Assembly: GCA_036930585.1 (NCBI GenBank) | Contig: GCA_036930585.1_3066.1 | Length of the DNA: 64,000 nucleotides | Reading direction: 5' to 3' (one strand) | Source of the DNA: a phage | The notes under the pieces: generated by a model | What the model saw: only the letters and a program-made list of their open reading frames with translations | The model's database searches: none | What the model was told of the DNA's origin: nothing | In this document: piece by piece, positions 1 to 64,000 of the stretch | How the letters are laid out: each line of letters starts with the position of its first letter | How positions within the stretch are numbered: the stretch's first letter is position 1 | Made by a program: the position numbers and the translations under genes

Positions 1-247
1 ATCGTGATTCCTTAACAAATTTCATAATTTCATCAAATTCATATGCAGCAATTTTAAGCTGGTGTTCCTTTTTAATCTTTTTGCACTGTGCTTTCCAATC
101 ACGTACGCGTTTACGATAATGTCTTCCTTGATACCAGTATCCTACCCAATTTACGGGTACTAATAAAAATGGAACTACAAATGGAAGAATTAATACGAAC
201 AAAAATATTACGCCAGATTCAATATCAGTCATAAAGTCTATAACCAT
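1..247 (-). CDS. partial CDS (N-terminal part only), small hydrophobic protein
   Basis: Open minus-strand frame from ATG at 245-247 running off the window start; hydrophobic stretch VIFLFVLILPFVVPFLLVPVNW; absent from ORF track because truncated. Confidence 0.35.
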   Translation of the reverse strand, partial: MVIDFMTDIESGVIFLFVLILPFVVPFLLVPVNWVGYWYQGRHYRKRVRDWKAQCKKIKKEHQLKIAAYEFDEIMKFVKESR

Positions 248-344
248 TCCAACAATCAATAGAATTACAAATGATATAGCTGTCACAGGACCTATTAATA
301 TATCAGTAGGAATTAGCTGGCGCTTTAATTCATACTTCACAGGT

Positions 345-950
345 TTACTTGGAAGGTATAGTGATGGCTTTGACATATTCTCTACATTCCTTAACAAATT
401 TTTCTAATAATAAATCGCTTTCAAAATTAGGATTTTCCACGAATTTATCAAAAAGATCATCAACAATAGTTAAGATATTCTTTTTGCTAAGAATACGTTT
501 ATTTTCATATTTTGTTTCAGAGTCAACTATAAGAGTAAAGAAATATTTCTTTCCCTGAAATTTTACCGTAGTATCAATATAAAATAAATTTGACTTTTGT
601 AAATTACGTTTAAACCATGCGTCACTTAAACTATAAACGCCAAGATAATCATAATCGTCATTTAAATAACAAACTGTCCATTCAGGAGAAATGAAATCAG
701 TAAATTCAACATCAAAATCACATGTCAATGAATGAATTGATTCAATACTTTTAATGAGTATTCCAGGACGTATTAAAGACTTTTTACCTTTATAAAATCC
801 AGAAAGACTTTCATCAGTTTCATATGAAGACCCCCAATAGTAATTACGTCCTTCTGCCATACGTTTAAGAGCATTTAGTAATTGATCTGGAACATCAACC
901 TGTCTTTGGAACTCTTCAAACATTGAATTGAAATCACTTTGCATTTTCAT
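345..950 (-). CDS. hypothetical protein (201 aa)
   Basis: ORF track; ATG start; co-oriented with neighbouring early genes; no motif recognised. Confidence 0.6.
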   Translation of the reverse strand: MKMQSDFNSMFEEFQRQVDVPDQLLNALKRMAEGRNYYWGSSYETDESLSGFYKGKKSLIRPGILIKSIESIHSLTCDFDVEFTDFISPEWTVCYLNDDYDYLGVYSLSDAWFKRNLQKSNLFYIDTTVKFQGKKYFFTLIVDSETKYENKRILSKKNILTIVDDLFDKFVENPNFESDLLLEKFVKECREYVKAITIPSK

Positions 951-971
951 TCCTATTTACTCCAAGTAATA

Positions 972-985
972 GGGGCCGAAGCCCC
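972..985 (-). other. intergenic GC hairpin GGGGC-CGAA-GCCCC
   Basis: Perfect 5-bp GC stem with tetraloop between two minus-strand ORFs; no T-run, so more likely an RNA stability or processing element than a terminator. Confidence 0.4.
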
Positions 986-991
986 TTATCA

Positions 992-1585
992 TTATTTCAG
1001 AGAATTAATATATTCCTGGACATCGGCAGAGGTAGTTTCAACCCCGGAAATATTACCATTAAAGGTTTCAACTCGGGCGAGAGTATCTTCAATATCAACT
1101 TTAGTTAGCGCTGCAATTTCAACTACATCATCAGCAGTACTAATTCCAAGGGCATTTGCTGCACGAGTTTCACGGATATATTCCAATTTAACTGCAAGTT
1201 CTTGGCGAGCATCATCCAATTCAACTACTTTCTTGGCGATTTCAATTCGCATTTCAGCATAACCATCAGCTTTAGTAGTCAACTGTTCAGCTGTTCGACG
1301 ATATAGCAAGCCGAGTTTAGCATGCATTGTTACATCTTGACCTTCAGAAAGAAGCTTGCGAATTTCACGCTCTTTTGATTCGGCCTGCTTATTCTTTTCG
1401 ACAATAAGTTCACGAATACGCTTTTCTTCATTAATAGATTTAACAGAAGCAGTTTTTAGATCTTTAATCTTATCAAGTAGTTTTGCTGCCGCAGCAGTAT
1501 ACTGTTCTTCAACAGATAGATTTTTAGCCATAGCAGAACCAAGTTTAGTGCGAATAAACTCAACAATTTTCTTCAGTGTGTTCAT
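992..1585 (-). CDS. hypothetical coiled-coil protein (197 aa), possibly PspA/IM30-like
   Basis: ORF track; heptad-rich, charged sequence ([34 protein letters not shown]); family assignment is speculative. Confidence 0.55.
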
Positions 1586-1659
1586 AACATTTCCTTTAGT
1601 TAATTAAGGGTTTTATAATCCGTGGGAGTATTATACTCTACTCCCAAGAGTTTGTAAAC

Positions 1660-1992
1660 TTATTCTTCGTCCAATTCATCAATAAATTTATCGATACTAC
1701 TATTAATAGACTCATCGATGATTAACAAAGCATCATCATCCATAATATTAATATTTTCTAAAGCATCAATATAAGCTTGATTGACTATAGACCATGCCCT
1801 TTGAAAATATGGGGCTTCATCATCAGGACTGAACCAACGTACACCTTCAAAGATACGGTTAGCATAATCCAATACCCACTGTACAGGCATGTTTTGAGAA
1901 CGTTCGTTAAACTCTTTAAATTCCTTAGATTCAAAAAGCTCTTCGGGATAATAATTTCGATTACAAAAAGCTTTACTAAAGTTACGTTTCAT
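1660..1992 (-). CDS. hypothetical protein (110 aa), acidic C-terminus
   Basis: ORF track; ATG start; C-terminal DDDALLIIDESINSSIDKFIDELDEE. Confidence 0.55.
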   Translation of the reverse strand: MKRNFSKAFCNRNYYPEELFESKEFKEFNERSQNMPVQWVLDYANRIFEGVRWFSPDDEAPYFQRAWSIVNQAYIDALENINIMDDDALLIIDESINSSIDKFIDELDEE

Positions 1993-2047
1993 AATGTTCT
2001 CCTCAAGTTACAGGCTCATAATATCTCAATCATGAGCCTGTGTAAAC

Positions 2048-2311
2048 TTATTTCATATTATTGAAATATTCTTCTGCGATTTCATCGTTATCGTGGTAAA
2101 CTTTAGAAGACAGTTTAACATAACTTTCAGCTGTGAACATGTTAATCACAACCTTTACAGTATACCACTGACCATCTTCATTACCCATTACTGCGTAAGT
2201 TTCAAACATCGGATGATCAGGACCGATAACTTTAATATCATTCACTGTACGACCGAAATCTTCTGAAACACATTTCATAAAGAAGTTGAACAGTTCGCCG
2301 TAATTATCCAT
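2048..2311 (-). CDS. hypothetical protein (87 aa)
   Basis: Track ORF 2048..2323 appears to begin on TTG; first in-frame ATG (MDNYGELF) is preceded by GGAGAA SD. Confidence 0.5.
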   Translation of the reverse strand: MDNYGELFNFFMKCVSEDFGRTVNDIKVIGPDHPMFETYAVMGNEDGQWYTVKVVINMFTAESYVKLSSKVYHDNDEIAEEYFNNMK

Positions 2312-2354
2312 TTCATTCTCCAAGTTGTTTTCTGTATCAGTAGTTGATAGTTGT

Positions 2355-2384
2355 ATAGTACCATGGAAGAACAGGGATGTAAAC
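2355..2384 (-). promoter_or_regulatory. early promoter (sigma70-type): -35 GTTTAC, 18-nt gap, extended -10 TGgTACTAT
   Basis: Minus strand reads cacaaaactGTTTAC-N18-TACTAT upstream of orf 2048..2311; same architecture at four other sites. Confidence 0.5.
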
Positions 2385-2516
2385 AGTTTTGTGAAAAAAT
2401 TTTTAAAAAGTTTTAGGGAATTCTAGGGCAGGGAGGGGAAATCAAAGGATAGGATAATATATTATAAAGGGTATAAACTAAATGATGCCTAGAGAGGCCC
2501 GGAAAGGCCTAGATAC

Positions 2517-2542
2517 CAAAAAGCCCTATCATTTAGATAGGG
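2517..2542 (-). terminator. rho-independent terminator (hairpin CCCTATC/GATAGGG + T-run)
   Basis: 7-bp stem followed by CTTTTT on minus strand just downstream of IP-like gene 2551..3114; second hairpin AGGCC-CGGAAA-GGCCT at 2495-2510. Confidence 0.5.
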
Positions 2543-2550
2543 ATTTAAAA

Positions 2551-3114
2551 TTATTTACCTAGTTTACTTATTATAGCTTCTGCAGCAGCTTTTAGCTTAG
2601 ATGCAGTGTTAATACGATTTTTAATTTCAGTATACGCATCGCCAAGAACATCAAGGCTATCAGAATAAACACTTACACTATTGCGTTCGCTATTTGAAAT
2701 AGAACCTTTAGTTTTGCGGTCAAAATCGGTGTACACGTCTTGAAGATCGCGGGCTGCCTTCTTTGCATCATCCAATGCATCAAGAGCTTTATTCAAAGCA
2801 TTAACGTATTTTTTAGTGTCGAACATATTCTTAGAAATTTTAACAGGTGCGCGTTCAGGAGTAGCTAACACAGATTTAGGAACCTGAGCGCCAGATGCCA
2901 ATTTCTTAGAAATTTTGAAAAATGCTTTATTGAATTTATTTTCTTGACTCATTGTAAAAGAACTATTATCGATGTTGTACATTTCAATAGCTTTAGCTTT
3001 CCACTTAAGAAAATCGCCGCGGTCTTTTGGGTCCAATTGGAAGAATACTTTAGTAAGATCTGCTTCAGATGGTAATTTTGCTGCTTCGGTTAAAAATTCG
3101 GCATAGGTTTTCAT
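2551..3114 (-). CDS. internal-protein-like head protein with N-terminal capsid targeting sequence (187 aa)
   Basis: N-terminus MKTYAEFLTEA resembles the T4 IP capsid-targeting sequence MKTYQEFIAE with a gp21-type (L/I)xE cleavage site. Confidence 0.6.
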   Translation of the reverse strand: MKTYAEFLTEAAKLPSEADLTKVFFQLDPKDRGDFLKWKAKAIEMYNIDNSSFTMSQENKFNKAFFKISKKLASGAQVPKSVLATPERAPVKISKNMFDTKKYVNALNKALDALDDAKKAARDLQDVYTDFDRKTKGSISNSERNSVSVYSDSLDVLGDAYTEIKNRINTASKLKAAAEAIISKLGK

Positions 3115-3203
3115 TTAAAATCCTTGAAATAATTTATCGGTTGGTTATTAATTATTTATTACTTTGTTACTATCCGTAACAGCGTTATCCGAGTGATTCA
3201 AAC

Positions 3204-3231
3204 TAAAAAGCCCCAACCTTTCGGTCGGGGC
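3204..3231 (-). terminator. rho-independent terminator (GCCCCGACC-GAAA-GGTTGGGGC + T5)
   Basis: Minus-strand hairpin followed by TTTTT; 31-bp sequence identical to copy at 3759-3786. Confidence 0.6.
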
Positions 3232-3239
3232 TAAGAATG

Positions 3240-3713
3240 TCATTTGATTTGTTTAGCAGACCAAATGCGGTCTTTAATAATTTTTTGGATGTCTTCAACA
3301 TACTCAAGAGAGTGAACATGTGGATTATCTTTGAAACTATAAGCACGGGCTAACTTTTGGCCTTCGGTTTTGATTACTAAAAGCTCTTTAAGGATAGCTT
3401 CATATTTGGAGATAATTCCTTTAACAATATTTTTCTCTTGTGTGACTTTAGGATCTTCTTTAGGAGCAGGTTTACCTGAAGCCTTTGCAAAAGCAGCGCC
3501 AGTAGCAACTAAACTTTTCCAGGCCATACTAACTGCATTCCCTGTAAATCCTTCGGCTTTCATATCACGAGCAAATTGGAATCGTGATTCATCGGAAGCA
3601 TCTTTATAGGAATATTTACCCGCGGCAATGGCTGCTTTTGCGACAGCTTGAATTTCGGTGCTAGATGCTTCATTTAACACCGCTTCATTTAAAAATTGAG
3701 CATATGATTTCAT
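3240..3713 (-). CDS. internal-protein-like head protein with N-terminal capsid targeting sequence (157 aa)
   Basis: N-terminus MKSYAQFLNEA (CTS-like, LNE-A cleavage motif); Ala/Lys-rich; minus-strand TATAAATA upstream. Confidence 0.6.
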   Translation of the reverse strand: MKSYAQFLNEAVLNEASSTEIQAVAKAAIAAGKYSYKDASDESRFQFARDMKAEGFTGNAVSMAWKSLVATGAAFAKASGKPAPKEDPKVTQEKNIVKGIISKYEAILKELLVIKTEGQKLARAYSFKDNPHVHSLEYVEDIQKIIKDRIWSAKQIK

Positions 3714-3749
3714 CTTATTTCCTGTTTTAATTCGTGGTTTTAATATACT

Positions 3750-3757
3750 TATTTATA
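3750..3757 (-). promoter_or_regulatory. late promoter TATAAATA
   Basis: Exact TATAAATA on minus strand about 37 nt upstream of ATG at 3713. Confidence 0.5.
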
Positions 3758-3758
3758 C

Positions 3759-3786
3759 TAAAAAGCCCCAACCTTTCGGTCGGGGC
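3759..3786 (-). terminator. rho-independent terminator (identical copy of 3204-3231)
   Basis: Same hairpin + T-run; ends the transcript coming from the tRNA / stable-RNA region. Confidence 0.6.
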
Positions 3787-3792
3787 TAAGCC

Positions 3793-4098
3793 TTGCGGCA
3801 ACCTTGTCGGGGTTCCACCTGCTAAGGCAAGTGTTTGTACGAAACGCCGGGATTCGAACCCGGTTATTAAGCAGTTGACGCTACTCAATATTTTTAAAAG
3901 GCCATATCTCGACCATATCCGAACGTTCCGTCAAAAACGCTACTCGGCTTACGGCAAAGATATTTCCTCGAATCGATAATTCGGTGCGCCGTTTCAGCTG
4001 TGATGTAAGGGGACATTAACAGATCGTAAAGATTTGTTAATGCCAGTCCTTACCCAGGGAACATCAGTCCGACGACTTACCGGTAGCGACCCGGTTTC
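3793..4098 (-). ncRNA. candidate stable small RNA(s) of the tRNA region (tRNA-like T-arm motif)
   Basis: About 300 bp with no credible ORF between orf 4099..4449 and a terminator; minus strand contains CCGGG-TTCGAAT-CCCGG (plus coords 3847-3863) without a full cloverleaf; by position analogous to T4 stable RNAs rnaC/rnaD. Confidence 0.35.
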
Positions 4099-4449
4099 TT
4101 AATATTCTTTTAAAGCATCAATCTGTTCACGGCGTTTACGCCATAAATTAATTACTTCATAAGCGGATTCAGCATTTCGAATTGGTCGGCATTTATATAA
4201 AGACTTGCGATTTTGATATTGTGTAGATAACGGAATTTTATCTAAAAGGTCTTTACGTTCAAAGTATTCGTAACCATCTAAGCCAAATGAACGATTTTTG
4301 AGAAATTGCCAATGACCAAATTCGTTTTGAATATAAATATAATCCGCGTGTTGATAAAGTAAATTAATTTCACGAAATGAGATATGTTTTTCATATTCAT
4401 TGAAGTAAAATGTTAAATCATGAACTACTAAATAAACATTACCTTTCAT
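4099..4449 (-). CDS. hypothetical protein (116 aa)
   Basis: ORF track; ATG with GAGGA SD; lies between tRNA-Arg and the candidate stable-RNA region. Confidence 0.55.
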   Translation of the reverse strand: MKGNVYLVVHDLTFYFNEYEKHISFREINLLYQHADYIYIQNEFGHWQFLKNRSFGLDGYEYFERKDLLDKIPLSTQYQNRKSLYKCRPIRNAESAYEVINLWRKRREQIDALKEY

Positions 4450-4467
4450 ATTTTCCTCACTTATAAT

Positions 4468-4543
4468 TGGTCGAGGCAGTAGGGATCGAACCTACGACCC
4501 AGGACTTAGAAGGTCCTTGCTCTTCCTTCTGAGCTATGCCTCG
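4468..4543 (-). tRNA. tRNA-Arg (anticodon UCU)
   Basis: Hand-folded: acceptor CGAGGCA/TGCCTCG, anticodon loop CUUCUAA, T-arm GGTTCGATCC, discriminator A, encoded CCA. Confidence 0.85.
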
Positions 4544-4547
4544 TAAT

Positions 4548-4623
4548 TGGGGTGACCGATGGGAGTCGAACCCATGACTACGAGAATCACAATCTCGAGT
4601 TCTACCAACTAAACTACGGCCAC
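4548..4623 (-). tRNA. tRNA-His (anticodon GUG)
   Basis: Acceptor GTGGCCG/CGGTCAC (one G-U), anticodon stem CGAGA/TCTCG, loop UUGUGAU, discriminator C, CCA encoded; no encoded G-1. Confidence 0.65.
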
Positions 4624-4717
4624 ATTAATACCTACTCCAACAATCAAGATGTCTTCACACGAAATTAAGAGAAGAGTGATCAGTTCAACCCCGATAATCG
4701 CGTCAAGTAGATATTAA

Positions 4718-4733
4718 TGTGACAATTGTCACA
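4718..4733. repeat. perfect 16-bp palindrome TGTGACAATTGTCACA (CRP-consensus-like; also an RNA hairpin)
   Basis: In the 114-bp gap between tRNA-His and tRNA-Asn, 4 nt from the 3' end of tRNA-Asn. Confidence 0.5.
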
Positions 4734-4737
4734 AATT

Positions 4738-4812
4738 TGGCGGACGTGATAGGATTCGAACCTATAACCAATCGCTTAACAGGCGATCGCTCTGCCATTG
4801 AGCTACACATCC
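4738..4812 (-). tRNA. tRNA-Asn (anticodon GUU)
   Basis: Acceptor GGATGTG/CACGTCC, D-stem GCTC/GAGC, anticodon stem ATCGC/GCGAT, loop CUGUUAA, discriminator G, CCA encoded. Confidence 0.7.
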
Positions 4813-4816
4813 AAAT

Positions 4817-4903
4817 TGGTGGGGAGTGATGGAGTCGAACCACCCGAGTCGCAATGACAATGGATTTACAGTCCACACCGCTACCTCTACGGGATAACTC
4901 CCC
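4817..4903 (-). tRNA. tRNA-Tyr (anticodon GUA), long variable arm
   Basis: 87 nt; acceptor GGGGAGT/ACTCCCC, anticodon loop CUGUAAA, long variable arm, T-loop TTCGACT, discriminator A, CCA; D-arm pairing irregular. Confidence 0.6.
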
Positions 4904-4916
4904 TTAATTCTTAATT

Positions 4917-4991
4917 TGGTGGCCCTGGGTGGAATTGAACCACCATCTGGCGATTATGAGTCGCTTGCTTGAACCTTCCAGCTACAGGGCC
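4917..4991 (-). tRNA. tRNA with CAU anticodon (Ile2/lysidine-type, or Met)
   Basis: Acceptor GGCCCTG/CAGGGCC, anticodon loop CUCAUAA, discriminator A, CCA; anticodon arm resembles bacterial tRNA-Ile2. Confidence 0.65.
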
Positions 4992-4992
4992 T

Positions 4993-5068
4993 TGGTGCTG
5001 ATTGACGGAATCGAACCGCCGACCTTCTCATTACAAGTGAGTTGCTCTACCTACTGAGCTAAATCAGC
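4993..5068 (-). tRNA. tRNA-Thr (anticodon UGU)
   Basis: Acceptor GCTGATT/AATCAGC, D-stem GCTC/GAGC, anticodon loop CUUGUAA, T-loop TTCGATT, discriminator A, CCA. Confidence 0.8.
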
Positions 5069-5073
5069 AAAAC

Positions 5074-5163
5074 TGGCGGAGGCGATAGGATTTGAACCTA
5101 TGAGTCGCCGGAGCGACTGCCGGTTTTCAAGACCGGTGCATTAAACCACTCTGCCACACCTCC
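5074..5163 (-). tRNA. tRNA-Ser (anticodon UGA), long variable arm
   Basis: 90 nt; acceptor GGAGGTG/CGCCTCC, anticodon stem CCGGT/ACCGG, loop CUUGAAA, discriminator G, CCA. Confidence 0.8.
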
Positions 5164-5165
5164 AG

Positions 5166-5239
5166 TCTCCATACAAGGATTTGAACCTTGGACCTCCTGA
5201 TCCCAAATCAGGCGCTCTACCAAACTGAGCTACACGGAG
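5166..5239 (-). tRNA. tRNA-Pro (anticodon UGG), CCA not encoded
   Basis: Acceptor CTCCGTG/TATGGAG (two G-U), anticodon stem CCTGA/TCAGG, loop UUUGGGA, discriminator A; 2 nt from tRNA-Ser. Confidence 0.75.
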
Positions 5240-5249
5240 TAAATTAAAT

Positions 5250-5323
<74 letters not shown>

Positions 5324-5328
5324 AAATT

Positions 5329-5415
5329 TGGTGCGAGAAGTGGGACTCGAACCCACAAGGAAATCATTCCGCAGCATTTTAAGTGCTGTGCCTTTACCAA
5401 TTTGGCCATTCTCGC
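5329..5415 (-). tRNA. tRNA-Leu (anticodon UAA), long variable arm
   Basis: 87 nt; acceptor GCGAGAA/TTCTCGC, anticodon stem CAGCA/TGCTG, loop CUUAAAA, T-loop TTCGAGT, discriminator A, CCA. Confidence 0.8.
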
Positions 5416-5421
5416 GTTATA

Positions 5422-6030
5422 TTATTTATTACGTGAAAAAGACTGTTCTATCAATTCTGGACACTTTCGTTCTATCCATTTTCTAGCTTTTTGTGGGCTT
5501 ATACCTATTATTTTAGCAGCTTTACTAACCCATCCAAATTTAGAATAATCGATTTTAACTAATTCTTCGTAAATTTCATCAGTTAAAATCTTTTCATTAA
5601 TATTTACCAGTAAATGATATAATTTGTTATCATTAGCAATTTTAATGAATCTTTTATAGTTTCCGCCTTTACTTAAACCTAATGAAGTAATTGCAGATGA
5701 TATAGTAGCCGAATTTAATAATGCGTTTAAAATTTCTTCATCACTAACATTATAACGCTTTTTATTATTTTTAATATTTTTACCAGCAAAAGTATCAGTT
5801 TGCGAATGACAGTTTGGACATAATAATCTTAAATTTGATTTAAGATGATTTTTGTTATTTCCATCAATATGGTCTAATTGCAGAACAATATGCTTATTTT
5901 GCCATTTTGAAATTTTACAAATTGCACACTCATATGGAAAAATATTTTCTTTTATTATTTTGTCTTTCAGCTTTCCTGTACTAAAATTTGGATGTTTTCC
6001 TTCAAAAATTTCAGCTAATTTAGTATCCAT
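5422..6030 (-). CDS. free-standing HNH homing endonuclease (about 202 aa)
   Basis: HNH motif CAICK...LQLDHIDGNNKNHLKSNLRLLCPNCH; basic C-terminal DNA-binding region; track start 6054 appears non-ATG, first ATG at 6030 (MDTKLAEI); abuts the tRNA cluster. Confidence 0.75.
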   Translation of the reverse strand: MDTKLAEIFEGKHPNFSTGKLKDKIIKENIFPYECAICKISKWQNKHIVLQLDHIDGNNKNHLKSNLRLLCPNCHSQTDTFAGKNIKNNKKRYNVSDEEILNALLNSATISSAITSLGLSKGGNYKRFIKIANDNKLYHLLVNINEKILTDEIYEELVKIDYSKFGWVSKAAKIIGISPQKARKWIERKCPELIEQSFSRNK

Positions 6031-6104
6031 AATATGATTCCCAATTATTAACAAAGGCTCTCAAATAAGAACCCTTGATGATAGAGGGTATTAATCAGTG
6101 CGAT

Positions 6105-6146
6105 ATGAGTTAATAATAACAAATAATTCTTAAAGCATATTTACCA
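6105..6146 (-). repeat. about 40-bp repeat containing a MotA-type middle promoter (copy 1)
   Basis: ATGA(G/A)TTAATAATAACAAATAATTCTTAAAGCAT nearly identical to 63522-63565 upstream of gene 31; minus strand has MotA box TGCTTTA + 12 nt + TATTAT. Confidence 0.55.
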
Positions 6147-6431
6147 TTTATAATAATAATACATATTTACGATGCATTCAAGACCCAAAGGATTCTTGAA
6201 AATATCATATTCAAGAGGACCTTTTTCTGTTTCAATAAAGAAATCAAAATTTACTGTATTAAATTTACGTTCTTCCTTCACTAATTTAACTTGAGAAGAT
6301 GAACGGTCAATGTAAACCTTTTCAACTTCAAAACATGTTAAAATGCCATAATCATCAATCAAAGCTTTAGCCGCGTCTTGATCATATTTATATCCATTTT
6401 CAATGGATGATACTTTCGCATAAAGAATCAT
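6141..6431 (-). CDS. hypothetical protein (96 aa)
   Basis: ORF track; ATG start; compact early-gene spacing. Confidence 0.5.
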   Translation of the reverse strand: MILYAKVSSIENGYKYDQDAAKALIDDYGILTCFEVEKVYIDRSSSQVKLVKEERKFNTVNFDFFIETEKGPLEYDIFKNPLGLECIVNMYYYYKW

Positions 6432-6433
6432 TA

Positions 6434-6832
6434 TCAGCCTTCATCAACAATAGTGTGAGTATTAGCATTTACGATTTGCCACCAATCAAAGCGATTAGAA
6501 TCCATCGGTTTGTTTTCATTTTCTTTGATAATGTCACGGAGTTCATCTTCAGAGAATGCTTTAGCGATTAAATCGGTATACCCACCACGTGGATAATAAT
6601 TATCACCTGCAAACAAAAGGAAATTTACCTTCCCGGAAGGAACATACGCTTCCTTAGGATACTTGTTTCCTGCGTGGTCAACCACTTCAATATAACGGTA
6701 AGGAATATCGGTTCTTTCAACCCATTGCCATGCCGCTGCAGGGGAATCGAAAGCATCTACACCTAAACGATTATCTTCATCTTTAGACGGATTATTTTCG
6801 TAATCCGCATATACATAATATTCAACGTTCAT
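6434..6832 (-). CDS. hypothetical protein (132 aa)
   Basis: ORF track; ATG start; stop 2 nt before downstream start. Confidence 0.5.
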   Translation of the reverse strand: MNVEYYVYADYENNPSKDEDNRLGVDAFDSPAAAWQWVERTDIPYRYIEVVDHAGNKYPKEAYVPSGKVNFLLFAGDNYYPRGGYTDLIAKAFSEDELRDIIKENENKPMDSNRFDWWQIVNANTHTIVDEG

Positions 6833-7017
6833 TATTCACCTTTAGAAATTTTATCCATAACAATAGCAATTAAACCAATTAAAAATGCTACTACAAGTGA
6901 AAACACATTTTCTGCTGTAGTCAATAATCCACATATAAATCCAACAAACATTGAAAAACTAAAAGCGGAAGCAGAAATTGCAATAGCAACATTTCGAATT
7001 AATTCACAACGTTTCAT
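6832..7017 (-). CDS. hypothetical small membrane protein (61 aa)
   Basis: ORF track; hydrophobic core FSFSMFVGFICGLLT...LVVAFLIGLIAIVM; promoter cassette upstream. Confidence 0.45.
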   Translation of the reverse strand: MKRCELIRNVAIAISASAFSFSMFVGFICGLLTTAENVFSLVVAFLIGLIAIVMDKISKGE

Positions 7018-7036
7018 TTTATTCTCCTCAGTAGTA

Positions 7037-7075
7037 GATAGGGTAATAGTATCACTACCCTATCTAAAAGTAAAC
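7037..7075 (-). promoter_or_regulatory. early promoter + hairpin cassette, copy A
   Basis: Minus strand GTTTAC-N18-TGaTACTAT; -10 sits in the loop of palindrome GATAGGG...CCCTATC; upstream of orf 6832..7017. Confidence 0.5.
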
Positions 7076-7309
7076 TTATTTTTTACGAAAAATTGATTTA
7101 TTTTCTGCTGCCCATTTTTCAATAACTGCAGCAGGACCAGTAACAACAATTTTATCACCGTAATCTTCTGCGGCGAGTTGACCGAAATTATCTAATGCAT
7201 CACGAAGAACTCCATGAGGCATTTCACCCATTTTATCTTTCTTGCCAGTGTAAATAAACTCAACTTTTACATCAGCAGTTTCAGCAATAAATTCTTGGTA
7301 AGTTTTCAT
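7076..7309 (-). CDS. ipI: internal protein I-like head protein with capsid targeting sequence (77 aa from MKTYQEFIAE)
   Basis: N-terminus MKTYQEFIAE matches the recalled T4 IP CTS exactly; lies just downstream of 57B as ipI does in T4; track ORF begins 4 codons earlier (MEIK). Confidence 0.65.
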   Translation of the reverse strand: MKTYQEFIAETADVKVEFIYTGKKDKMGEMPHGVLRDALDNFGQLAAEDYGDKIVVTGPAAVIEKWAAENKSIFRKK

Positions 7310-7334
7310 TTTGATTTCCATTTGGTTTTGTTTT

Positions 7335-7373
7335 GATAGGGTAATAGTATCACAACTAAAACCCTATGTAAAC
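7335..7373 (-). promoter_or_regulatory. early promoter + hairpin cassette, copy B
   Basis: GTTTAC-N18-TGaTACTAT on minus strand; stem ATAGGGT/ACCCTAT; shares 35 bp upstream sequence with copy C. Confidence 0.5.
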
Positions 7374-7385
7374 AACTTTGTGAAA

Positions 7386-7643
7386 TTATTTTAAATCTTC
7401 TAATCGTTTCTTCATCTTAGAACCATTTTTAGCAATTTCTCCTGCATCGGAGCATAATGCTAAAAGTGCTTTAACTTTAGTTTGGTCTCCTTTAAAAGAT
7501 GAAGGATCGACCGCAGCAGCAAGTTCTTTAATACGAGAGAAAAGACGCTCAGCTTCAGCTAAAGCCATTCCAAGCTTTACTTCCATACCGTGGGAAGATT
7601 CAGTGATAGTAGTTTTTGTAGCAAACTCTTTGAAAGTTTTCAT
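7386..7643 (-). CDS. internal-protein-like small protein with CTS-like N-terminus (85 aa)
   Basis: N-terminus MKTFKEFATK...ITE (CTS-like); C-terminal codons EDLK-stop and downstream 35 bp identical to the 3' end of 57B. Confidence 0.55.
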   Translation of the reverse strand: MKTFKEFATKTTITESSHGMEVKLGMALAEAERLFSRIKELAAAVDPSSFKGDQTKVKALLALCSDAGEIAKNGSKMKKRLEDLK

Positions 7644-7665
7644 TTTTATTTTCCTAATTAATTTT

Positions 7666-7704
7666 GATGAGGTAATAGTATCACTACCTCATCAGTATGT
7701 AAAC
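7666..7704 (-). promoter_or_regulatory. early promoter + hairpin cassette, copy C
   Basis: GTTTAC-N18-TGaTACTAT; stem GATGAGG/CCTCATC differs from copy A by paired (compensatory) substitutions. Confidence 0.5.
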
Positions 7705-7716
7705 AACTTTGTGAAA

Positions 7717-8401
<685 letters not shown>

Positions 8402-8402
<1 letters not shown>

Positions 8403-9127
8403 TATAGTACCTTTAGTGTATTTTTAATTTTAGAAAAAAGTTCTTCAAGAGAACCATCGTTTGTAATTACTAAATCGCCATCACGAATTGGCAATCCAGC
8501 TTCTGTAATATGTGTATCATTGGATTTTTGACCAGGACGAACTACATGAATTACTGTAGCACCCATCGCCCTAGCCGCATCCATTTCATGATCTTGACGG
8601 GTATCAGGAACGATATAATAATCATAACCTGAGTTAAATTTATCAAGATAATCTAAAGCAAATAATTTTACCCAGTACATGCGGTCGAAGTTATTAACAA
8701 TCAAATCCGTACCTAGGGCTTGCATCAGACGACGGACTGACCATTGATCTTCAATATTATTTATAACGTCAATAATCTTGTTAAATGCTACGGAATTAAC
8801 TGATTCTTGTCCTTCGTCATCAAAAACAAACACACCTTTAATTGGGCTTTTACCATTAAGATAGCAAAATGCTTGTTCCATAATCGTGATTACTTCTAAT
8901 TTAGTTAGATTTAAATTAGTCTCACGATCATAGTCAATTCCTTCAAACTCTTTACGAGTTAAGCAAGGATAGTCGGTATTTGCTGCAAATACTCCCCATG
9001 CATAAGCCAATGCATCCTTAATAGGACCAGCAAGTTGGTATTTAACTGCAGAATAATTGCTCATGATAAAATCAGCAGTAGTATCTTTTCCACTACGCTT
9101 TACACCGCTTAAAAAGATTAGTTTCAT
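8402..9127 (-). CDS. 1: deoxynucleoside monophosphate kinase (gene 1)
   Basis: 241 aa; P-loop GVKRSGKDT; matches recalled T4 gp1. Confidence 0.9.
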
Positions 9128-9176
9128 ATGTTTCTCCTCAAATTTAGTTAAGATTATAACACATGAAACTGAAGCA

Positions 9177-9707
9177 TTAAACTTCCGCTATAATTTTTCC
9201 ATCTTTTTCTACTTGAAAATACGTATAAGGAATCGTTGCTGTACATACTAAAGCCGGGTCTGAATCTTCTGTGTAGCTAAATTCTACTTCAGATAGGTCA
9301 GAAACCCAAGGCTTATAAAAATTTATTGACATCACGATTTCAGTTTTGCTATTATCTAAAATGTAAAGCGTAATGTATTCAGGACCTGTTTTTTGGGCAG
9401 TATTTTCACCTGTAAGATAGTTGCTAGTTCCTAGCATCCATTCATACATTCCTATCCATGACTTAAGTTCTTCATCAACTATAAATCTCACGATGAGTGG
9501 ATCGTACTCAAATGTAGCACCTGGACGTTGTGCTCGGCCCAGTCCAAACGGCCCAGTCACGGTATCAGTAACAGGTATTCTAATTCCTGGAATAGGAACT
9601 GACTGAGCATTTAAAGTAAAAGCAGATGTAGTATTACTATGTGGTATTGATACTACAAAGTTAGTTGTATTTGCTTGGTTAAAAATTTGTTGCAGTGCTT
9701 GCGACAT
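9177..9707 (-). CDS. 3: tail completion / sheath stabiliser gp3 (176 aa)
   Basis: Track ORF 9177..9788 trimmed to in-frame ATG giving MSQALQQIFNQ and the T4 gp3 length of 176 aa. Confidence 0.8.
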   Translation of the reverse strand: MSQALQQIFNQANTTNFVVSIPHSNTTSAFTLNAQSVPIPGIRIPVTDTVTGPFGLGRAQRPGATFEYDPLIVRFIVDEELKSWIGMYEWMLGTSNYLTGENTAQKTGPEYITLYILDNSKTEIVMSINFYKPWVSDLSEVEFSYTEDSDPALVCTATIPYTYFQVEKDGKIIAEV

Positions 9708-9813
9708 ATATTCCTCATAATGCTTTATAACTGTTGGTGGTATAATGGGTCTAAGTCCCTTCCATTCAATTCCATTTAGAACAAACAACAGAAAAGAATG
9801 GAAGATAATAGAA

Positions 9814-10638
9814 TTAGATATTTGACCAGACTTTGTTTGCAGAGAAACGTTTTCCTTTGGAGTAGAAGCTTTGGAGTGGCATCAACACAACGTTCGCCCA
9901 GTCTTTCGGGGCGATTTCAACAAGGCTACCCATAATATTACCAGGTATATATGCCTTAATCATTTGGTCTGCACCCCTAAATCCTTTCACTTGACTCCAA
10001 TCAATTTTTAATTTCGTTTTATTAGTAATAGTAGGTGTATTTGCATATTGCTTTAAAAGCTCTTCTAGAAACTGTTGACGAGCTTTAGGTGGAATATAGT
10101 GCAAGTTCAATCCGTACATTAAATTATGCTTACCTAAACCAAGGTAAATTATCAAAGGAAATTTATCCCAGTAAGGAAGAGTTTCCTTGTGTTTAGCATC
10201 ATAAGCAAAAGCATATATTCGTCCCGGCTGCGGGCGAACAACTTTATGTCCTTTTACTTGCTTAATAGTTTCAGCAAACCACTTTCTGGTTTTATTATTA
10301 ATTGCTGCGCCTTCATTACGAATTTTATCGCGCAATGTTTGTCTGAATGAATTTATCATAAGCAGTTGTCTTTCTTGCTTATTGAGTTTATTCATTGGTT
10401 TTGATTCAAGCTTTTGAATCTTTTCAGCCGTTTTAATTCCTGAAGCATATTTTGACATTGCTGAAGTAAACGTAGAGTATTTGATTCCTCTTTCTTCAGC
10501 AAATTGCTTTCCTGTCATTCCTTTTGCTTTGGCCTTTTTATATTCAAGACCTATCTGAATCCATTTCTTTTCGTTTAATGATTGCTTAACCTTTGGAACT
10601 TGGGGAGTGCTTTCATTAATTATTTGAAAAATAGCCAT
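9814..10638 (-). CDS. 2: DNA end protector protein gp2
   Basis: 274 aa, basic protein; T4 order 1-3-2-4. Confidence 0.85.
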
Positions 10639-11090
10639 TATGCCCCCTTAAAGCCAAGAGCTCGTAATCCATCTTCTGTCAGAATTCTAAATTTTATTCC
10701 ACGCTTTTCAGCTAAAGCTTGCGCTGCTTTCCATTTGTCGGTATTAACGGAATATGTATAAATTTCATTCATAAATCTTTTCTTCGCTGCGGTTGTTAGA
10801 TGTGCTGGTTTAACTGGTGGTTGTGTTTCTTTTTTAGGCTTTATTTCAATAAAAAATTCTTGCCCAGAAGAATCTTTCATCCAAATATCCATGAAGTATC
10901 TACGTTTTTTCCCTTCGGCATTACAAAAATAAGGAATTACTGCTGTTTCACTACCCCATGCAATAATTTCTGGATTTTTATCTAACCATTCAAAAAAGAA
11001 TTTTTCCCAATTTGATCTATACGTAATTTTTTTAGGGTCACCTCTATACTTTGATATATTTTTAGGAACCCATTTTCCAGAATATGCCAT
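10638..11090 (-). CDS. 4: head completion protein gp4
   Basis: 150 aa; synteny between genes 2 and 53. Confidence 0.85.
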
Positions 11091-11101
11091 TGGATTCTCC
11101 T

Positions 11102-11109
11102 TATAAATA
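11102..11109 (+). promoter_or_regulatory. late promoter TATAAATA (gene 53)
   Basis: Exact TATAAATA about 29 nt upstream of ATG 11138. Confidence 0.6.
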
Positions 11110-11116
11110 GATAATA

Positions 11117-11124
11117 TATTTATA
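11117..11124 (-). promoter_or_regulatory. divergent late promoter TATAAATA (gene 4)
   Basis: Reverse complement of TATTTATA; about 27 nt upstream of gene 4 ATG (11090). Confidence 0.45.
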
Positions 11125-11137
11125 AACAGGAGGGCCC

Positions 11138-11728
11138 ATGCTCTTTACATTTTTTGATCCGATTGAATATGCGGCCAAAACGGTGAATAAAAACGCGCCG
11201 ACTATTCCTATGACAGATATTTTTAGAAACTATAAAGACTATTTTAAACGCGCTCTTGCGGGATACCGCTTACGTACTTATTATATCAAAGGTTCACCAC
11301 GCCCGGAAGAATTAGCAAATACTATATATGGAAATCCACAGTTGTATTGGGTTTTATTGATGTGTAATGATAATTATGACCCGTATTATGGATGGATTAC
11401 TTCACAAGAAGCAGCTTATCAAGCATCTATACAAAAATACAAAAATGTAGGTGGAGACCAAATAGTATATCATGTGAATGAGAACGGTGAAAAATTTTAT
11501 AATTTAATATCATACGATGATAATCCATATGTTTGGTATGATAAAGGTGATAAAGCTAGAAAATATCCTCAATATGAAGGAGCACTTGCTGCTGTTAATA
11601 CGTATGAAGATGCTGTTCTTGAAAATGAAAAACTTCGTCAAATAAAAATAATAGCAAAATCAGACATTAATTCATTTATGAACGACCTTATACGTATAAT
11701 GGAGAAATCTTATGGAAATGATAAGTAA
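11138..11728 (+). CDS. 53: baseplate wedge protein gp53
   Basis: 196 aa; synteny 4-53-5; overlaps gene 5 start. Confidence 0.9.
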   Translation: MLFTFFDPIEYAAKTVNKNAPTIPMTDIFRNYKDYFKRALAGYRLRTYYIKGSPRPEELANTIYGNPQLYWVLLMCNDNYDPYYGWITSQEAAYQASIQKYKNVGGDQIVYHVNENGEKFYNLISYDDNPYVWYDKGDKARKYPQYEGALAAVNTYEDAVLENEKLRQIKIIAKSDINSFMNDLIRIMEKSYGNDK

Positions 11729-13442
11729 TAACCTTAATTGGTTTGTTGGTGTTGTTGAAGATAGAATGGACCCATTAAAATTAGGTCGTGTTCGTGTTCG
11801 TGTGGTTGGTCTGCATCCACCTCAAAGAGCACAAGGCGATGTAATGGGTATTCCAACTGAAAAATTACCATGGATGTCAGTTATTCAACCTATAACTTCT
11901 GCAGCAATGTCTGGAATTGGAGGTTCTGTTACTGGACCGGTAGAAGGAACTAGAGTTTATGGTCATTTTTTAGACAAATGGAAAACTAACGGAATTGTCC
12001 TTGGCACGTATGGTGGAATAGTTCGCGAAAAACCTAATAGACTTGAAGGATTTTCTGATCCGACTGGACAGTATCCTAGACGTCTAGGAAATGATACTAA
12101 CGTATTAAACCAAGGCGGAGAAGTAGGATATGATTCGTCTTCTAATATTATCCAAGATAGCAATCTAGACACTGCGATAAATCCTGATGATAGACCACTA
12201 TCAGAGATTCCAACTGATGATAATCCAAATATGTCAATGGCTGAAATGCTTCGCCGTGATGAAGGATTAAGACTAAAAGTTTATTGGGATACCGAAGGAT
12301 ATCCGACAATTGGTATTGGTCATCTTATCATGAAGCAGCCAGTTCGTGATATGGCTCAAATTAATAAAGTTTTATCAAAACAAGTTGGTCGTGAAATTAC
12401 TGGAAACCCAGGTTCTATTACAATGGAAGAGGCGACAGCTTTATTTGAGCGTGATTTGGCTGATATGCAACGTGACATTAAATCACATTCTAAAGTTGGC
12501 CCAGTCTGGCAAGCTGTCAACCGTTCTCGTCAAATGGCATTAGAAAATATGGCATTTCAGATGGGTGTTGGTGGTGTAGCTAAATTTAACACAATGTTAA
12601 CTGCTATGTTAGCCGGAGATTGGGAAAAGGCATATAAAGCTGGTCGTGATTCATTGTGGTATCAACAAACAAAAGGCCGTGCATCCCGTGTTACCATGAT
12701 TATTCTTACGGGGAATTTGGAATCATACGGTGTTGAAGTAAAAACCCCAGCTAGGTCTCTATCAGCAATGACTGCTACTGTAGCTAAATCTTCTGACCCG
12801 GCTGATCCTCCTATTCCAAATGACTCTAGAATTTTATTCAAAGAACCAGTTTCTTCATATAAAGGCGAATATCCTTATGTGCACACAATGGAAACTGAAA
12901 GTGGACATATTCAGGAATTTGATGATACTCCTGGGCAAGAACGATACAGATTAGTTCATCCAACTGGAACTTATGAAGAAGTATCACCGTCAGGAAGAAG
13001 AACAAGAAAAACTGTCGATAATTTGTATGATATAACCAACGCTGATGGTAATTTTTTGGTAGCCGGTGATAAAAAGACTAACGTCGGTGGATCAGAAATT
13101 TATTACAACATGGATAATCGTCTTCACCAAATAGATGGAAGCAATACAATATTTGTACGTGGCGATGAAACTAAGACAGTTGAAGGCAATGGAACTATCC
13201 TAGTTAAAGGTAATGTTACTATTGTAGTTGAAGGTAATGCTGACATTACAGTTAAAGGAGATGCTACCACTTTAGTTGAAGGAAATCAAACTAACACAGT
13301 AAATGGAAATCTTTCTTGGAAAGTTGCTGGGACAGTTGATTGGGACGTTGGTGGTGATTGGACAGAAAAAATGGCATCTATGAGTTCTATTTCATCTGGT
13401 CAATACACAATTGATGGTAGCCGTGTGGATATTGGGTTATAA
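11712..13442 (+). CDS. 5: baseplate central spike / tail lysozyme gp5
   Basis: N-term MEMISNNLNWF, OB-fold region, lysozyme motif DEGLRLKVYWDTEGYPTIGIGHL, C-terminal VxGxxxxx beta-helix repeats. Confidence 0.95.
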   Translation: MEMISNNLNWFVGVVEDRMDPLKLGRVRVRVVGLHPPQRAQGDVMGIPTEKLPWMSVIQPITSAAMSGIGGSVTGPVEGTRVYGHFLDKWKTNGIVLGTYGGIVREKPNRLEGFSDPTGQYPRRLGNDTNVLNQGGEVGYDSSSNIIQDSNLDTAINPDDRPLSEIPTDDNPNMSMAEMLRRDEGLRLKVYWDTEGYPTIGIGHLIMKQPVRDMAQINKVLSKQVGREITGNPGSITMEEATALFERDLADMQRDIKSHSKVGPVWQAVNRSRQMALENMAFQMGVGGVAKFNTMLTAMLAGDWEKAYKAGRDSLWYQQTKGRASRVTMIILTGNLESYGVEVKTPARSLSAMTATVAKSSDPADPPIPNDSRILFKEPVSSYKGEYPYVHTMETESGHIQEFDDTPGQERYRLVHPTGTYEEVSPSGRRTRKTVDNLYDITNADGNFLVAGDKKTNVGGSEIYYNMDNRLHQIDGSNTIFVRGDETKTVEGNGTILVKGNVTIVVEGNADITVKGDATTLVEGNQTNTVNGNLSWKVAGTVDWDVGGDWTEKMASMSSISSGQYTIDGSRVDIGL

Positions 13443-13460
13443 ATAATTCAGAGGTAAATT

Positions 13461-14324
13461 ATGAAGAAATCCAAAACCATACAATTCCGTTACATTTATA
13501 AATCAACAGTAACCAACCCAAAGGGGTTGGTTCGAATATATATAGGAAAGCATGAATCCAGATATTTTAATCTAGAGGATGATAATTACGTAGGAAGCGG
13601 GGATTATATACAAAAGATTAAAAACAAACCAGGCTATGCTATAGATTTCGAAATTATCGAATTCGTTTCAACACTCGATGTTTTAAATGAAAGAGAAAAA
13701 TTTTGGATATCTGAATATAGAAAAACGGGCCAGTGTGTTAATATAAAAGACGGTGGAGATGGATTTTCTTCAAACGATTTAAAACGAATGTGGTCTAATC
13801 CTGAGTATCGAGAAACTCAACTTAAAGCTTTGGCAAAAGGAAAATCTACAAAAGAATTTTCAGAAAAAATTTCAAAAATTAATAAACTTAGATGTTCGGA
13901 ATCGGAATATCGAAAGAAAATGAGTAATGCGATGAAAACTGCTTTTGAAAATGATCCCACATTAAAAATTCGTATTTCTAATACTGTCAAATCTTTATGG
14001 AAATCCGATGAATATAGAAACAAATTAATTAATCATCCAGGAAAAATAGAAGGAACGAAAAAATCCTGGAATAATCCTTTAATAAGAAAATCAAGATTAG
14101 ATACTAGAAATAAAAAACTAAGATCAGTTGAACCTTGGATTAGTATTGAAAAAGTCAAAAAACTTTGGGAGGATTTGGGAAAACCTCATCCGCAGAAATA
14201 TAAATGGTTTAGAGAAAAAGCAATTGAACATAATCTACCGGATGTAAGTTATAACGCAATTTTAAAAGCATTGAAAAAATGTGATTATAAATTTACACCA
14301 TTGGAGAATTCAATAATTGGCTAA
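13461..14324 (+). CDS. free-standing GIY-YIG homing endonuclease (Seg-like, 287 aa)
   Basis: GIY-YIG core YIYKS...RIYIGKH...NEREKFWISEY; C-terminal NUMOD-like repeats (WSNPEYRETQL, LWKSDEYRNKL, SWNNPLIRKSR). Confidence 0.75.
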   Translation: MKKSKTIQFRYIYKSTVTNPKGLVRIYIGKHESRYFNLEDDNYVGSGDYIQKIKNKPGYAIDFEIIEFVSTLDVLNEREKFWISEYRKTGQCVNIKDGGDGFSSNDLKRMWSNPEYRETQLKALAKGKSTKEFSEKISKINKLRCSESEYRKKMSNAMKTAFENDPTLKIRISNTVKSLWKSDEYRNKLINHPGKIEGTKKSWNNPLIRKSRLDTRNKKLRSVEPWISIEKVKKLWEDLGKPHPQKYKWFREKAIEHNLPDVSYNAILKALKKCDYKFTPLENSIIG

Positions 14325-14358
14325 TATACTTCCTTTAAATACCGACTTAGGAGAATCC

Positions 14359-14853
14359 ATGGAAGGTTCTTCTATCGACGTCACCTTTACCGCTCAATTA
14401 GAAACAGGTGAAACGTTAGTATCTATAAATATAACTAGTTACGAAGAAACTCCTGGGGTTTTAGTAGAAGAAAATCGCTTATACGGAACATATGAATCTG
14501 TGTTTGGATTTGGAAATGACGCGTTGAAATATCGTTTAGGCGATGAATTTAAAACTGCTGCTTCATGGGAAGAACTTCCTACTGATTCTGATACTCAGTT
14601 GTATTTATGGAAAGCTCCTCAAAACCTCCAGAAGACATTCACTTACGAAGTAACATTAATATATGACTACCAAGAACAAAGTGAATCTGGAGGTTCTGGC
14701 AGTAATTCTAGGTCATCTTCTGATACTACTGAACCGACAGATCCTCCTGCTCCAGTAAGAAAAACTCTCGTTAAAAATTATACTAAAACTATAGTTGGAA
14801 ATTGGAGTCGTTGGGCTAATAAATTAAGAAGCTATGTGTATGAGAGGTCATAG
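14359..14853 (+). CDS. hypothetical protein 5.1-like (164 aa)
   Basis: Track ORF begins on TTG; first ATG (MEGSSIDV) has TAGGAG SD 5 nt upstream; Gly/Ser-rich linker. Confidence 0.6.
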
Positions 14854-15147
14854 ATGTCAGGATTAAGTTATGATAAATGTGTTACTGCTGGTCATGAAGC
14901 ATGGCCTCCAACAGTTGTGAATGCTACACAAAGTAAAGTATTCACTGGAGGAATTGCTGTTCTCGTAGCAGGTGATCCAATTACAGAACATACAGAAATT
15001 AAAAAGCCATATGAAACACATGGCGGAGTGACACAACCTAGAACTTCTAAGGTATATGTCACTGGAAAGAAAGCTGTTCAAATGGCTGATCCAATATCAT
15101 GCGGTGATACTGTGGCTCAGGCATCATCTAAAGTATTCATTAAATAG
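14854..15147 (+). CDS. 5.4: PAAR-repeat spike tip protein gp5.4
   Basis: 97 aa; [22 protein letters not shown] matches recalled T4 gp5.4. Confidence 0.85.
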
Positions 15148-15155
15148 GATTCAAA

Positions 15156-17138
15156 ATGGCAAATACCCCTGTAAATTATCAATTAACAAGAACAGCAAAT
15201 GCTATTCCCGAGATATTCGTCGGGGGTACGTTTGCTGAAATAAAACAAAACCTCATTGAATGGCTTAATGGCCAAAATGAATTTTTGGATTATGATTTTG
15301 AAGGCTCAAGATTAAACGTTCTGTGTGACCTTTTAGCTTATAATACATTGTACATTCAACAGTTTGGTAATGCTGCTGTGTATGAAAGCTTTATGCGTAC
15401 TGCTAACTTACGAAGTTCAGTTGTTCAAGCTGCACAAGATAACGGATATTTACCTACTTCAAAATCCGCTGCGCAGACCGAAATTATGTTAACATGCACC
15501 GACGCATTGAATAGGAATTACATTACTATTCCTCGCGGAACTCGCTTTTTAGCATATGCAAAAGATACTTCTGTTAATCCATATAACTTCGTTTCTACCG
15601 AAGACGTTATTGCTATTCGTGATAAAAATAACCAATATTTTCCGCGTTTAAAATTGGCCCAGGGACGTATAGTAAGAACTGAAATCATTTATGATAAATT
15701 AACACCTATTATCATTTATGATAAAAATATTGATAGAAACCAGGTTAAATTATACGTTAATGGAGCAGAATGGATTAACTGGACAAGAAAGTCAATGGTT
15801 CATGCTGGTTCTACATCGACAATTTACTACATGCGTGAAACTATTGATGGAAATACTGAATTCTATTTTGGTGAAGGTGAAATTTCTGTTAATGCTTCTG
15901 AAGGAGCTTTGACCGCTAATTATATCGGAGGTCTTAAACCTACTCAGAACTCTACGATTGTTATTGAGTACATCAGTACTAATGGTGCTGACGCGAACGG
16001 AGCAGTCGGATTTTCATACGCAGATACATTAACAAATATAACTGTCATCAATATTAATGAAAATCCAAACGATGACCCAGATTTTGTTGGGGCAGATGGC
16101 GGCGGTGATCCAGAAGATATTGAGCGTATCCGCGAATTGGGTACTATTAAACGCGAAACCCAGCAACGCTGCGTAACTGCGACTGACTATGATACATTCG
16201 TTTCAGAGAGATTTGGTTCTATTATTCAAGCAGTTCAGACTTTCACTGATTCTACTAAACCTGGTTATGCATTTATTGCTGCTAAACCTAAATCAGGCCT
16301 GTATTTAACTACTGTACAGCGTGAAGATATTAAAAATTATCTCAAAGACTATAATTTAGCTCCTATTACGCCATCAATTATTTCTCCTAATTATCTTTTT
16401 ATTAAGACTAATTTAAAAGTCACATATGCTTTAAATAAGCTGCAAGAATCCGAACAGTGGCTCGAAGGTCAAATAATTGATAAAATTGATCGTTATTATA
16501 CCGAAGACGTAGAAATTTTTAATTCATCTTTCGCTAAATCTAAGATGTTGACATATGTAGATGATGCAGATCATTCTATCATTGGCTCATCAGCGACAAT
16601 TCAAATTGTTCGTGAAGTACAAAACTTCTATAAAACGCCTGAAGCAGGTATTAAATACAATAATCAAATAAAAGATCGTTCTATGGAATCTAATACGTTT
16701 TCATTTAATTCTGGACGAAAGGTTGTAAATCCTGATACTGGTTTAGAAGAAGATGTATTATATGACGTTCGCATAGTATCAACAGACCGAGATTCTAAAG
16801 GAATTGGTAAAGTTATTATTGGTCCATTTGCTTCTGGCGATGTTACAGAAAATGAAAACATTCAGCCATATACAGGCAACGATTTTAACAAATTAGCAAA
16901 TTCTGATGGACGCGACAAATACTATGTTATCGGTGAAATAAATTATCCAGCTGATGTGATTTATTGGAATATCGCTAAAATTAATTTAACATCTGAAAAA
17001 TTTGAAGTTCAGACCATCGAATTATATTCTGACCCAACCGATGATGTTATCTTTACTCGCGACGGTTCACTGATTGTATTTGAAAATGACTTACGTCCAC
17101 AATACTTAACTATCGATTTGGAGCCTATATCACAATGA
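15156..17138 (+). CDS. 6: baseplate wedge protein gp6
   Basis: 660 aa; synteny; ATGA overlap with gene 7. Confidence 0.9.
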   Translation: MANTPVNYQLTRTANAIPEIFVGGTFAEIKQNLIEWLNGQNEFLDYDFEGSRLNVLCDLLAYNTLYIQQFGNAAVYESFMRTANLRSSVVQAAQDNGYLPTSKSAAQTEIMLTCTDALNRNYITIPRGTRFLAYAKDTSVNPYNFVSTEDVIAIRDKNNQYFPRLKLAQGRIVRTEIIYDKLTPIIIYDKNIDRNQVKLYVNGAEWINWTRKSMVHAGSTSTIYYMRETIDGNTEFYFGEGEISVNASEGALTANYIGGLKPTQNSTIVIEYISTNGADANGAVGFSYADTLTNITVININENPNDDPDFVGADGGGDPEDIERIRELGTIKRETQQRCVTATDYDTFVSERFGSIIQAVQTFTDSTKPGYAFIAAKPKSGLYLTTVQREDIKNYLKDYNLAPITPSIISPNYLFIKTNLKVTYALNKLQESEQWLEGQIIDKIDRYYTEDVEIFNSSFAKSKMLTYVDDADHSIIGSSATIQIVREVQNFYKTPEAGIKYNNQIKDRSMESNTFSFNSGRKVVNPDTGLEEDVLYDVRIVSTDRDSKGIGKVIIGPFASGDVTENENIQPYTGNDFNKLANSDGRDKYYVIGEINYPADVIYWNIAKINLTSEKFEVQTIELYSDPTDDVIFTRDGSLIVFENDLRPQYLTIDLEPISQ

Positions 17139-20100
17139 CAGTAAAAGCACCTTCAGTCACTAGTCTCAGAATTTCCAAGTTATCCGCAAATCAGGTGCAA
17201 GTACGCTGGGATGACGTTGGTGCTAATTTCTACTATTTTGTAGAAATCGCTGAGACAAAAACGAACTCGGGGGAAAATCTCCCGAGTAATCAATACAGAT
17301 GGATTAACTTAGGATATACTGCAAATAACAGCTTCTTTTTTGATGATGCTGACCCATTGACATCATACATTATCAGAGTAGCTACAGCTGCGCAAGATTT
17401 TGAGCAGTCTGATTGGATTTATACCGAAGAGTTTGAAACTTTTGCTACAAATGCTTATACATTTCAAAACATGATTGAAATGCAATTAGCCAATAAATTC
17501 ATTCAGGAAAAATTTACTCTTAATAATTCTGATTATGTTAATTTTAACAATGACACTATAATGGCTGCATTGATGAATGAATCATTTCAATTCAGCCCAT
17601 CGTATGTTGATGTTTCATCAATAAGTAATTTTATTATTGGTGAAAATGAGTATCATGAAATACAAGGTTCTATTCAGCAAGTATGTAAGGATATTAACCG
17701 AGTTTATTTGATGGAATCAGAAGGGATTCTATATCTTTTTGAGCGCTATCAGCCTGTAGTTAAAGTATCCAATGATAAAGGACAAACCTGGAAAGCTGTA
17801 AAGCTCTTCAATGACCGTGTAGGATATCCTTTATCTAAGACAGTATATTACCAATCTGCAAACACAACATACGTTCTAGGATACGACAAGATTTTCTATG
17901 GCCGTAAATCGACTGACGTTAGATGGTCAGCAGATGATGTCAGATTCAGTTCGCAGGATATAACATTTGCTAAACTTGGCGACCAGTTACATTTAGGATT
18001 TGATGTAGAAATCTTTGGTACTTATGCGACTTTACCAGCGAATGTATATCGTATAGCTGAAGCCATTACTTGTACGGATGATTATATCTATGTTGTTGCC
18101 AGAGATAAAGTTAGATATATAAAAACGAGCAATGCACCTATAGATTCTGATCCATTATCTCCAACATATTCGGAAAGGCTATTTGAATCTGATACAATGA
18201 CTATAACTGGAAATCCTAAAGCAGTATGCTATAAAATGGATTCTATTGGTGATAAAGTTTTTGCTCTTATTATCGGTGAAGTTGAAACATTAAATGCTAA
18301 TCCTAGAACGTCAAAAATAATTGATTCTATTGATAAAGGAATATATGTTTTAAATCATGACACAAAAACGTGGAAAAGAGTTTTTGGCAACACTGAAGAA
18401 GAAAGAAGACGTATTCAACCTGGGTATGCGAATATGTCAACTGATGGTAAATTAGTTTCTCTATCTTCGAGTAATTTTAAATTTTTAAATGATAACGTTG
18501 TTAATGACCCTGAAACTGTAGCAAAATATCAGTTAATCGGTGCCGTTAAATATGAATTTCCTCGTGAATGGTTAGCTGATAAGCAGTATCATATGATGGC
18601 ATTTATAGCAGATGAAAAGTCTGATTGGGAAACTTTTACGCCTCAGCCAATGAAATACTATGCAGAACCATTCTTTAACTGGTCTAAAAAGTCTAATACA
18701 CGGTGCTGGATAAACAACTCTAATAGGGCTGTGGTAGTTTATGCAGATTTAAAATATACTAAAGTTATTGAAAATTTTCCAGAAACATCGCCAGATAGAT
18801 TAGTTCATGAATACTGGGATGACGGCGATTGCACTATAGTAATGCCAAACGTTAAATTCACGGGATTTAAAAAATATGCGTCTGGGATGCTTTTTTATAA
18901 ATCTTCTGGTGAAATAATTTCTTATTATGATTTTAACTATCGTGTGAGAGATACAGTAGAAATTATTTGGAAGCCGACTGGAGTATTTTTAAAAGCATTT
19001 TTACAAAACCAAGAGCATGAGACTCCTTGGGCACCAGAAGAAGAGCATGGATTAGCTGACCCTGATTTAAGACCATTAATTGGCACAATGATGCCTGATT
19101 CTTATTTGTTGCAGGATTCGAATTTTGAGGCATTTTGTGAAGCATATATTCAATATCTTTCTGACGGATACGGAACTCAGTATAATAATTTACGAAATTT
19201 AATTCGTAATCAGTATCCACGAGAAGAGCATGCGTGGGAATATTTGTGGTCAGAGATATATAAAAGAAACATTTATTTAAATGCTGACAAACGTGATGCT
19301 GTTGCAAGATTTTTTGAATCACGTAGTTATGATTTTTATTCTACTAAAGGAATTGAAGCATCATACAAATTTCTTTTTAAAGTTCTTTATAATGAAGAAG
19401 TTGAAATTGAAATTGAATCTGGAGCTGGTACTGAATATGATATAATCGTTCAATCTGATTCTTTGACTGAGGATTTAGTAGGACAAACGATTTATACAGC
19501 TACAGGAAGATGTAATGTTACTTATATAGAAAGAAGTTATTCTAATGGTAAATTGCAATGGACCGTGACTATACATAATCTTTTGGGGCGTTTAATAGCA
19601 GGGCAAGAAGTTAAAGCAGAAAGACTTCCTAGTTTTGAAGGCGAAATTATTCGTGGGGTTAAAGGAAAGGATTTGCTTCAAAATAATATAGACTATATTA
19701 ATAGAAGTCGATCATATTATGTAATGAAAATTAAATCCAATTTACCTTCTTCTCGTTGGAAATCTGACGTTATTCGTTTTGTTCATCCAGTAGGATTTGG
19801 ATTTATAGCAATCACGCTTTTAACTATGTTTATTAATGTCGGTTTAACTCTTAAACACACAGAGACAATAATTAATAAATATAAAAACTACAAATGGGAT
19901 TCTGGATTGCCTACTGAATATGCTGATAGAGTAGCTAAATTAACTCCAACTGGCGAAATTGAACATGATTCAGTAACAGGAGAAGCAATTTATGAACCTG
20001 GCCCAATGGCTGGTGTAAAATATCCTCTTCCTGATGACTATAATGCTGAAAATAATAATTCAATATTTCAAGGTCAATTGCCTTCTGAACGACGCAAGTT

Positions 20101-20233
20101 AATGAGTCCTCTATTTGACGCATCTGGAACAACATTTGCACAATTTAGGGATTTAGTTAATAAACGTCTAAAAGATAATATAGGAAATCCAAGAGACCCT
20201 GAAAATCCAACACAGGTTAAAATAGATGAATGA
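17135..20233 (+). CDS. 7: baseplate wedge protein gp7
   Basis: 1032 aa, same as T4 gp7; synteny. Confidence 0.9.
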   Translation: MTVKAPSVTSLRISKLSANQVQVRWDDVGANFYYFVEIAETKTNSGENLPSNQYRWINLGYTANNSFFFDDADPLTSYIIRVATAAQDFEQSDWIYTEEFETFATNAYTFQNMIEMQLANKFIQEKFTLNNSDYVNFNNDTIMAALMNESFQFSPSYVDVSSISNFIIGENEYHEIQGSIQQVCKDINRVYLMESEGILYLFERYQPVVKVSNDKGQTWKAVKLFNDRVGYPLSKTVYYQSANTTYVLGYDKIFYGRKSTDVRWSADDVRFSSQDITFAKLGDQLHLGFDVEIFGTYATLPANVYRIAEAITCTDDYIYVVARDKVRYIKTSNAPIDSDPLSPTYSERLFESDTMTITGNPKAVCYKMDSIGDKVFALIIGEVETLNANPRTSKIIDSIDKGIYVLNHDTKTWKRVFGNTEEERRRIQPGYANMSTDGKLVSLSSSNFKFLNDNVVNDPETVAKYQLIGAVKYEFPREWLADKQYHMMAFIADEKSDWETFTPQPMKYYAEPFFNWSKKSNTRCWINNSNRAVVVYADLKYTKVIENFPETSPDRLVHEYWDDGDCTIVMPNVKFTGFKKYASGMLFYKSSGEIISYYDFNYRVRDTVEIIWKPTGVFLKAFLQNQEHETPWAPEEEHGLADPDLRPLIGTMMPDSYLLQDSNFEAFCEAYIQYLSDGYGTQYNNLRNLIRNQYPREEHAWEYLWSEIYKRNIYLNADKRDAVARFFESRSYDFYSTKGIEASYKFLFKVLYNEEVEIEIESGAGTEYDIIVQSDSLTEDLVGQTIYTATGRCNVTYIERSYSNGKLQWTVTIHNLLGRLIAGQEVKAERLPSFEGEIIRGVKGKDLLQNNIDYINRSRSYYVMKIKSNLPSSRWKSDVIRFVHPVGFGFIAITLLTMFINVGLTLKHTETIINKYKNYKWDSGLPTEYADRVAKLTPTGEIEHDSVTGEAIYEPGPMAGVKYPLPDDYNAENNNSIFQGQLPSERRKLMSPLFDASGTTFAQFRDLVNKRLKDNIGNPRDPENPTQVKIDE

Positions 20234-21230
20234 TTCAAGTGTTATCTATCGTGCGATAGTTACTTCAAAATTTAGAACAGAAAAAATGTTGAATTTTTAT
20301 AATTCAATTGGGAGTGGTCCGGATAAAAACACTATCTTTATCACATTTGGAAGGTCAGAACCGTGGTCATCAAATGAAAATGAGGTGGGCTTTGCCCCAC
20401 CTTATCCAACCGATTCTGTATTAGGCGTAACTGACATGTGGACGCATATGATGGGAACAGTAAAAGTTCTTCCATCAATGCTTGACGCTGTTATTCCTCG
20501 CAGAGATTGGGGAGATACTAGATATCCGGATCCATACACATTTAGAATTAACGATATTGTAGTGTGTAACTCAGCTCCTTACAACGCTACTGAATCAGGC
20601 GCAGGCTGGTTAGTATATCGTTGTTTAGATGTTCCTGATACCGGAATGTGTTCAATAGCATCTTTAACTAATAAGGATGAATGCCTCAAATTAGGCGGAA
20701 AATGGACTCCTTCTGTTAGGTCAATGACTCCTCCTAAAGGTCGAGGAGATGCGGAAGGAACAATCGAACCTGGAGACGGATATGTTTGGGAATATCTTTT
20801 TGAGATTCCGCCCGATGTATCTATAAATAGATGCACAAATGAATATATCGTAGTTCCTTGGCCTGAGGAATTAAAAGAAGATCCAACTAGATGGGGGTAT
20901 GAAGATAATCTCACTTGGCAACAAGATGATTTTGGATTAATTTACCGGGTTAAGGCAAATACTATCCGTTTTAAAGCATATTTAGATTCAGTTTACTTTC
21001 CTGATGCTGCATTGCCAGGAAATAAAGGATTTAGACAAATATCAATAATCACAAATCCTCTTGAAGCTAAAGCTCATCCAAATGACCCAAATGTTAAAGC
21101 TGAAAAGGATTATTATGATCCAGAAGATTTAATGAGGCATTCGGGCGAAATGATTTATATGGAAAATAGGCCACCTATTATCATGGCAATGGATCAGACA
21201 GAAGAAATCAATATTCTGTTTACATTTTAA
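20226..21230 (+). CDS. 8: baseplate wedge protein gp8
   Basis: 334 aa; synteny. Confidence 0.9.
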   Translation: MNDSSVIYRAIVTSKFRTEKMLNFYNSIGSGPDKNTIFITFGRSEPWSSNENEVGFAPPYPTDSVLGVTDMWTHMMGTVKVLPSMLDAVIPRRDWGDTRYPDPYTFRINDIVVCNSAPYNATESGAGWLVYRCLDVPDTGMCSIASLTNKDECLKLGGKWTPSVRSMTPPKGRGDAEGTIEPGDGYVWEYLFEIPPDVSINRCTNEYIVVPWPEELKEDPTRWGYEDNLTWQQDDFGLIYRVKANTIRFKAYLDSVYFPDAALPGNKGFRQISIITNPLEAKAHPNDPNVKAEKDYYDPEDLMRHSGEMIYMENRPPIIMAMDQTEEINILFTF

Positions 21231-21235
21231 ATTAA

Positions 21236-21259
21236 GGGAGCCCATGGGCTCCCTTTTTT
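21236..21259 (+). terminator. rho-independent terminator (GGGAGCCC-AT-GGGCTCCC + T6)
   Basis: Perfect 8-bp GC-rich stem followed by TTTTTT after gene 8. Confidence 0.7.
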
Positions 21260-21262
21260 CTT

Positions 21263-21270
21263 TATAAATA
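21263..21270 (+). promoter_or_regulatory. late promoter TATAAATA (gene 9)
   Basis: Exact TATAAATA 25 nt upstream of ATG 21295. Confidence 0.65.
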
Positions 21271-21294
21271 CTATAAACTCATAAGGAAACCGCT

Positions 21295-22161
21295 ATGTTC
21301 ATTCAAGAACCAAAGAAATTGATTGATACCGGCGAAATTGGTAACGCTTCTACTGGTGATATCTTATTCGACGGTGGTAATAAAATTAATAGTGATTTTA
21401 ACGCAATTTATAATGCGTTTGGCGATCAGCGTAAAATGGCAGTAGCAAATGGCACTGGAGCAGATGGTCAAATTATCCATGCTACTGGATATTATCAAAA
21501 GCACTCTATCGCGGAGTACGCAACTCCAGTGAAAGTTGGCACTAGACATGATATTGATACCTCTACTGTAGGTGTTAAAGTTATTATTGAAAGAGGAGAA
21601 CTTGGCGATTGTGTTGAATTCATTAACTCTAATGGATCAATATCAGTTACTAATCCTTTAACGATTCAGGCTATTGATTCAATTAAAGGCGTTTCAGGTA
21701 ATTTAGTAGTAACTAGTCCATATAGTAAAGTTACTTTACGTTGTATTTCATCTGATAATTCTACGTCGGTTTGGAATTATTCTATTGAAAGTATGTTTGG
21801 TCAAAAGGAATCACCTGCTGAAGGTACATGGAATATTTCTACATCTGGGTCAGTTGACATTCCATTGTTTCATCGTACTGAATATAACATGGCTAAATTG
21901 TTAGTTACATGCCAATCAGTAGATGGAAGAAAAATTAAAACGGCAGAAATAAATATTCTTGTAGATACTGTTAATTCAGCGGTCATTTCTTCTGAATATG
22001 CTGTCATGCGGGTTGGAAATGAAACAGAAGAAGACGAAATCGCTAATATTGCATTTAGTATTAAAGAAAATTACGTAACGGCGACTATAAGTTCTTCAAC
22101 TGTCGGTATGAGAGCAGCAGTTAAAGTTATCGCTACGCAGAAAATCGGGGTGGCTCAATAA
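21295..22161 (+). CDS. 9: baseplate wedge / long tail fiber attachment protein gp9
   Basis: 288 aa; synteny. Confidence 0.9.
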   Translation: MFIQEPKKLIDTGEIGNASTGDILFDGGNKINSDFNAIYNAFGDQRKMAVANGTGADGQIIHATGYYQKHSIAEYATPVKVGTRHDIDTSTVGVKVIIERGELGDCVEFINSNGSISVTNPLTIQAIDSIKGVSGNLVVTSPYSKVTLRCISSDNSTSVWNYSIESMFGQKESPAEGTWNISTSGSVDIPLFHRTEYNMAKLLVTCQSVDGRKIKTAEINILVDTVNSAVISSEYAVMRVGNETEEDEIANIAFSIKENYVTATISSSTVGMRAAVKVIATQKIGVAQ

Positions 22162-23966
22162 TGAAACAAAATATTAATATCGGTAATGTTGTAGATGATG
22201 GTACCGGTGACTACCTGCGTAAAGGTGGTATAAAAATAAATAAAAACTTTGATGAGCTTTATTATGAACTCGGTGATGGTAATGTTCCATATTCAGCCGG
22301 TGCTTGGAAAACTTATAATGCTTCATCTGGGCAAACATTAAAAGCTAAGTGGGGAAAATCATACGCTATTAATACTTCGTCTGGAAGAGTAACTTTACAA
22401 CTTCCTAAAGGAACTGTTAATGATTATAATAAAGTAATTAGAGCTAGGGATGTATTTGCAACATGGAACATTAATCCAGTTACTTTAGTAGCTGCTTCTG
22501 GGGATACAATTAAAGGGTCGTCATCGTCAGTTGAAATTAATATTCAATTTAGTGATTTAGAGCTCGTTTATTGTGCTCCAGGACGTTGGGAATATGTCAA
22601 AAACAAACAAATTGACAAAATTATTAGTTCAGATATTAGTAATGTAGCACGTAAAGAATTTTTAGTCGAAGTTCAAGGACAAACAGACTTTTTAGATGTT
22701 TTCCGCGGAACTAGCTATAATGTTAATAACATCCGAGTAAAACACCGTGGTAATGAATTATATTACGGCGATGTATTTAGTGAAAACAGTGACTTTGGCT
22801 CTCCTGGGGAAAATGAAGGAGAATTGATTCCTCTTGATGGATTTAATATTAGGTTAAGACAGCCTTGTAATATTGGTGACACTGTTCAAATTGAAACATT
22901 TATGGATGGTATATCACAATGGAGAAGTTCATATACAAGACGCCAAATAAAAGTATTAGATTCAAAATTAACGTCAAAAACTTCTTTAGAAGGAAGTATT
23001 TACGTTACTGATTTATCAACAATGAAATCAATTCCATTCTCTGCGTTTGGATTAATTCCTGGAGAACCTATTAATCCTAATTCTCTTGAAGTTCGTTTTA
23101 ATGGAATTTTACAACAACAAGCTGGAACAGCAGGATATCCTCTGTTTTTGTGTGAAGGTGCTAACTCAGATACGCAAGCAGGATGTATATCTCTTGGTGG
23201 TGAATGGAAAGAATCTAACACAGATTATTCTATAGAATATGAAGATGGAAAACCTGTCAGTCTTTTATTTGATAGAAAATTTGAATCAGGTGATATAATC
23301 GTTATAACATGGTTTAATAATGATTTAGGAACTCTTTTAGAAAAAGATGACATTATTGAATTAACTGATGACCGTTATGTTAGTAAAGGATCATCTACTG
23401 AAGTTACTGGGGATGTAGCCTTAACAGATTTTGATAAAATCGGTTGGCCAAATGTTGAAAAAGTTGATTCTTATACTAGAACGTATAATTCAATATCATC
23501 TATTTTCGATAGCATTTATCCTGTAGGTTCAATTTATGAAAATGCTATAAACCCAAATAATCCGGTGACTTATATGGGGTTTGGTTCGTGGAAATTATTT
23601 GGTAAAGGACAAGTTTTAGTAGGATGGAATGATGATGTTACAGATCCAAACTTTGCATTAAACAATAATGATTTAGATTCTAGCGGAAATCCTTCACACA
23701 CTGCCGGTGGAACAGTTGGAACAACGTCAGTAACGCTTGAAAATGCAAATCTTCCTGCGACTAAAACTGACGAAAGAGTTTTAATTGAAGATGAAAATGG
23801 ATCAGTTATTATTGGAGGTTGTCAATATGACCCAGACGAAACTGGTCCTATATATACAAAATATCGTGAAGACTACGCAACAACAAACTCTTCACATACT
23901 CCTCCTACTAATATTAGTAATATTCAACCGTCTATTACTGTATACCGTTGGATAAGGATTGCATAA
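22161..23966 (+). CDS. 10: baseplate wedge / short tail fiber attachment protein gp10
   Basis: 601 aa (T4 602); synteny. Confidence 0.9.
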
Positions 23967-24625
23967 TGAGTTTACTTAATAATAAAGCGGGAGTTATTTC
24001 CCGCTTAGCAGATTTTCTTGGTTTTAGAACTAAGAAAAATGATATTTCGATTATGAATAATCAGCCAGTAGGCGCTGTAACAATTTCACAAATATCAAAA
24101 GGTTTTTATGATTCAAATGTAGAATCTGCTATCAATGACGTTAGAAATATGGCAGAGCAACCGGTTGGAGCTGTATTAGTTAATATAAGCGGCGTATCTC
24201 CTACTGGCGTGCAACAAACCGACTATTGGTCATTTGAAGGAACTGTTACTGATACTTCAGTCAAATCAGGTGACCCAGTTATTGTTAACATGTTTGGTAT
24301 TCCAGTTAAAGCTACTAATGGAATGACTTCAATTGAATTTACTAGTGCCGTTAGAATAGCTCTACAGGAAATGGTTGTAAAATTTATTGCAATTGATTCA
24401 TTTGAAGACCATCCTACCATAGGAAATAAAATACAAGTTAAGTATTTAGATAACCAAGAACATATCTTAGAACAATACTCTGATAAAGGAATTACTTTCA
24501 AACAGGAAATAATTTCTCCTTCTAAACCTGGGTATGGAACTTGGCAATTATTAGGTGCGCAAACTGTTACGCTAGATAGTCACACACAACCTACAGTATT
24601 TTATTATTTTGAGAGAGTAGCATGA
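23966..24625 (+). CDS. 11: baseplate wedge protein gp11
   Basis: Track ORF trimmed to ATG giving [20 protein letters not shown] and the T4 gp11 length of 219 aa. Confidence 0.9.
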
Positions 24626-26178
24626 GTAACAATACATATCAGCACGTATCAAATGAATCAAAATATGTTAAATTCGATCCTACTGGATCGAATTTTCCTG
24701 GCACTGTTACGACAGTACAGTCTGCATTATCAAAAATAAGTAATATCGGCGTAAATGGTATTCCTGATGCAACTATGGAAGTTAAAGGAATAGCAATGAT
24801 TGCGTCAGAGCAAGAGGTTTTAGATGGAACTAATAATTCTAAAATCGTTACACCAGCTACATTAGCAACAAGATTATTGTATCCAAATGCTACTGAAACT
24901 AAATATGGTTTAACGCGTTATTCAACAAATGAAGAAACATTAAAAGGCTCAGATAATAATTCATCAATAACACCACAAAAACTGAAATACCACACTGACG
25001 ATGTGTTCAAAAATAGATATTCGTCTGAGTCATCAAACGGGGTTATTAAAATATCATCTACACCTGCAGCTTTGGCTGGAGTTGATGATACTACTGCGAT
25101 GACTCCGCTAAAAACCCAAAAACTTGCAATAAAATTAATTTCGCAAATAGCTCCTTCAGAAGACACTGCAACAGAATCGGTGAGAGGAGTAGTTCAATTA
25201 TCTACTGTTGCACAAATTCGTCAAGGAACTCTCCGCGAAGGATATGCAATTTCCCCGTATACCTTTATGAATTCTGTTGCAACACATGAATATAAGGGTG
25301 TTATACGCCTAGGAACGCAGACTGAAATTAATAATAATTTGGGTGGTGTTGCAGTAACAGGTGAAACACTAAATGGTCGAGGAGCTACCGGTTCTATGCG
25401 TGGAGTAGTTAAATTAACGACGCAAGCCGGTATTGCCCCTGAAGGTGATAGCTCTGGAGCATTAGCATGGAACGCAGATGTAATTAATACTCGTGGTGGA
25501 CAAACTATTAATGGTTCTTTAAATTTAGACCATCTTACAGCAAACGGAATTTGGTCACGCGGTGGAATGTGGAAAAATGGCGATCAACCTGTTGCCACTG
25601 AAAGATATGCGTCAGAAAGGGTTCCAGTTGGAACTATTATGATGTTTGCGGGTGATTCAGCACCTCCAGGTTGGAGTATGTGTCATGGTGGAACCGTGTC
25701 AGGTGACCAATTTCCTGATTATAGAAACGTAGTTGGAACAAGATTTGGTGGGGATTGGAATAACCCTGGCATTCCTGATATGCGAGGTCTTTTCGTCAGA
25801 GGAGCTGGCACAGGAAGTCATATTTTAAATCAACGAGGACAAGATGGTTACGGGAAGGATAGACTTGGTGTAGGATGTGACGGAATGCATGTCGGTGGTG
25901 TTCAGGCACAACAAATATCATACCATAAACATGCTGGTGCCTGGGGGGAAAATGGAAATAACAGAGGTTATGCACCGTTTGGCGCATCTAATGGCAATGG
26001 ATATTTGGGCAATGGTAGAAGCGCCGACTGGGACAACCATTTGTTCTTTACTAATGACGGATCTGAAATGGGTGGTCCTCGTGACTCGTTCGGCACGTTA
26101 AATCGTGAAGGATTAATTGGTTATGAAACTAGACCATGGAATATATCATTAAACTATATTATTAAAGTTCATTACTAA
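24622..26178 (+). CDS. 12: short tail fiber protein gp12
   Basis: 518 aa (T4 527); N-term [20 protein letters not shown]; C-term ...[10 protein letters not shown]. Confidence 0.9.
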
Positions 26179-26187
26179 GGATTACAA

Positions 26188-27645
26188 ATGATTGAATTAA
26201 AAGATTTACCTTTTGTTGATAGCGTTCCTGACGAAGGTCAGGAACGTATTTCATGGATTAAAAATGGTGAAGAAATACTAGGAGCTAGCACTAAGTATGG
26301 AAACGATGGATCAATGAATAGACCAATTGTTTCCGTGTTTAAAAACGTCGAGGTTCTTGATGAAAATGTGGGAATTCTTAAAACTGCCATTGAAACATCG
26401 CAGAAAGATATTAAAACAATTCAAGGAGTTTTAGATGTATCAGGAGATATAGAAGCACTATCGCAGATCAGTGTTAATAAAAATGACATATCGAATTTAA
26501 AGACACTTACCAGTGAACACACTGATATATTAACTGGAACTAATAATACAGTTGACAAAATTATTGCTGATATAGGTCCATTTAATGATGAAGAAAACTC
26601 TGTTTATAGAACAATTAGAAATGATTTATTGTGGATTAAACAAGAACTAGGGCAATATTCTCACCAAGACATTAACGGTCTTCCTGTTGTTGGTAATGCT
26701 AGCACAGGAATGAAACACAGAATAATAACAAATAGTACATTATTATCTTCACAAGGCATTCGTTTAAGTGAATTAGAAAATAAATTTACTGAATCTGACG
26801 TAGGATCATTGACGGTTAAAGTTGGTAAATTACGCGATGAACTTGGTAATAAACCAGTAGATTTTGGGCCAAATATTTATAATAGATTAAACACCATAGA
26901 TGATAAACAAACTTTAATAATTTCTGATATAGCAGAAATTAAATCTTCTATTGGATACCCAGAAAATGTTTCTATAATAACAGAAATTAATAATAACAAA
27001 AGTAGCATTGAAGCTATTAATAATGAATTAAATCAGAGTGAAGGTGTTAAACAGCGCTTAACGGCTATTGAAACTTCTATAGGTTCAGATGATATTCCTT
27101 CTAGTATTAAAGGAAAAATTAAAAATCACACAACTTCTATTGAGTATTTAAACGGAATTGTTGGTGAAAACACTTCGTCTGGTTTAAGAGCGAATGTTTC
27201 GTGGTTAAATCAAATTGTTGGAACTGACTCCAGCGGAGGACAACCGTCTCCTTCTGGATCTCTATTAAATAGAGTTTCAGTGCTTGAAGGAGAAGTTTCA
27301 GTTTTAAACAATAATGTTCAAAATATACAAGTTGAAATAGGAAATAATAGAACAGGAATTAAAGGTCAAGTTATTGAACTTACTTCACTTATAAATGGAA
27401 ATAATCCTGACGGATCAACTGTTGAAGAACGAGGATTAACTAATTCTATAAAAACGAATGAAACCAACATTGCGGCAGTCACACATGAAGTAAATACAGC
27501 TAAAGACAATATATCCTCTTTACAGAGCAGCGTTCAAGCTCTACAAGAAGCAGGTTATATTCCTGAAGCTCCAAAAGATGGCCAAGCTTACGTTCGTAAA
27601 GACGGCGAATGGGTACTACTTTCTACCTTTTTATCACCAGCATAA
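26188..27645 (+). CDS. wac: fibritin (whisker) Wac
   Basis: 485 aa; heptad coiled-coil repeats; C-terminal foldon [27 protein letters not shown]. Confidence 0.95.
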
Positions 27646-27648
27646 CAC

Positions 27649-27664
27649 GGGGCCGCAAGGCCCC
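27649..27664 (+). other. GC hairpin GGGGCC-GCAA-GGCCCC after wac (no T-run)
   Basis: Perfect 6-bp stem with tetraloop; probably an RNA stability element or weak terminator. Confidence 0.4.
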
Positions 27665-27676
27665 AAAGGATTTTAA

Positions 27677-29378
<1,702 letters not shown>

Positions 29379-29419
29379 TAAATATTATAAACTAATTAAA
29401 GCCCAGATTAGGAGAAATC

Positions 29420-32560
<3,141 letters not shown>

Positions 32561-32588
32561 TATTAAAGCATATTAAAGAGGATTAAAA

Positions 32589-34568
32589 ATGACTTTATTA
32601 TCTCCGGGCATTGAGCTCAAAGAAACTACGGTTCAAAGCACCGTGGTTAATAACTCTACTGGTACAGCAGCTTTGGCCGGTAAATTCCAGTGGGGTCCTG
32701 CTTTTCAGATTAAACAGGTTACAAATGAAGTAGATTTAGTTAATACTTTTGGTCAACCAACCGCTGAAACTGCTGACTATTTTATGTCTGCGATGAATTT
32801 CTTGCAGTACGGAAATGACTTACGAGTAGTTCGTGCTGTTGATAGAGATACCGCTAAAAACTCATCACCAATTGCTGGTAATATTGAATACACAATTTCT
32901 ACCCCAGGTAGTAACTACGCGGTTGGAGATAAAATCACGGTCAAATATGTTTCAGACGTTATTGAAACTGAAGGTAAAATTACTGAAGTAGACGCAGATG
33001 GAAAAATTAAGAAAATTAATATTCCTACTGCAAAAATTATCGCTAAAGCAAAAGAAGTCGGTGAATACCCGAAATTAGGTTCTAACTGGACTGCGGAAAT
33101 TTCTTCATCTTCCTCTGGTTTAGCTGCAGTAATAACTCTTGGAAAAATTATTACTGATTCTGGTATTTTATTAGCTGAAATTGAAAATGCTGAAGCTGCT
33201 ATGACAGCGGTTGACTTTCAAGCAAATCTTAAAAAATACGGAATTCCAGGAGTAGTAGCTCTTTATCCAGGCGAATTAGGCGATAAAATTGAAATTGAAA
33301 TCGTATCTAAAGCTGACTATGCAAAAGGAGCTTCTGCATTACTCCCAATTTATCCAGGTGGTGGTACTCGTGCATCTACTGCCAAAGCAGTGTTTGGATA
33401 TGGACCGCAAACTGATTCACAGTACGCTATTATAGTTCGTCGCAATGATGCTATTGTTCAAAGCGTTGTTCTTTCAACTAAGCGTGGTGAAAAAGATATT
33501 TACGATAGTAACATCTATATTGATGACTTTTTCGCAAAAGGTGGTTCAGAATATATTTTCGCAACTGCGCAAAACTGGCCAGAAGGCTTCTCTGGAATTT
33601 TAACTCTGTCTGGTGGATTATCATCAAATGCTGAAGTAACAGCAGGAGATTTAATGGAAGCCTGGGACTTCTTTGCTGACCGTGAATCTGTTGACGTTCA
33701 GTTGTTTATTGCGGGTTCTTGTGCCGGTGAATCTTTGGAAACAGCATCTACTGTCCAAAAACACGTCGTTTCAATTGGGGATGCTCGCCAGGATTGCTTA
33801 GTATTGTGCTCACCACCGCGCGAAACTGTAGTTGGAATTCCTGTAACTCGTGCAGTAGATAATTTAGTTAACTGGAGAACTGCGGCAGGTTCATATACTG
33901 ATAATAACTTTAATATTAGTTCAACCTACGCAGCAATTGATGGTAACTACAAATATCAGTATGACAAATATAATGATGTCAATCGCTGGGTTCCATTAGC
34001 AGCTGATATTGCCGGTTTATGTGCAAGAACCGATAACGTTTCTCAGACTTGGATGTCTCCAGCTGGTTATAATCGTGGTCAGATTCTTAACGTTATTAAA
34101 CTTGCTATTGAAACTCGCCAAGCTCAGCGCGACCGTTTATATCAAGAAGCTATCAACCCAGTAACTGGTACAGGTGGTGATGGTTACGTATTGTATGGTG
34201 ATAAAACAGCTACTTCTGTTCCTTCTCCATTTGATCGTATTAACGTTCGTCGTCTGTTTAATATGTTGAAAACGAATATCGGACGTAGTTCAAAATATCG
34301 TTTGTTCGAATTAAACAACGCGTTTACTCGTTCATCATTCCGCACAGAAACTGCCCAATACTTACAGGGAATTAAAGCTCTCGGTGGAATTTATGAATAT
34401 CGTGTAGTTTGCGATACAACAAATAACACTCCGTCAGTAATTGATAGAAATGAGTTTGTTGCAACATTCTACATTCAACCGGCGCGCAGTATAAATTATA
34501 TCCAGCTTAACTTCGTAGCAACTGCTACTGGTGCAGATTTCGATGAGTTAACTGGTCTTGCTGGTTAA
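32589..34568 (+). CDS. 18: tail sheath protein gp18
   Basis: 659 aa; synteny. Confidence 0.95.
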   Translation: MTLLSPGIELKETTVQSTVVNNSTGTAALAGKFQWGPAFQIKQVTNEVDLVNTFGQPTAETADYFMSAMNFLQYGNDLRVVRAVDRDTAKNSSPIAGNIEYTISTPGSNYAVGDKITVKYVSDVIETEGKITEVDADGKIKKINIPTAKIIAKAKEVGEYPKLGSNWTAEISSSSSGLAAVITLGKIITDSGILLAEIENAEAAMTAVDFQANLKKYGIPGVVALYPGELGDKIEIEIVSKADYAKGASALLPIYPGGGTRASTAKAVFGYGPQTDSQYAIIVRRNDAIVQSVVLSTKRGEKDIYDSNIYIDDFFAKGGSEYIFATAQNWPEGFSGILTLSGGLSSNAEVTAGDLMEAWDFFADRESVDVQLFIAGSCAGESLETASTVQKHVVSIGDARQDCLVLCSPPRETVVGIPVTRAVDNLVNWRTAAGSYTDNNFNISSTYAAIDGNYKYQYDKYNDVNRWVPLAADIAGLCARTDNVSQTWMSPAGYNRGQILNVIKLAIETRQAQRDRLYQEAINPVTGTGGDGYVLYGDKTATSVPSPFDRINVRRLFNMLKTNIGRSSKYRLFELNNAFTRSSFRTETAQYLQGIKALGGIYEYRVVCDTTNNTPSVIDRNEFVATFYIQPARSINYIQLNFVATATGADFDELTGLAG

Positions 34569-34584
34569 TACGGTGCATTCTAAA

Positions 34585-34602
34585 GGCCTGTTTCGGCAGG
34601 CC
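34585..34602 (+). other. hairpin GGCCTG-TTTCGG-CAGGCC after gene 18
   Basis: 6-bp GC stem directly abutting a late promoter. Confidence 0.4.
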
Positions 34603-34603
34603 A

Positions 34604-34611
34604 TATAAATA
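34604..34611 (+). promoter_or_regulatory. late promoter TATAAATA (gene 19, distal)
   Basis: Exact TATAAATA 74 nt upstream of ATG 34685. Confidence 0.5.
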
Positions 34612-34662
34612 CACTATATCCTTAATTCTTTAATTCTATATGCCCTAGGTTAAACATAGGGA

Positions 34663-34670
34663 TATAAATA
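34663..34670 (+). promoter_or_regulatory. late promoter TATAAATA (gene 19, proximal)
   Basis: Exact TATAAATA 15 nt upstream of ATG 34685. Confidence 0.6.
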
Positions 34671-34684
34671 CTACAGAGGCTAAT

Positions 34685-35176
34685 ATGTTTGTAGATGATG
34701 TAACACGAGCGTTTGAATCTGGTGATTTTGCTCGACCTAACTTATTCCAAGTAGAAATTTCTTATCTTGGACAAAATTTTACATTCCAATGTAAAGCCAC
34801 TGCTTTACCAGCTGGTATTGTAGAAAAAATTCCAGTCGGATTTATGAACCGTAAAATTAACGTAGCAGGCGATCGTACATTCGATGACTGGACTGTTACA
34901 GTAATGAACGATGAAGCTCATGATGCTCGCCAGAAGTTTGTTGATTGGCAAAGCATTGCTGCTGGTCAAGGAAACGAAATTACTGGTGGAAAACCTGCAG
35001 AGTATAAAAAGAGCGCTATTGTTCGTCAATATGCTCGTGATGCTAAAACAGTAACAAAAGAAATTGAAATTAAAGGTCTGTGGCCTACTAACGTGGGTGA
35101 ACTTCAATTAGATTGGGATTCAAACAATGAAATCCAAACCTTTGAAGTAACTCTTGCTCTCGATTATTGGGAATAA
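34685..35176 (+). CDS. 19: tail tube protein gp19
   Basis: 163 aa; synteny. Confidence 0.95.
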   Translation: MFVDDVTRAFESGDFARPNLFQVEISYLGQNFTFQCKATALPAGIVEKIPVGFMNRKINVAGDRTFDDWTVTVMNDEAHDARQKFVDWQSIAAGQGNEITGGKPAEYKKSAIVRQYARDAKTVTKEIEIKGLWPTNVGELQLDWDSNNEIQTFEVTLALDYWE

Positions 35177-35208
35177 AATGAATGGGGAGAAATCCCCATC
35201 CTGCTTAA

Positions 35209-36833
<1,625 letters not shown>

Positions 36834-36834
<1 letters not shown>

Positions 36835-37073
36835 TGGAAGGTTTAATTGAAGCTATTAAATCAAACGACCTCGTAGCCGCTCGTAAATTATTTGCTGAAG
36901 CCATGGCTGCAAGAACGACTGATTTAATTAAAGAAGAAAAAATCGCTATCGCTCGTAATTTCTTAATCGAAGGTGAAGAACCTGATGACGAGGATGATGA
37001 CGAAGACGAAGATAGTGATGATAAAGACGACAAAAAAGACAAGGACTCTGACGAAGACGAGGATGATGAATAA
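36834..37073 (+). CDS. 67: prohead core protein gp67
   Basis: 79 aa with extremely acidic Asp/Glu C-terminal tail. Confidence 0.85.
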
Positions 37074-37498
37074 TGCTTCTGATCCCTGAAACTCATGAAT
37101 TAGTTCTCGAGAATGTCGAAGCACTTATTCCTGAAGCACAGGGTCGCTTTGACGAATTGTCTTCTGCTTTAAATAAAGACGATATAAATACAATTGTCGA
37201 GAATATGCTTGATGATGAAACTGATTTAGCGGTTGCATTAGCTTCTATTAATGAAAATATGCCGTTAAATGAATTTATCGTTAAACATGTTTCTGCCCGT
37301 GGTGAAATTACTCGCACTAAAGATCGCAAAACCCGCGAACGTAATGCATTTCAAACTACCGGGTTGTCTAAAGCAAAACGTAGACAAATTGCTCGTAAAG
37401 CTACCAAAACGAAGATTGCCAATCCAGCAGGTCAATCTCGTGCTCAGCGTAAGCGTAAAAAAGCTCTTAAACGCCGTAAAGCATTAGGATTAAGCTAA
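37073..37498 (+). CDS. 68: prohead core protein gp68
   Basis: 141 aa, basic C-terminus; synteny 67-68-21. Confidence 0.85.
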
Positions 37499-38136
37499 TG
37501 AATGAACCCCAATTACTAATTGAAACTTGGGGTCAACCTGGCGAAATTATTGATGGCGTACCAATGCTTGAATCTCATGATGGAAAAGACTTAGGTTTAA
37601 AACCTGGTTTATACATCGAAGGAATATTCATGCAAGCGGAAGTCGTCAATAGAAATAAACGTCTTTATCCAAAACGTATATTAGAAAAAGCGGTAAAAGA
37701 CTATATTAATGAGCAAGTTTTAACTAAACAAGCTCTCGGAGAATTAAATCATCCTCCACGCGCTAATGTTGACCCGATGCAAGCCGCTATCATTATAGAA
37801 GATATGTGGTGGAAAGGAAATGACGTATACGGACGAGCTCGTGTTATTGAAGGTGACCATGGTCCTGGAGATAAATTAGCAGCTAATATTCGTGCCGGAT
37901 GGATTCCAGGAGTTTCTTCTCGTGGATTAGGTTCATTGACTGACACAAATAAAGGTTATCGTATCGTAAACGAAGGATTCAAATTAACTGTAGGTGTTGA
38001 TGCAGTATGGGGTCCAAGTGCTCCAGATGCATGGGTAACTCCTAAGGAAATTACCGAATCACAGACGGCGGAAGCCGATACAAGTGCCGATGACGCCTAT
38101 ATGGCTCTCGCAGAGGCCATGAAAAAAGCGTTATAA
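37498..38136 (+). CDS. 21: prohead core protease gp21
   Basis: 212 aa; synteny. Confidence 0.9.
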   Translation: MNEPQLLIETWGQPGEIIDGVPMLESHDGKDLGLKPGLYIEGIFMQAEVVNRNKRLYPKRILEKAVKDYINEQVLTKQALGELNHPPRANVDPMQAAIIIEDMWWKGNDVYGRARVIEGDHGPGDKLAANIRAGWIPGVSSRGLGSLTDTNKGYRIVNEGFKLTVGVDAVWGPSAPDAWVTPKEITESQTAEADTSADDAYMALAEAMKKAL

Positions 38137-38139
38137 ATA
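38132..38139 (+). promoter_or_regulatory. late promoter TATAAATA (gene 22)
   Basis: Exact TATAAATA overlapping gene 21 stop, 28 nt upstream of ATG 38167. Confidence 0.6.
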
Positions 38140-38166
38140 TTATTATCTAAACAACAGGACTACAAA

Positions 38167-38976
38167 ATGCTTAAAGAACAACTGATTGCTGAAGCGCAGA
38201 AAATTGATGCTTCCGTTGCTCTTGATAGTATTTTCGAATCAGTTAATATTTCTCCGGAAGCAAAAGAAACTTTCGGCACTGTATTCGAAGCTACCGTCAA
38301 GCAGCACGCCGTTAAATTAGCTGAATCTCATATCGCTAAAATTGCTGAAAAAGCAGAAGAAGAAGTAGAAAAAAATAAAGAAGAAGCAGAAGAAAAAGCT
38401 GAGAAGAAAATCGCTGAGCAAGCTTCTAAATTCCTTGACCATCTTGCAAAAGAATGGCTCACTGAAAATAAATTAGCAGTAGATAAAGGTATCAAAGCCG
38501 AACTGTTTGAATCCATGCTTGGTGGATTGAAAGAGCTCTTCGTTGAACACAACGTTGTTGTTCCAGAAGAATCAGTTGATGTTGTAGCTGAAATGGAAGA
38601 AGAACTGCAAGAACATAAAAAAGAATCAGCTCGTCTGTTCGAAGAACTCAATAAGCGTGACGCATATATCAATTATGTGCAGCGTGAAGTGGCATTGAGC
38701 GAAAGTACTAAAGATCTGACTGAGTCTCAAAAAGAAAAAGTCTCTGCTCTGGTCGAAGGTATGGATTATTCAGATGCATTCTCAAGTAAATTGAGTGCAA
38801 TCGTAGAAATGGTGAAGAAATCTAATAAAGATGAAAGCACTATTACTGAGAGTATAAATACTCCTGATACTGAAGCAGCCGGACTGAATTTCGTCACTGA
38901 AGCTGTAGAAGATAAATCTGCACAAGGTGCAGAAGATATTGTAAGTGTATATGCGAAAGTCGCATCTCGTTTCTAA
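38167..38976 (+). CDS. 22: prohead core scaffold protein gp22
   Basis: 269 aa, Glu/Lys-rich helical protein. Confidence 0.9.
   Translation: MLKEQLIAEAQKIDASVALDSIFESVNISPEAKETFGTVFEATVKQHAVKLAESHIAKIAEKAEEEVEKNKEEAEEKAEKKIAEQASKFLDHLAKEWLTENKLAVDKGIKAELFESMLGGLKELFVEHNVVVPEESVDVVAEMEEELQEHKKESARLFEELNKRDAYINYVQREVALSESTKDLTESQKEKVSALVEGMDYSDAFSSKLSAIVEMVKKSNKDESTITESINTPDTEAAGLNFVTEAVEDKSAQGAEDIVSVYAKVASRF
38853..38860 (+). promoter_or_regulatory. late promoter TATAAATA inside 3' end of gene 22 (gene 23)
   Basis: Exact TATAAATA about 135 nt upstream of gene 23 ATG. Confidence 0.5.
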
Positions 38977-38994
38977 TTTTAAAGGTTAACACAA

Positions 38995-40560
38995 ATGACT
39001 ATCAAAACTAAAGCTGAACTTTTGAACAAATGGAAGCCATTACTGGAAGGTGAAGGTTTACCGGAAATTGCTAATAGCAAACAAGCGATTATCGCTAAAA
39101 TCTTTGAAAACCAGGAAAAAGATTTCCAGACAGCTCCAGAGTACAAAGACGAAAAAATCGCCCAGGCATTTGGTTCTTTCTTAACAGAAGCTGAAATCGG
39201 TGGTGACCACGGTTACAATGCTACCAACATCGCTGCAGGTCAGACTTCTGGAGCAGTAACTCAGATTGGCCCAGCTGTTATGGGTATGGTACGTCGTGCT
39301 ATTCCTAACCTGATTGCTTTCGATATTTGTGGTGTTCAGCCAATGAACAGCCCGACTGGCCAGGTATTCGCACTGCGCGCAGTATATGGTAAAGACCCAA
39401 TCGCTTCCGGTGCTAAAGAAGCATTCCACCCAATGTATGGTCCAGATGCAATGTTCTCTGGTCAGGGTGCTGCTAAGAAATTCGCTGCTTTGAAAGCAAG
39501 TGATACTCTTGAAGTCGGAACTATTTACACTCACTTCTTCCAGGAAACTGGTACAGTATATCTGCAAGCTACAGCAGCTAAACAAATTGATTCAGGCGCA
39601 TCTGACGCAGACAAATTAGATGCTGAAATTAAGAAACAAATGGAAGCTGGTGTACTGGTAGAAATCGCTGAAGGTATGGCTACTTCTATCGCTGAACTTC
39701 AAGAAGGTTTTAACGGTTCTACCGATAACCCATGGAATGAAATGGGCTTCCGTATCGATAAACAAGTTATCGAAGCTAAATCTCGTCAGCTGAAAGCTGC
39801 TTACTCTATTGAATTAGCACAAGACCTCCGCGCTGTTCACGGTATGGATGCTGATGCTGAACTGTCTGGTATTCTGGCTACAGAAATTATGCTGGAAATC
39901 AACCGTGAAGTTGTTGATTGGATTAACTACTCCGCTCAGGTTGGTAAATCTGGTATGACCCTGACTCCGGGTTCTAAAGCTGGTGTATTTGACTTCCAGG
40001 ACCCAATCGATATTCGTGGTGCTCGCTGGGCAGGTGAATCCTTTAAAGCTCTGTTGTTCCAGATTGACAAAGAAGCAGTTGAAATTGCTCGTCAGACTGG
40101 TCGCGGCGAAGGTAACTTCATTATCGCTTCCCGTAACGTAGTTAACGTTCTGGCTTCAGTTGATACCGGCATTTCTTATGCTGCACAAGGTCTGGCTACT
40201 GGCTTTAACACTGATACTACCAAGTCAGTATTTGCTGGTGTTCTGGGTGGTAAATACCGTGTATATATCGACCAGTATGCTAAACAGGATTATTTCACCG
40301 TAGGTTATAAAGGTCCGAACGAAATGGATGCTGGTATTTACTATGCTCCATATGTAGCTCTGACTCCGCTGCGTGGTTCTGATCCGAAGAACTTCCAACC
40401 GGTAATGGGATTCAAAACTCGTTACGGTATCGGTATCAACCCATTTGCAGAATCCGCTGCTCAGGCTCCGGCTTCTCGCATCCAGAGCGGTATGCCTTCT
40501 ATTCTGAATAGCCTTGGTAAAAACGCTTACTTTAGACGTGTATATGTTAAAGGTATCTAA
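38995..40560 (+). CDS. 23: major capsid protein gp23
   Basis: 521 aa; MTIKTKAELLNKWKPLLEGEGLPEIANSKQAIIAKIFENQEKDFQTAPEYKDEKIAQAFGSFLTEAEIGGDHGYNATNIAAGQ matches recalled T4 gp23. Confidence 0.97.
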   Translation: MTIKTKAELLNKWKPLLEGEGLPEIANSKQAIIAKIFENQEKDFQTAPEYKDEKIAQAFGSFLTEAEIGGDHGYNATNIAAGQTSGAVTQIGPAVMGMVRRAIPNLIAFDICGVQPMNSPTGQVFALRAVYGKDPIASGAKEAFHPMYGPDAMFSGQGAAKKFAALKASDTLEVGTIYTHFFQETGTVYLQATAAKQIDSGASDADKLDAEIKKQMEAGVLVEIAEGMATSIAELQEGFNGSTDNPWNEMGFRIDKQVIEAKSRQLKAAYSIELAQDLRAVHGMDADAELSGILATEIMLEINREVVDWINYSAQVGKSGMTLTPGSKAGVFDFQDPIDIRGARWAGESFKALLFQIDKEAVEIARQTGRGEGNFIIASRNVVNVLASVDTGISYAAQGLATGFNTDTTKSVFAGVLGGKYRVYIDQYAKQDYFTVGYKGPNEMDAGIYYAPYVALTPLRGSDPKNFQPVMGFKTRYGIGINPFAESAAQAPASRIQSGMPSILNSLGKNAYFRRVYVKGI

Positions 40561-40575
40561 TCTTTGACGATTTAA

Positions 40576-40591
40576 GGGACCTTCGGGTCCC
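40576..40591 (+). terminator. hairpin GGGACC-TTCG-GGTCCC after gene 23 (weak T-run)
   Basis: Perfect 6-bp stem with TTCG tetraloop then CTTTAGTTGTTTTT; likely partial terminator. Confidence 0.5.
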
Positions 40592-40608
40592 TTTAGTTGT
40601 TTTTATGG

Positions 40609-40616
40609 TATAAATA
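40609..40616 (+). promoter_or_regulatory. late promoter TATAAATA (gene 24)
   Basis: Exact TATAAATA 28 nt upstream of ATG 40644. Confidence 0.6.
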
Positions 40617-40643
40617 AATCATATAAACCAAAAGGAAAGCGCA

Positions 40644-41927
40644 ATGGCTAAAATCAACGAACTTCTGCGCGAATCAACCACAACGAATAGCAACTCAATC
40701 GGTCGCCCAAATCTCGTTGCTTTGACTCGCGCTACCACTAAATTAATATATTCTGACATTGTAGCAACGCAAAGAACTAATCAACCTGTTGCTGCTTTTT
40801 ATGGTATCAAATACCTTAATCCAGATAACGAATTTACTTTTAAAACTGGTGCTACTTACGCTGGCGAAGCTGGATATGTAGACCGAGAACAAATCACAGA
40901 ATTAACAGAAGAGTCTAAATTAACTCTCAATAAGGGCGATTTATTCAAATATAATAATATCGTTTATAAAGTATTAGAAGATACACCATTTGCTGATATT
41001 GAAGAAAGCGATTTAGAATTAGCTCTTCAGATTGCAATTGTTCTTTTAAAGGTTCGTCTATTTTCTGACGCAGCGTCAACAAGCAAATTTGAAAGCTCTG
41101 ATAGTGAAATTGCGGATGCTAGATTCCAGATTAATAAATGGCAAACCGCAGTTAAATCTCGTAAACTTAAAACTGGCATCACAGTTGAATTAGCACAAGA
41201 TTTAGAAGCAAATGGATTCGATGCTCCTAATTTCTTGGAAGATTTGCTTGCAACTGAAATGGCGGATGAAATCAATAAAGATATTCTACAGTCTTTGATT
41301 ACAGTATCAAAACGCTATAAAGTTACAGGAATTACTGATACCGGTTTCATTGATTTGAGTTATGCATCTGCACCTGAAGCTGGTCGTTCATTATACCGAA
41401 TGGTATGTGAAATGGTTTCGCATATCCAAAAAGAATCAACTTATACAGCAACGTTCTGTGTTGCTTCAGCTCGTGCTGCTGCGATTCTTGCTGCATCAGG
41501 TTGGTTAAAACATAAACCAGAAGATGACAAATATCTTTCACAAAATGCCTACGGGTTCTTAGCTAATGGTTTACCGCTTTATTGCGATACCAACAGTCCA
41601 TTAGATTATGTAATCGTTGGCGTAGTAGAAAATATTGGTGAAAAAGAAATTGTTGGATCAATTTTCTATGCTCCGTATACAGAAGGTCTTGACTTAGATG
41701 ACCCTGAACATGTAGGTGCATTTAAAGTTGTAGTTGACCCAGAAAGCTTACAACCGTCTATAGGTTTATTAGTTAGATATGCTTTATCAGCAAATCCTTA
41801 TACCGTAGCAAAAGATGAAAAAGAAGCGAGAATAATTGATGGTGGAGACATGGATAAAATGGCGGGTAGTTCAGATTTGTCTGTTTTATTAGGTGTTAAG
41901 TTACCAAAAATTATTGTTGATGAATAA
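40644..41927 (+). CDS. 24: capsid vertex protein gp24
   Basis: 427 aa, gp23 paralog; directly follows gene 23 with an 83-bp gap and no intervening ORF. Confidence 0.95.
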   Translation: MAKINELLRESTTTNSNSIGRPNLVALTRATTKLIYSDIVATQRTNQPVAAFYGIKYLNPDNEFTFKTGATYAGEAGYVDREQITELTEESKLTLNKGDLFKYNNIVYKVLEDTPFADIEESDLELALQIAIVLLKVRLFSDAASTSKFESSDSEIADARFQINKWQTAVKSRKLKTGITVELAQDLEANGFDAPNFLEDLLATEMADEINKDILQSLITVSKRYKVTGITDTGFIDLSYASAPEAGRSLYRMVCEMVSHIQKESTYTATFCVASARAAAILAASGWLKHKPEDDKYLSQNAYGFLANGLPLYCDTNSPLDYVIVGVVENIGEKEIVGSIFYAPYTEGLDLDDPEHVGAFKVVVDPESLQPSIGLLVRYALSANPYTVAKDEKEARIIDGGDMDKMAGSSDLSVLLGVKLPKIIVDE

Positions 41928-41933
41928 AACAAA

Positions 41934-41954
41934 GGGACCTTTCGGTCCCTTTTT
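41934..41954. terminator. bidirectional rho-independent terminator (GGGACC-TTTC-GGTCCC)
   Basis: 6-bp stem with T-runs on both strands between convergent gene 24 and rnlB. Confidence 0.7.
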
Positions 41955-41956
41955 AT

Positions 41957-42961
41957 TTAACTTACCAATTCAATCCAAGCCGGACGAAGTACATCTTGTA
42001 CCATTTTAACTAATTCCTTTTTAATCAGAGAAGGATTATCCGCTTGAGTTAGAGTAATACCTTCACGAGAAGTTTCTTCCAAAATATCTTGAACAGTTAG
42101 TCCCATCACCTTTCCAAAATCCTTCGGACCAATTTCGCCAATTTTAGAAATAACGTTATTTACTCGGTTCAGTGTAACGTAGCAAGCTAAAATTCCCAGC
42201 AATTTATTATCAGCTTCTGACAGCTCAACTTTAGCTTTAATAGGCTTATCAGACTTTTTCTTTTCACTAAATTTAGAGTTCTTGCATTTAATCGCTACGC
42301 GATTGCCATTAGGCATCCAAGAAGGATAACAAGGTTTCAATACATAACCTTCAGCGGTAAATACTTCGCCTTTTGCTTCGGCATTCCAGACGTATTTATT
42401 TGCATCAACTAATCCAGCATGGTCTACTGTAAAATTATAATCTTGAACGACAGAATCTAAATCATTCGGCAATTTAATAAGTTCTTCAAATTTACCACGA
42501 CCCAAAAGTGGAGCCATTTTAAATTTAAATGTATTACAGAATGATTCCATCATATAATCATCGACATAAGTCACATCACCACTTTCGGTAGTAACAATAA
42601 TGTCAAATACATAAAAATCTTTATCGCCATAATCGACATTCTTCTGAATGCCAGGTCCAGCGAATTCGCCAAAGACTTGATAAGATACAACCGCTGAGGT
42701 TTCCATAATATCTTGTACTGCTTTAATAGAATCTTCGTAATTCTTTAGAATAATTTCATACCCAAAGAAATCTTCAGCAGGAAGAATCGGTCCAGTACGT
42801 TTAGCACAAGTAGCTTTATCACGCTCAATAATCAGTGAGAAATTTGTGCCATGAATCTTTTCACGAGCTACCCATTCGCCGCAAGTCAATCCCAAGCTAT
42901 AAAGTTTTTCAATAAATTTAGAGTTGTAATGATTTTCAAGACTGCTATACTTTTTAAACAT
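41957..42961 (-). CDS. rnlB: RNA ligase 2 (RnlB)
   Basis: 334 aa; nucleotidyltransferase motif I KIHGTN; matches recalled T4 Rnl2. Confidence 0.9.
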
Positions 42962-42970
42962 AATTAATCC

Positions 42971-43249
42971 TCAAAATGTAATTTCTAACCAATCACCATC
43001 ACGCTGATCACTATTGACTTTAAAACTAAATCCTTCTTTTCTCAGCCAATCACCAATTTCTTCAGTAATCAATTTATCGCGAGCAATACAATAATAACTA
43101 AAATGTGTTTTACCTTGTTCAGCTGCTTTATTAGCAAGTTCCGAAAAATCTTTAATAAAACACTCTAGCTTAAACTGTTTACTTTTAAGTGCTTTTTCGC
43201 GTAATTGATTAGCAAAAGATTCATTTTCATAAAGATCATACTGTTCCAT
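42971..43249 (-). CDS. hypothetical protein (92 aa), 24.2-like
   Basis: ORF track; position after rnlB. Confidence 0.6.
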   Translation of the reverse strand: MEQYDLYENESFANQLREKALKSKQFKLECFIKDFSELANKAAEQGKTHFSYYCIARDKLITEEIGDWLRKEGFSFKVNSDQRDGDWLEITF

Positions 43250-43451
43250 TTTTCACCTTTTTATTAATATGTCTTTTTCTATAGACAACTTTTTCTCGAG
43301 TCTCAAATTTATTCTTAGCAGTCATAGCTCGAGCCCATAATACAGCCACTTCTTTCGCCTGTAAGTTCAATTCACGAGCAATTTCAATGAATGACTTTCC
43401 AGACTCATGGAGTGTAAACACCACAACCTCAGTTCTCATAATCAATCTCAT
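43236..43451 (-). CDS. hypothetical small protein (71 aa), possible HTH
   Basis: ORF track; GKSFIEIARELNL resembles a helix-turn-helix; 24.3-like by position. Confidence 0.5.
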   Translation of the reverse strand: MRLIMRTEVVVFTLHESGKSFIEIARELNLQAKEVAVLWARAMTAKNKFETREKVVYRKRHINKKVKNGTV

Positions 43452-43508
43452 GTTATCGAGTTGGTGCCATTATATACATCATTTTCTGATTGTGTTTTGT
43501 GTGCTTTC

Positions 43509-43534
43509 AAAATGAAGAAAGGGGCCGAAGCCCC
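43509..43534 (-). terminator. hairpin GGGGC-CGAA-GCCCC + T-rich tract after hoc
   Basis: GC stem with tetraloop followed by TTTCTTCATTTT on minus strand. Confidence 0.5.
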
Positions 43535-43539
43535 TACGA

Positions 43540-43932
43540 TTATGGATAGGTATAGATGATACCAGTTTCTAAAGCAGTTTTATGAATGATGTATCCATTG
43601 CGCGATTCTTGGACATCAACTTCTGGATAGTCTTTCATCATCTTCTGGAGAGTGTAACGATGCAAGTAGTACTTACTATCTGGATCGTCAGTTTTCCAAT
43701 CTTTACCTTCTTCAGTCATTTTTTGGATTTCATCCATAACCCACCAACCGCACCAGATATAAGCTGAAGTACGATGTGGAAGAGGATGAACATAAGGCAA
43801 TTCGCCATCAACGGTCCAGACAAATGATTCGGTACCTTCAGCTGCAGCACCGGAGCCGGTCGCAGTGAAATTGGTTGTTGCTCCAATAACGGCCGTAGCC
43901 GCCAAAGGAGAAATATTTGCGGTATAAGCCAT
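43540..43932 (-). CDS. hoc: truncated Hoc-like outer capsid protein (130 aa)
   Basis: Occupies the hoc position between 24.3 and inh; about 40 aa of Ig-like-looking N-terminal sequence then ELPYVHPLPHR...IWCGWWVMDEIQ, which resembles the recalled Hoc C-terminal capsid-binding domain. Confidence 0.6.
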   Translation of the reverse strand: MAYTANISPLAATAVIGATTNFTATGSGAAAEGTESFVWTVDGELPYVHPLPHRTSAYIWCGWWVMDEIQKMTEEGKDWKTDDPDSKYYLHRYTLQKMMKDYPEVDVQESRNGYIIHKTALETGIIYTYP

Positions 43933-43941
43933 AAGTTATCC

Positions 43942-44622
43942 TTATTTTAATGTTACGAAAGAAGAATTGCGTGTTTCACGAATTAGAACTGATCCGTCAC
44001 GGTTAATGTAATAAATTAAGCTAAATAAAGTTTGGTGTGCTGACGCGTGTTCAAAACTAGTTGGGTGAGATTTCCAATCCGGAGTTTCAGCAATCCATTG
44101 ATAAATCCACCAAGGAACAGTGCAGAATCCTGGATTTTTTCCAATCAGCTGAAGATTCGGACTAAAGTTTTCCGGAAGAGTAAATACAGACGGCTTTTCA
44201 GATTCAATAATCTCAGCTACAGCTTGTTCAAATTTTTCTTCAACAAAAGGAGTATCTTCAATCAAAACATCGGTATTTTCAGGAATTTTATCCGTTTCTA
44301 CTACTTCAATTTTAATGTCAGATTTAACCGGAGAATCAATCAGAAGTGCTGCCTCTGGATTGACTTCTTCATCGTCATATTTTAATCCGTCTGCAGCATC
44401 AGCAGCATCAATTAAGTCTTTAATAGATAACCCATCAGTCTCTGGCATAGGTTCACTAGCGAGCTTCTGGAGAGCTTCTTCAATATCAGCAACGATATTA
44501 TCAAAAGATTTATTCTTTTTGACCTTTATACCAAACTGTTCAGCATATTCAGCTAATTTAGCTTTAGCTTCTTTGTTATCATCAAGAGCCTTCAGCTCTG
44601 CAATATAATCTTTATCTATCAT
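43942..44622 (-). CDS. inh: inhibitor of prohead protease (Inh)
   Basis: 226 aa, same as T4 Inh; synteny hoc-inh-uvsW. Confidence 0.8.
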   Translation of the reverse strand: MIDKDYIAELKALDDNKEAKAKLAEYAEQFGIKVKKNKSFDNIVADIEEALQKLASEPMPETDGLSIKDLIDAADAADGLKYDDEEVNPEAALLIDSPVKSDIKIEVVETDKIPENTDVLIEDTPFVEEKFEQAVAEIIESEKPSVFTLPENFSPNLQLIGKNPGFCTVPWWIYQWIAETPDWKSHPTSFEHASAHQTLFSLIYYINRDGSVLIRETRNSSFVTLK

Positions 44623-44635
44623 AATATTTCCTCAG

Positions 44636-44643
44636 TATAAATA
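44636..44643 (+). promoter_or_regulatory. late promoter TATAAATA (uvsW)
   Basis: Exact TATAAATA 29 nt upstream of ATG 44673. Confidence 0.6.
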
Positions 44644-44672
44644 TAGATATATTTATTACATGGTATTTAGAC

Positions 44673-46184
44673 ATGACTGACATTAAAGTACATTTTTATG
44701 ATTTTAGTCACGTGAGAATTGATTGTGAAGAAAGTACATTTCATGAACTCCGTGATTTCTTTAGCTTTGAAGCTGATGGGTATCGTTTTAATCCGAAGTA
44801 CAGATATGGCAACTGGGATGGACGAATCCGTCTTTTAGATTATAATCGTCTTCTTCCATTCGGCTTAGTCGGGCAAATTAAAAAGTTCTGTGATAACTTT
44901 GGCTATAAAGCCTGGATTGACCCACAAATTAACGAAAAAGAAGAATTATCAAGAAAAGATTTTGATGAATGGCTTTCTAAATTAGAAATCTATTCAGGAA
45001 ATAAAAGAATTGAACCACACTGGTATCAAAAAGATGCAGTGTTCGAAGGATTAGTTAATCGTCGTAGAATTCTTAATCTTCCAACATCCGCTGGTAAATC
45101 TTTAATTCAAGCTTTGCTTGCGCGATATTATTTGGAAAATTATGAAGGTAAAATTCTTATCATTGTTCCAACAACTGCTCTGACAACTCAGATGGCTGAT
45201 GACTTTGTTGACTATCGTTTATTCAGTCATGCAATGATAAAGAAAATCGGTGGTGGAGCATCAAAAGATGATAAATATAAAAATGATGCACCGGTCGTTG
45301 TTGGTACATGGCAAACTGTAGTAAAACAACCGAAAGAATGGTTCTCACAGTTTGGAATGATGATGAATGATGAATGTCATCTTGCTACAGGAAAAAGTAT
45401 TTCATCTATCATATCAGGTTTAAATAACTGCATGTTCAAATTCGGTTTGTCTGGTTCATTACGTGATGGCAAAGCCAATATCATGCAGTATGTTGGAATG
45501 TTTGGTGAAATATTTAAGCCAGTAACGACTTCTAAGTTAATGGAAGATGGACAAGTAACTGAGCTAAAAATTAATAGTATTTTTCTTCGCTATCCCGATG
45601 AGTTCACTACTAAATTAAAGGGAAAAACTTATCAAGAAGAAATAAAAATTATTACGGGGCTTAGTAAAAGAAATAAATGGATCGCTAAATTGGCTATTAA
45701 GCTTGCACAAAAAGATGAAAACGCTTTTGTCATGTTTAAACATGTATCGCATGGTAAAGCTATTTTCGATTTAATTAAAAATGAATACGATAAAGTTTAT
45801 TACGTATCAGGGGAAGTTGATACCGAAACACGCAATATAATGAAAACCTTAGCTGAAAATGGTAAAGGAATAATTATAGTAGCTAGTTATGGTGTATTTT
45901 CTACTGGTATTTCAGTTAAAAATCTGCATCACGTTGTTTTAGCACACGGTGTTAAATCTAAAATTATTGTATTGCAAACAATAGGTCGTGTATTACGTAA
46001 GCATGGTTCTAAAGCTGTTGCTACAGTTTGGGATCTTATAGATGACGCGGGCGTAGTTTCTAAATCAAAAACATCTTCTAAAAAATACTCGCATTTAAAC
46101 TATCTTTTAAAACACGGCATTGATCGTATTCAGCGCTACGCAGATGAAAAATTTAATTACGTAATGAAAACAGTTAATTTATAA
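44673..46184 (+). CDS. uvsW: UvsW DNA/RNA helicase
   Basis: 503 aa; Walker A PTSAGKS; DEAH-type box MMNDECH. Confidence 0.9.
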   Translation: MTDIKVHFYDFSHVRIDCEESTFHELRDFFSFEADGYRFNPKYRYGNWDGRIRLLDYNRLLPFGLVGQIKKFCDNFGYKAWIDPQINEKEELSRKDFDEWLSKLEIYSGNKRIEPHWYQKDAVFEGLVNRRRILNLPTSAGKSLIQALLARYYLENYEGKILIIVPTTALTTQMADDFVDYRLFSHAMIKKIGGGASKDDKYKNDAPVVVGTWQTVVKQPKEWFSQFGMMMNDECHLATGKSISSIISGLNNCMFKFGLSGSLRDGKANIMQYVGMFGEIFKPVTTSKLMEDGQVTELKINSIFLRYPDEFTTKLKGKTYQEEIKIITGLSKRNKWIAKLAIKLAQKDENAFVMFKHVSHGKAIFDLIKNEYDKVYYVSGEVDTETRNIMKTLAENGKGIIIVASYGVFSTGISVKNLHHVVLAHGVKSKIIVLQTIGRVLRKHGSKAVATVWDLIDDAGVVSKSKTSSKKYSHLNYLLKHGIDRIQRYADEKFNYVMKTVNL

Positions 46185-46197
46185 GGGCTTTGGCCCT

Positions 46198-46440
46198 TTG
46201 GAGAAAAAGATGTTACTAGGATTTAAACAATTTCTTTATGAAGCTTCTATTGATGAATTTATGGGTAAAATTGCCTCTTGTCAAACATTAGAAGGTTTAG
46301 AAGAACTTGAAGCTTATTATAAGAAAAGAGTCAAAGAAACTGAATTAAAAGATACTGATGACATCTCTGTGAGAGATGCTTTGGCAGGAAAAAGAGCTGA
46401 ATTAGAAGATTCAGACGATGAAGTAGAAGAAAGCTTTTAA
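46198..46440 (+). CDS. uvsW.1: UvsW.1 small acidic protein
   Basis: 80 aa immediately downstream of uvsW. Confidence 0.75.
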   Translation: MEKKMLLGFKQFLYEASIDEFMGKIASCQTLEGLEELEAYYKKRVKETELKDTDDISVRDALAGKRAELEDSDDEVEESF

Positions 46441-46443
46441 ATT

Positions 46444-46472
46444 AAAAAAGGCCCAACCAAAAAGGAAGGGCC
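46444..46472. terminator. terminator hairpin GGCCC...GGGCC flanked by A-run/T-run
   Basis: On minus strand the hairpin is followed by TTTTTT; sits between convergent uvsW.1 and the uvsY-region genes. Confidence 0.55.
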
Positions 46473-46495
46473 AAAACTATAGACTAAAGGTCACA

Positions 46496-46663
46496 CTATA
46501 GCAAAAGTTGCGTTTCATTTAATTGTTCTTCCGAACTTTCTGAAACTGGTAGTTCTTTAATGTAATTATAGCAAGGCCCAGGATGTACAGGACCTTTGTC
46601 TGTTTCAACAACCAATGCAGAATCGATTGGAGTTTTACAGACAACACAAATCTTATCTGACAT
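46496..46663 (-). CDS. small Cys-containing protein (55 aa), not in ORF track
   Basis: Hand-translated MSDKICVVCKTPIDSALVVETDKGPVHPGPCYNYIKELPVSESSEEQLNETQLLL; GAGGAG SD 6 nt upstream; late promoter upstream. Confidence 0.5.
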   Translation of the reverse strand: MSDKICVVCKTPIDSALVVETDKGPVHPGPCYNYIKELPVSESSEEQLNETQLLL

Positions 46664-46688
46664 GATTGTCTCCTCTGAATTATATATC

Positions 46689-46696
46689 TATTTATA
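46689..46696 (-). promoter_or_regulatory. late promoter TATAAATA
   Basis: Exact TATAAATA on minus strand about 26 nt upstream of the 55-aa ORF. Confidence 0.5.
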
Positions 46697-46916
46697 CAAC
46701 TCTCATATGCATATCAATGCCCATATCTTTAGAATAAAAATATTCATCAAGATATCCGGCAAATTTTCCTTTAATATAAAGAACATCTTCACCGCACGGG
46801 TGGTCGGCCAGGATACGAATATCCTGACGCTTAAGATTATGCTTTTTCATTAAGAATTGAATTTCCGTTTCAAATTCTTCTTCATAATTAAAAGCATCAT
46901 CAATGTTATATCTCAT
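46692..46916 (-). CDS. hypothetical protein (74 aa), uvsY.-2-like
   Basis: ORF track; immediately downstream of uvsY. Confidence 0.6.
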   Translation of the reverse strand: MRYNIDDAFNYEEEFETEIQFLMKKHNLKRQDIRILADHPCGEDVLYIKGKFAGYLDEYFYSKDMGIDMHMRVV

Positions 46917-47329
46917 TATTTTCCAGCCTCAAATGCCCGCATGTCTTGAATATGCTTAATAGCAAATCCGCGTGATTTAATAGCATCAAGAGCTCCGCTA
47001 CAGAAATCCAATAAAATCCCCCAATACTGCAACGAGGTATCAACCTTTAAAACATCCTTATCAGCTGATAGAACTGTCTTCATTTCTGATTTCTCGTAAC
47101 GATCCATACTAAATTCATCACCATCTCCTCGTCCCGAGTAGTAGTCTAATTTAGCTTTAAGAGCAACTTTTTTCTGTGCATCAATTCTAAGCATTTCCTT
47201 TTTAATACTTGAATGCTTATTAAGCCATTTACTATATAACATCACATTATTAGCTGCTTCATACTGTAATTTAGTCGAATCTATAAATACATCTTTCTTC
47301 AATTCTTCTTGAAGATCTTCTAATCTCAT
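46916..47329 (-). CDS. uvsY: UvsY recombination mediator
   Basis: 137 aa; MRLEDLQEELKKDVFIDSTKLQYEAANNVMLYSKWLNKH matches recalled T4 UvsY. Confidence 0.9.
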   Translation of the reverse strand: MRLEDLQEELKKDVFIDSTKLQYEAANNVMLYSKWLNKHSSIKKEMLRIDAQKKVALKAKLDYYSGRGDGDEFSMDRYEKSEMKTVLSADKDVLKVDTSLQYWGILLDFCSGALDAIKSRGFAIKHIQDMRAFEAGK

Positions 47330-47369
47330 ATTGTTCTCTATTCAATTGTTATTGGATGGACTTAGATTC

Positions 47370-47395
47370 ATTATACCACGTTTATACGTGAAGCA
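47370..47395 (-). promoter_or_regulatory. MotA-dependent middle promoter (uvsY)
   Basis: Minus strand TGCTTCA (MotA box) + 13 nt + TATAAT, about 40 nt upstream of uvsY ATG. Confidence 0.65.
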
Positions 47396-47794
47396 TTATA
47401 CTCTATTACTGGAAGCCAGTTGTAGTTTTATCTGCTCAATATCATCAGGGTTATCGATGACTGAAAAGCGTATTTCTACTATCAAAGTATAATCATCATA
47501 AACCGGCATTACATTAACTGCTAATTTATCAATACGTGGCTCATAGTTTCTTACTGCGCTTTCGATATTACGCTCAACCGTGTCAGCAGTAAGAGGAGTC
47601 ATATTCTCAAAAAGTTGGTCAGATAAATCGCATCCAAATTCAGGGTCAAACGGTCTTGAACCTTTTCTTGTTGTAATAATTCCTAAAAGACTATTTTTAA
47701 TTGACCTTAATCCAAGTGATCTTGAAACGTCTTTGTTCCAATCCATTTTCATCTCTGGGTCAATATCAGAATAAAGCTTATTAATATTTGCCAT
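47396..47794 (-). CDS. 25: baseplate wedge protein gp25
   Basis: 132 aa; [54 protein letters not shown] matches recalled T4 gp25. Confidence 0.9.
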   Translation of the reverse strand: MANINKLYSDIDPEMKMDWNKDVSRSLGLRSIKNSLLGIITTRKGSRPFDPEFGCDLSDQLFENMTPLTADTVERNIESAVRNYEPRIDKLAVNVMPVYDDYTLIVEIRFSVIDNPDDIEQIKLQLASSNRV

Positions 47795-48420
47795 TACAAT
47801 AGCTCAAAGAATTCTTTGAGTCCTCTTATTACATGAGCGTGAGTTTTTCCACACTCTGGACACTTAATTGGAACAGCCAAATAAACAGTAGGCTTTAAAA
47901 GCATATCTTTTATAGCTACAATATCTGACTCTGTGATGATAGAATATAAATCTTCCAATTCTTTTTCATTTAAGTCTTCAACTGGAATGCTTTCACCGTT
48001 AGCATGAATCGTTTCTATACATGATACTATCATGTGGGCTATATTTTTATCATCAAAAATTTTAGGGTAATGGAATTTAATTTTAATGTCACCCAGTGTA
48101 TACCAGAGGTCTTCTGGTGCATCTATTTGTGTATGTAATAGATTTATATGGGTTGGTATTTCAGTTCCACAGGTGCACTTCCAGGAGTTTTCGTGATTAA
48201 CTTCTCCAAGAGAATGCGCCCATAAATGAATCAGCAGTAGTTCTGATTCTTGGCGGTTTAAATCTTTTGCATTTGTACAGTCTTTGATTAGCTTTTTAAC
48301 AATCTCTTCTACTGAACCATTCTTTTTAGCAGTAATAAGTTCTAGATATTCTTTAAGAGTAAATGCGCGACAGTTGATTATTTTAGAACCAACTCTCACA
48401 TCAAATTTGTATTCATACAT
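47794..48420 (-). CDS. 26: baseplate hub protein gp26
   Basis: 208 aa; synteny 25-26 divergent from 51. Confidence 0.85.
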
Positions 48421-48441
48421 ATTTAGCTCCTTTATTTATCA

Positions 48442-48453
48442 TATTTATAAATA
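48442..48453. promoter_or_regulatory. divergent overlapping late promoters in palindrome TATTTATAAATA
   Basis: 12-bp palindrome carries TATAAATA on both strands between gene 26 (minus) and gene 51 (plus). Confidence 0.55.
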
Positions 48454-48470
48454 GAATAAAAGGAGCATCT

Positions 48471-49220
48471 ATGGCAAACATTATTCGTTGTAAATTACCA
48501 GATGGTGTTCATCGTTTTAAACCATTTACGGTAGAAGATTATCGAGATTTTTTGTTAGTTCGAAACGATATAGAACATCGGTCACCACAAGAACAAAAAG
48601 AAATAATTGCTGATTTAATTGCCGATTATTTTGGAGACTATCCGAAGACTTGGCAACCATTTATATTTTTGCAGGTATTTGTAGGGTCAATAGGTAAAAC
48701 TAAAGTACCGGTCACATTTGTGTGTCCAAAATGTAAAAAAGAAAAAACAGTTCCATTTGAAATATATCAAAAAGAATTAAAGGAACCTGTTTTTGATGTA
48801 GCTAATGTTAAAATTAAATTAAAGTTTCCTTCTGAGTTTTATGAAAATAAAGCAAAGATGATTACTGAAAATATTCATTCTGTTCAAGTAGATGAAATGT
48901 GGTATGATTGGAAGGAAATTAGTGAATCGAGTCAAATAGAACTTGTTGACGCCATCGAGATAGAAACATTAGAAAAAATTCTCGATGCAATGAATTCTAT
49001 TAATTTAACTCTACATATGTCATGCTGTAATAAGTACATTAAAAAATACACTGATATAGTAGATGTGTTTAAGCTATTAGTTAATCCAGATGAGATATTT
49101 ACTTTTTATCAAATTAATCACACGCTTGTAAAAAGTAATTATAGCTTAAATTCAATAATGAAAATGATTCCTGCCGAGCGCGGATTCGTATTAAAACTGA
49201 TTGAGAAGGATAAACAATAA
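48471..49220 (+). CDS. 51: baseplate hub assembly catalyst gp51
   Basis: 249 aa; synteny. Confidence 0.85.
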
Positions 49221-50395
49221 TGAGTATGTTGCAACGCCCCGGATATCCAAATCTCAGCGTTAAATTATTTGAGAGTTATGACGCTTGGAGTAATAATAGA
49301 TTTGTTGAATTAGCTGCTACTATTACCACATTAACTATGCGTGACTCTCTTTATGGTCGAAATGAAGGAATGCTACAATTTTATGATTCTAAAAACATTC
49401 ATACAAAAATGGATGGAAATGAAATAATTCAGATTTCTGTAGCTAATGCAAACGATATTAATAATGTTAAAACACGAATTTATGGATGCAAGCATTTTTC
49501 CGTGTCAGTAGATTCAAAAGGCGATAACATCATTGCTATTGAATTGGGAACTATTCATTCTATAGAAAATCTTAAATTTGGTAGACCATTTTTCCCTGAT
49601 GCAGGTGAATCTATAAAAGAAATGCTTGGTGTCATTTATCAGGATCGCACGTTATTAACTCCAGCAATAAATGCTATAAATGCTTATGTTCCTGATATTC
49701 CATGGACTAGTACATTTGAAAATTATTTGTCCTATGTAAGAGAAGTTGCTCTAGCTGTAGGAAGTGACAAATTTGTATTTGTATGGCAAGACATCATGGG
49801 AGTTAACATGATGGACTATGATATGATGATAAATCAAGAACCGTATCCAATGATTGTCGGTGAGCCATCTTTAATAGGTCAATTCATCCAAGAATTAAAA
49901 TATCCATTAGCATATGATTTCGTTTGGTTGACTAAATCAAACCCGCATAAACGTGATCCAATGAAAAATGCTACTATCTATGCTCATTCATTTTTAGATT
50001 CTTCATTGCCAATGATTACTACAGGAAAGGGCGAAAACTCTATTGTAGTGTCAAGGTCAGGTGCTTATTCTGAAATGACTTATAGGAATGGCTATGAAGA
50101 AGCTATTCGTCTTCAAACTATGGCACAATACGATGGCTATGCTAAATGTTCTACTGTCGGTAATTTTAACTTGACTCCTGGCGTTAAAATTATTTTTAAT
50201 GATAGTAAAAACCAATTTAAAACAGAATTTTACGTTGATGAAGTTATCCATGAATTATCCAATAATAATTCAGTAACTCATCTATATATGTTCACTAATG
50301 CAACGAAACTGGAAACAATAGACCCAGTTAAGGTTAAAAATGAATTTAAATCTGATACTACCACTGAAGAAAGTAGTTCTTCCAATAAGCAATAA
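49220..50395 (+). CDS. 27: baseplate hub protein gp27
   Basis: 391 aa; synteny. Confidence 0.9.
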
Positions 50396-50873
50396 AGAAG
50401 TTTCTATTCCTAAAATGGGTCTTAAACATTATAACATTTTAAAAGATGTTAAAGGTCCTGATGAAAATTTAAAACTTCTTATTGATTCTATTTGCCCGAA
50501 TTTATCACCGGCAGAAGTTGATTTCGTTTCCATTCATTTATTGGAATTTAATGGAAAGATTAAATCTCGTAAAGAAATAGATGGTTATACTTATGACATT
50601 AATGATGTTTATGTATGCCAAAGATTAGAATTTCAATACCAAGGAAATACATTTTATTTTAGACCGCCTGGAAAATTTGAACAATTTTTAACGGTGAGCG
50701 ATATGTTATCCAAATGCTTGCTTAAGGTCAATGATGAAGTTAAAGAAATTAATTTTCTTGAGATGCCAGCATTCGTTTTAAAATGGGCAAATGATATTTT
50801 TACAACTTTAGCAATTCCTGGCCCTAATGGTCCAATAACTGGAATTGGTAATATTATTGGATTATTTGAATGA
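50340..50873 (+). CDS. 28: baseplate hub distal subunit gp28
   Basis: 177 aa; overlaps gene 27 by 56 nt. Confidence 0.8.
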
Positions 50874-52642
50874 AAAAGCCACAAGAAATGCAAACGATGC
50901 GTAGAAAAGTTATTTCAGATAATAAACCAACACAGGAAGCGGCTAAATCCGCTTCCAACACTTTATCTGGGCTTAACGATATATCTACGAAATTGGATGA
51001 TGCTCAAGCTGCTTCTGAATTAATTGCTCAAACTGTCGAAGAAAAATCGAATGAAATAATTGGAGCAATTGACAATGTAGAAAGCGCAGTGAGTGATACT
51101 ACTGCTGGTTCTGAGTTAATTGCTGAAACTGTTGAAATTGGCAACAATATTAATAAAGAAATCGGTGAATCACTCGGGAGCAAATTAGATAAATTAACAA
51201 GTTTACTAGAGCAAAAAATCCAGACAGCTGGAATTCAACAGACTGGAACTAGTTTAGCCACGGTTGAAAGCGCTATTCCTGTTAAAGTTGTTGAGGACGA
51301 TACAGCTGAATCTGTTGGTCCTTTATTACCGGCTCCTGAAGCAGTTAATAATGATCCTGATGCTGATTTTTTCCCTACCCCTCAGCCAGTTGAACCTAAA
51401 CAAGAATCGCCAGAAGAAAAACAGAAAAAAGATGCATTTAACTTAAAATTATCTCAAGCTTTAGATAAATTAACAAAGACTGTTGATTTCGGATTTAAGA
51501 AATCTATTTCAATTACTGATAAAATATCAAGCATGCTATTTAAGTATACAGTCAGTGCTGCTATTGAAGCTGCTAAAATGACTGCAATGATATTGGCTGT
51601 TGTTGTCGGAATAGACCTGCTGATGGTTCATTTTAAATACTGGTCAGATAAATTTTCACAGGCTTGGGATTTGTTTAGTACAGACTTTACTAAATTCTCT
51701 AGCGAAACCGGAACATGGGGCCCTTTATTACAGAGCATCTTTAGTTCTATTGATGAAATTAAAAAATTCTGGGAAGCGGGAGATTGGGGCGGTTTGACGG
51801 TAGCTATTGTAGAAGGGCTTGGAAAGGTTCTTTATAATTTAGGAGAGCTTATTCAATTAGGTATGGCTAAATTATCTGCAGCAATTCTTCGAGTCATTCC
51901 TGGCATGAAGGATACTGCTGATGAAGTAGAAGGAAGAGCATTAGAAAATTTCCAAAATTCTACTGGAGCATCTCTTAATAAAGAAGACCAAGAAAAAGTA
52001 GCAAATTATCAAGATAAACGAATGAATGATGATCTTGGCCCAATAGCAAAAGGATTAGACAAAATTGCGAACTGGAAAACTCGTGCATCTAACTGGATTC
52101 GTGGTGTAGATAATAAAGAAGCACTAACTACCGACGAAGAGCGTGCGGCAGAAGAAGAAAAATTAAAGCAACTTTCACCGGAAGAAAGAAAAAATGCTTT
52201 AATGAAGGCTAATGAAGCTCGTGCTGCGATGATTCGTTTTGAAAAATATGCCGATTCAGCTGATATGAGTAAAGACTCAACGGTTAAATCAGTTGAAGCT
52301 GCCTATGAAGACCTTAAAAAACGGATGGATGACCCGGATTTAAATAATTCACCGGCAGTTAAAAAAGAACTTGCTGCTAGATTTTCTAAAATTGATGCTA
52401 CTTATCAAGAGCTCAAGAAAAATCAGCCTAATGCCAAACCTGAAACTTCTGCTAAATCACCAGAAGCAAAACAAGTCCAGGTAATAGAAAAGAATAAAGC
52501 ACAGCAAGCTCCTGTTCAACAAGCATCTCCTTCGATCAATAATACTAATAATGTTATTAAGAAAAATACTGTCGTTCATAATATGACACCCGTAACGAGC
52601 ACGACTGCTCCTGGTGTATTTGATGCGACTGGAGTTAATTAA
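50870..52642 (+). CDS. 29: baseplate hub / tail length determinator gp29
   Basis: 590 aa; synteny. Confidence 0.9.
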   Translation: MKKPQEMQTMRRKVISDNKPTQEAAKSASNTLSGLNDISTKLDDAQAASELIAQTVEEKSNEIIGAIDNVESAVSDTTAGSELIAETVEIGNNINKEIGESLGSKLDKLTSLLEQKIQTAGIQQTGTSLATVESAIPVKVVEDDTAESVGPLLPAPEAVNNDPDADFFPTPQPVEPKQESPEEKQKKDAFNLKLSQALDKLTKTVDFGFKKSISITDKISSMLFKYTVSAAIEAAKMTAMILAVVVGIDLLMVHFKYWSDKFSQAWDLFSTDFTKFSSETGTWGPLLQSIFSSIDEIKKFWEAGDWGGLTVAIVEGLGKVLYNLGELIQLGMAKLSAAILRVIPGMKDTADEVEGRALENFQNSTGASLNKEDQEKVANYQDKRMNDDLGPIAKGLDKIANWKTRASNWIRGVDNKEALTTDEERAAEEEKLKQLSPEERKNALMKANEARAAMIRFEKYADSADMSKDSTVKSVEAAYEDLKKRMDDPDLNNSPAVKKELAARFSKIDATYQELKKNQPNAKPETSAKSPEAKQVQVIEKNKAQQAPVQQASPSINNTNNVIKKNTVVHNMTPVTSTTAPGVFDATGVN

Positions 52643-52650
52643 GGAATAAT

Positions 52651-53745
52651 ATGGCAATTGTTAAAGAAATAACTGCTGATTTAATTAAAAAGTCCGGTGA
52701 GAAAATTTCAGCCGGACAGAGTACTAAATCAGAAGTAGGAACTAAAACATACACAGCCCAGTTTCCAACTGGGCGTGCTAGTGGTAATGACACTATAGGG
52801 GACTTCCAGGTAACAGATCTATATAAGAATGGATTATTATTTACTGCATACAATATGTCATCTAGGGATTCTGGAAGTCTTAGAACGATGAGATCTAACT
52901 ACTCTTCTTCATCTTCGAGTATTTTACGTACAGCCAGAAACACTATCAGTAATACAATATCAAAACTATCAAATGGACTAATATCAGATAATAATTCAGG
53001 AACAATAAGTAAAGTTCCTGTTGCAAATATTCTTTTACCTAGATCTAAATCTGACGTCGATACGTCATCACATAGATTTAATGATGTTCAAGATAGTCTT
53101 ATTACAAGAGGTGGAGGTACTGCTACTGGTGTGCTAAGCAATATGGCTTCAACCGCAGTATTTGGAGCGCTGGAAAGTATAACACAAGGTATAATGGCTG
53201 ATAATAATGAACAGATTTATACGACAGCCAGAAGCATGTACGGCGGTGCTGAAAATAGAACTAAAGTGTTCACTTGGGATTTGACTCCGCGCTCAACAGA
53301 AGATTTAATGGCTATTATTAATATCTATCAGTATTTTAACTATTTTTCTTACGGTGAAACTAGTAAATCTCAATATGCTGCTGAAATAAAAGGATATTTA
53401 GATGAGTGGTACCGTTCTACTTTTATTGAGCCGTTAACTCCAGAAGATGCAGTTAAAAATAAGACGTTATTTGAGAAAATGACATCGAGTTTAACTAACG
53501 TTCTTGTAGTTTCAAACCCGACAATTTGGATGGTGAAAAACTTTGGTGCAACATCTAAGTTTGATGGAAAAACGGAAATATTCGGTCCATGTCAAATCCA
53601 GAGTATCAGATTTGATAAAACACCTAATGGTAACTTTAACGGATTAGCTATTGCTCCAAATCTCCCTAGTACATTTACTCTCGAGATTACTATGAGAGAA
53701 ATTATCACGTTAAACCGTGCTTCTTTATATGCGGGGACTTTTTAA
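52651..53745 (+). CDS. 48: baseplate tail tube cap gp48
   Basis: 364 aa; synteny. Confidence 0.9.
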   Translation: MAIVKEITADLIKKSGEKISAGQSTKSEVGTKTYTAQFPTGRASGNDTIGDFQVTDLYKNGLLFTAYNMSSRDSGSLRTMRSNYSSSSSSILRTARNTISNTISKLSNGLISDNNSGTISKVPVANILLPRSKSDVDTSSHRFNDVQDSLITRGGGTATGVLSNMASTAVFGALESITQGIMADNNEQIYTTARSMYGGAENRTKVFTWDLTPRSTEDLMAIINIYQYFNYFSYGETSKSQYAAEIKGYLDEWYRSTFIEPLTPEDAVKNKTLFEKMTSSLTNVLVVSNPTIWMVKNFGATSKFDGKTEIFGPCQIQSIRFDKTPNGNFNGLAIAPNLPSTFTLEITMREIITLNRASLYAGTF

Positions 53746-54710
53746 TGTATTCTTTAGAGGAATTTAATAATCAAGCAATAAACGCAGATTTCCAACGTAA
53801 TAATATGTTCAGCTGTGTTTTTGCTACAACTCCATCAACTAAAAGCTCTTCGTTGATAAGTTCAATTAGCAACTTTTCTTATAATAACTTGGGCCTAAAT
53901 TCAGATTGGTTAGGATTAACTCAAGGCGATATTAATCAGGGAATTACTACGCTAATTACAGCTGGCACACAAAAACTGATAAGAAAATCAGGGGTTAGTA
54001 AATATCTTATTGGTGCCATGAGTCAACGTACAGTTCAAAGTTTATTAGGCTCATTTACAGTTGGTACATATTTAATTGACTTCTTTAACATGGCATATAA
54101 CTCATCTGGATTGATGATATACTCTGTAAAAATGCCAGAGAATAGATTATCCTATGAAACTGACTGGAACTATAATTCTCCTAATATTCGTATAACTGGG
54201 AGAGAATTAGACCCTTTGGTTATTTCATTCAGAATGGATTCAGAAGCTTGTAACTATCGTGCAATGCAAGACTGGGTTAACGCTGTTCAAGACCCAGTAA
54301 CTGGATTGCGTGCTTTGCCGCAAGATGTCGAGGCAGATATTCAGGTTAATCTTCATTCTCGCAATGGATTACCACATACTGCGGTGATGTTCACTGGATG
54401 CATTCCAGTGTCCGTAAGCGCTCCTGAGTTATCATATGATGGAGATAACCAAATAACTACATTTGATGTTACTTTTGCGTATAGAGTGATGCAGGCTGGA
54501 GCAGTTGATAGACAAGCTGCGCTTGAATGGCTTGAATCTGCTGCTATAAATGGTATTCAAAGCGTTCTCGGAAATAGTGGAGGTGTTACTGGACTATCTA
54601 ATTCGCTTTCACGACTCAGTAGATTAGGTGGAACTGCAGGAAGCATTTCAAACATTAATACTATGACAGGAATTGTCAATTCGCAAAGTAAAATATTAGG
54701 AGCAATATAA
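53745..54710 (+). CDS. 54: baseplate tail tube initiator gp54
   Basis: 321 aa; synteny. Confidence 0.9.
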   Translation: MYSLEEFNNQAINADFQRNNMFSCVFATTPSTKSSSLISSISNFSYNNLGLNSDWLGLTQGDINQGITTLITAGTQKLIRKSGVSKYLIGAMSQRTVQSLLGSFTVGTYLIDFFNMAYNSSGLMIYSVKMPENRLSYETDWNYNSPNIRITGRELDPLVISFRMDSEACNYRAMQDWVNAVQDPVTGLRALPQDVEADIQVNLHSRNGLPHTAVMFTGCIPVSVSAPELSYDGDNQITTFDVTFAYRVMQAGAVDRQAALEWLESAAINGIQSVLGNSGGVTGLSNSLSRLSRLGGTAGSISNINTMTGIVNSQSKILGAI

Positions 54711-54714
54711 CAAT

Positions 54715-54740
54715 GGGGACCTTTCGGTCCCCATATTTTT
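54715..54740. terminator. bidirectional terminator GGGGACC-TTTC-GGTCCCC + T-run
   Basis: Perfect 7-bp stem followed by ATATTTTT; between convergent gene 54 and the alt-region genes. Confidence 0.7.
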
Positions 54741-55029
54741 ATTTACGGAATGAAATGAAAGCAGCAACTGAAGCAACTAAACTGTCTTCAATATAAACTT
54801 CAATTTTTACCGGAGCTTCTGACTCAAATTTACCTGTTACTACACCCTGAAAAATACTTTCAGTCTGTTCTGGCTTTGAAAAATTTTCAGAAGGAAAAAT
54901 TCCAAATTTTTTATCTGTTCCGAAAATTTTGATAAATTCATCATAAACTGCTTCATTAAAAGCGTTATCAGCAGGAATAACGCCTTCAACTACAAGTTCT
55001 TGACCTAAAAAGCGTAAAGAAGATTTCAT
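54739..55029 (-). CDS. hypothetical protein (96 aa), alt.-3-like
   Basis: ORF track; downstream of the alt cluster. Confidence 0.55.
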   Translation of the reverse strand: MKSSLRFLGQELVVEGVIPADNAFNEAVYDEFIKIFGTDKKFGIFPSENFSKPEQTESIFQGVVTGKFESEAPVKIEVYIEDSLVASVAAFISFRK

Positions 55030-55061
55030 TTTGTGTTCCTCATGTTATGTCAGTAAGACTA

Positions 55062-55265
55062 CTATAACACAACACGAGGGACTTGTAAACTACATTTTGA
55101 ACTTTTTAGTACGCGTAATAGGCATGCGTCGATTTTATACTGTTTCATTGTTTGAAGAGCAGTATCAAAAACAGCATTAATGACACCAATTGGATTTCCA
55201 CCCAAGTTTTTAAGCTTAACTAATGATAGTTTCTCATTAACACCTATCATTACGATATGCATCAT
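55062..55265 (-). CDS. Alt N-terminal paralog fragment (67 aa)
   Basis: MMHIVMIGVNEKLSLVKLKNLGGNPIGVINAVFDTALQTMKQYKIDACLLRVLKS parallels Alt residues about 62-128 (MMHIVPFTLTAKGSIAKLKGLGPSPINYINSVFTVAMQTMRQYKIDACMLRILKS). Confidence 0.5.
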   Translation of the reverse strand: MMHIVMIGVNEKLSLVKLKNLGGNPIGVINAVFDTALQTMKQYKIDACLLRVLKSSKCSLQVPRVVL

Positions 55266-55450
55266 TTTGTCGCCTGGTTTAACGTTTTATCTGTATCACC
55301 GCCAGAGGTGTATGTACAAAATCTAAATCCAGGAAGCACGCTTTCTTCGCCGGCTTGAATAGCAAAAATTTGTGGTATTTTATGCTTAGGATTTAAGTTA
55401 ACAACCGGCGCCGAAGCGCCGTCAAATAATTATGTAATAAGTTCCATGAT
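55266..55450 (-). pseudogene. degenerate duplicate of the alt 5' end (premature stop and frameshift)
   Basis: DNA reads ATG GAA CTT ATT ACA TAA versus alt ATG GAA CTA ATT ACA GAA; further homology to alt codons 7-60 continues out of frame. Confidence 0.6.
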
Positions 55451-57499
55451 TTATCCTTGAACGAACTTGTAAGGCATGTTTGCAATATCTATGCAAGACG
55501 CAATAATTCCAAGAGATGATTCTACTTTCTGTTTAACATTTGATGAAACAAATGATGCAAAGTCAACTCTGTCTTCTATATCACCTGTCATTGTAACCAA
55601 TTCACCAGTTTCCATTAAATGGTCTCCGTCATAGATTACCGATTCGGTGAGTTCTTCTGTGGTCATAACTTCAGCTTGAATAAGCTTGTTGTTAGTTCTA
55701 ACTGTTCCATCGTTGTAAGATGCATCGGTTATTTTATTAACTTTGACCATTAATCCACGTGGCAAAATGACTTCCATTTCATTTGAAGGCGCTAAACTTC
55801 CACCGGGTAAAACAACATTAACCTTATCAGCCCCAGTAATAACCCATCCAATTCCAACTAAATTATCGCTAGAATTTACTAGTCCTTCATCAGTTTTATC
55901 AATAGAAACACTTAGACGCTTTTCGTCCGGTAAAACACCCACAGATGAATCAGTCATCCAAGTACCAAAAATATTTGGATATAATGGTGTTGACACAAAG
56001 TTTCTAAAATAAAAAACTCGATTTTTTACCATTGCTTCGTATATTGAAGGTAACATTCGTTGTGAACGATACAAAGTAATACCTTTTGGTAATCGTTCAC
56101 CATTTTTAAAGGCTGAATCTAAATTATCAATGGCTTGTTCTATTTCAGGTGCTGTTAAAATACTTGTACGCTCATCTGGATTATATAATCCCAAAAGAGC
56201 ATTATTCATGTCTACATATCCTGAACCTACATATTCACGAATTCCGCGTTTTTGCGCTGGTGTGTATTTAGATGAATCTTTATTTTCGACTATAGGATGT
56301 AATGACCATCCAGCGGTAAGAGCATATCCACGTAATTCTCTTCGAATAATCTTTGTTTTTATTGCATTCCAAGAATTTTGTACTAACTCATTCGCAGCAT
56401 CTTGATTTAAATGCGAATGCTTGTTAATGTTTCTTTCTAACCAAGCACCTTTATATTTTTCTAAAGTATCATCAACTATAGAAGCAATAGTTTCTAAAGT
56501 TTTTATTGAAGTAATAGATTCTTTTCGTAATCTTTCTAAAGCTTTATTTTTTATTTCTGCATTAACATCAGATTCTTTATCTTCAGGAATTATAGAAGCT
56601 TCTCTGAATGCCATTCCAGCTGTAACACTGCTAAGAGCATTCTCTAGTGCAAATCCTGAAGTAGAAATAACAGTTAATTCATTAGCGTCAGAAATTAAAG
56701 GAGCGTCAGCGGGTTTATTTAATTCTGCTGCTGAAGCCTCAAATTTTTGAAACATCGGCGTTTCAAATCTAGAAGATTCCAATGATTGACTTTGCGCAAT
56801 TGCTCTACGGGAAATTTTAACTTTAACGATTACGGCTTGGTCAGAACGTTTATCATTTTCTTGTGCAATTGATGCTGCAATTGCCTCATTTTTAGTTACT
56901 TGGGCTCCAGTATCTTTATTGATATAAACATCACCGACTTTCGATTCAACTTTAGTAAAGAGCTCGGTACTAATTTCCGGAACTCCTGGAATGTCTTCTA
57001 GTGATACATTTTTGCGATGTATAAGAATATATGCATACTTTTTATCATAATCCCAGAGTTCCTTAAGAAGGACGTATCTGCCACCTGAACGACTACGGAT
57101 AAGTCTATCAGCAATAACTTGAATTTGTCGAGCTTGACCGGCGGTTTTAGACTTAAGAATACGAAGCATGCAGGCATCAATTTTATATTGACGCATTGTT
57201 TGCATTGCAACAGTAAAAACTGAATTGATATAATTAATCGGGCTTGGACCAAGACCTTTTAATTTAGCAATTGAACCTTTAGCAGTTAATGTAAAAGGAA
57301 CAATATGCATCATTTTATCGCCCATCTTTAAATCACGATTAGTATCACCTCCAGATGTATAGGTACATAAACGAAAGCCTGGTTGTTCAATTGCATCATC
57401 AACATGAACTGAAAAAATTTGTGGTATTTTCTTCTTTGGATTTAAGTTTGTAATCGGAAGAGTAGTATCTTCGTCAAATAATTCTGTAATTAGTTCCAT
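55451..57499 (-). CDS. alt: Alt ADP-ribosyltransferase (packaged, injected)
   Basis: 682 aa from the second Met (track ORF is 683 aa beginning MM), matching the recalled T4 Alt length; synteny next to gene 30. Confidence 0.9.
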   Translation of the reverse strand: MELITELFDEDTTLPITNLNPKKKIPQIFSVHVDDAIEQPGFRLCTYTSGGDTNRDLKMGDKMMHIVPFTLTAKGSIAKLKGLGPSPINYINSVFTVAMQTMRQYKIDACMLRILKSKTAGQARQIQVIADRLIRSRSGGRYVLLKELWDYDKKYAYILIHRKNVSLEDIPGVPEISTELFTKVESKVGDVYINKDTGAQVTKNEAIAASIAQENDKRSDQAVIVKVKISRRAIAQSQSLESSRFETPMFQKFEASAAELNKPADAPLISDANELTVISTSGFALENALSSVTAGMAFREASIIPEDKESDVNAEIKNKALERLRKESITSIKTLETIASIVDDTLEKYKGAWLERNINKHSHLNQDAANELVQNSWNAIKTKIIRRELRGYALTAGWSLHPIVENKDSSKYTPAQKRGIREYVGSGYVDMNNALLGLYNPDERTSILTAPEIEQAIDNLDSAFKNGERLPKGITLYRSQRMLPSIYEAMVKNRVFYFRNFVSTPLYPNIFGTWMTDSSVGVLPDEKRLSVSIDKTDEGLVNSSDNLVGIGWVITGADKVNVVLPGGSLAPSNEMEVILPRGLMVKVNKITDASYNDGTVRTNNKLIQAEVMTTEELTESVIYDGDHLMETGELVTMTGDIEDRVDFASFVSSNVKQKVESSLGIIASCIDIANMPYKFVQG

Positions 57500-57522
57500 C
57501 ATATCCTCTCTAGTGTTTATTC

Positions 57523-57530
57523 TATTTATA
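57523..57530 (-). promoter_or_regulatory. late promoter TATAAATA (alt)
   Basis: Exact TATAAATA on minus strand about 21 nt upstream of alt start. Confidence 0.55.
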
Positions 57531-57535
57531 AAATT

Positions 57536-57553
57536 AAAGGCCCGAAGGCCTTT
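57536..57553 (-). terminator. hairpin AAAGGCC-CGAA-GGCCTTT
   Basis: 7-bp stem with tetraloop between orf 57552..57740 and alt. Confidence 0.45.
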
Positions 57554-57740
57554 AATAATCTATTGGTAAGAGAGTACGATATATTTCAAACTTTGGTCCT
57601 TTTTCATAGGCATCAAATGTTTCTGTGAATTTATTATAAGCGTATGCATCTACAAATTCGAGAATGACTTGTGATACAGAAGTAGAAACATCTCCACCTT
57701 CTTTTTGAGCAATGACAATTGTTTCTAAGTAAGCTTTCAT
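57552..57740 (-). CDS. hypothetical small protein (62 aa)
   Basis: ORF track; ATG overlaps the ligase stop (ATGA). Confidence 0.5.
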   Translation of the reverse strand: MKAYLETIVIAQKEGGDVSTSVSQVILEFVDAYAYNKFTETFDAYEKGPKFEIYRTLLPIDY

Positions 57741-59200
57741 AAACCAGTTACCTCATGAAAATCACCAAATACATCTTCGAACGTATTAGCTTTAGTTTTA
57801 TCTTCGCGTAAACGAATCGCAATCGGAAGAAATAATTTAACGTAATCAGTGCGGCCATCAGATTTTAACCAACCGTTGCATTCGCACTCTAGAATTTTTC
57901 CAATATAATAATTTTGGTTTTCCATAATGCGAGTACGGTCAAGTTCATGCGATTTTACACCGGCTTTATCTTTTAAGCCTGAACCAGCATTTACCTTAAT
58001 TTTTCCACACTCTGACTCAAGAATAAATCCACCTGCTTTAGTAGGGTCTTTACGGTGAGGATAAATTCCTACAATTTTTAAATCAACATCAATTACTTCT
58101 TTAAATTTATAGAGATTTTTTGAACGAGCATTTTCCCATAATCCATCGATATTTTTGAGAATAATACCTTCAAGACCTTGGTCAATATACTTTTTATAAA
58201 TTACCTTGGCTTCGTCTAGGTTATTTACTACCTGGTTTTCAATTAAAATTACTTTATCATAGCCTGATGTCATTTGTTCTAGTTTAGAAAAACGTACATC
58301 ATATTTCAAACGAAATGCAGGAAGACCGTATATTTCTACCAACGGTACATAATCCCAGACCTGAAACTTCATGCATTGTGCTTCTTTTTCAGAAATGGTT
58401 CCCTTTAAAGATTTATTGGCGATGCCATTAGATGCAGTACGTGATTCAGCTACTTCGGCGAATTCTTTAGCTTTACTGTTTTCAGGATAAGCATCAAAAA
58501 GAAAATCTAGGCCTTCTGGCTCCTTTTCAACTTGCTCATGGTATACCAATTCGCCATCAATTAACACGCCTTCTGGATGAATCTGGCGGGCTTCAGCGGT
58601 CATTTTGATTAATTCTTCCTTAAGAAGATCTAATCCTAGATATTCATTACCAGCTCGTGATAAAAGACGAACGTCATCTAATTCATCACCTCTGACTTCG
58701 GCAAAGCACCGAGCTCCATCAGCTTTTAACTGGGCAAAGGCTGGAAATTTGATATTCTTATTAATGCCTTTTTCATCATAAGAACTTGCGAGCATTTGAG
58801 GTTGTTCAGGAATTAAACCTGGCCAAACTTTGTTTGCAATAGATACTGAAGCACCGCATTCAAGGTCTCGCATCATCACCCGACGCAAAACTTCAACATC
58901 ATCTTTTTTACCGTCAGTAATATATCCAGTTAATTCCTCAATTGCCGCATTTCCAGTCAATTTCCGAGTAGCTAACGTGAATTCAATGAAGTCAAGCATA
59001 TCGGTAAGAGTCAACATTCCAAAACTCTGGGTAGCAATACCCGGTTTAGGCCATTTCTTGATATAATACTGTAACCCACGAGAATAAGTCAGACGATATA
59101 CTCGTTTAAGCAATTCATTATCTTTATTCTTTTCAAGAATTGCTTGCTTCTGCTTAGTTGAACCAATAGATGCTATTTCGTTCAGAATTTTAAGAATCAT
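57737..59200 (-). CDS. 30: ATP-dependent DNA ligase (gene 30)
   Basis: 487 aa; ligase motif I KADGAR; MILKILNEIASIGSTKQKQAILEKNKDNELLKRVYRLTY matches recalled T4 ligase. Confidence 0.95.
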   Translation of the reverse strand: MILKILNEIASIGSTKQKQAILEKNKDNELLKRVYRLTYSRGLQYYIKKWPKPGIATQSFGMLTLTDMLDFIEFTLATRKLTGNAAIEELTGYITDGKKDDVEVLRRVMMRDLECGASVSIANKVWPGLIPEQPQMLASSYDEKGINKNIKFPAFAQLKADGARCFAEVRGDELDDVRLLSRAGNEYLGLDLLKEELIKMTAEARQIHPEGVLIDGELVYHEQVEKEPEGLDFLFDAYPENSKAKEFAEVAESRTASNGIANKSLKGTISEKEAQCMKFQVWDYVPLVEIYGLPAFRLKYDVRFSKLEQMTSGYDKVILIENQVVNNLDEAKVIYKKYIDQGLEGIILKNIDGLWENARSKNLYKFKEVIDVDLKIVGIYPHRKDPTKAGGFILESECGKIKVNAGSGLKDKAGVKSHELDRTRIMENQNYYIGKILECECNGWLKSDGRTDYVKLFLPIAIRLREDKTKANTFEDVFGDFHEVTGL

Positions 59201-59466
59201 TGTTCATCCTTTAGAGTTTGGTTTACAGCTCTATTATAAATCAATTCATCATTAAGCTCAGTCAAAGACCTGTGGTACGTGGTTCTAACTTTATTTCCTT
59301 GCATCCAGTGCTTGACGTAAATGAAACCTTGCTCTACACATTTTTTAAAAATTCGTTCGTCTTTTTGAGCTCGGAATTCTGGATTGCATCTAAAAAATTG
59401 ATTTACGTGACCGTAATCACGTGTAGTATTACCTTCATTTTCATAAATAGTGTGAACAACAAACAT
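59197..59466 (-). CDS. hypothetical protein (89 aa), 30.1-like
   Basis: ORF track; overlapping start/stop with neighbours. Confidence 0.6.
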   Translation of the reverse strand: MFVVHTIYENEGNTTRDYGHVNQFFRCNPEFRAQKDERIFKKCVEQGFIYVKHWMQGNKVRTTYHRSLTELNDELIYNRAVNQTLKDEQ

Positions 59467-60293
59467 TAGAATGCTCCTTGGAAAATATTATTAGCACCAG
59501 TAGGTCTATTATACAAATACTCTATGCCACCGGGTTTAATATAGTTCCATGTCTGAAACGGATGCGTCTGATATGGATTATAAGGATTAAATCCAGGAGT
59601 TCTCCAGGTAGTGTTCCAAGGAAAAGAATCGTTTTTAATCATCTTTTCAATTACATCTTTTATAGCTTTTTCACTATCAAAACTTTCTTTATTTTCCTTC
59701 GGTGAAAAAAGCTTATTTTCTACATCATTCCATGTATAAACTCGCTGAGCAGTTTTTGGAATATTGTCACGCTCTCCTCGAGCCATCCAATAAACAGGAA
59801 CATTTAATATTTCACTCGCATGATCGCAATGGTGAGCGAGATCGTCAATATAACAAATCACGTTATATTTCTCTTTTGCCTTTTTAAACAACTCTTCTTT
59901 TGAAGAATCATGACCACACATCAGTACTTCTGAGAAGGCACCAGGAAAAAGAGCGTTTAAATTAAATTGACGATTCAGCAGAGCGTCAATAGAATCACCC
60001 AATGCTGTAACAGCTACAAAATTATAATCTTCTTTTAATTTGTTAATTACACACAGGGCATCTTTATACGGAGACAAGTAACGAATAAAATCTGAACGAT
60101 TGTATTTTTCAATTAGCTTGACGCCAAGTTCTTCGTCACAATTAAAGAGTTTACCTGGAGAAATAAATTTCTCATCCTGGATCATTTTTAAAATATGTTC
60201 TAACGGAAGATTATATTTCTGAGCAAAATAAGGAAGGCCCGATTGCCAGCTTAAACATACTCCATCAATATCAGTTAAAATAGTAGGCTTCAT
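59466..60293 (-). CDS. HAD-superfamily hydrolase-like protein (275 aa), 30.2-like
   Basis: N-terminal LTDIDGV (HAD motif I-like DxDG) and later YIDD acidic motif. Confidence 0.6.
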   Translation of the reverse strand: MKPTILTDIDGVCLSWQSGLPYFAQKYNLPLEHILKMIQDEKFISPGKLFNCDEELGVKLIEKYNRSDFIRYLSPYKDALCVINKLKEDYNFVAVTALGDSIDALLNRQFNLNALFPGAFSEVLMCGHDSSKEELFKKAKEKYNVICYIDDLAHHCDHASEILNVPVYWMARGERDNIPKTAQRVYTWNDVENKLFSPKENKESFDSEKAIKDVIEKMIKNDSFPWNTTWRTPGFNPYNPYQTHPFQTWNYIKPGGIEYLYNRPTGANNIFQGAF

Positions 60294-60754
60294 AGAGAGT
60301 CTCTTAATAGGTTTAACACATCAATAAATTCAGCTTCGGTTAGTATTGTATCATCTTTTGTTAGACCACTGGCCATGCTGTGCTTCAAAACTTTTCCTTT
60401 CGAGGCTTGTAATGCATCACGAAAGCCCTTGTTTTGAATCGCTGCTTCAAAATATGCATTTGTGTATAATTCTTTCCACGCCGGGGAGTATCTTGAAAAT
60501 GGAACTCCAAGCCAGAAGAGGGTCCCACGGTCCTGAGCTCTAGCATAAGACCTTCCAGCTTGTTGAGCGGCAAGCCCGGATAACCCAAATACACGACGTT
60601 GTTGTTCAACGTTTTTCACCTTGCATCCTTGGAGGAATCCTTCAAGACCTCCAAATTGAATACCATCCATAACGAAAGGCCAATGGGCGAAATTACTTAA
60701 TGCACATGATGGCCACCTAAAATTACTTCTAATCTCTAACTCAGACATTTTCAA
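60290..60754 (-). CDS. NADAR/YbiA-like (DUF1768-type) domain protein, 30.3-like
   Basis: 154 aa; SNFAHWPFVMDGIQF...GFLQGCK resembles the YbiA/NADAR core (SNFAxWP...HYFQ); similarity judged by eye only. Confidence 0.5.
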   Translation of the reverse strand: MKMSELEIRSNFRWPSCALSNFAHWPFVMDGIQFGGLEGFLQGCKVKNVEQQRRVFGLSGLAAQQAGRSYARAQDRGTLFWLGVPFSRYSPAWKELYTNAYFEAAIQNKGFRDALQASKGKVLKHSMASGLTKDDTILTEAEFIDVLNLLRDSL

Positions 60755-60947
60755 TGCTTATAATTTCAACATCAGCCCAATGACCATAGTTTGGTAGACG
60801 AAATTCAACTGGCCAGTCACTGCCTTTTTCTAATATAATAGACTCAATTTGTGGTTCTTCATGTTCATCGGTATATGGATTTTTATCTGTTACTTTATAT
60901 GTGACCTTAATGTACTGAATTCCAAAAATCTTATTAATTATATTCAT
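60741..60947 (-). CDS. hypothetical protein (68 aa)
   Basis: ORF track; 30.x-series by position. Confidence 0.5.
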   Translation of the reverse strand: MNIINKIFGIQYIKVTYKVTDKNPYTDEHEEPQIESIILEKGSDWPVEFRLPNYGHWADVEIISIENV

Positions 60948-61141
60948 ACTAATTCCTTTAATCCGTAGATAGGAGATAATTCATCACCCATACGAAGGTC
61001 TTCATTTCCATCTACCCAAGAAACAATATAAGCCTCTTTTACTTGAACATCTCCCAATTTAAATGCAGGTAAAACCTTAGAAATTAATCCAGGTATACCA
61101 ACTCCCTTTAATTCAACGGTTTGATCTAAAAAGAATTTCAT
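60944..61141 (-). CDS. hypothetical protein (65 aa)
   Basis: ORF track; overlapping stop/start. Confidence 0.5.
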   Translation of the reverse strand: MKFFLDQTVELKGVGIPGLISKVLPAFKLGDVQVKEAYIVSWVDGNEDLRMGDELSPIYGLKELV

Positions 61142-61428
61142 TAGAACCTCATCTGAAAACCATGCGATTTAACATTACCTCCACCAATATCAGAGATATT
61201 AATTTCGCGCGCAATTGAGGGGTCAATGTCAATTTCACGATTGAGTTTAGTGATAGCTAAAGTATCGCGCCCATTTACAGTACGAAACTCTAAAGGACAA
61301 ACCACATCAACGTAGTTTTTAATCGATTCGCTAGTAGGCTGCAAATGTGCAGGAAGGTCTTTAGGCGCCTTTGAGAAAACTACTTCGCAGAAGTTTTTAC
61401 GAGTATCAAAATAAGTGGTCATAAACAT
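61141..61428 (-). CDS. hypothetical protein (95 aa)
   Basis: ORF track; 30.x-series by position. Confidence 0.55.
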   Translation of the reverse strand: MFMTTYFDTRKNFCEVVFSKAPKDLPAHLQPTSESIKNYVDVVCPLEFRTVNGRDTLAITKLNREIDIDPSIAREINISDIGGGNVKSHGFQMRF

Positions 61429-61445
61429 AATAATTTCCTCAATAA

Positions 61446-61459
61446 GGGGCTGAAGCCCC
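61446..61459 (-). other. GC hairpin GGGGC-TGAA-GCCCC
   Basis: Intergenic between 30.7-like and 30.6-like ORFs; T-rich on plus side. Confidence 0.4.
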
Positions 61460-61469
61460 TCATTTTATT

Positions 61470-61847
61470 TTAAATATCAAATTCGTTAAGAACTACATCA
61501 AAGATTGCTTCAAGATGCTCAGGTTTAGCTCTGTTACTCAGAATATGACGAATCCAAGTTTTAACTAAGAGTTTACGATTAGCACCATTCCAGCAAGGAT
61601 GAGTCCCTAAATCGCGTTGACGGAAATCATCATCCAGAGCGATTTTAAAGTTGGAACCTTCCATCGTGATTGAAACCGTGATACCGTTTTCAAATCGCAT
61701 ATAAACGTAATTAGGAGTCATATACTGTTCAATTTCGCATACTGATCCATTTTGATGTTTCCAAAGGCAGATGGTATCAATAGAACCTGTAATACCATTA
61801 GAAACATATTTACGTTCAAAGTTAATGTAGTTCATTTTATTCTCCAA
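61470..61847 (-). CDS. hypothetical protein (125 aa)
   Basis: ORF track. Confidence 0.55.
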   Translation of the reverse strand: MENKMNYINFERKYVSNGITGSIDTICLWKHQNGSVCEIEQYMTPNYVYMRFENGITVSITMEGSNFKIALDDDFRQRDLGTHPCWNGANRKLLVKTWIRHILSNRAKPEHLEAIFDVVLNEFDI

Positions 61848-61902
61848 GATGTTTAATTGCGGTACAGGTATATAATATCATGTCCTGTACCAAAGTAAAC
61901 AA

Positions 61903-62235
61903 TTATTTTACTACTTTCCAATACTGCATGTCAAGTTTACCGACTTTTTTCATCTTCTTAATTAAGCGTTCGGCACGTTGGCGAGCTGTAACATAATGCC
62001 ATTCGCCTAATTCATTTTGTTCAATTTTTCCAACGATTACTGTATTCAATTCATAAATCCAACCAGTAAAGAAATTATGAACTTGAATTGTAAAGGTGAA
62101 ATCTGTTCCCATACCTTCTGTTGTTTCTACTTCAATAATATCACCTTCAACTGCCATTAAGAACCACATAGTTTCATTATATTTACCGTTGAAGCATTTA
62201 GTTTTAACTGCAGCGTTCAGATTAATCGTTTTCAT
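61903..62235 (-). CDS. hypothetical protein (110 aa)
   Basis: ORF track; early promoter cassette upstream. Confidence 0.55.
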   Translation of the reverse strand: MKTINLNAAVKTKCFNGKYNETMWFLMAVEGDIIEVETTEGMGTDFTFTIQVHNFFTGWIYELNTVIVGKIEQNELGEWHYVTARQRAERLIKKMKKVGKLDMQYWKVVK

Positions 62236-62262
62236 TTTATTCTCCTTTGTTTGTGTAAGATA

Positions 62263-62292
62263 ATACTATCACAAAGGAACCGTACTGTAAAC
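62263..62292 (-). promoter_or_regulatory. early promoter GTTTAC-N18-TGaTAGTAT
   Basis: Same architecture and shared upstream element CACAAAGTTGTTTAC as the cassettes at 7037-7704. Confidence 0.5.
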
Positions 62293-62310
62293 AACTTTGT
62301 GCAATCTTTG

Positions 62311-62341
62311 GAAAATAAAAAAGGACTCCCGAAGGAGTCCT
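62311..62341 (-). terminator. rho-independent terminator AGGACTCC-CGAA-GGAGTCCT + T6
   Basis: Perfect 8-bp stem followed by TTTTTTATTTTC on minus strand. Confidence 0.65.
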
Positions 62342-62345
62342 CAAC

Positions 62346-62522
62346 TTATGCTTTCTGCTTACCAAAACGAGAAGCATCATCTCGAAGAACCGCACGTGCT
62401 CGGCGCATGATCTTCTCAACAGTTTGATTGATACGAGAGTTCGACCCACGCTTGTAGCCAGCGCGTTTAGAATCACCAACTTTCTTTTCAACTGCTTTCT
62501 TTGCTTTAGCTTGTTTTGCCAT
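62346..62522 (-). CDS. small basic protein (58 aa)
   Basis: Track ORF 62346..62564 trimmed to internal ATG (MAKQAKAKKAVEKK); start choice uncertain. Confidence 0.4.
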   Translation of the reverse strand: MAKQAKAKKAVEKKVGDSKRAGYKRGSNSRINQTVEKIMRRARAVLRDDASRFGKQKA

Positions 62523-62766
62523 TATAAATTCTCTTTTAAATGAAAATGCAGGACTTATTGGCATTGCCTGCGCAAGCCCTCAAGGGGAACATAGGTTTTG
62601 TATATTTACCGACAGGATAACCATAAACCTCGTCATCATTCACATTCAAGAGGTACACCGTAAAACTGCCGGGGTCTTAAAACTATAATGATTCGCAAAT
62701 CATTAATCAGACAGTTCGACGGCTCCTCGATTTTAGCTCACACTAAGGCAGTGAATCTCCAATAAA

Positions 62767-63015
62767 TTACTTCAGTGTTACCACAAAGTGACGAACTGCT
62801 TTTCGTGCAGCAGAAGCCAGAGGCTTAGCATATTTAAGTTCATCTTTTTCCTGAAGCTCAGCAGCTAATGCAGTTTGAGCAGGATTCAGATGTTTGAAAT
62901 AACGCAGGATTTCAAGAGCTTCGGCTTCAACATCAATAGATGCGCCATAGTTTTCGTGACCATTATTCCATGCGTTTCGTTGCAGTTCAAGAGCGTGTTG
63001 TAATTGTTTAATCAT
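62767..63015 (-). CDS. rIII: lysis inhibition accessory protein RIII
   Basis: 82 aa; MIKQLQHALELQRNAWNNGHENYGASIDVEAEALEILRYFKHLNPAQTALAAELQEKD matches recalled T4 rIII. Confidence 0.85.
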   Translation of the reverse strand: MIKQLQHALELQRNAWNNGHENYGASIDVEAEALEILRYFKHLNPAQTALAAELQEKDELKYAKPLASAARKAVRHFVVTLK

Positions 63016-63154
63016 TTAAAAATTCTCGTTAGAGATTAAAACTCGGTAGTCACGTTCTTCTGAATTTCATCTTCTTTCGACAGATCTCTCAGTTGTAGAC
63101 TACCACATAGAATTGTTCGGTTAACTTATTATTCCGACACCCAATTCATATTAT

Positions 63155-63162
63155 TATTTATA
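63155..63162 (-). promoter_or_regulatory. possible late promoter TATAAATA (rIII)
   Basis: Exact motif on minus strand just below gene 31 stop; about 140 nt upstream of rIII, so assignment is uncertain. Confidence 0.35.
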
Positions 63163-63498
63163 TCACTTATAAAGACACGGAATAGCTTTATAGTGACAGG
63201 TAACGAATTTTTGTTTAATTTCTTTTGGCTGCTTAAGACCCAGAGCTACAAAAGGATGCGGAACATTTCGAATTTGACCAACTGGAAGAGAAGTCAAATC
63301 GCCAACTTCGCAGAAACCTTCAGGAACATCAGGACCGACAGAGTGAACTACACACAGTTCAGGAACTTCACCTTGAACACGTTTACCGATAATAAGTCCT
63401 GATTCTGTAACTTCTTCATCACCGGCTTGTGCAGGTTCAGAAACTAAAATAACATATTCACCGACAGCACGAATTGGTAGCTGTTGTACTTCAGACAT
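63163..63498 (-). CDS. 31: co-chaperonin gp31 (GroES-like)
   Basis: 111 aa; [61 protein letters not shown] matches recalled T4 gp31. Confidence 0.9.
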
Positions 63499-63521
63499 CG
63501 TTTTTTCCTTTTTGTTAACAG

Positions 63522-63565
63522 ATGAATTAATAATAACAAATAATTCTTAAAGCATTTATTTACCA
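63522..63565 (-). repeat. about 40-bp repeat with MotA-type middle promoter of gene 31 (copy 2)
   Basis: Near-identical to 6105-6146; minus strand TGCTTTA + 12 nt + TATTAT upstream of gene 31. Confidence 0.55.
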
Positions 63566-63864
63566 ATAAATTGGAGCAAATGCTCAACTTTCATACCATT
63601 AACGGAAATCAATTTGTCAATAGAAAAACCTCGCCATGCACCAAGCTCAACATCAAATACCGGAATCATGTCAGTAGATTCTTTCCGAGTAGATTCAGTC
63701 AATTTGCCAGTTTGCATGGTTGGCATAAAGTCCGCGTCGCGAGTACCTTTCATAACACGAATAGTACCGTCAGACTTTTCAAAAACTACGTTTGAAACAC
63801 CCATGGACAATTTAGTTTTCAAAATTTCACGAATTGCTACTTTTTGTTCAGTCGTCAGTTTCAT
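63556..63864 (-). CDS. hypothetical protein (102 aa), 31.1-like
   Basis: ORF track; upstream of gene 31. Confidence 0.6.
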   Translation of the reverse strand: MKLTTEQKVAIREILKTKLSMGVSNVVFEKSDGTIRVMKGTRDADFMPTMQTGKLTESTRKESTDMIPVFDVELGAWRGFSIDKLISVNGMKVEHLLQFIGK

Positions 63865-64000
63865 TTATTTACCTATTACAGTTTTAATATGAGTTGTTCC
63901 ACGTTCTTTAAGAGTGGAAAGTAATTTTTGGCATTTTTCTAAATCAGATTTCCAACTATATGGTCTATCAATACAAACCCATTCTGACTTATAATACTGC
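63865..64000 (-). CDS. partial CDS (C-terminal part only)
   Basis: Minus-strand frame ending ...TVIGK then TAA at 63865-63867; continues beyond window end. Confidence 0.4.
   Translation of the reverse strand, partial: QYYKSEWVCIDRPYSWKSDLEKCQKLLSTLKERGTTHIKTVIGK

Follow-up and report, generated by a model that had tools for sequence, protein, structure and literature searches.

The hoc locus of the window

The stretch of 64,000 nucleotides analysed here, hereafter the window, has a Tequatrovirus backbone with about 97.7% identity to many database phages and near-identity to none. It carries the block 23-24-rnlB-24.2-24.3-hoc-inh-uvsW, with the gene order of T4, Salmonella phage SG1 and BYEP01. 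Gene 23 (38995..40560, plus strand) encodes the major capsid protein, in which residues 326-344 are the docking segment for Hoc, and is followed by gene 24 (40644-41927, plus), rnlB (41957-42961, minus), 24.2 (42971-43249, minus), 24.3 (43236-43451, minus; DUF2774, E 4e-31), the gene at the hoc position (43540..43932, minus), inh (43942..44622, minus; PHROG 1051 'inhibitor of protease', E 1.5e-102), which lies upstream of hoc and is co-oriented with it, and uvsW (44673-46184, plus). Genes 23 and 24 are separated by a gap of only 83 nt (40561-40643), and the homing-endonuclease gene segD, present there in T4, is absent. The longest ORF of 24.3 encodes 71 aa, the gene being annotated as 56 aa in T4 and 67 aa in SG1, and translation probably begins at residue 5, an internal Met.

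The hoc position, occupied by genes for 376 aa in T4, 470 aa in SG1 and 283 aa in BYEP01, holds in the window an ORF of 130 codons plus stop, running from ATG to stop on the minus strand, which we call mini-hoc. The ORF list and the matching of the quoted sequence bear out the 130-aa product that the initial annotation had placed between 24.3 and inh, and the T4 annotation agrees with the 376 aa it had given for T4 Hoc. The encoded protein has a mass of 14.7 kDa, a pI of 4.91 and a net charge at pH 7 of about -7 (-14 for T4 Hoc), and it shares the acidic character of Hoc (pI about 4-5). It matched the PHROG profile of Hoc-like head decoration proteins with an E value of 1.9e-61 and the T4 Hoc chains in the PDB with 1.2e-64, and its alignment with T4 Hoc and other T-even Hocs (283, 376 and 470 aa) also identified the ORF as Hoc-related. 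By these similarities the 130-aa ORF is clearly a Hoc, far beyond chance, and not a random reading frame.

In GenBank the protein is EMK4141246.1, 'hypothetical protein [Escherichia coli]', on a contig of 166,205 bp, and its 90% cluster contains no other protein. Mini-hoc is a singleton allele: the exact 28-nt junction described below had no match in IMG/VR, GTDB representative genomes or JGI metagenomes, its codon-degenerate form W[ST]VDGELPYVH had none in IMG/VR or JGI metagenomes, and a search of complete E. coli genomes gave no match. Among the matches listed from 50,697 phage records, every span exceeds that of the window by at least 460 bp, and at 23 IMG/VR loci there was no hoc ORF with fewer than 95 residues before the anchor. 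Since it comes from a single assembly, mini-hoc could conceivably be a minority or culture-derived variant.

The signals that flank the gene are intact. A Shine-Dalgarno sequence, AAGGA (43939..43943, minus), lies 6 nt before the ATG and overlaps the inh stop codon; within the 40 nt upstream of the ATG, the last 33, Shine-Dalgarno included, are identical to T4, with one mismatch at -34. On the 3' side of hoc, a terminator scan located an intrinsic terminator, GGGGC-UUCG-GCCCC plus a T-run (43510..43535, minus), whose hairpin and T-run are identical to those of T4 and SG1. Because inh ends only 9 nt upstream of hoc, co-transcription of the 2 genes is probable. A search for a late promoter upstream of inh returned only TATAAATA-like motifs with 1 mismatch, not above chance, and transcription of mini-hoc is predicted from conservation.

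Capsid anchor, Ig remnant and the junction between them

Hoc is the textbook Ig-fibre decoration protein, the basis of the 'bacteriophage adherence to mucus' model and a display scaffold. Its capsid-binding domain comprises T4 residues 281-376, folded as a sheet of four strands together with a bundle of three helices (Fokine et al. 2023, PMC10385173). Contact with gp23* is made by Y293, H295, H299, R300, Y304, W306, W309, W310, Q354, the loop E355-S-R-N-G359 and Y360, and D313 and R357 form a structural pair (PMC10385173). Codons 43-130 of mini-hoc (43543..43806, minus) correspond to T4 Hoc 289-376, and their product matches SG1 Hoc with 100% amino acid identity and T4 Hoc with 98%, which confirms the proposed resemblance of the C-terminal part to the Hoc capsid-binding domain. 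The only part of that domain missing is the 8-residue linker 281-288 (AKVAPEPE). In the alignment, all listed gp23-contact residues are kept at an offset of -246, the mini-Hoc equivalents being Y47, H49, H53, R54, Y58, W60, W63, W64, D67, Q108, E109-G113 and Y114.

Structure prediction pointed to the same domain. In an AF2 model computed from an alignment of 23 homologues, the anchor has pLDDT values of 84-90, falling to 54-61 over residues 31-60, where the first strand of the anchor also lies; the residues before the anchor form two isolated strands with a pLDDT of about 75. Foldseek against the PDB gave a sole significant match, 8t1x_X, the C-domain of T4 Hoc on the gp23* capsomer (E 2e-11), and no Ig structure was matched by the model. 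At the nucleotide level, the anchor differs from those of SG1, BYEP01, T4 and phage WFK by 5-13 synonymous and 0-2 non-synonymous changes, with 0 non-synonymous changes against SG1. Such a pattern fits strong purifying selection on the anchor domain and does not date that selection relative to the deletion.

Hoc docks as a monomer in the middle of expanded gp23* hexamers, and the partner surface is conserved as well. The gp23 encoded in the window is 96% identical to T4 gp23, and its segment 326-344 (G326-R344), the docking segment for Hoc (PMC10385173), reads GSKAGVFDFQDPIDIRGAR, identical to T4 and including D336 and R344. Almost all 19 differences between this gp23 and that of T4 fall elsewhere, in residues ~136-205 (window 39400-39600), for example FAALKASDTLEVGT vs FPALAASTQTTVGD, and this region looks like a variable surface patch.

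An Ig domain is a sandwich of about seven strands, and one Hoc Ig unit takes about 93-95 residues. Residues 1-42 of mini-Hoc (MAYTANISPLAATAVIGATTNFTATGSGAAAEGTESFVWTVD; codons 1-42, 43807..43932, minus) are collinear with the start of Ig domain 1 in the alignment with the Hocs of 283, 376 and 470 aa. HMMER places this stub on T4 Hoc 1-43, and it covers approximately strands A-C, that is, ~3 of the ~7 strands. The approximately 40 Ig-like residues reported in the initial annotation do match the start of Ig domain 1, but they are not of T4 type: nucleotides 1-126 are of the JS98/RZ/fDHCT2 type, with 96.8% nucleotide identity to fDHCT2 hoc and 2 amino acid differences, compared with 58% identity to T4. 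Scoring the anchor against 1.84 billion cluster representatives yielded 136 family proteins, in which the numbers of residues before the anchor cluster near 0, 95, 185, 280, 370 aa and so on; 42 aa fits none of these size clusters, and the stub therefore cannot be a whole Ig domain. With only 42 residues before its anchor, mini-Hoc carries no complete Ig fibre. It had been suggested that most display domains were lost in frame while the anchor was kept; the in-frame loss and the intact anchor hold, but the loss extends to all folded domains and not just to most of them.

A Pfam scan of the mini-Hoc ORF returned no domain match, Ig included; Pfam has no family for the Hoc anchor, and the stub is too short for the Ig model. 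The half-domain is hydrophobic (GRAVY +0.48), and such an exposed half-domain could lead to misfolding or proteolysis. A claim of relaxed selection on the stub was dropped because counts of synonymous and non-synonymous changes do not inform on it, given that non-synonymous changes are about as frequent as synonymous ones in Ig domain 1 even between intact Hocs.

The different ancestry of the 2 parts is visible along the DNA as a mosaic patch of ~130 nt, in which the first 126 nt of hoc are of the JS98/RZ/fDHCT2 type (Dhakavirus/Gaprivervirus-like) and the flanks, inh upstream and the hoc anchor downstream, are of T4 type (97-98%). Judged by nucleotide similarity, the gene is a mosaic of a JS98/RZ-type start of domain 1 and a T4-type anchor in a Tequatrovirus backbone.

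At the protein level the 2 parts are joined as WTVD|GELPYV, within the junction peptide FVWTVDGELPYVHPLPHR, and the window DNA across the junction reads TGGACCGTTGATGGCGAATTGCCTTATG. The junction itself is the heptamer GATGGCG (43803..43809, minus; CDS nt 124-130, codons D42-G43-E44). In hoc genes of the fDHCT2 type this heptamer is found at both breakpoints (left, GTTGATGGCGTTCC; right, CCAGATGGCGAATTACC), which lie at GTTGATGGCG|TTCCT on the left and CCAGATGGCG|AATTACC on the right, and the local alignments of the 5' and 3' parts to fDHCT2 hoc overlap at nt 123-130. The presence of GATGGCG at both ends suggests a microhomology-mediated in-frame deletion, either illegitimate or by slippage. 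The sequence downstream of the junction is of T4 type, and the T4-type linker, GAAGGTG, matches the heptamer at 5 of 7 positions, so that the homology of 7 nt is exact only if the linker of the parent was fDHCT2-like. A search for the parent allele of mini-hoc did not find it. The same allele of domain 1 precedes architectures of 2, 3 and 4 Ig domains in IMG/VR, and a deletion of about 0.46-1.0 kb is therefore possible.

Short Hocs in other phages

Published Hocs have 1 to 10 Ig domains, and a fusion of anchor and lipase in reversed order is on record (PMC10385173); a 'variant Hoc' with 2 Ig domains is also described (PMC11853027). The literature searched contained no account of Hocs with the anchor alone or with half a domain. 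T4 Hoc (PDB 8t1x, 5vf3) shares with mini-Hoc the inh-hoc-24.3 locus, an anchor that is 98% identical, all the gp23 contacts, and the ribosome-binding site and terminator, but it has three complete Ig-like domains forming a 180-Angstrom fibre (PMC10385173), whereas mini-Hoc retains 42 residues of one domain, which derive from a different, JS98/RZ-type allele. The natural length variants, which include 1-Ig Hocs of about 180-190 aa, the PhiPNJ-9/BYEP01 type (283 aa, 2 Ig), the SG1 type (470 aa, 4 Ig) and Muldoon (1174 aa, 10 Ig), share with mini-Hoc the modular design of a conserved C-terminal anchor and a variable N-terminal part (PMC10385173; PMC11853027). These variants differ from one another by whole Ig domains, whereas mini-Hoc breaks within a domain and has no foldable Ig unit.

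Mini-hoc is unusual as an allele and not unique in kind. An independent mini-Hoc of 133 aa, P0003, turned up in two unrelated samples with the same neighbouring genes (L007:716-1117, ENA ERZ19219169, and L008:713-1114, SRA DRR256985). It joins residues 1-45 of a T4-type domain 1 to the anchor through a 720-nt deletion at a TCCA microhomology, and a further deletion of 9 nt removes the conserved FTA of strand B. The isolate Escherichia phage vB_EcoM_WFK (Mosigvirus) encodes a Hoc of 164 aa, annotated as a hypothetical protein (L004:1501-1995), in which domain 1 breaks off after residue ~73 (KVVATNT) and the chain continues with VPEGELPYV, and in P0006 (182 aa) one Ig domain is fused directly to YVHPLP.

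Genes that consist of the anchor with no Ig residues occur directly after inh in other T4-like lineages (L010:4001-4288, L011:4001-4321, L012:92-412 and L013:543-836). The L010 product has 95 aa and those of L011-L013 have 97-106 aa, and each of these genes has a GGAG ribosome-binding site and is preceded by a terminator hairpin. In L010, two opposite-strand genes, for proteins of 268 aa and 352 aa (the latter with a weak collagen match), lie between the anchor-only gene and 24.3. Of the 136 representatives, ~10% lack an N-terminal Ig domain, some of them being fragments or proteins with reverse domain order.

Like mini-Hoc, the anchor-only P0030 (95 aa) and P0027/P0028 (97-106 aa), together with P0003 and the WFK protein, have the anchor without a complete Ig domain and are encoded after inh. 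P0030 and P0028 have only 12-20 non-Ig residues before an anchor that is 63-68% identical to that of mini-Hoc, P0003 and WFK have a T4-type domain 1 and other breakpoints, and none of these proteins has the mini-Hoc junction. With no complete Ig domain, its place at the hoc locus and its own translation signals, the window ORF fits a grouping of anchor-only Hocs, which is ad hoc and not a curated family. The phages that are null for hoc (T2, with a fragmented gene, and T4 hoc amber or deletion mutants) resemble the mini-hoc phage in the expected loss of the fibre phenotype; in them no anchor is made or attached, whereas the anchor ORF of mini-hoc is intact and in frame.

The probable product and its alternatives

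We consider it likely that mini-hoc is an in-frame internal-deletion allele of hoc whose fibre-less product is made and docks on the hexamer centres. The parent would have encoded an ordinary Hoc whose Ig domain 1 was of JS98/RZ type, followed by one to three further Ig domains and a T4-type anchor. The microhomology deletion, of ~459 nt for a two-Ig parent or ~1020 nt for a four-Ig parent, would have brought codon 42-43, within the C-C' part of domain 1, up against the Gly that precedes ELPYVHPLP at the start of the anchor. Mini-Hoc would then be made late from the unchanged inh-hoc signals and would dock with one molecule on each gp23* hexamer, using its intact beta-sheet base and ESRNG loop, and displaying a floppy peptide of 42 residues instead of the 180-Angstrom Ig fibre. 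Hoc also contributes a charge cloud proposed to help dispersal. The phage would be expected to lose the fibre functions, that is, adhesion to mucin or cell surfaces and much of the dispersal-aiding charge cloud, with the hexamer centre still occupied. The expression, folding, capsid binding and phenotype of mini-Hoc are all predictions from the sequence, by which the protein is probably made and bound at hexamer centres without a fibre.

Work on related proteins bears on the docking step. N-terminal fusions to Hoc leave its Kd and copy number unchanged (review PMC3012670), and an N-terminal appendage of 42 residues should therefore be tolerated. The non-Ig domain 4 of PhiPNJ-9 Hoc alone does not bind MUC2 (PMC11853027).

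It is unlikely, although plausible, that mini-hoc is a dead remnant, in which neutral decay has left a truncated protein that is unstable or does not bind, so that the phage is effectively hoc-null. The gene is dispensable, its null mutants being fully viable (PMC3012670), T2 and SV76 have fragmented hoc genes according to their annotation, and frameshifted C-terminal hoc ORFs are present in databases (P0008, P0010). Retention of the frame alone is no proof of function, since a random deletion is in frame 1/3 of the time, and the AF2 confidence is low at the junction and the first anchor strand. Decay of this kind fits poorly, however, with an anchor that is complete from the residue preceding its first strand, keeps all its contacts and has 0 non-synonymous changes against SG1, with the intact translation signals, with the tolerance of Hoc to N-terminal fusions (PMC3012670), and with the anchor-only Hocs that have their own ribosome-binding sites at the hoc locus of other lineages.

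A different reading takes the anchor-only state as adaptive: the fibre would be shed and the hexamer plug kept, with length switched by microhomology deletions, and the benefit might be less immunogenicity or unwanted adhesion, or protection of the hexamer centre. We hold this to be very improbable. In its favour, in-frame deletions that keep the anchor arose independently in the window allele, P0003, WFK and P0006, two of them breaking at most 3 codons apart in domain 1, Ig-less Hocs are found at the hoc locus in at least 2 other lineages, and an N-terminal Ig domain is missing from ~10% of the 136 representatives. These cases are nevertheless subject to ascertainment bias, the anchor having been the search query, and the breakpoints are clustered because the stretches coding for VPQDG and PEPEG are locally similar. 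In addition, the window allele is a singleton, and neither the 23 IMG/VR loci nor the listed phage-genome matches, by the figures given above, contain a comparably short hoc. A comparison of P0027 and P0028 gave 0 synonymous and 6 non-synonymous differences, with no sign of purifying selection.

An assembly or sequencing artefact, through collapse of the Ig repeats or a chimera of two co-assembled T4-like phages, is hardly credible: the phage contig does lie within a bacterial isolate assembly labelled Escherichia coli and the gene combines two hoc types, but the junction does not fall between equivalent repeat positions, a chimera needs two switches within 130 nt, reading frame, ribosome-binding site and terminator are intact, and comparable deletions occur in independent samples and isolate genomes. 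Repeat collapse by the assembler was rejected, as repeats within the parental hoc genes reach 76% identity at most and share no long perfect match, and the breakpoints have only 7 nt in common, far below an assembler k-mer. An engineered T4 hoc-deletion contaminant was rejected too, the backbone having only ~97.7% identity to any database phage and the stub not being of T4 type.

Mini-hoc is a rare deletion variant of a well-known dispensable gene of variable length and no new system. Under the favoured reading of a fibre-less, docked Hoc, a phage carrying it would be a natural control that separates effects of the fibre (mucin binding, dispersal, immunogenicity) from occupancy of the hexamer centre, and the last 88 residues of Hoc may suffice as a minimal display tag. 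The evolution of hoc length would then involve deletions at short homologies, besides the gain and loss of whole domains. A broader proposal assigns the Hoc anchor its own function, for instance as a cap or mask over the centre of the gp23 hexamer; T4-like phages would repeatedly lose the whole fibre through microhomology deletions under selection that retains the anchor, and the anchor-only form would be a maintained alternative state and not decay. We regard this as quite doubtful.

The neighbouring gene provided a separate observation on the anchor. BLASTP of Inh against Hoc gave no match, and only profile-profile comparison detects a relation: with hhalign, the C-terminal ~60 residues of Inh (~160-221) align with the Hoc anchor with a probability of 92.7% and an E value of 4e-7. 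The PHROG Hoc profile also matches Inh 135-219 weakly (E 0.007). We found no mention of this homology in the literature searched. In the alignment, Inh PWWIYQWIAETPDWK...IRETRNSS is paired with Hoc GWWVMDEIQKMTEEGKDWK...VQESRNGY, and the 2 proteins share WW, DWK and E(S/T)RN motifs. These similarities suggest a tandem pair of paralogues, inh and hoc, with a gp23-binding module in common. If Inh does carry such a paralogous module, it would represent a reusable capsid-targeting domain.

Follow-up and report, generated by a model that had tools for sequence, protein, structure and literature searches.

A probable decaying pseudogene left by a second alt gene between alt and alt.-3 in a T4-like phage

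The Alt protein of phage T4 is a mono-ADP-ribosyltransferase that is packaged in the capsid, injected, and modifies the host RNA polymerase. We analysed a 64,000-nucleotide stretch of phage DNA (NCBI GenBank assembly GCA_036930585.1, contig GCA_036930585.1_3066.1), referred to below as the window, in which an intact alt gene is followed by a short segment that resembles the beginning of alt. A segment of this kind raises two questions, namely how it came to lie beside the intact gene and whether it still specifies a product. The source phage is a Tequatrovirus (T4-like), and the locus comprises the following features:

57737-59200, minus strand: the DNA ligase gene.
57552-57740, minus strand: alt.1 (62 aa), with a match to Pfam PF24647 'Phage blade protein' (E 2e-29).
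55451-57499, minus strand: intact alt, for the Alt ADP-ribosyltransferase, recognized from the ORF list, Pfam and the T4 annotation.
55062-55447, minus strand: the alt.-1/alt.-2 segment, between the alt stop codon and alt.-3.
54739-55029, minus strand: alt.-3 (DUF5498, 96 aa), the intact downstream neighbour, recognized from Pfam PF17602 (E 1e-64) and the T4 annotation.

Counted from the T4-equivalent start, Alt has 682 aa, to which the ORF finder adds one further ATG at 57502, and its Pfam ADPrib_exo_Tox domain occupies residues 375-615 (E 2e-32). Genes gp54 and gp48 lie on the plus strand and converge on the minus-strand genes of the alt region. The order ligase, alt.1, alt, remnant, alt.-3, gp54 is that of T4, as is the strand, and in the direction of transcription the segment lies downstream of alt, not upstream as the title of the initial annotation had it. 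Between alt.-3 and gene 54 the window also carries a bidirectional terminator hairpin (54713-54734) with a 9-bp stem and, on the minus strand, a GAAA loop; its counterpart in T4 has a shorter stem and the reverse complement as its loop (TTTC), as if flipped.

The similarity of the segment to the 5' end of alt stands well above chance. In a blastn comparison within the window the two share 70.9% identity over 203 nt (96 bits, E 6e-22), whereas the best of 100 shuffles reached just 23.8 bits. At the protein level, translation of two frames in a near-identical relative gives a combined match to Alt residues 1-118 at 61-62% identity (E 1e-36). The homology covers alt codons 1-116, which is less than the approximately 130 codons originally estimated. 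The segment opens with ATGGAACTTATTACATAA, its ATG lying at 55447-55445, and the early observation that this start (ATG GAA CTT ATT ACA TAA) meets a stop at codon 6 (TAA, 55432-55430) was correct, as were those of a frameshift, which we could place as a 1-nt deletion in the A-run at 55285-55288, and of an open 67-aa ORF at 55062-55265.

The initial annotation had pointed to the alt.-1/alt.-2 region of T4 for comparison, and this is precisely the counterpart of the segment. T4 alt.-1 (NP_049810, 61 aa) and alt.-2 (NP_049809) occupy the same place between alt and alt.-3, and they have the same junction and the same frameshift. Over 821 nt the window and T4 are 98% identical; the differing sites number 8 in alt.-1 (within 186 nt, and including a change of GAA to TAA), 0 in alt.-2, whose ORF is identical at 204/204 nt, and 10 in alt.-3. 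They differ in that alt.-1 of T4 is an open 61-aa ORF whose stop overlaps the start of alt.-2, whereas alt.-1 of the window is closed by the TAA at codon 6. The same 821-nt query covering the segment retrieved 503 phage records at 90% identity or higher, nearly all of them from Tequatrovirus. By its sequence, then, the segment is the known alt.-1/alt.-2 region of T4, and as such an ordinary feature. UniProt lists T4 alt.-2 as an 'Uncharacterized 7.4 kDa protein in Gp54-alt intergenic region', and the T4 RefSeq note traces alt.-1 and alt.-2 jointly to an old duplicate of the beginning of alt that acquired a stop codon and a new start. Our search of the literature on alt.-1/alt.-2 found only Nolan 2006, where they are listed as paralogous duplications of alt (PMC1524935), and a search for alt pseudogenes in Tequatrovirus found nothing relevant.

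Comparison with relatives allowed the segment to be dissected into the following elements:

55262-55447, minus strand: the alt.-1 remnant, comprising codons 1 to about 53 of a former paralogue followed by frameshifted codons up to a TGA.
55430-55432, minus strand: the TAA nonsense codon at codon 6, where T4 and every intact paralogue have GAA.
55407-55420, minus strand: a GGCGC-UUCG-GCGCC tetraloop hairpin, seen in the centroid fold and derived from paralogue codons 10-14.
55285-55288, minus strand: the frameshift site, where A5 became A4, from the alignment against intact paralogues.
55062-55265, minus strand: the alt.-2 ORF (67 aa), whose residues 1-55 correspond to paralogue residues 62-116 and whose residues 56-67 are out-of-frame read-through.
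55101-55109, minus strand: the deletion junction, with the sole remaining copy of the 9-bp repeat CTAAAAAGT, from breakpoint comparison.
55090-55092, minus strand: the TAG that once ended the full-length paralogue and that alt.-2 now reads out of frame, from comparison of 3' ends in 7 phages (ZN18, T2, Shfl2, G4507, phiD1, Ac3 and MLP2).
55061-55090, minus strand: an early-type promoter for alt.-3 (GTTTACA, 17 nt, TATAGT), from a promoter scan.

All that remains of alt.-1 as a reading frame in the window is a 5-codon ORF (MELIT). The shift in the A-run creates the TGA stop of alt.-1 (55262-55264), which overlaps the ATG of alt.-2, and this overlap is still present in the window. The 'new start' of alt.-2 is a Met-Met pair found at residues 63-64 of both Alt and the paralogue. 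Its tail, SKCSLQVPRVVL, is an out-of-frame reading of the end of the paralogue, its old stop and the alt.-3 promoter, and is to all appearance an accident of the deletion. The parallel originally drawn between the 67-aa ORF and Alt therefore holds for the first 55 residues (Alt 63-117), while the last 12 are other sequence. A local scan gave no Pfam match for the 67-aa ORF, and the ADP-ribosyltransferase (ART) domain, with its Arg, Ser-Thr and Glu-x-Glu motifs, is not in the remnant, which consequently cannot be an enzyme. Precomputed matches to PF26846 (Tevenvirinae_ADPRT N-terminal) exist for 5 representatives of Alt.-2-like clusters and for a 129-aa chimeric ORF described below; the local scan, possibly run without that model, returned none for the 67-aa ORF.

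The provenance of these pieces became apparent from a search of IMG/VR with the 67-aa protein, which recovered loci where the same sequence begins an intact ORF of 685 aa. In one such locus, that of phage ZN18 (L005, 2818-4872), the first 348 nt of the ORF match the window copy at 96-98%, and the tail of alt.-2 corresponds to its last 20 nt and what follows them. Two stretches of this locus, 2745-3165 and 4856-4965, match the window and overlap there by 9 nt; the window hence corresponds to the long form minus approximately 1.7 kb. The same intact gene occurs in T2 (L027, 2606-4663), Shfl2, G4507, phiD1, Ac3, MLP2 and RB32 (L041, 3321-5378). It contains an ADPrib_exo_Tox domain (E 2e-20) at residues 416-620, within the stretch deleted from the window, and its YR, FVST and E-x-E-VILPRG motifs line up with those of Alt. 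The two proteins are identical in their first nine residues, MELITELFD, and well conserved over the N-terminal approximately 240, with about 62% identity in the first 130 residues and about 36% in the rest. A small peptide is cut from the N-terminus of gpAlt by gp21 (PMC9958956), and the paralogue, given its identical N-terminus, may be a candidate for gp21 cleavage after MELITE. Homology over the full length at these levels of identity implies that the duplication was old and involved the whole gene, while the 96-98% identity between the alt.-1 remnant and the 5' end of the intact paralogues implies that the truncation was recent. In T2, RB32, RB14, RB51, Shfl2, phiD1 and ZN18, among others, the full-length paralogue occupies the same position as the remnant of the window and shares with it the start context, the hairpin and the downstream alt.-3 promoter; the window differs by its frameshift, its nonsense codon and the absence of 1,699 bp, in which the whole ADP-ribosyltransferase domain lies. 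The N-terminal approximately 240 residues of T4 Alt likewise resemble the parent paralogue of the remnant, the remnant itself lacking the catalytic domain of Alt. Other phages offer a likeness of theme, with tandem alt-like duplicates beside alt, some full length and some partial, as in JS98 (altA/altB), 44RR (ORF187c/188c), RB49 (ORF183c) and loci L007-L009; the tandem duplication in 44RR is on record (PMC1524935).

We located the breakpoints by BLAST coordinates and by direct inspection of both ends in eight intact genes (ZN18, an IMG/VR contig, T2, Shfl2, G4507, phiD1, Ac3 and MLP2). In the intact genes the repeat CTAAAAAGT occurs twice, 1,699 bp apart, once at codons 114-116 (LKS) and once 11 nt before the stop, at a 3' end that reads ..ATG TCT AAA AAG TTC AAA ATG TAG. 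In the remnants it occurs once (25/25 sampled), and the stretch missing is 1,699 bp. Since the two copies of the repeat lie in different phases, the deletion shifts the frame and the ORF reads through the old TAG; it then passes into the alt.-3 early promoter. With an intact counterpart in relatives and a repeat reduced from two copies to one, the remnant of the window has the make-up of a pseudogene formed by deletion between short direct repeats.

The two forms are unevenly distributed. A tblastn search with the ZN18 paralogue found the full-length form, at 90% protein identity or higher, in about 402 records. Of the records matched by a 69-nt query that straddles the junction, 90 cover both sides, and 379 others match it only from the repeat onward, that is, with the 3' end of the intact gene. 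The remnant is thus carried by roughly one in five Tequatrovirus records, T4 included, with one junction common to all. Queried with 41 nt around codon 6, 45 records show the TAA form and 449 the GAA form, which places the window in the half of remnant carriers where alt.-1 is also closed. Scans of IMG/VR and metagenome contigs with the junction sequence added only one new locus, and the population sample comprised 25 remnant and 8 intact sequences, plus data on protein clusters.

We consider it very probable that the segment is a decaying pseudogene that goes back to a second alt paralogue, of full length (685 aa), which lies between alt and alt.-3 in most Tequatrovirus phages. In the ancestry of T4 and the window, a deletion of 1,699 bp between the two copies of CTAAAAAGT would have taken out codons 117 to about 680, the entire catalytic domain among them, and slippage by one base in the A-run would have split what was left into alt.-1 and alt.-2, the latter starting at the pre-existing Met-Met. 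In the sub-lineage of the window, codon 6 would have become TAA, such that ribosomes starting after alt would make MELIT only, and alt.-2 would be deprived of the TGA/ATG translational coupling present in T4. The 67-aa ORF would stay open by accident, its last 12 codons being a wrong-frame reading of the end of the paralogue, its stop codon and the alt.-3 promoter. Probably, no functional protein is made from the segment. The view of the segment as a decaying duplicate, one of the two offered originally, is borne out by its lesions, by relaxed constraint and by the comparison with relatives; what was duplicated was the whole gene rather than the 5' region of alt, and the copy was shortened by the later internal deletion of 1,699 bp.

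The pattern of substitution was examined over the first 348 nt in an alignment of 25 remnants with 8 intact genes. Among the variants found in intact genes only, 19 are synonymous and 0 nonsynonymous; those found in remnants only comprise 4 synonymous and 12 nonsynonymous changes plus the nonsense change (Fisher p = 2e-6). Constraint on the remnant is relaxed. Further, independent lesions have struck alt.-2 in individual phages: shortening of a T-run from T5 to T4 leaves a 39-aa ORF in CE1, 235Ecol030PP and PD112, a 7-nt duplication leaves one of 18 aa in HY03, 9 nt are deleted in F1, and the loss of one A from the junction repeat gives F25 a new 74-aa tail. The record of fPS-2 labels its own ORF a 'putative pseudogene'. 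The main Alt.-2 protein cluster holds 55 distinct sequences, among them point variants, frameshifted forms and forms that have lost their start. Most common by a wide margin is the canonical 67-aa sequence, present on 178 contigs, a count probably inflated by laboratory T4.

The decay is uneven along the segment. Substitutions private to the 25 remnants number 15 in the alt.-1 part and 1 in the alt.-2 part (binomial p = 7e-4), and singletons number 11 in 185 nt of alt.-1 against 0 in 162 nt of alt.-2. Nucleotide diversity is 0.012 and 0.011 on the two sides of the junction, compared with 0.022-0.023 in alt.-1 and alt.-3. This dip is consistent with hitch-hiking on a single recent deletion that was recombined into different backgrounds, an explanation that does not fully account for the lack of singletons in alt.-2. 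In the larger protein collection, on the other hand, amino-acid variants are many, and weak constraint on alt.-2 is improbable in our estimate.

We also considered two translational arrangements that might link the halves. We rejected a programmed frameshift joining alt.-1 to alt.-2, given that SG1, fPS-2 and EC128 share the deletion and the TAA but lack the shift in the A-run. A further ground for rejecting it, and likewise a coupled pair, is that TAA ends the upstream ORF in 45 records, the window among them. The start site after alt has a strong Shine-Dalgarno sequence, AAGGA at 55454-55458, ahead of the ATG at 55447, while the upstream signal of alt.-2 itself is weak (AGG).

Three further accounts of the segment deserve attention, besides one that the junction contradicts. 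According to the first, which we regard as possible though doubtful, the segment was kept for a non-coding role, as a spacer or leader with signals for its neighbours, namely the alt.-3 early promoter and a UUCG hairpin that could stabilize or end the alt transcript. Its attraction lies in the conservation of these elements. The promoter-like site at 55061-55090 is conserved and has been annotated at the same place in phage Lutter; in our scan it shows 10/12 matches with a TG extension, and the TAG stop of alt.-2 falls inside its -10 hexamer. In T4, alt.-3 is early in both RNA and protein (PMC9697503). The hairpin, 28 nt into the former paralogue ORF, is invariant in 33/33 aligned sequences, intact and remnant, and encodes GASAP in the intact genes; alt has a weaker GAAGA/TCTTC stem at the equivalent place. 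Yet both elements pre-exist in the intact paralogues, directly after whose stop the promoter sequence lies, and a role for them leaves the persistence of the approximately 300 nt in between unexplained. As a terminator of alt the hairpin was rejected, since it has no U-tract, was not flagged by the terminator scan and stands in surroundings that fold no better than shuffled sequence (z = -0.98). The promoter, moreover, is already part of the pseudogene explanation, being the only element of the segment that, as far as its sequence tells, is likely to be functional.

According to the second account, alt.-2 is a functional small protein of 67 aa, a fragment of the Alt N-terminal region under selection that might, for instance, compete for a prohead-core or host partner. 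We hold this to be unlikely, despite an ORF that is open and 100% identical to that of T4, the few recent substitutions as compared with alt.-1, the canonical sequence on those 178 contigs, and the in-frame nature of the 9-nt lesion in F1. A time-resolved omics study of T4 detected RNA of both alt.-1 and alt.-2 and assigned it to the 'middle' class, whereas the Alt.-1 and Alt.-2 proteins are given as 'NA', i.e. undetected (PMC9697503, Table S2). The same proteomics did detect Alt.-3 and many other proteins of 60-70 aa (PMC9697503), although non-detection in one proteomics study is weak evidence in the case of a 7.4-kDa protein. The architecture of the ORF also speaks against a selected product: its C-terminal 12 residues come from reading through a frame-shifted stop codon and a promoter, and the remainder, equivalent to residues 62-116, is only a fragment of a conserved N-terminal region of about 240 residues. 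In several independent lineages it has been cut to 39 or 18 aa or has lost its start, and in the window the upstream nonsense codon ends the coupling, leaving alt.-2 with its weak Shine-Dalgarno sequence. The suggestion in the initial annotation that the ORF might be a small protein derived from the N-terminal region of Alt thus finds no support in the read-through tail, the independent lesions or the T4 proteomics.

A particular form of this idea, in which the phages produce the Alt.-2 peptide and have recruited it as a small modulator, for example by competing for a factor that targets Alt to the prohead core, would explain why alt.-2 is uniform among remnant-bearing phages while alt.-1 decays, and seems to us very unlikely all the same.

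The last account, a partial tandem duplication of the first approximately 130 codons of alt with the long form of RB32-type phages arising by later insertion, follows the T4 GenBank note and the RB32 record, which names the long gene alt.-2 (2,058 nt) and labels it 'apparent insertion in alt.-2', but it is exceedingly improbable and already contradicted by the junction, because one copy of CTAAAAAGT in the short form against a flanking pair in the long form is the signature of a deletion, so that the direction of change is opposite to the RB32 label, because the long form is a complete ART-domain ORF under purifying selection (19:0) in about 80% of Tequatrovirus records, because other genera have two full-length tandem alt genes (L007-L009, JS98 'altb' and 44RR), and because an insertion would have to restore a whole enzyme in frame.

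The main alt gene has a history of its own. In the genus it occurs as two divergent alleles, of 2,049 nt and 2,094 nt (compared in the window, L004, L005 and L027), which are nearly identical over the first approximately 250 residues and only about 63% identical over the remainder. The remnant adjoins either allele, which points to mosaic recombination. In the records of phages Pu-Krd-SF5 (L016), G2540-3 (L034) and HY03 (L037), the CDS annotated up to the alt stop spans only 885, 327 or 645 nt, respectively; the main alt may be interrupted in these phages, or the short CDSs may be assembly errors.

A different rearrangement was seen in four Logan assemblies of the related runs SRR16894866, SRR16894928, SRR16894778 and SRR16894792. 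These contain a 129-aa ORF that joins Alt residues 1-67 to Alt.-2 residues 6-67 (L045, 3001-3390; also L046, L047 and L048). The gene order here is ligase, alt.1, chimera, alt.-3, gp54, with the whole alt gene lost by recombination at a block around AAAATGATGCATAT that is shared between the 5' end of alt and the remnant.

The segment has been annotated in T4 for more than 20 years as a duplicated piece of alt, and by itself it matters little. The refinement offered here is modest, namely that the remnant would go back to a second alt gene of full length, shortened here by a deletion and kept by most relatives. It does clarify the polarity of the change, in that T4 would have lost most of its second alt by a repeat-mediated deletion, and the RB32-type phages would have gained no insertion. 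T4 would in this respect be atypical, since a second Alt-like enzyme, predicted to be an ADP-ribosyltransferase, has been kept in apparently working form by about 80% of Tequatrovirus records, among them T2. Finally, as seen in the public read sets, the leftover repeat can itself mediate the loss of the real alt by homologous recombination.

Follow-up and report, generated by a model that had tools for sequence, protein, structure and literature searches.

A Tequatrovirus allele of T4 gene 30.3 (adfN) probably encodes a minimal NADAR enzyme that counters DarTG1

A small gene on the minus strand of a phage genome, close to the genes for DNA ligase and the ADP-ribosyltransferase Alt, raises the question of whether its product removes ADP-ribose (ADPr), and whether it does so in concert with its neighbors. 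The window, i.e., the whole 64,000-nucleotide stretch of phage DNA that was analyzed, is from a Tequatrovirus (T4-like) genome; over 59400-61200 it shares 99.1% identity with Escherichia phage MLP2, and this region has matches in 658 phage records. The genes follow the T4 order: alt - alt.1 - 30 - 30.1 - 30.2 - 30.3 - 30.4 ... rIII - 31 region. A preliminary description of the DNA had placed an open reading frame (ORF) of 154 aa, starting from TTG, at 60290..60754 on the minus strand and had assigned its product to the NADAR/YbiA-like proteins by two motifs. The ORF is present, and both motifs, SNFAHWPFVMDGIQF and GFLQGCK, were found in its translation. The gene corresponds to T4 gene 30.3, now called adfN, in identity, genomic position and length.

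The start of 30.3/adfN is likely the ATG at 60748, two codons inside the TTG of the preliminary description, which gives a protein of 152 aa. This start is favored because T4 gene 30.3 also has 459 nt, with a gapless DNA alignment through the start, and because the published catalytic numbering (E36, K43) fits the ATG start only. The coding sequence for this phage-type NADAR DNA ADP-ribosylglycohydrolase would then occupy 60290..60748 (-). The two extra codons TTG AAA at 60749..60754 (-) are probably untranslated; the T4 annotation begins at the ATG, and the start region aligns identically. A 459-nt coding sequence of the same extent is annotated in phage Shinka. The adfN ATG shares 8 nt with the stop of the upstream gene (ATGTCTGA), a 68-aa ORF which is 30.4.

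T4 also has an out-of-frame ORF, 30.3', which is internal to gene 30.3. It is found in the window at 60385-60612 (-), where the ATG start of T4 is ACG, a synonymous substitution for 30.3, whose Asn46 it leaves unchanged; what is left is a 74-aa ORF with a TTG start. As far as the comparison with T4 reaches, this loss of the start argues against 30.3' as a conserved gene.

The window protein is 98% identical to T4 gp30.3 (149/152 residues, no gaps). The two proteins differ by Q22H, I53V and I125M, three conservative or variable-site substitutions that are all at non-catalytic positions. Residue 22 (60683..60685 (-)), a His in the window and a Gln in T4, is a natural variant and can be H, Q, K, P, A, Y, G or R among the homologs. 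In Pfam the protein matches PF08010 (Phage_30_3) with E=1.1e-69 and 233.1 bits (cut-off 36) over the full profile (1-138 of 138), and tblastn detects gp30.3 in 1511 phage records; for these reasons the ORF is far beyond chance. It also matches PHROG 652. The search in NCBIfam gave nothing, and phmmer against the PDB sequences returned only a spurious match with E=0.5.

The preliminary description had expected a match to the Pfam NADAR family, together with a NADAR fold. The first part did not stand, since a direct match of the window protein to PF08719 (DUF1768) is absent at E<=1; the second part did, as the predicted fold is NADAR according to Foldseek. The relation to PF08719 becomes evident through the homologs of the protein. 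A search of a large protein collection yielded 104 of these, down to about 35% identity, and all carry PF08010; one has a precomputed PF08719 domain, and several were named 'YbiA (DUF1768 family)' by JGI. When 72 homologs were scanned individually, nine matched PF08719 (best E=1.5e-7). The family profile from the alignment of 72 sequences, which reaches down to 36% identity, matches E. coli YbiA 2b3w with E=0.0076 over the LSNF...E...Q..K region. An AlphaFold2 model, computed from 71 sequences with the T4 row left out, has a mean pLDDT of 92.8 and a pTM of 0.87. Foldseek against the PDB gave only three significant matches to this model, each with a probability of 1.00, namely 2b3w, 8bat and 8bau; all others had E>1. 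These three structures are E. coli YbiA, the NADAR of Geobacter lovleyi (a DarG1) and the NADAR of Phytophthora nicotianae with ADP-ribose, respectively. The model is assigned to the NADAR fold because these are the only structures that match it.

Together, the transitive profile evidence and the modeled fold make a solid case that the 30.3 protein is a member of the NADAR superfamily. The NADAR/YbiA-like identity proposed earlier is thus borne out by the family profile that leads to YbiA, the 9/72 matches to PF08719, the Foldseek result and the 98%-identical T4 orthologue. In terms of profiles, the protein belongs to PF08010, a sister family, and not to PF08719 itself. In the GenBank record of phage Shinka the gene is named 'NADAR domain containing protein'. 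Among the roughly 1500 phage records with 30.3, the majority have the label 'hypothetical protein'. A 38%-identical homolog of gp30.3 occurs on a 308-kb metagenomic contig of jumbo-phage size (locus L003, 6001-6468); Nudix and Thg1-like genes are found a few genes away, and this points to a context of nucleotide or RNA repair.

Next we examined whether the allele in the window is intact. The residues that are invariant in the 72 homologs include L17, S18, N19, F20, E36, G37, F38, Q40 and H123. The first four form the LSNF motif of the NADAR core (60689..60700 (-)), which aligns with FSNF of YbiA 2b3w. The catalytic positions of NADARs were defined as Glu, Lys and Glu/Asp, the last of which was noted to be a His in phage NADARs (Mol Cell 2023, PMC11543638). 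The catalytic Glu36 (60641..60643 (-)) is the equivalent of PnNADAR E43 (PMC11543638), and AdfN(T4) carrying the mutation E36A is impaired both in vivo and in vitro (PMC11825919). Lys43 (60620..60622 (-)), the catalytic, phosphate-coordinating residue, is at least 90% conserved in the 72 homologs. It corresponds to PnNADAR K50 and to K95 of the E. coli C7 NADAR (PMC11543638), and K43A likewise impairs AdfN(T4) (PMC11825919). E36 and K43 are seven residues apart, as are E43 and K50 in PnNADAR, and they align with the E/Q/K residues of YbiA. The signature of the phage NADARs, His123 (60380..60382 (-)), directly follows the last strand of the model (residues 120-122); it takes the place of a Glu in YbiA-type and of an Asp in DarG1-type NADARs (PMC11125620, PMC11543638, PMC12945103).

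The C-terminal helix, residues 138-151 in the AlphaFold2 model (60296..60337 (-)), is needed for full activity, and truncation of the C-terminus reduces the activity of AdfN (PMC11825919). The 30.3 gene of phage RB69, an inactive allele which was fetched as a negative control, encodes only 137 aa; one additional T gives rise to a TGA stop behind residue 137 (...DDTILT). The window gene has neither this extra T nor the premature TGA, and the C-terminal helix is read through. Because E36, K43 and H123 are present and the RB69 frameshift is absent, the adfN allele in the window is likely functional, as judged from its sequence and the model.

The function and the mechanism of the 98%-identical T4 orthologue are already published (2024-2025). 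Johannesman et al. (Nat Commun 2025) traced the resistance of T-even phages against DarTG1 to gene 30.3, which they renamed adfN for anti-DarT factor NADAR (PMC11825919). Deletion of adfN renders T4 lacking adfA, as well as the unmodified T4-GT7, sensitive to DarTG1, and ectopic adfN(T4) rescues RB69 (PMC11825919). This rescue is weakened by E36A, by K43A and by C-terminal truncation; the loss of function in vivo by E36A and K43A is only partial (PMC11825919). Purified AdfN(T4) strips ADPr from DNA that was modified by DarT1, and the E36A mutant does not (PMC11825919). The ADP-ribose hydrolase assay and the knockout on DarTG hosts, which the preliminary description had proposed as experiments, have hence already been published for T4 gp30.3 (PMC11825919). 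The T4 NADAR hydrolyses guanosine-ADPr and not thymidine-ADPr (Toxins 2024, PMC11125620); cytidine-ADPr is not cleaved either (PMC11125620, PMC12945103). The methods of the Toxins 2024 paper give the T4 gp30.3 construct as residues 1-208 (PMC11125620), which does not agree with the 152 aa of T4 gene 30.3; another homolog may have been used, or the construct may contain extra sequence. Because of this mismatch we gave less weight to the in vitro result from that paper and preferred the Nat Commun data.

Three further observations concern the mode of action in vivo. An interaction between AdfN and DarT1 was not detected by two-hybrid analysis (PMC11825919); AdfN(T4) does not rescue the toxicity of DarT1 in uninfected cells, and its effect for T5 and Bas25, which are not T-even phages, is only weak (PMC11825919, PMC11125620). 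Since there is no rescue in uninfected cells and only a weak effect for T5 and Bas25, the in vivo mechanism of AdfN must have an unexplained phage-specific component. The authors of the Nat Commun study suggest that AdfN may require a further protein of T-even phages (PMC11825919).

From all these data we consider it highly probable (about 0.93) that the window gene is the Tequatrovirus allele of T4 30.3/adfN and encodes a minimal NADAR-fold N-glycosidase of 152 aa that counters DarTG1. We infer that the allele with Q22H, I53V and I125M behaves like T4 AdfN. The scenario would be as follows. The target would be DarTG1, a toxin-antitoxin defence that some E. coli strains carry. Upon infection of such a strain, DarT1 would ADP-ribosylate guanine bases in the phage DNA and thereby block its replication. 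AdfN, made from an early polycistronic message, would bind the ADP-ribose moiety, presumably with Lys43 on the phosphates and with Glu36 and His123 around the distal ribose. Cleavage of the bond between guanine N2 and the ribose would release ADP-ribose and restore unmodified DNA, on which replication could proceed. In this way AdfN would take over the role of DarG1, the host antitoxin, with no linkage to the toxin, i.e., as an orphan antitoxin, and without binding DarT1.

The comparison with known systems places the protein within this picture. The NADARs from G. lovleyi (8bat) and E. coli C7 are examples of DarG1. In contrast to DarG1, which is encoded with darT1, the AdfN in the window is an orphan; its neighbors are 30.4 and 30.2, and there is no DarT-like gene in the operon. 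DarG1 has a catalytic Asp where AdfN has the His. Furthermore, the N-terminal helix and beta-sheet extension of DarG1 is absent from AdfN, which consists only of the 152-aa core (PMC12945103). Consistent with the absence of an N-terminal extension for the electropositive DNA channel, the first strand of the 30.3 model is already at residues 3-5; 130 of the 219 residues of 8bat align with this model. The function of DarG1 in uninfected cells is not replaced by AdfN (PMC11825919). Among the families of PF08719, E. coli YbiA (2b3w) and the P. nicotianae NADAR (8bau) have about 19% identity to AdfN. YbiA and the stand-alone NADARs remove cytidine-ADPr, an activity that the T4 NADAR does not share (PMC12945103). 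AdfA (RB69/T4) and AdfB (ICP1) have in common with AdfN that they serve as phage counter-defence against DarT toxins; unlike these two, AdfN acts enzymatically by erasing the modification, without binding DarT1.

The second question is whether the gene works in concert with its neighbors. The preliminary description had placed it four genes from alt, which is right; 30.2, 30.1, 30 (ligase) and alt.1 separate 30.3 from alt. It had also called the adjoining gene an HAD-like hydrolase and interpreted the group as a module for the modification of nucleotides or ADP-ribose and its reversal. A 2022 survey had noted that the NADARs of T4-like phages are early genes which are encoded along with ADP-ribosyltransferases (ARTs) (PMC9503650). 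In the window, adfN is part of an overlapping block of eight genes at 57552..61428 (-), named after the T4 record as 30.6, 30.5, 30.4, 30.3/adfN, 30.2, 30.1, 30 ligase and alt.1, in which each junction overlaps by 1-8 nt. The gene alt itself, for a protein ADP-ribosyltransferase (Pfam PF03496, E=2e-32; 98% identical to T4 Alt), is located further downstream at 55451..57502 (-). A 49-nt spacer with a hairpin and a T-rich run parts it from alt.1.

This spacer (57503-57551 (-)) contains a GC-rich hairpin, AAAGGCCTTCGGGCCTTT, followed by the T-rich run, and was not flagged by the terminator scan. Another GC-rich hairpin, GAGGGGCTTCAGCCCCT, is present at 61429-61469 between 30.7 and 30.6; the two hairpins bracket the block from 30.6 to alt.1. 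The scan around the operon found no excess of promoter-like (26 vs 25.3 in shuffled sequence) or terminator-like elements (5 vs 4.4 in shuffled sequence). With counts at the shuffled level, the scan therefore says nothing about the transcription units. A further observation concerns the region behind alt. Here alt.-1 (55265-55447 (-)), which is left over from an old duplication of the alt 5' end, is interrupted by an in-frame stop at its sixth codon (MELIT*LFDG...), while T4 alt.-1 keeps an ORF of 61 aa; alt.-2 and alt.-3 (55062-55265 and 54739-55029) show 100% identity with T4. At the position of alt.-1, phage Shinka carries a second, intact Alt paralogue, so that the paralogue occurs at different stages of decay.

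One alternative to the DarTG1 reading is that 30.3 reverses ADP-ribosylation by the phage's own enzymes Alt, ModA or ModB, and forms with alt a linked pair of writer and eraser. The position of alt, five genes downstream of 30.3 on the same strand, is compatible with this, as is the conservation of the gene order. Five Straboviridae loci that have 30.2 nearby (T4, Aeh1, Acinetobacter PhT2, Klebsiella phiKp_12 and Morganella MP1) keep the order 30.3-30.2-30, and alt was also found nearby in T4, Aeh1, PhT2 and MP1, albeit not in phiKp_12. The linkage is, however, lost in several other phages. In JSE, 30.3 directly abuts the ligase gene, with neither 30.2 nor alt in the fetched locus. In the Karamvirus EnA02, the NADAR gene lies in a tRNA cluster about 60 kb from 30.2-ligase. 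The NADAR of this Enterobacter phage (Tevenvirinae) is about 44% identical to gp30.3 (fetched loci L018, 6001-6450, and L019, 3992-4855); within the subfamily, the gene has therefore either moved or been acquired again independently. In Rhizobium phage RL38J1 and in large metagenomic phage contigs, none of the three neighbors accompanies the NADAR gene, and the genes that flank distant homologs (254, 199 and 445 aa) have no similarity to gp30.2. The distributions of gp30.3 (1511 phage records) and gp30.2 (1439) over the genera are nearly identical; this co-distribution is confounded by phylogeny, because both are widespread Straboviridae genes. Substrate chemistry also speaks against a joint function with alt. 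The characterized NADARs, including the T4 protein, cleave ADP-ribose that is linked to a base (guanine), whereas Alt is a protein ART directed at arginine (PF03496, note in the T4 record). Because the known substrate, the guanine-ADPr produced by DarT1, is a DNA adduct made by the host, we reject the idea of a writer-eraser module. In addition, the hairpin with its T-rich run separates alt from the overlapping block, and the DarTG1 phenotype fully accounts for the selective function (PMC11825919). We hence consider it very unlikely that 30.3 acts on the products of Alt, ModA or ModB. The functional module of NADAR, HAD protein, ligase and Alt, as proposed in the preliminary description, was rejected; the arrangement is ordinary Straboviridae synteny, which is broken in several phages.

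Two other readings concern the substrate. A comparative-genomics survey from 2022 argued from distribution and context that soluble molecules derived from ADP-ribose, such as immune signals or by-products of RNA repair, and not DNA adducts, are the main substrates of phage NADARs in vivo (PMC9503650). The Nudix and Thg1-like genes in the neighborhood of a distant 30.3 homolog, and the inability of AdfN(T4) to serve as an antitoxin in cells that are not infected (PMC11825919, PMC11125620), are in line with this view. On the other hand, the removal of ADPr from DNA has been demonstrated directly, the phenotypes of deletion and complementation are specific for DarTG1 (PMC11825919), and no soluble substrate is known for the 30.3 family. 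The chance that soluble molecules are the main substrates is therefore similarly slim. The idea that 30.3 is a housekeeping N-glycosidase of the YbiA type, which acts on intermediates of the riboflavin pathway, has a probability close to zero. The conserved Glu in the last strand, the signature of YbiA proper, is replaced by the invariant His123 in all 72 homologs (PMC11125620); the 30.3 family is also phage-borne, and de-ADP-ribosylation of DNA was shown experimentally.

The neighbor gp30.2 deserves attention in its own right. Gene 30.2 (59466..60293 (-)) overlaps the adfN stop with its start (ATGA), and its product is 97% identical to T4 gp30.2. Profile, AlphaFold2 and Foldseek results describe it as an HAD-superfamily phosphatase-like protein with a 5'(3')-deoxyribonucleotidase-like core (residues 1-195) and a disordered C-terminal tail. 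The search for a direct Pfam or NCBIfam match was negative, and the literature search found no papers on gp30.2. Of the motifs of the Rossmannoid HAD fold, D8 and D10 (the DxD nucleophile) and the Lys K132 are invariant, and the acidic pair D150/D151 of the terminal DD motif is at least 90% conserved. The profile matches the mouse 5'(3')-deoxyribonucleotidase 2jao with E=0.014. The AlphaFold2 model has a pLDDT >90 for residues 1-195, and in Foldseek it best matches 5'(3')-deoxyribonucleotidases and HAD hydrolases, with E about 1e-8 and a probability of 1.00. The earlier view of an HAD-like hydrolase next to 30.3 is thus confirmed by the conserved DxD/K/DD residues, the match to 2jao and the Foldseek result. 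The tail (59466-59705 (-), residues ~197-275) is of low confidence or disordered, with pLDDT <50 at residues 227-235, 239-258 and 260-275. Compared with T4, it has a 3-residue indel where the sequence is NPY-rich. The tblastn matches to gp30.2 homologs of other genera end at about residue 196, and the disordered tail is specific for Tequatrovirus.

Because 30.2 overlaps the adfN stop and is intact in RB69, gp30.2 is a cheap candidate for the extra T-even factor of AdfN; RB69, which carries this intact 30.2, is the phage that is rescued by ectopic AdfN. Yet after cleavage by a NADAR the DNA carries no remnant on which a phosphatase could act, and the linkage between the two genes is not universal. 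That the T-even dependence of AdfN rests on gp30.2, be it a partner or a downstream processor, is in our view very unlikely.

For the window, the value of this analysis is a correct annotation. A functional adfN allele predicts that the phage would resist DarTG1-type defence, unlike phages with truncated alleles like that of RB69; this predicted resistance is relevant for the choice of therapeutic T4-like phages against hosts that carry DarTG1. More generally, AdfN illustrates that phages can carry an orphan antitoxin-like enzyme which erases the DNA modification made by a host toxin, a finding that is notable, albeit already published in 2024-2025.
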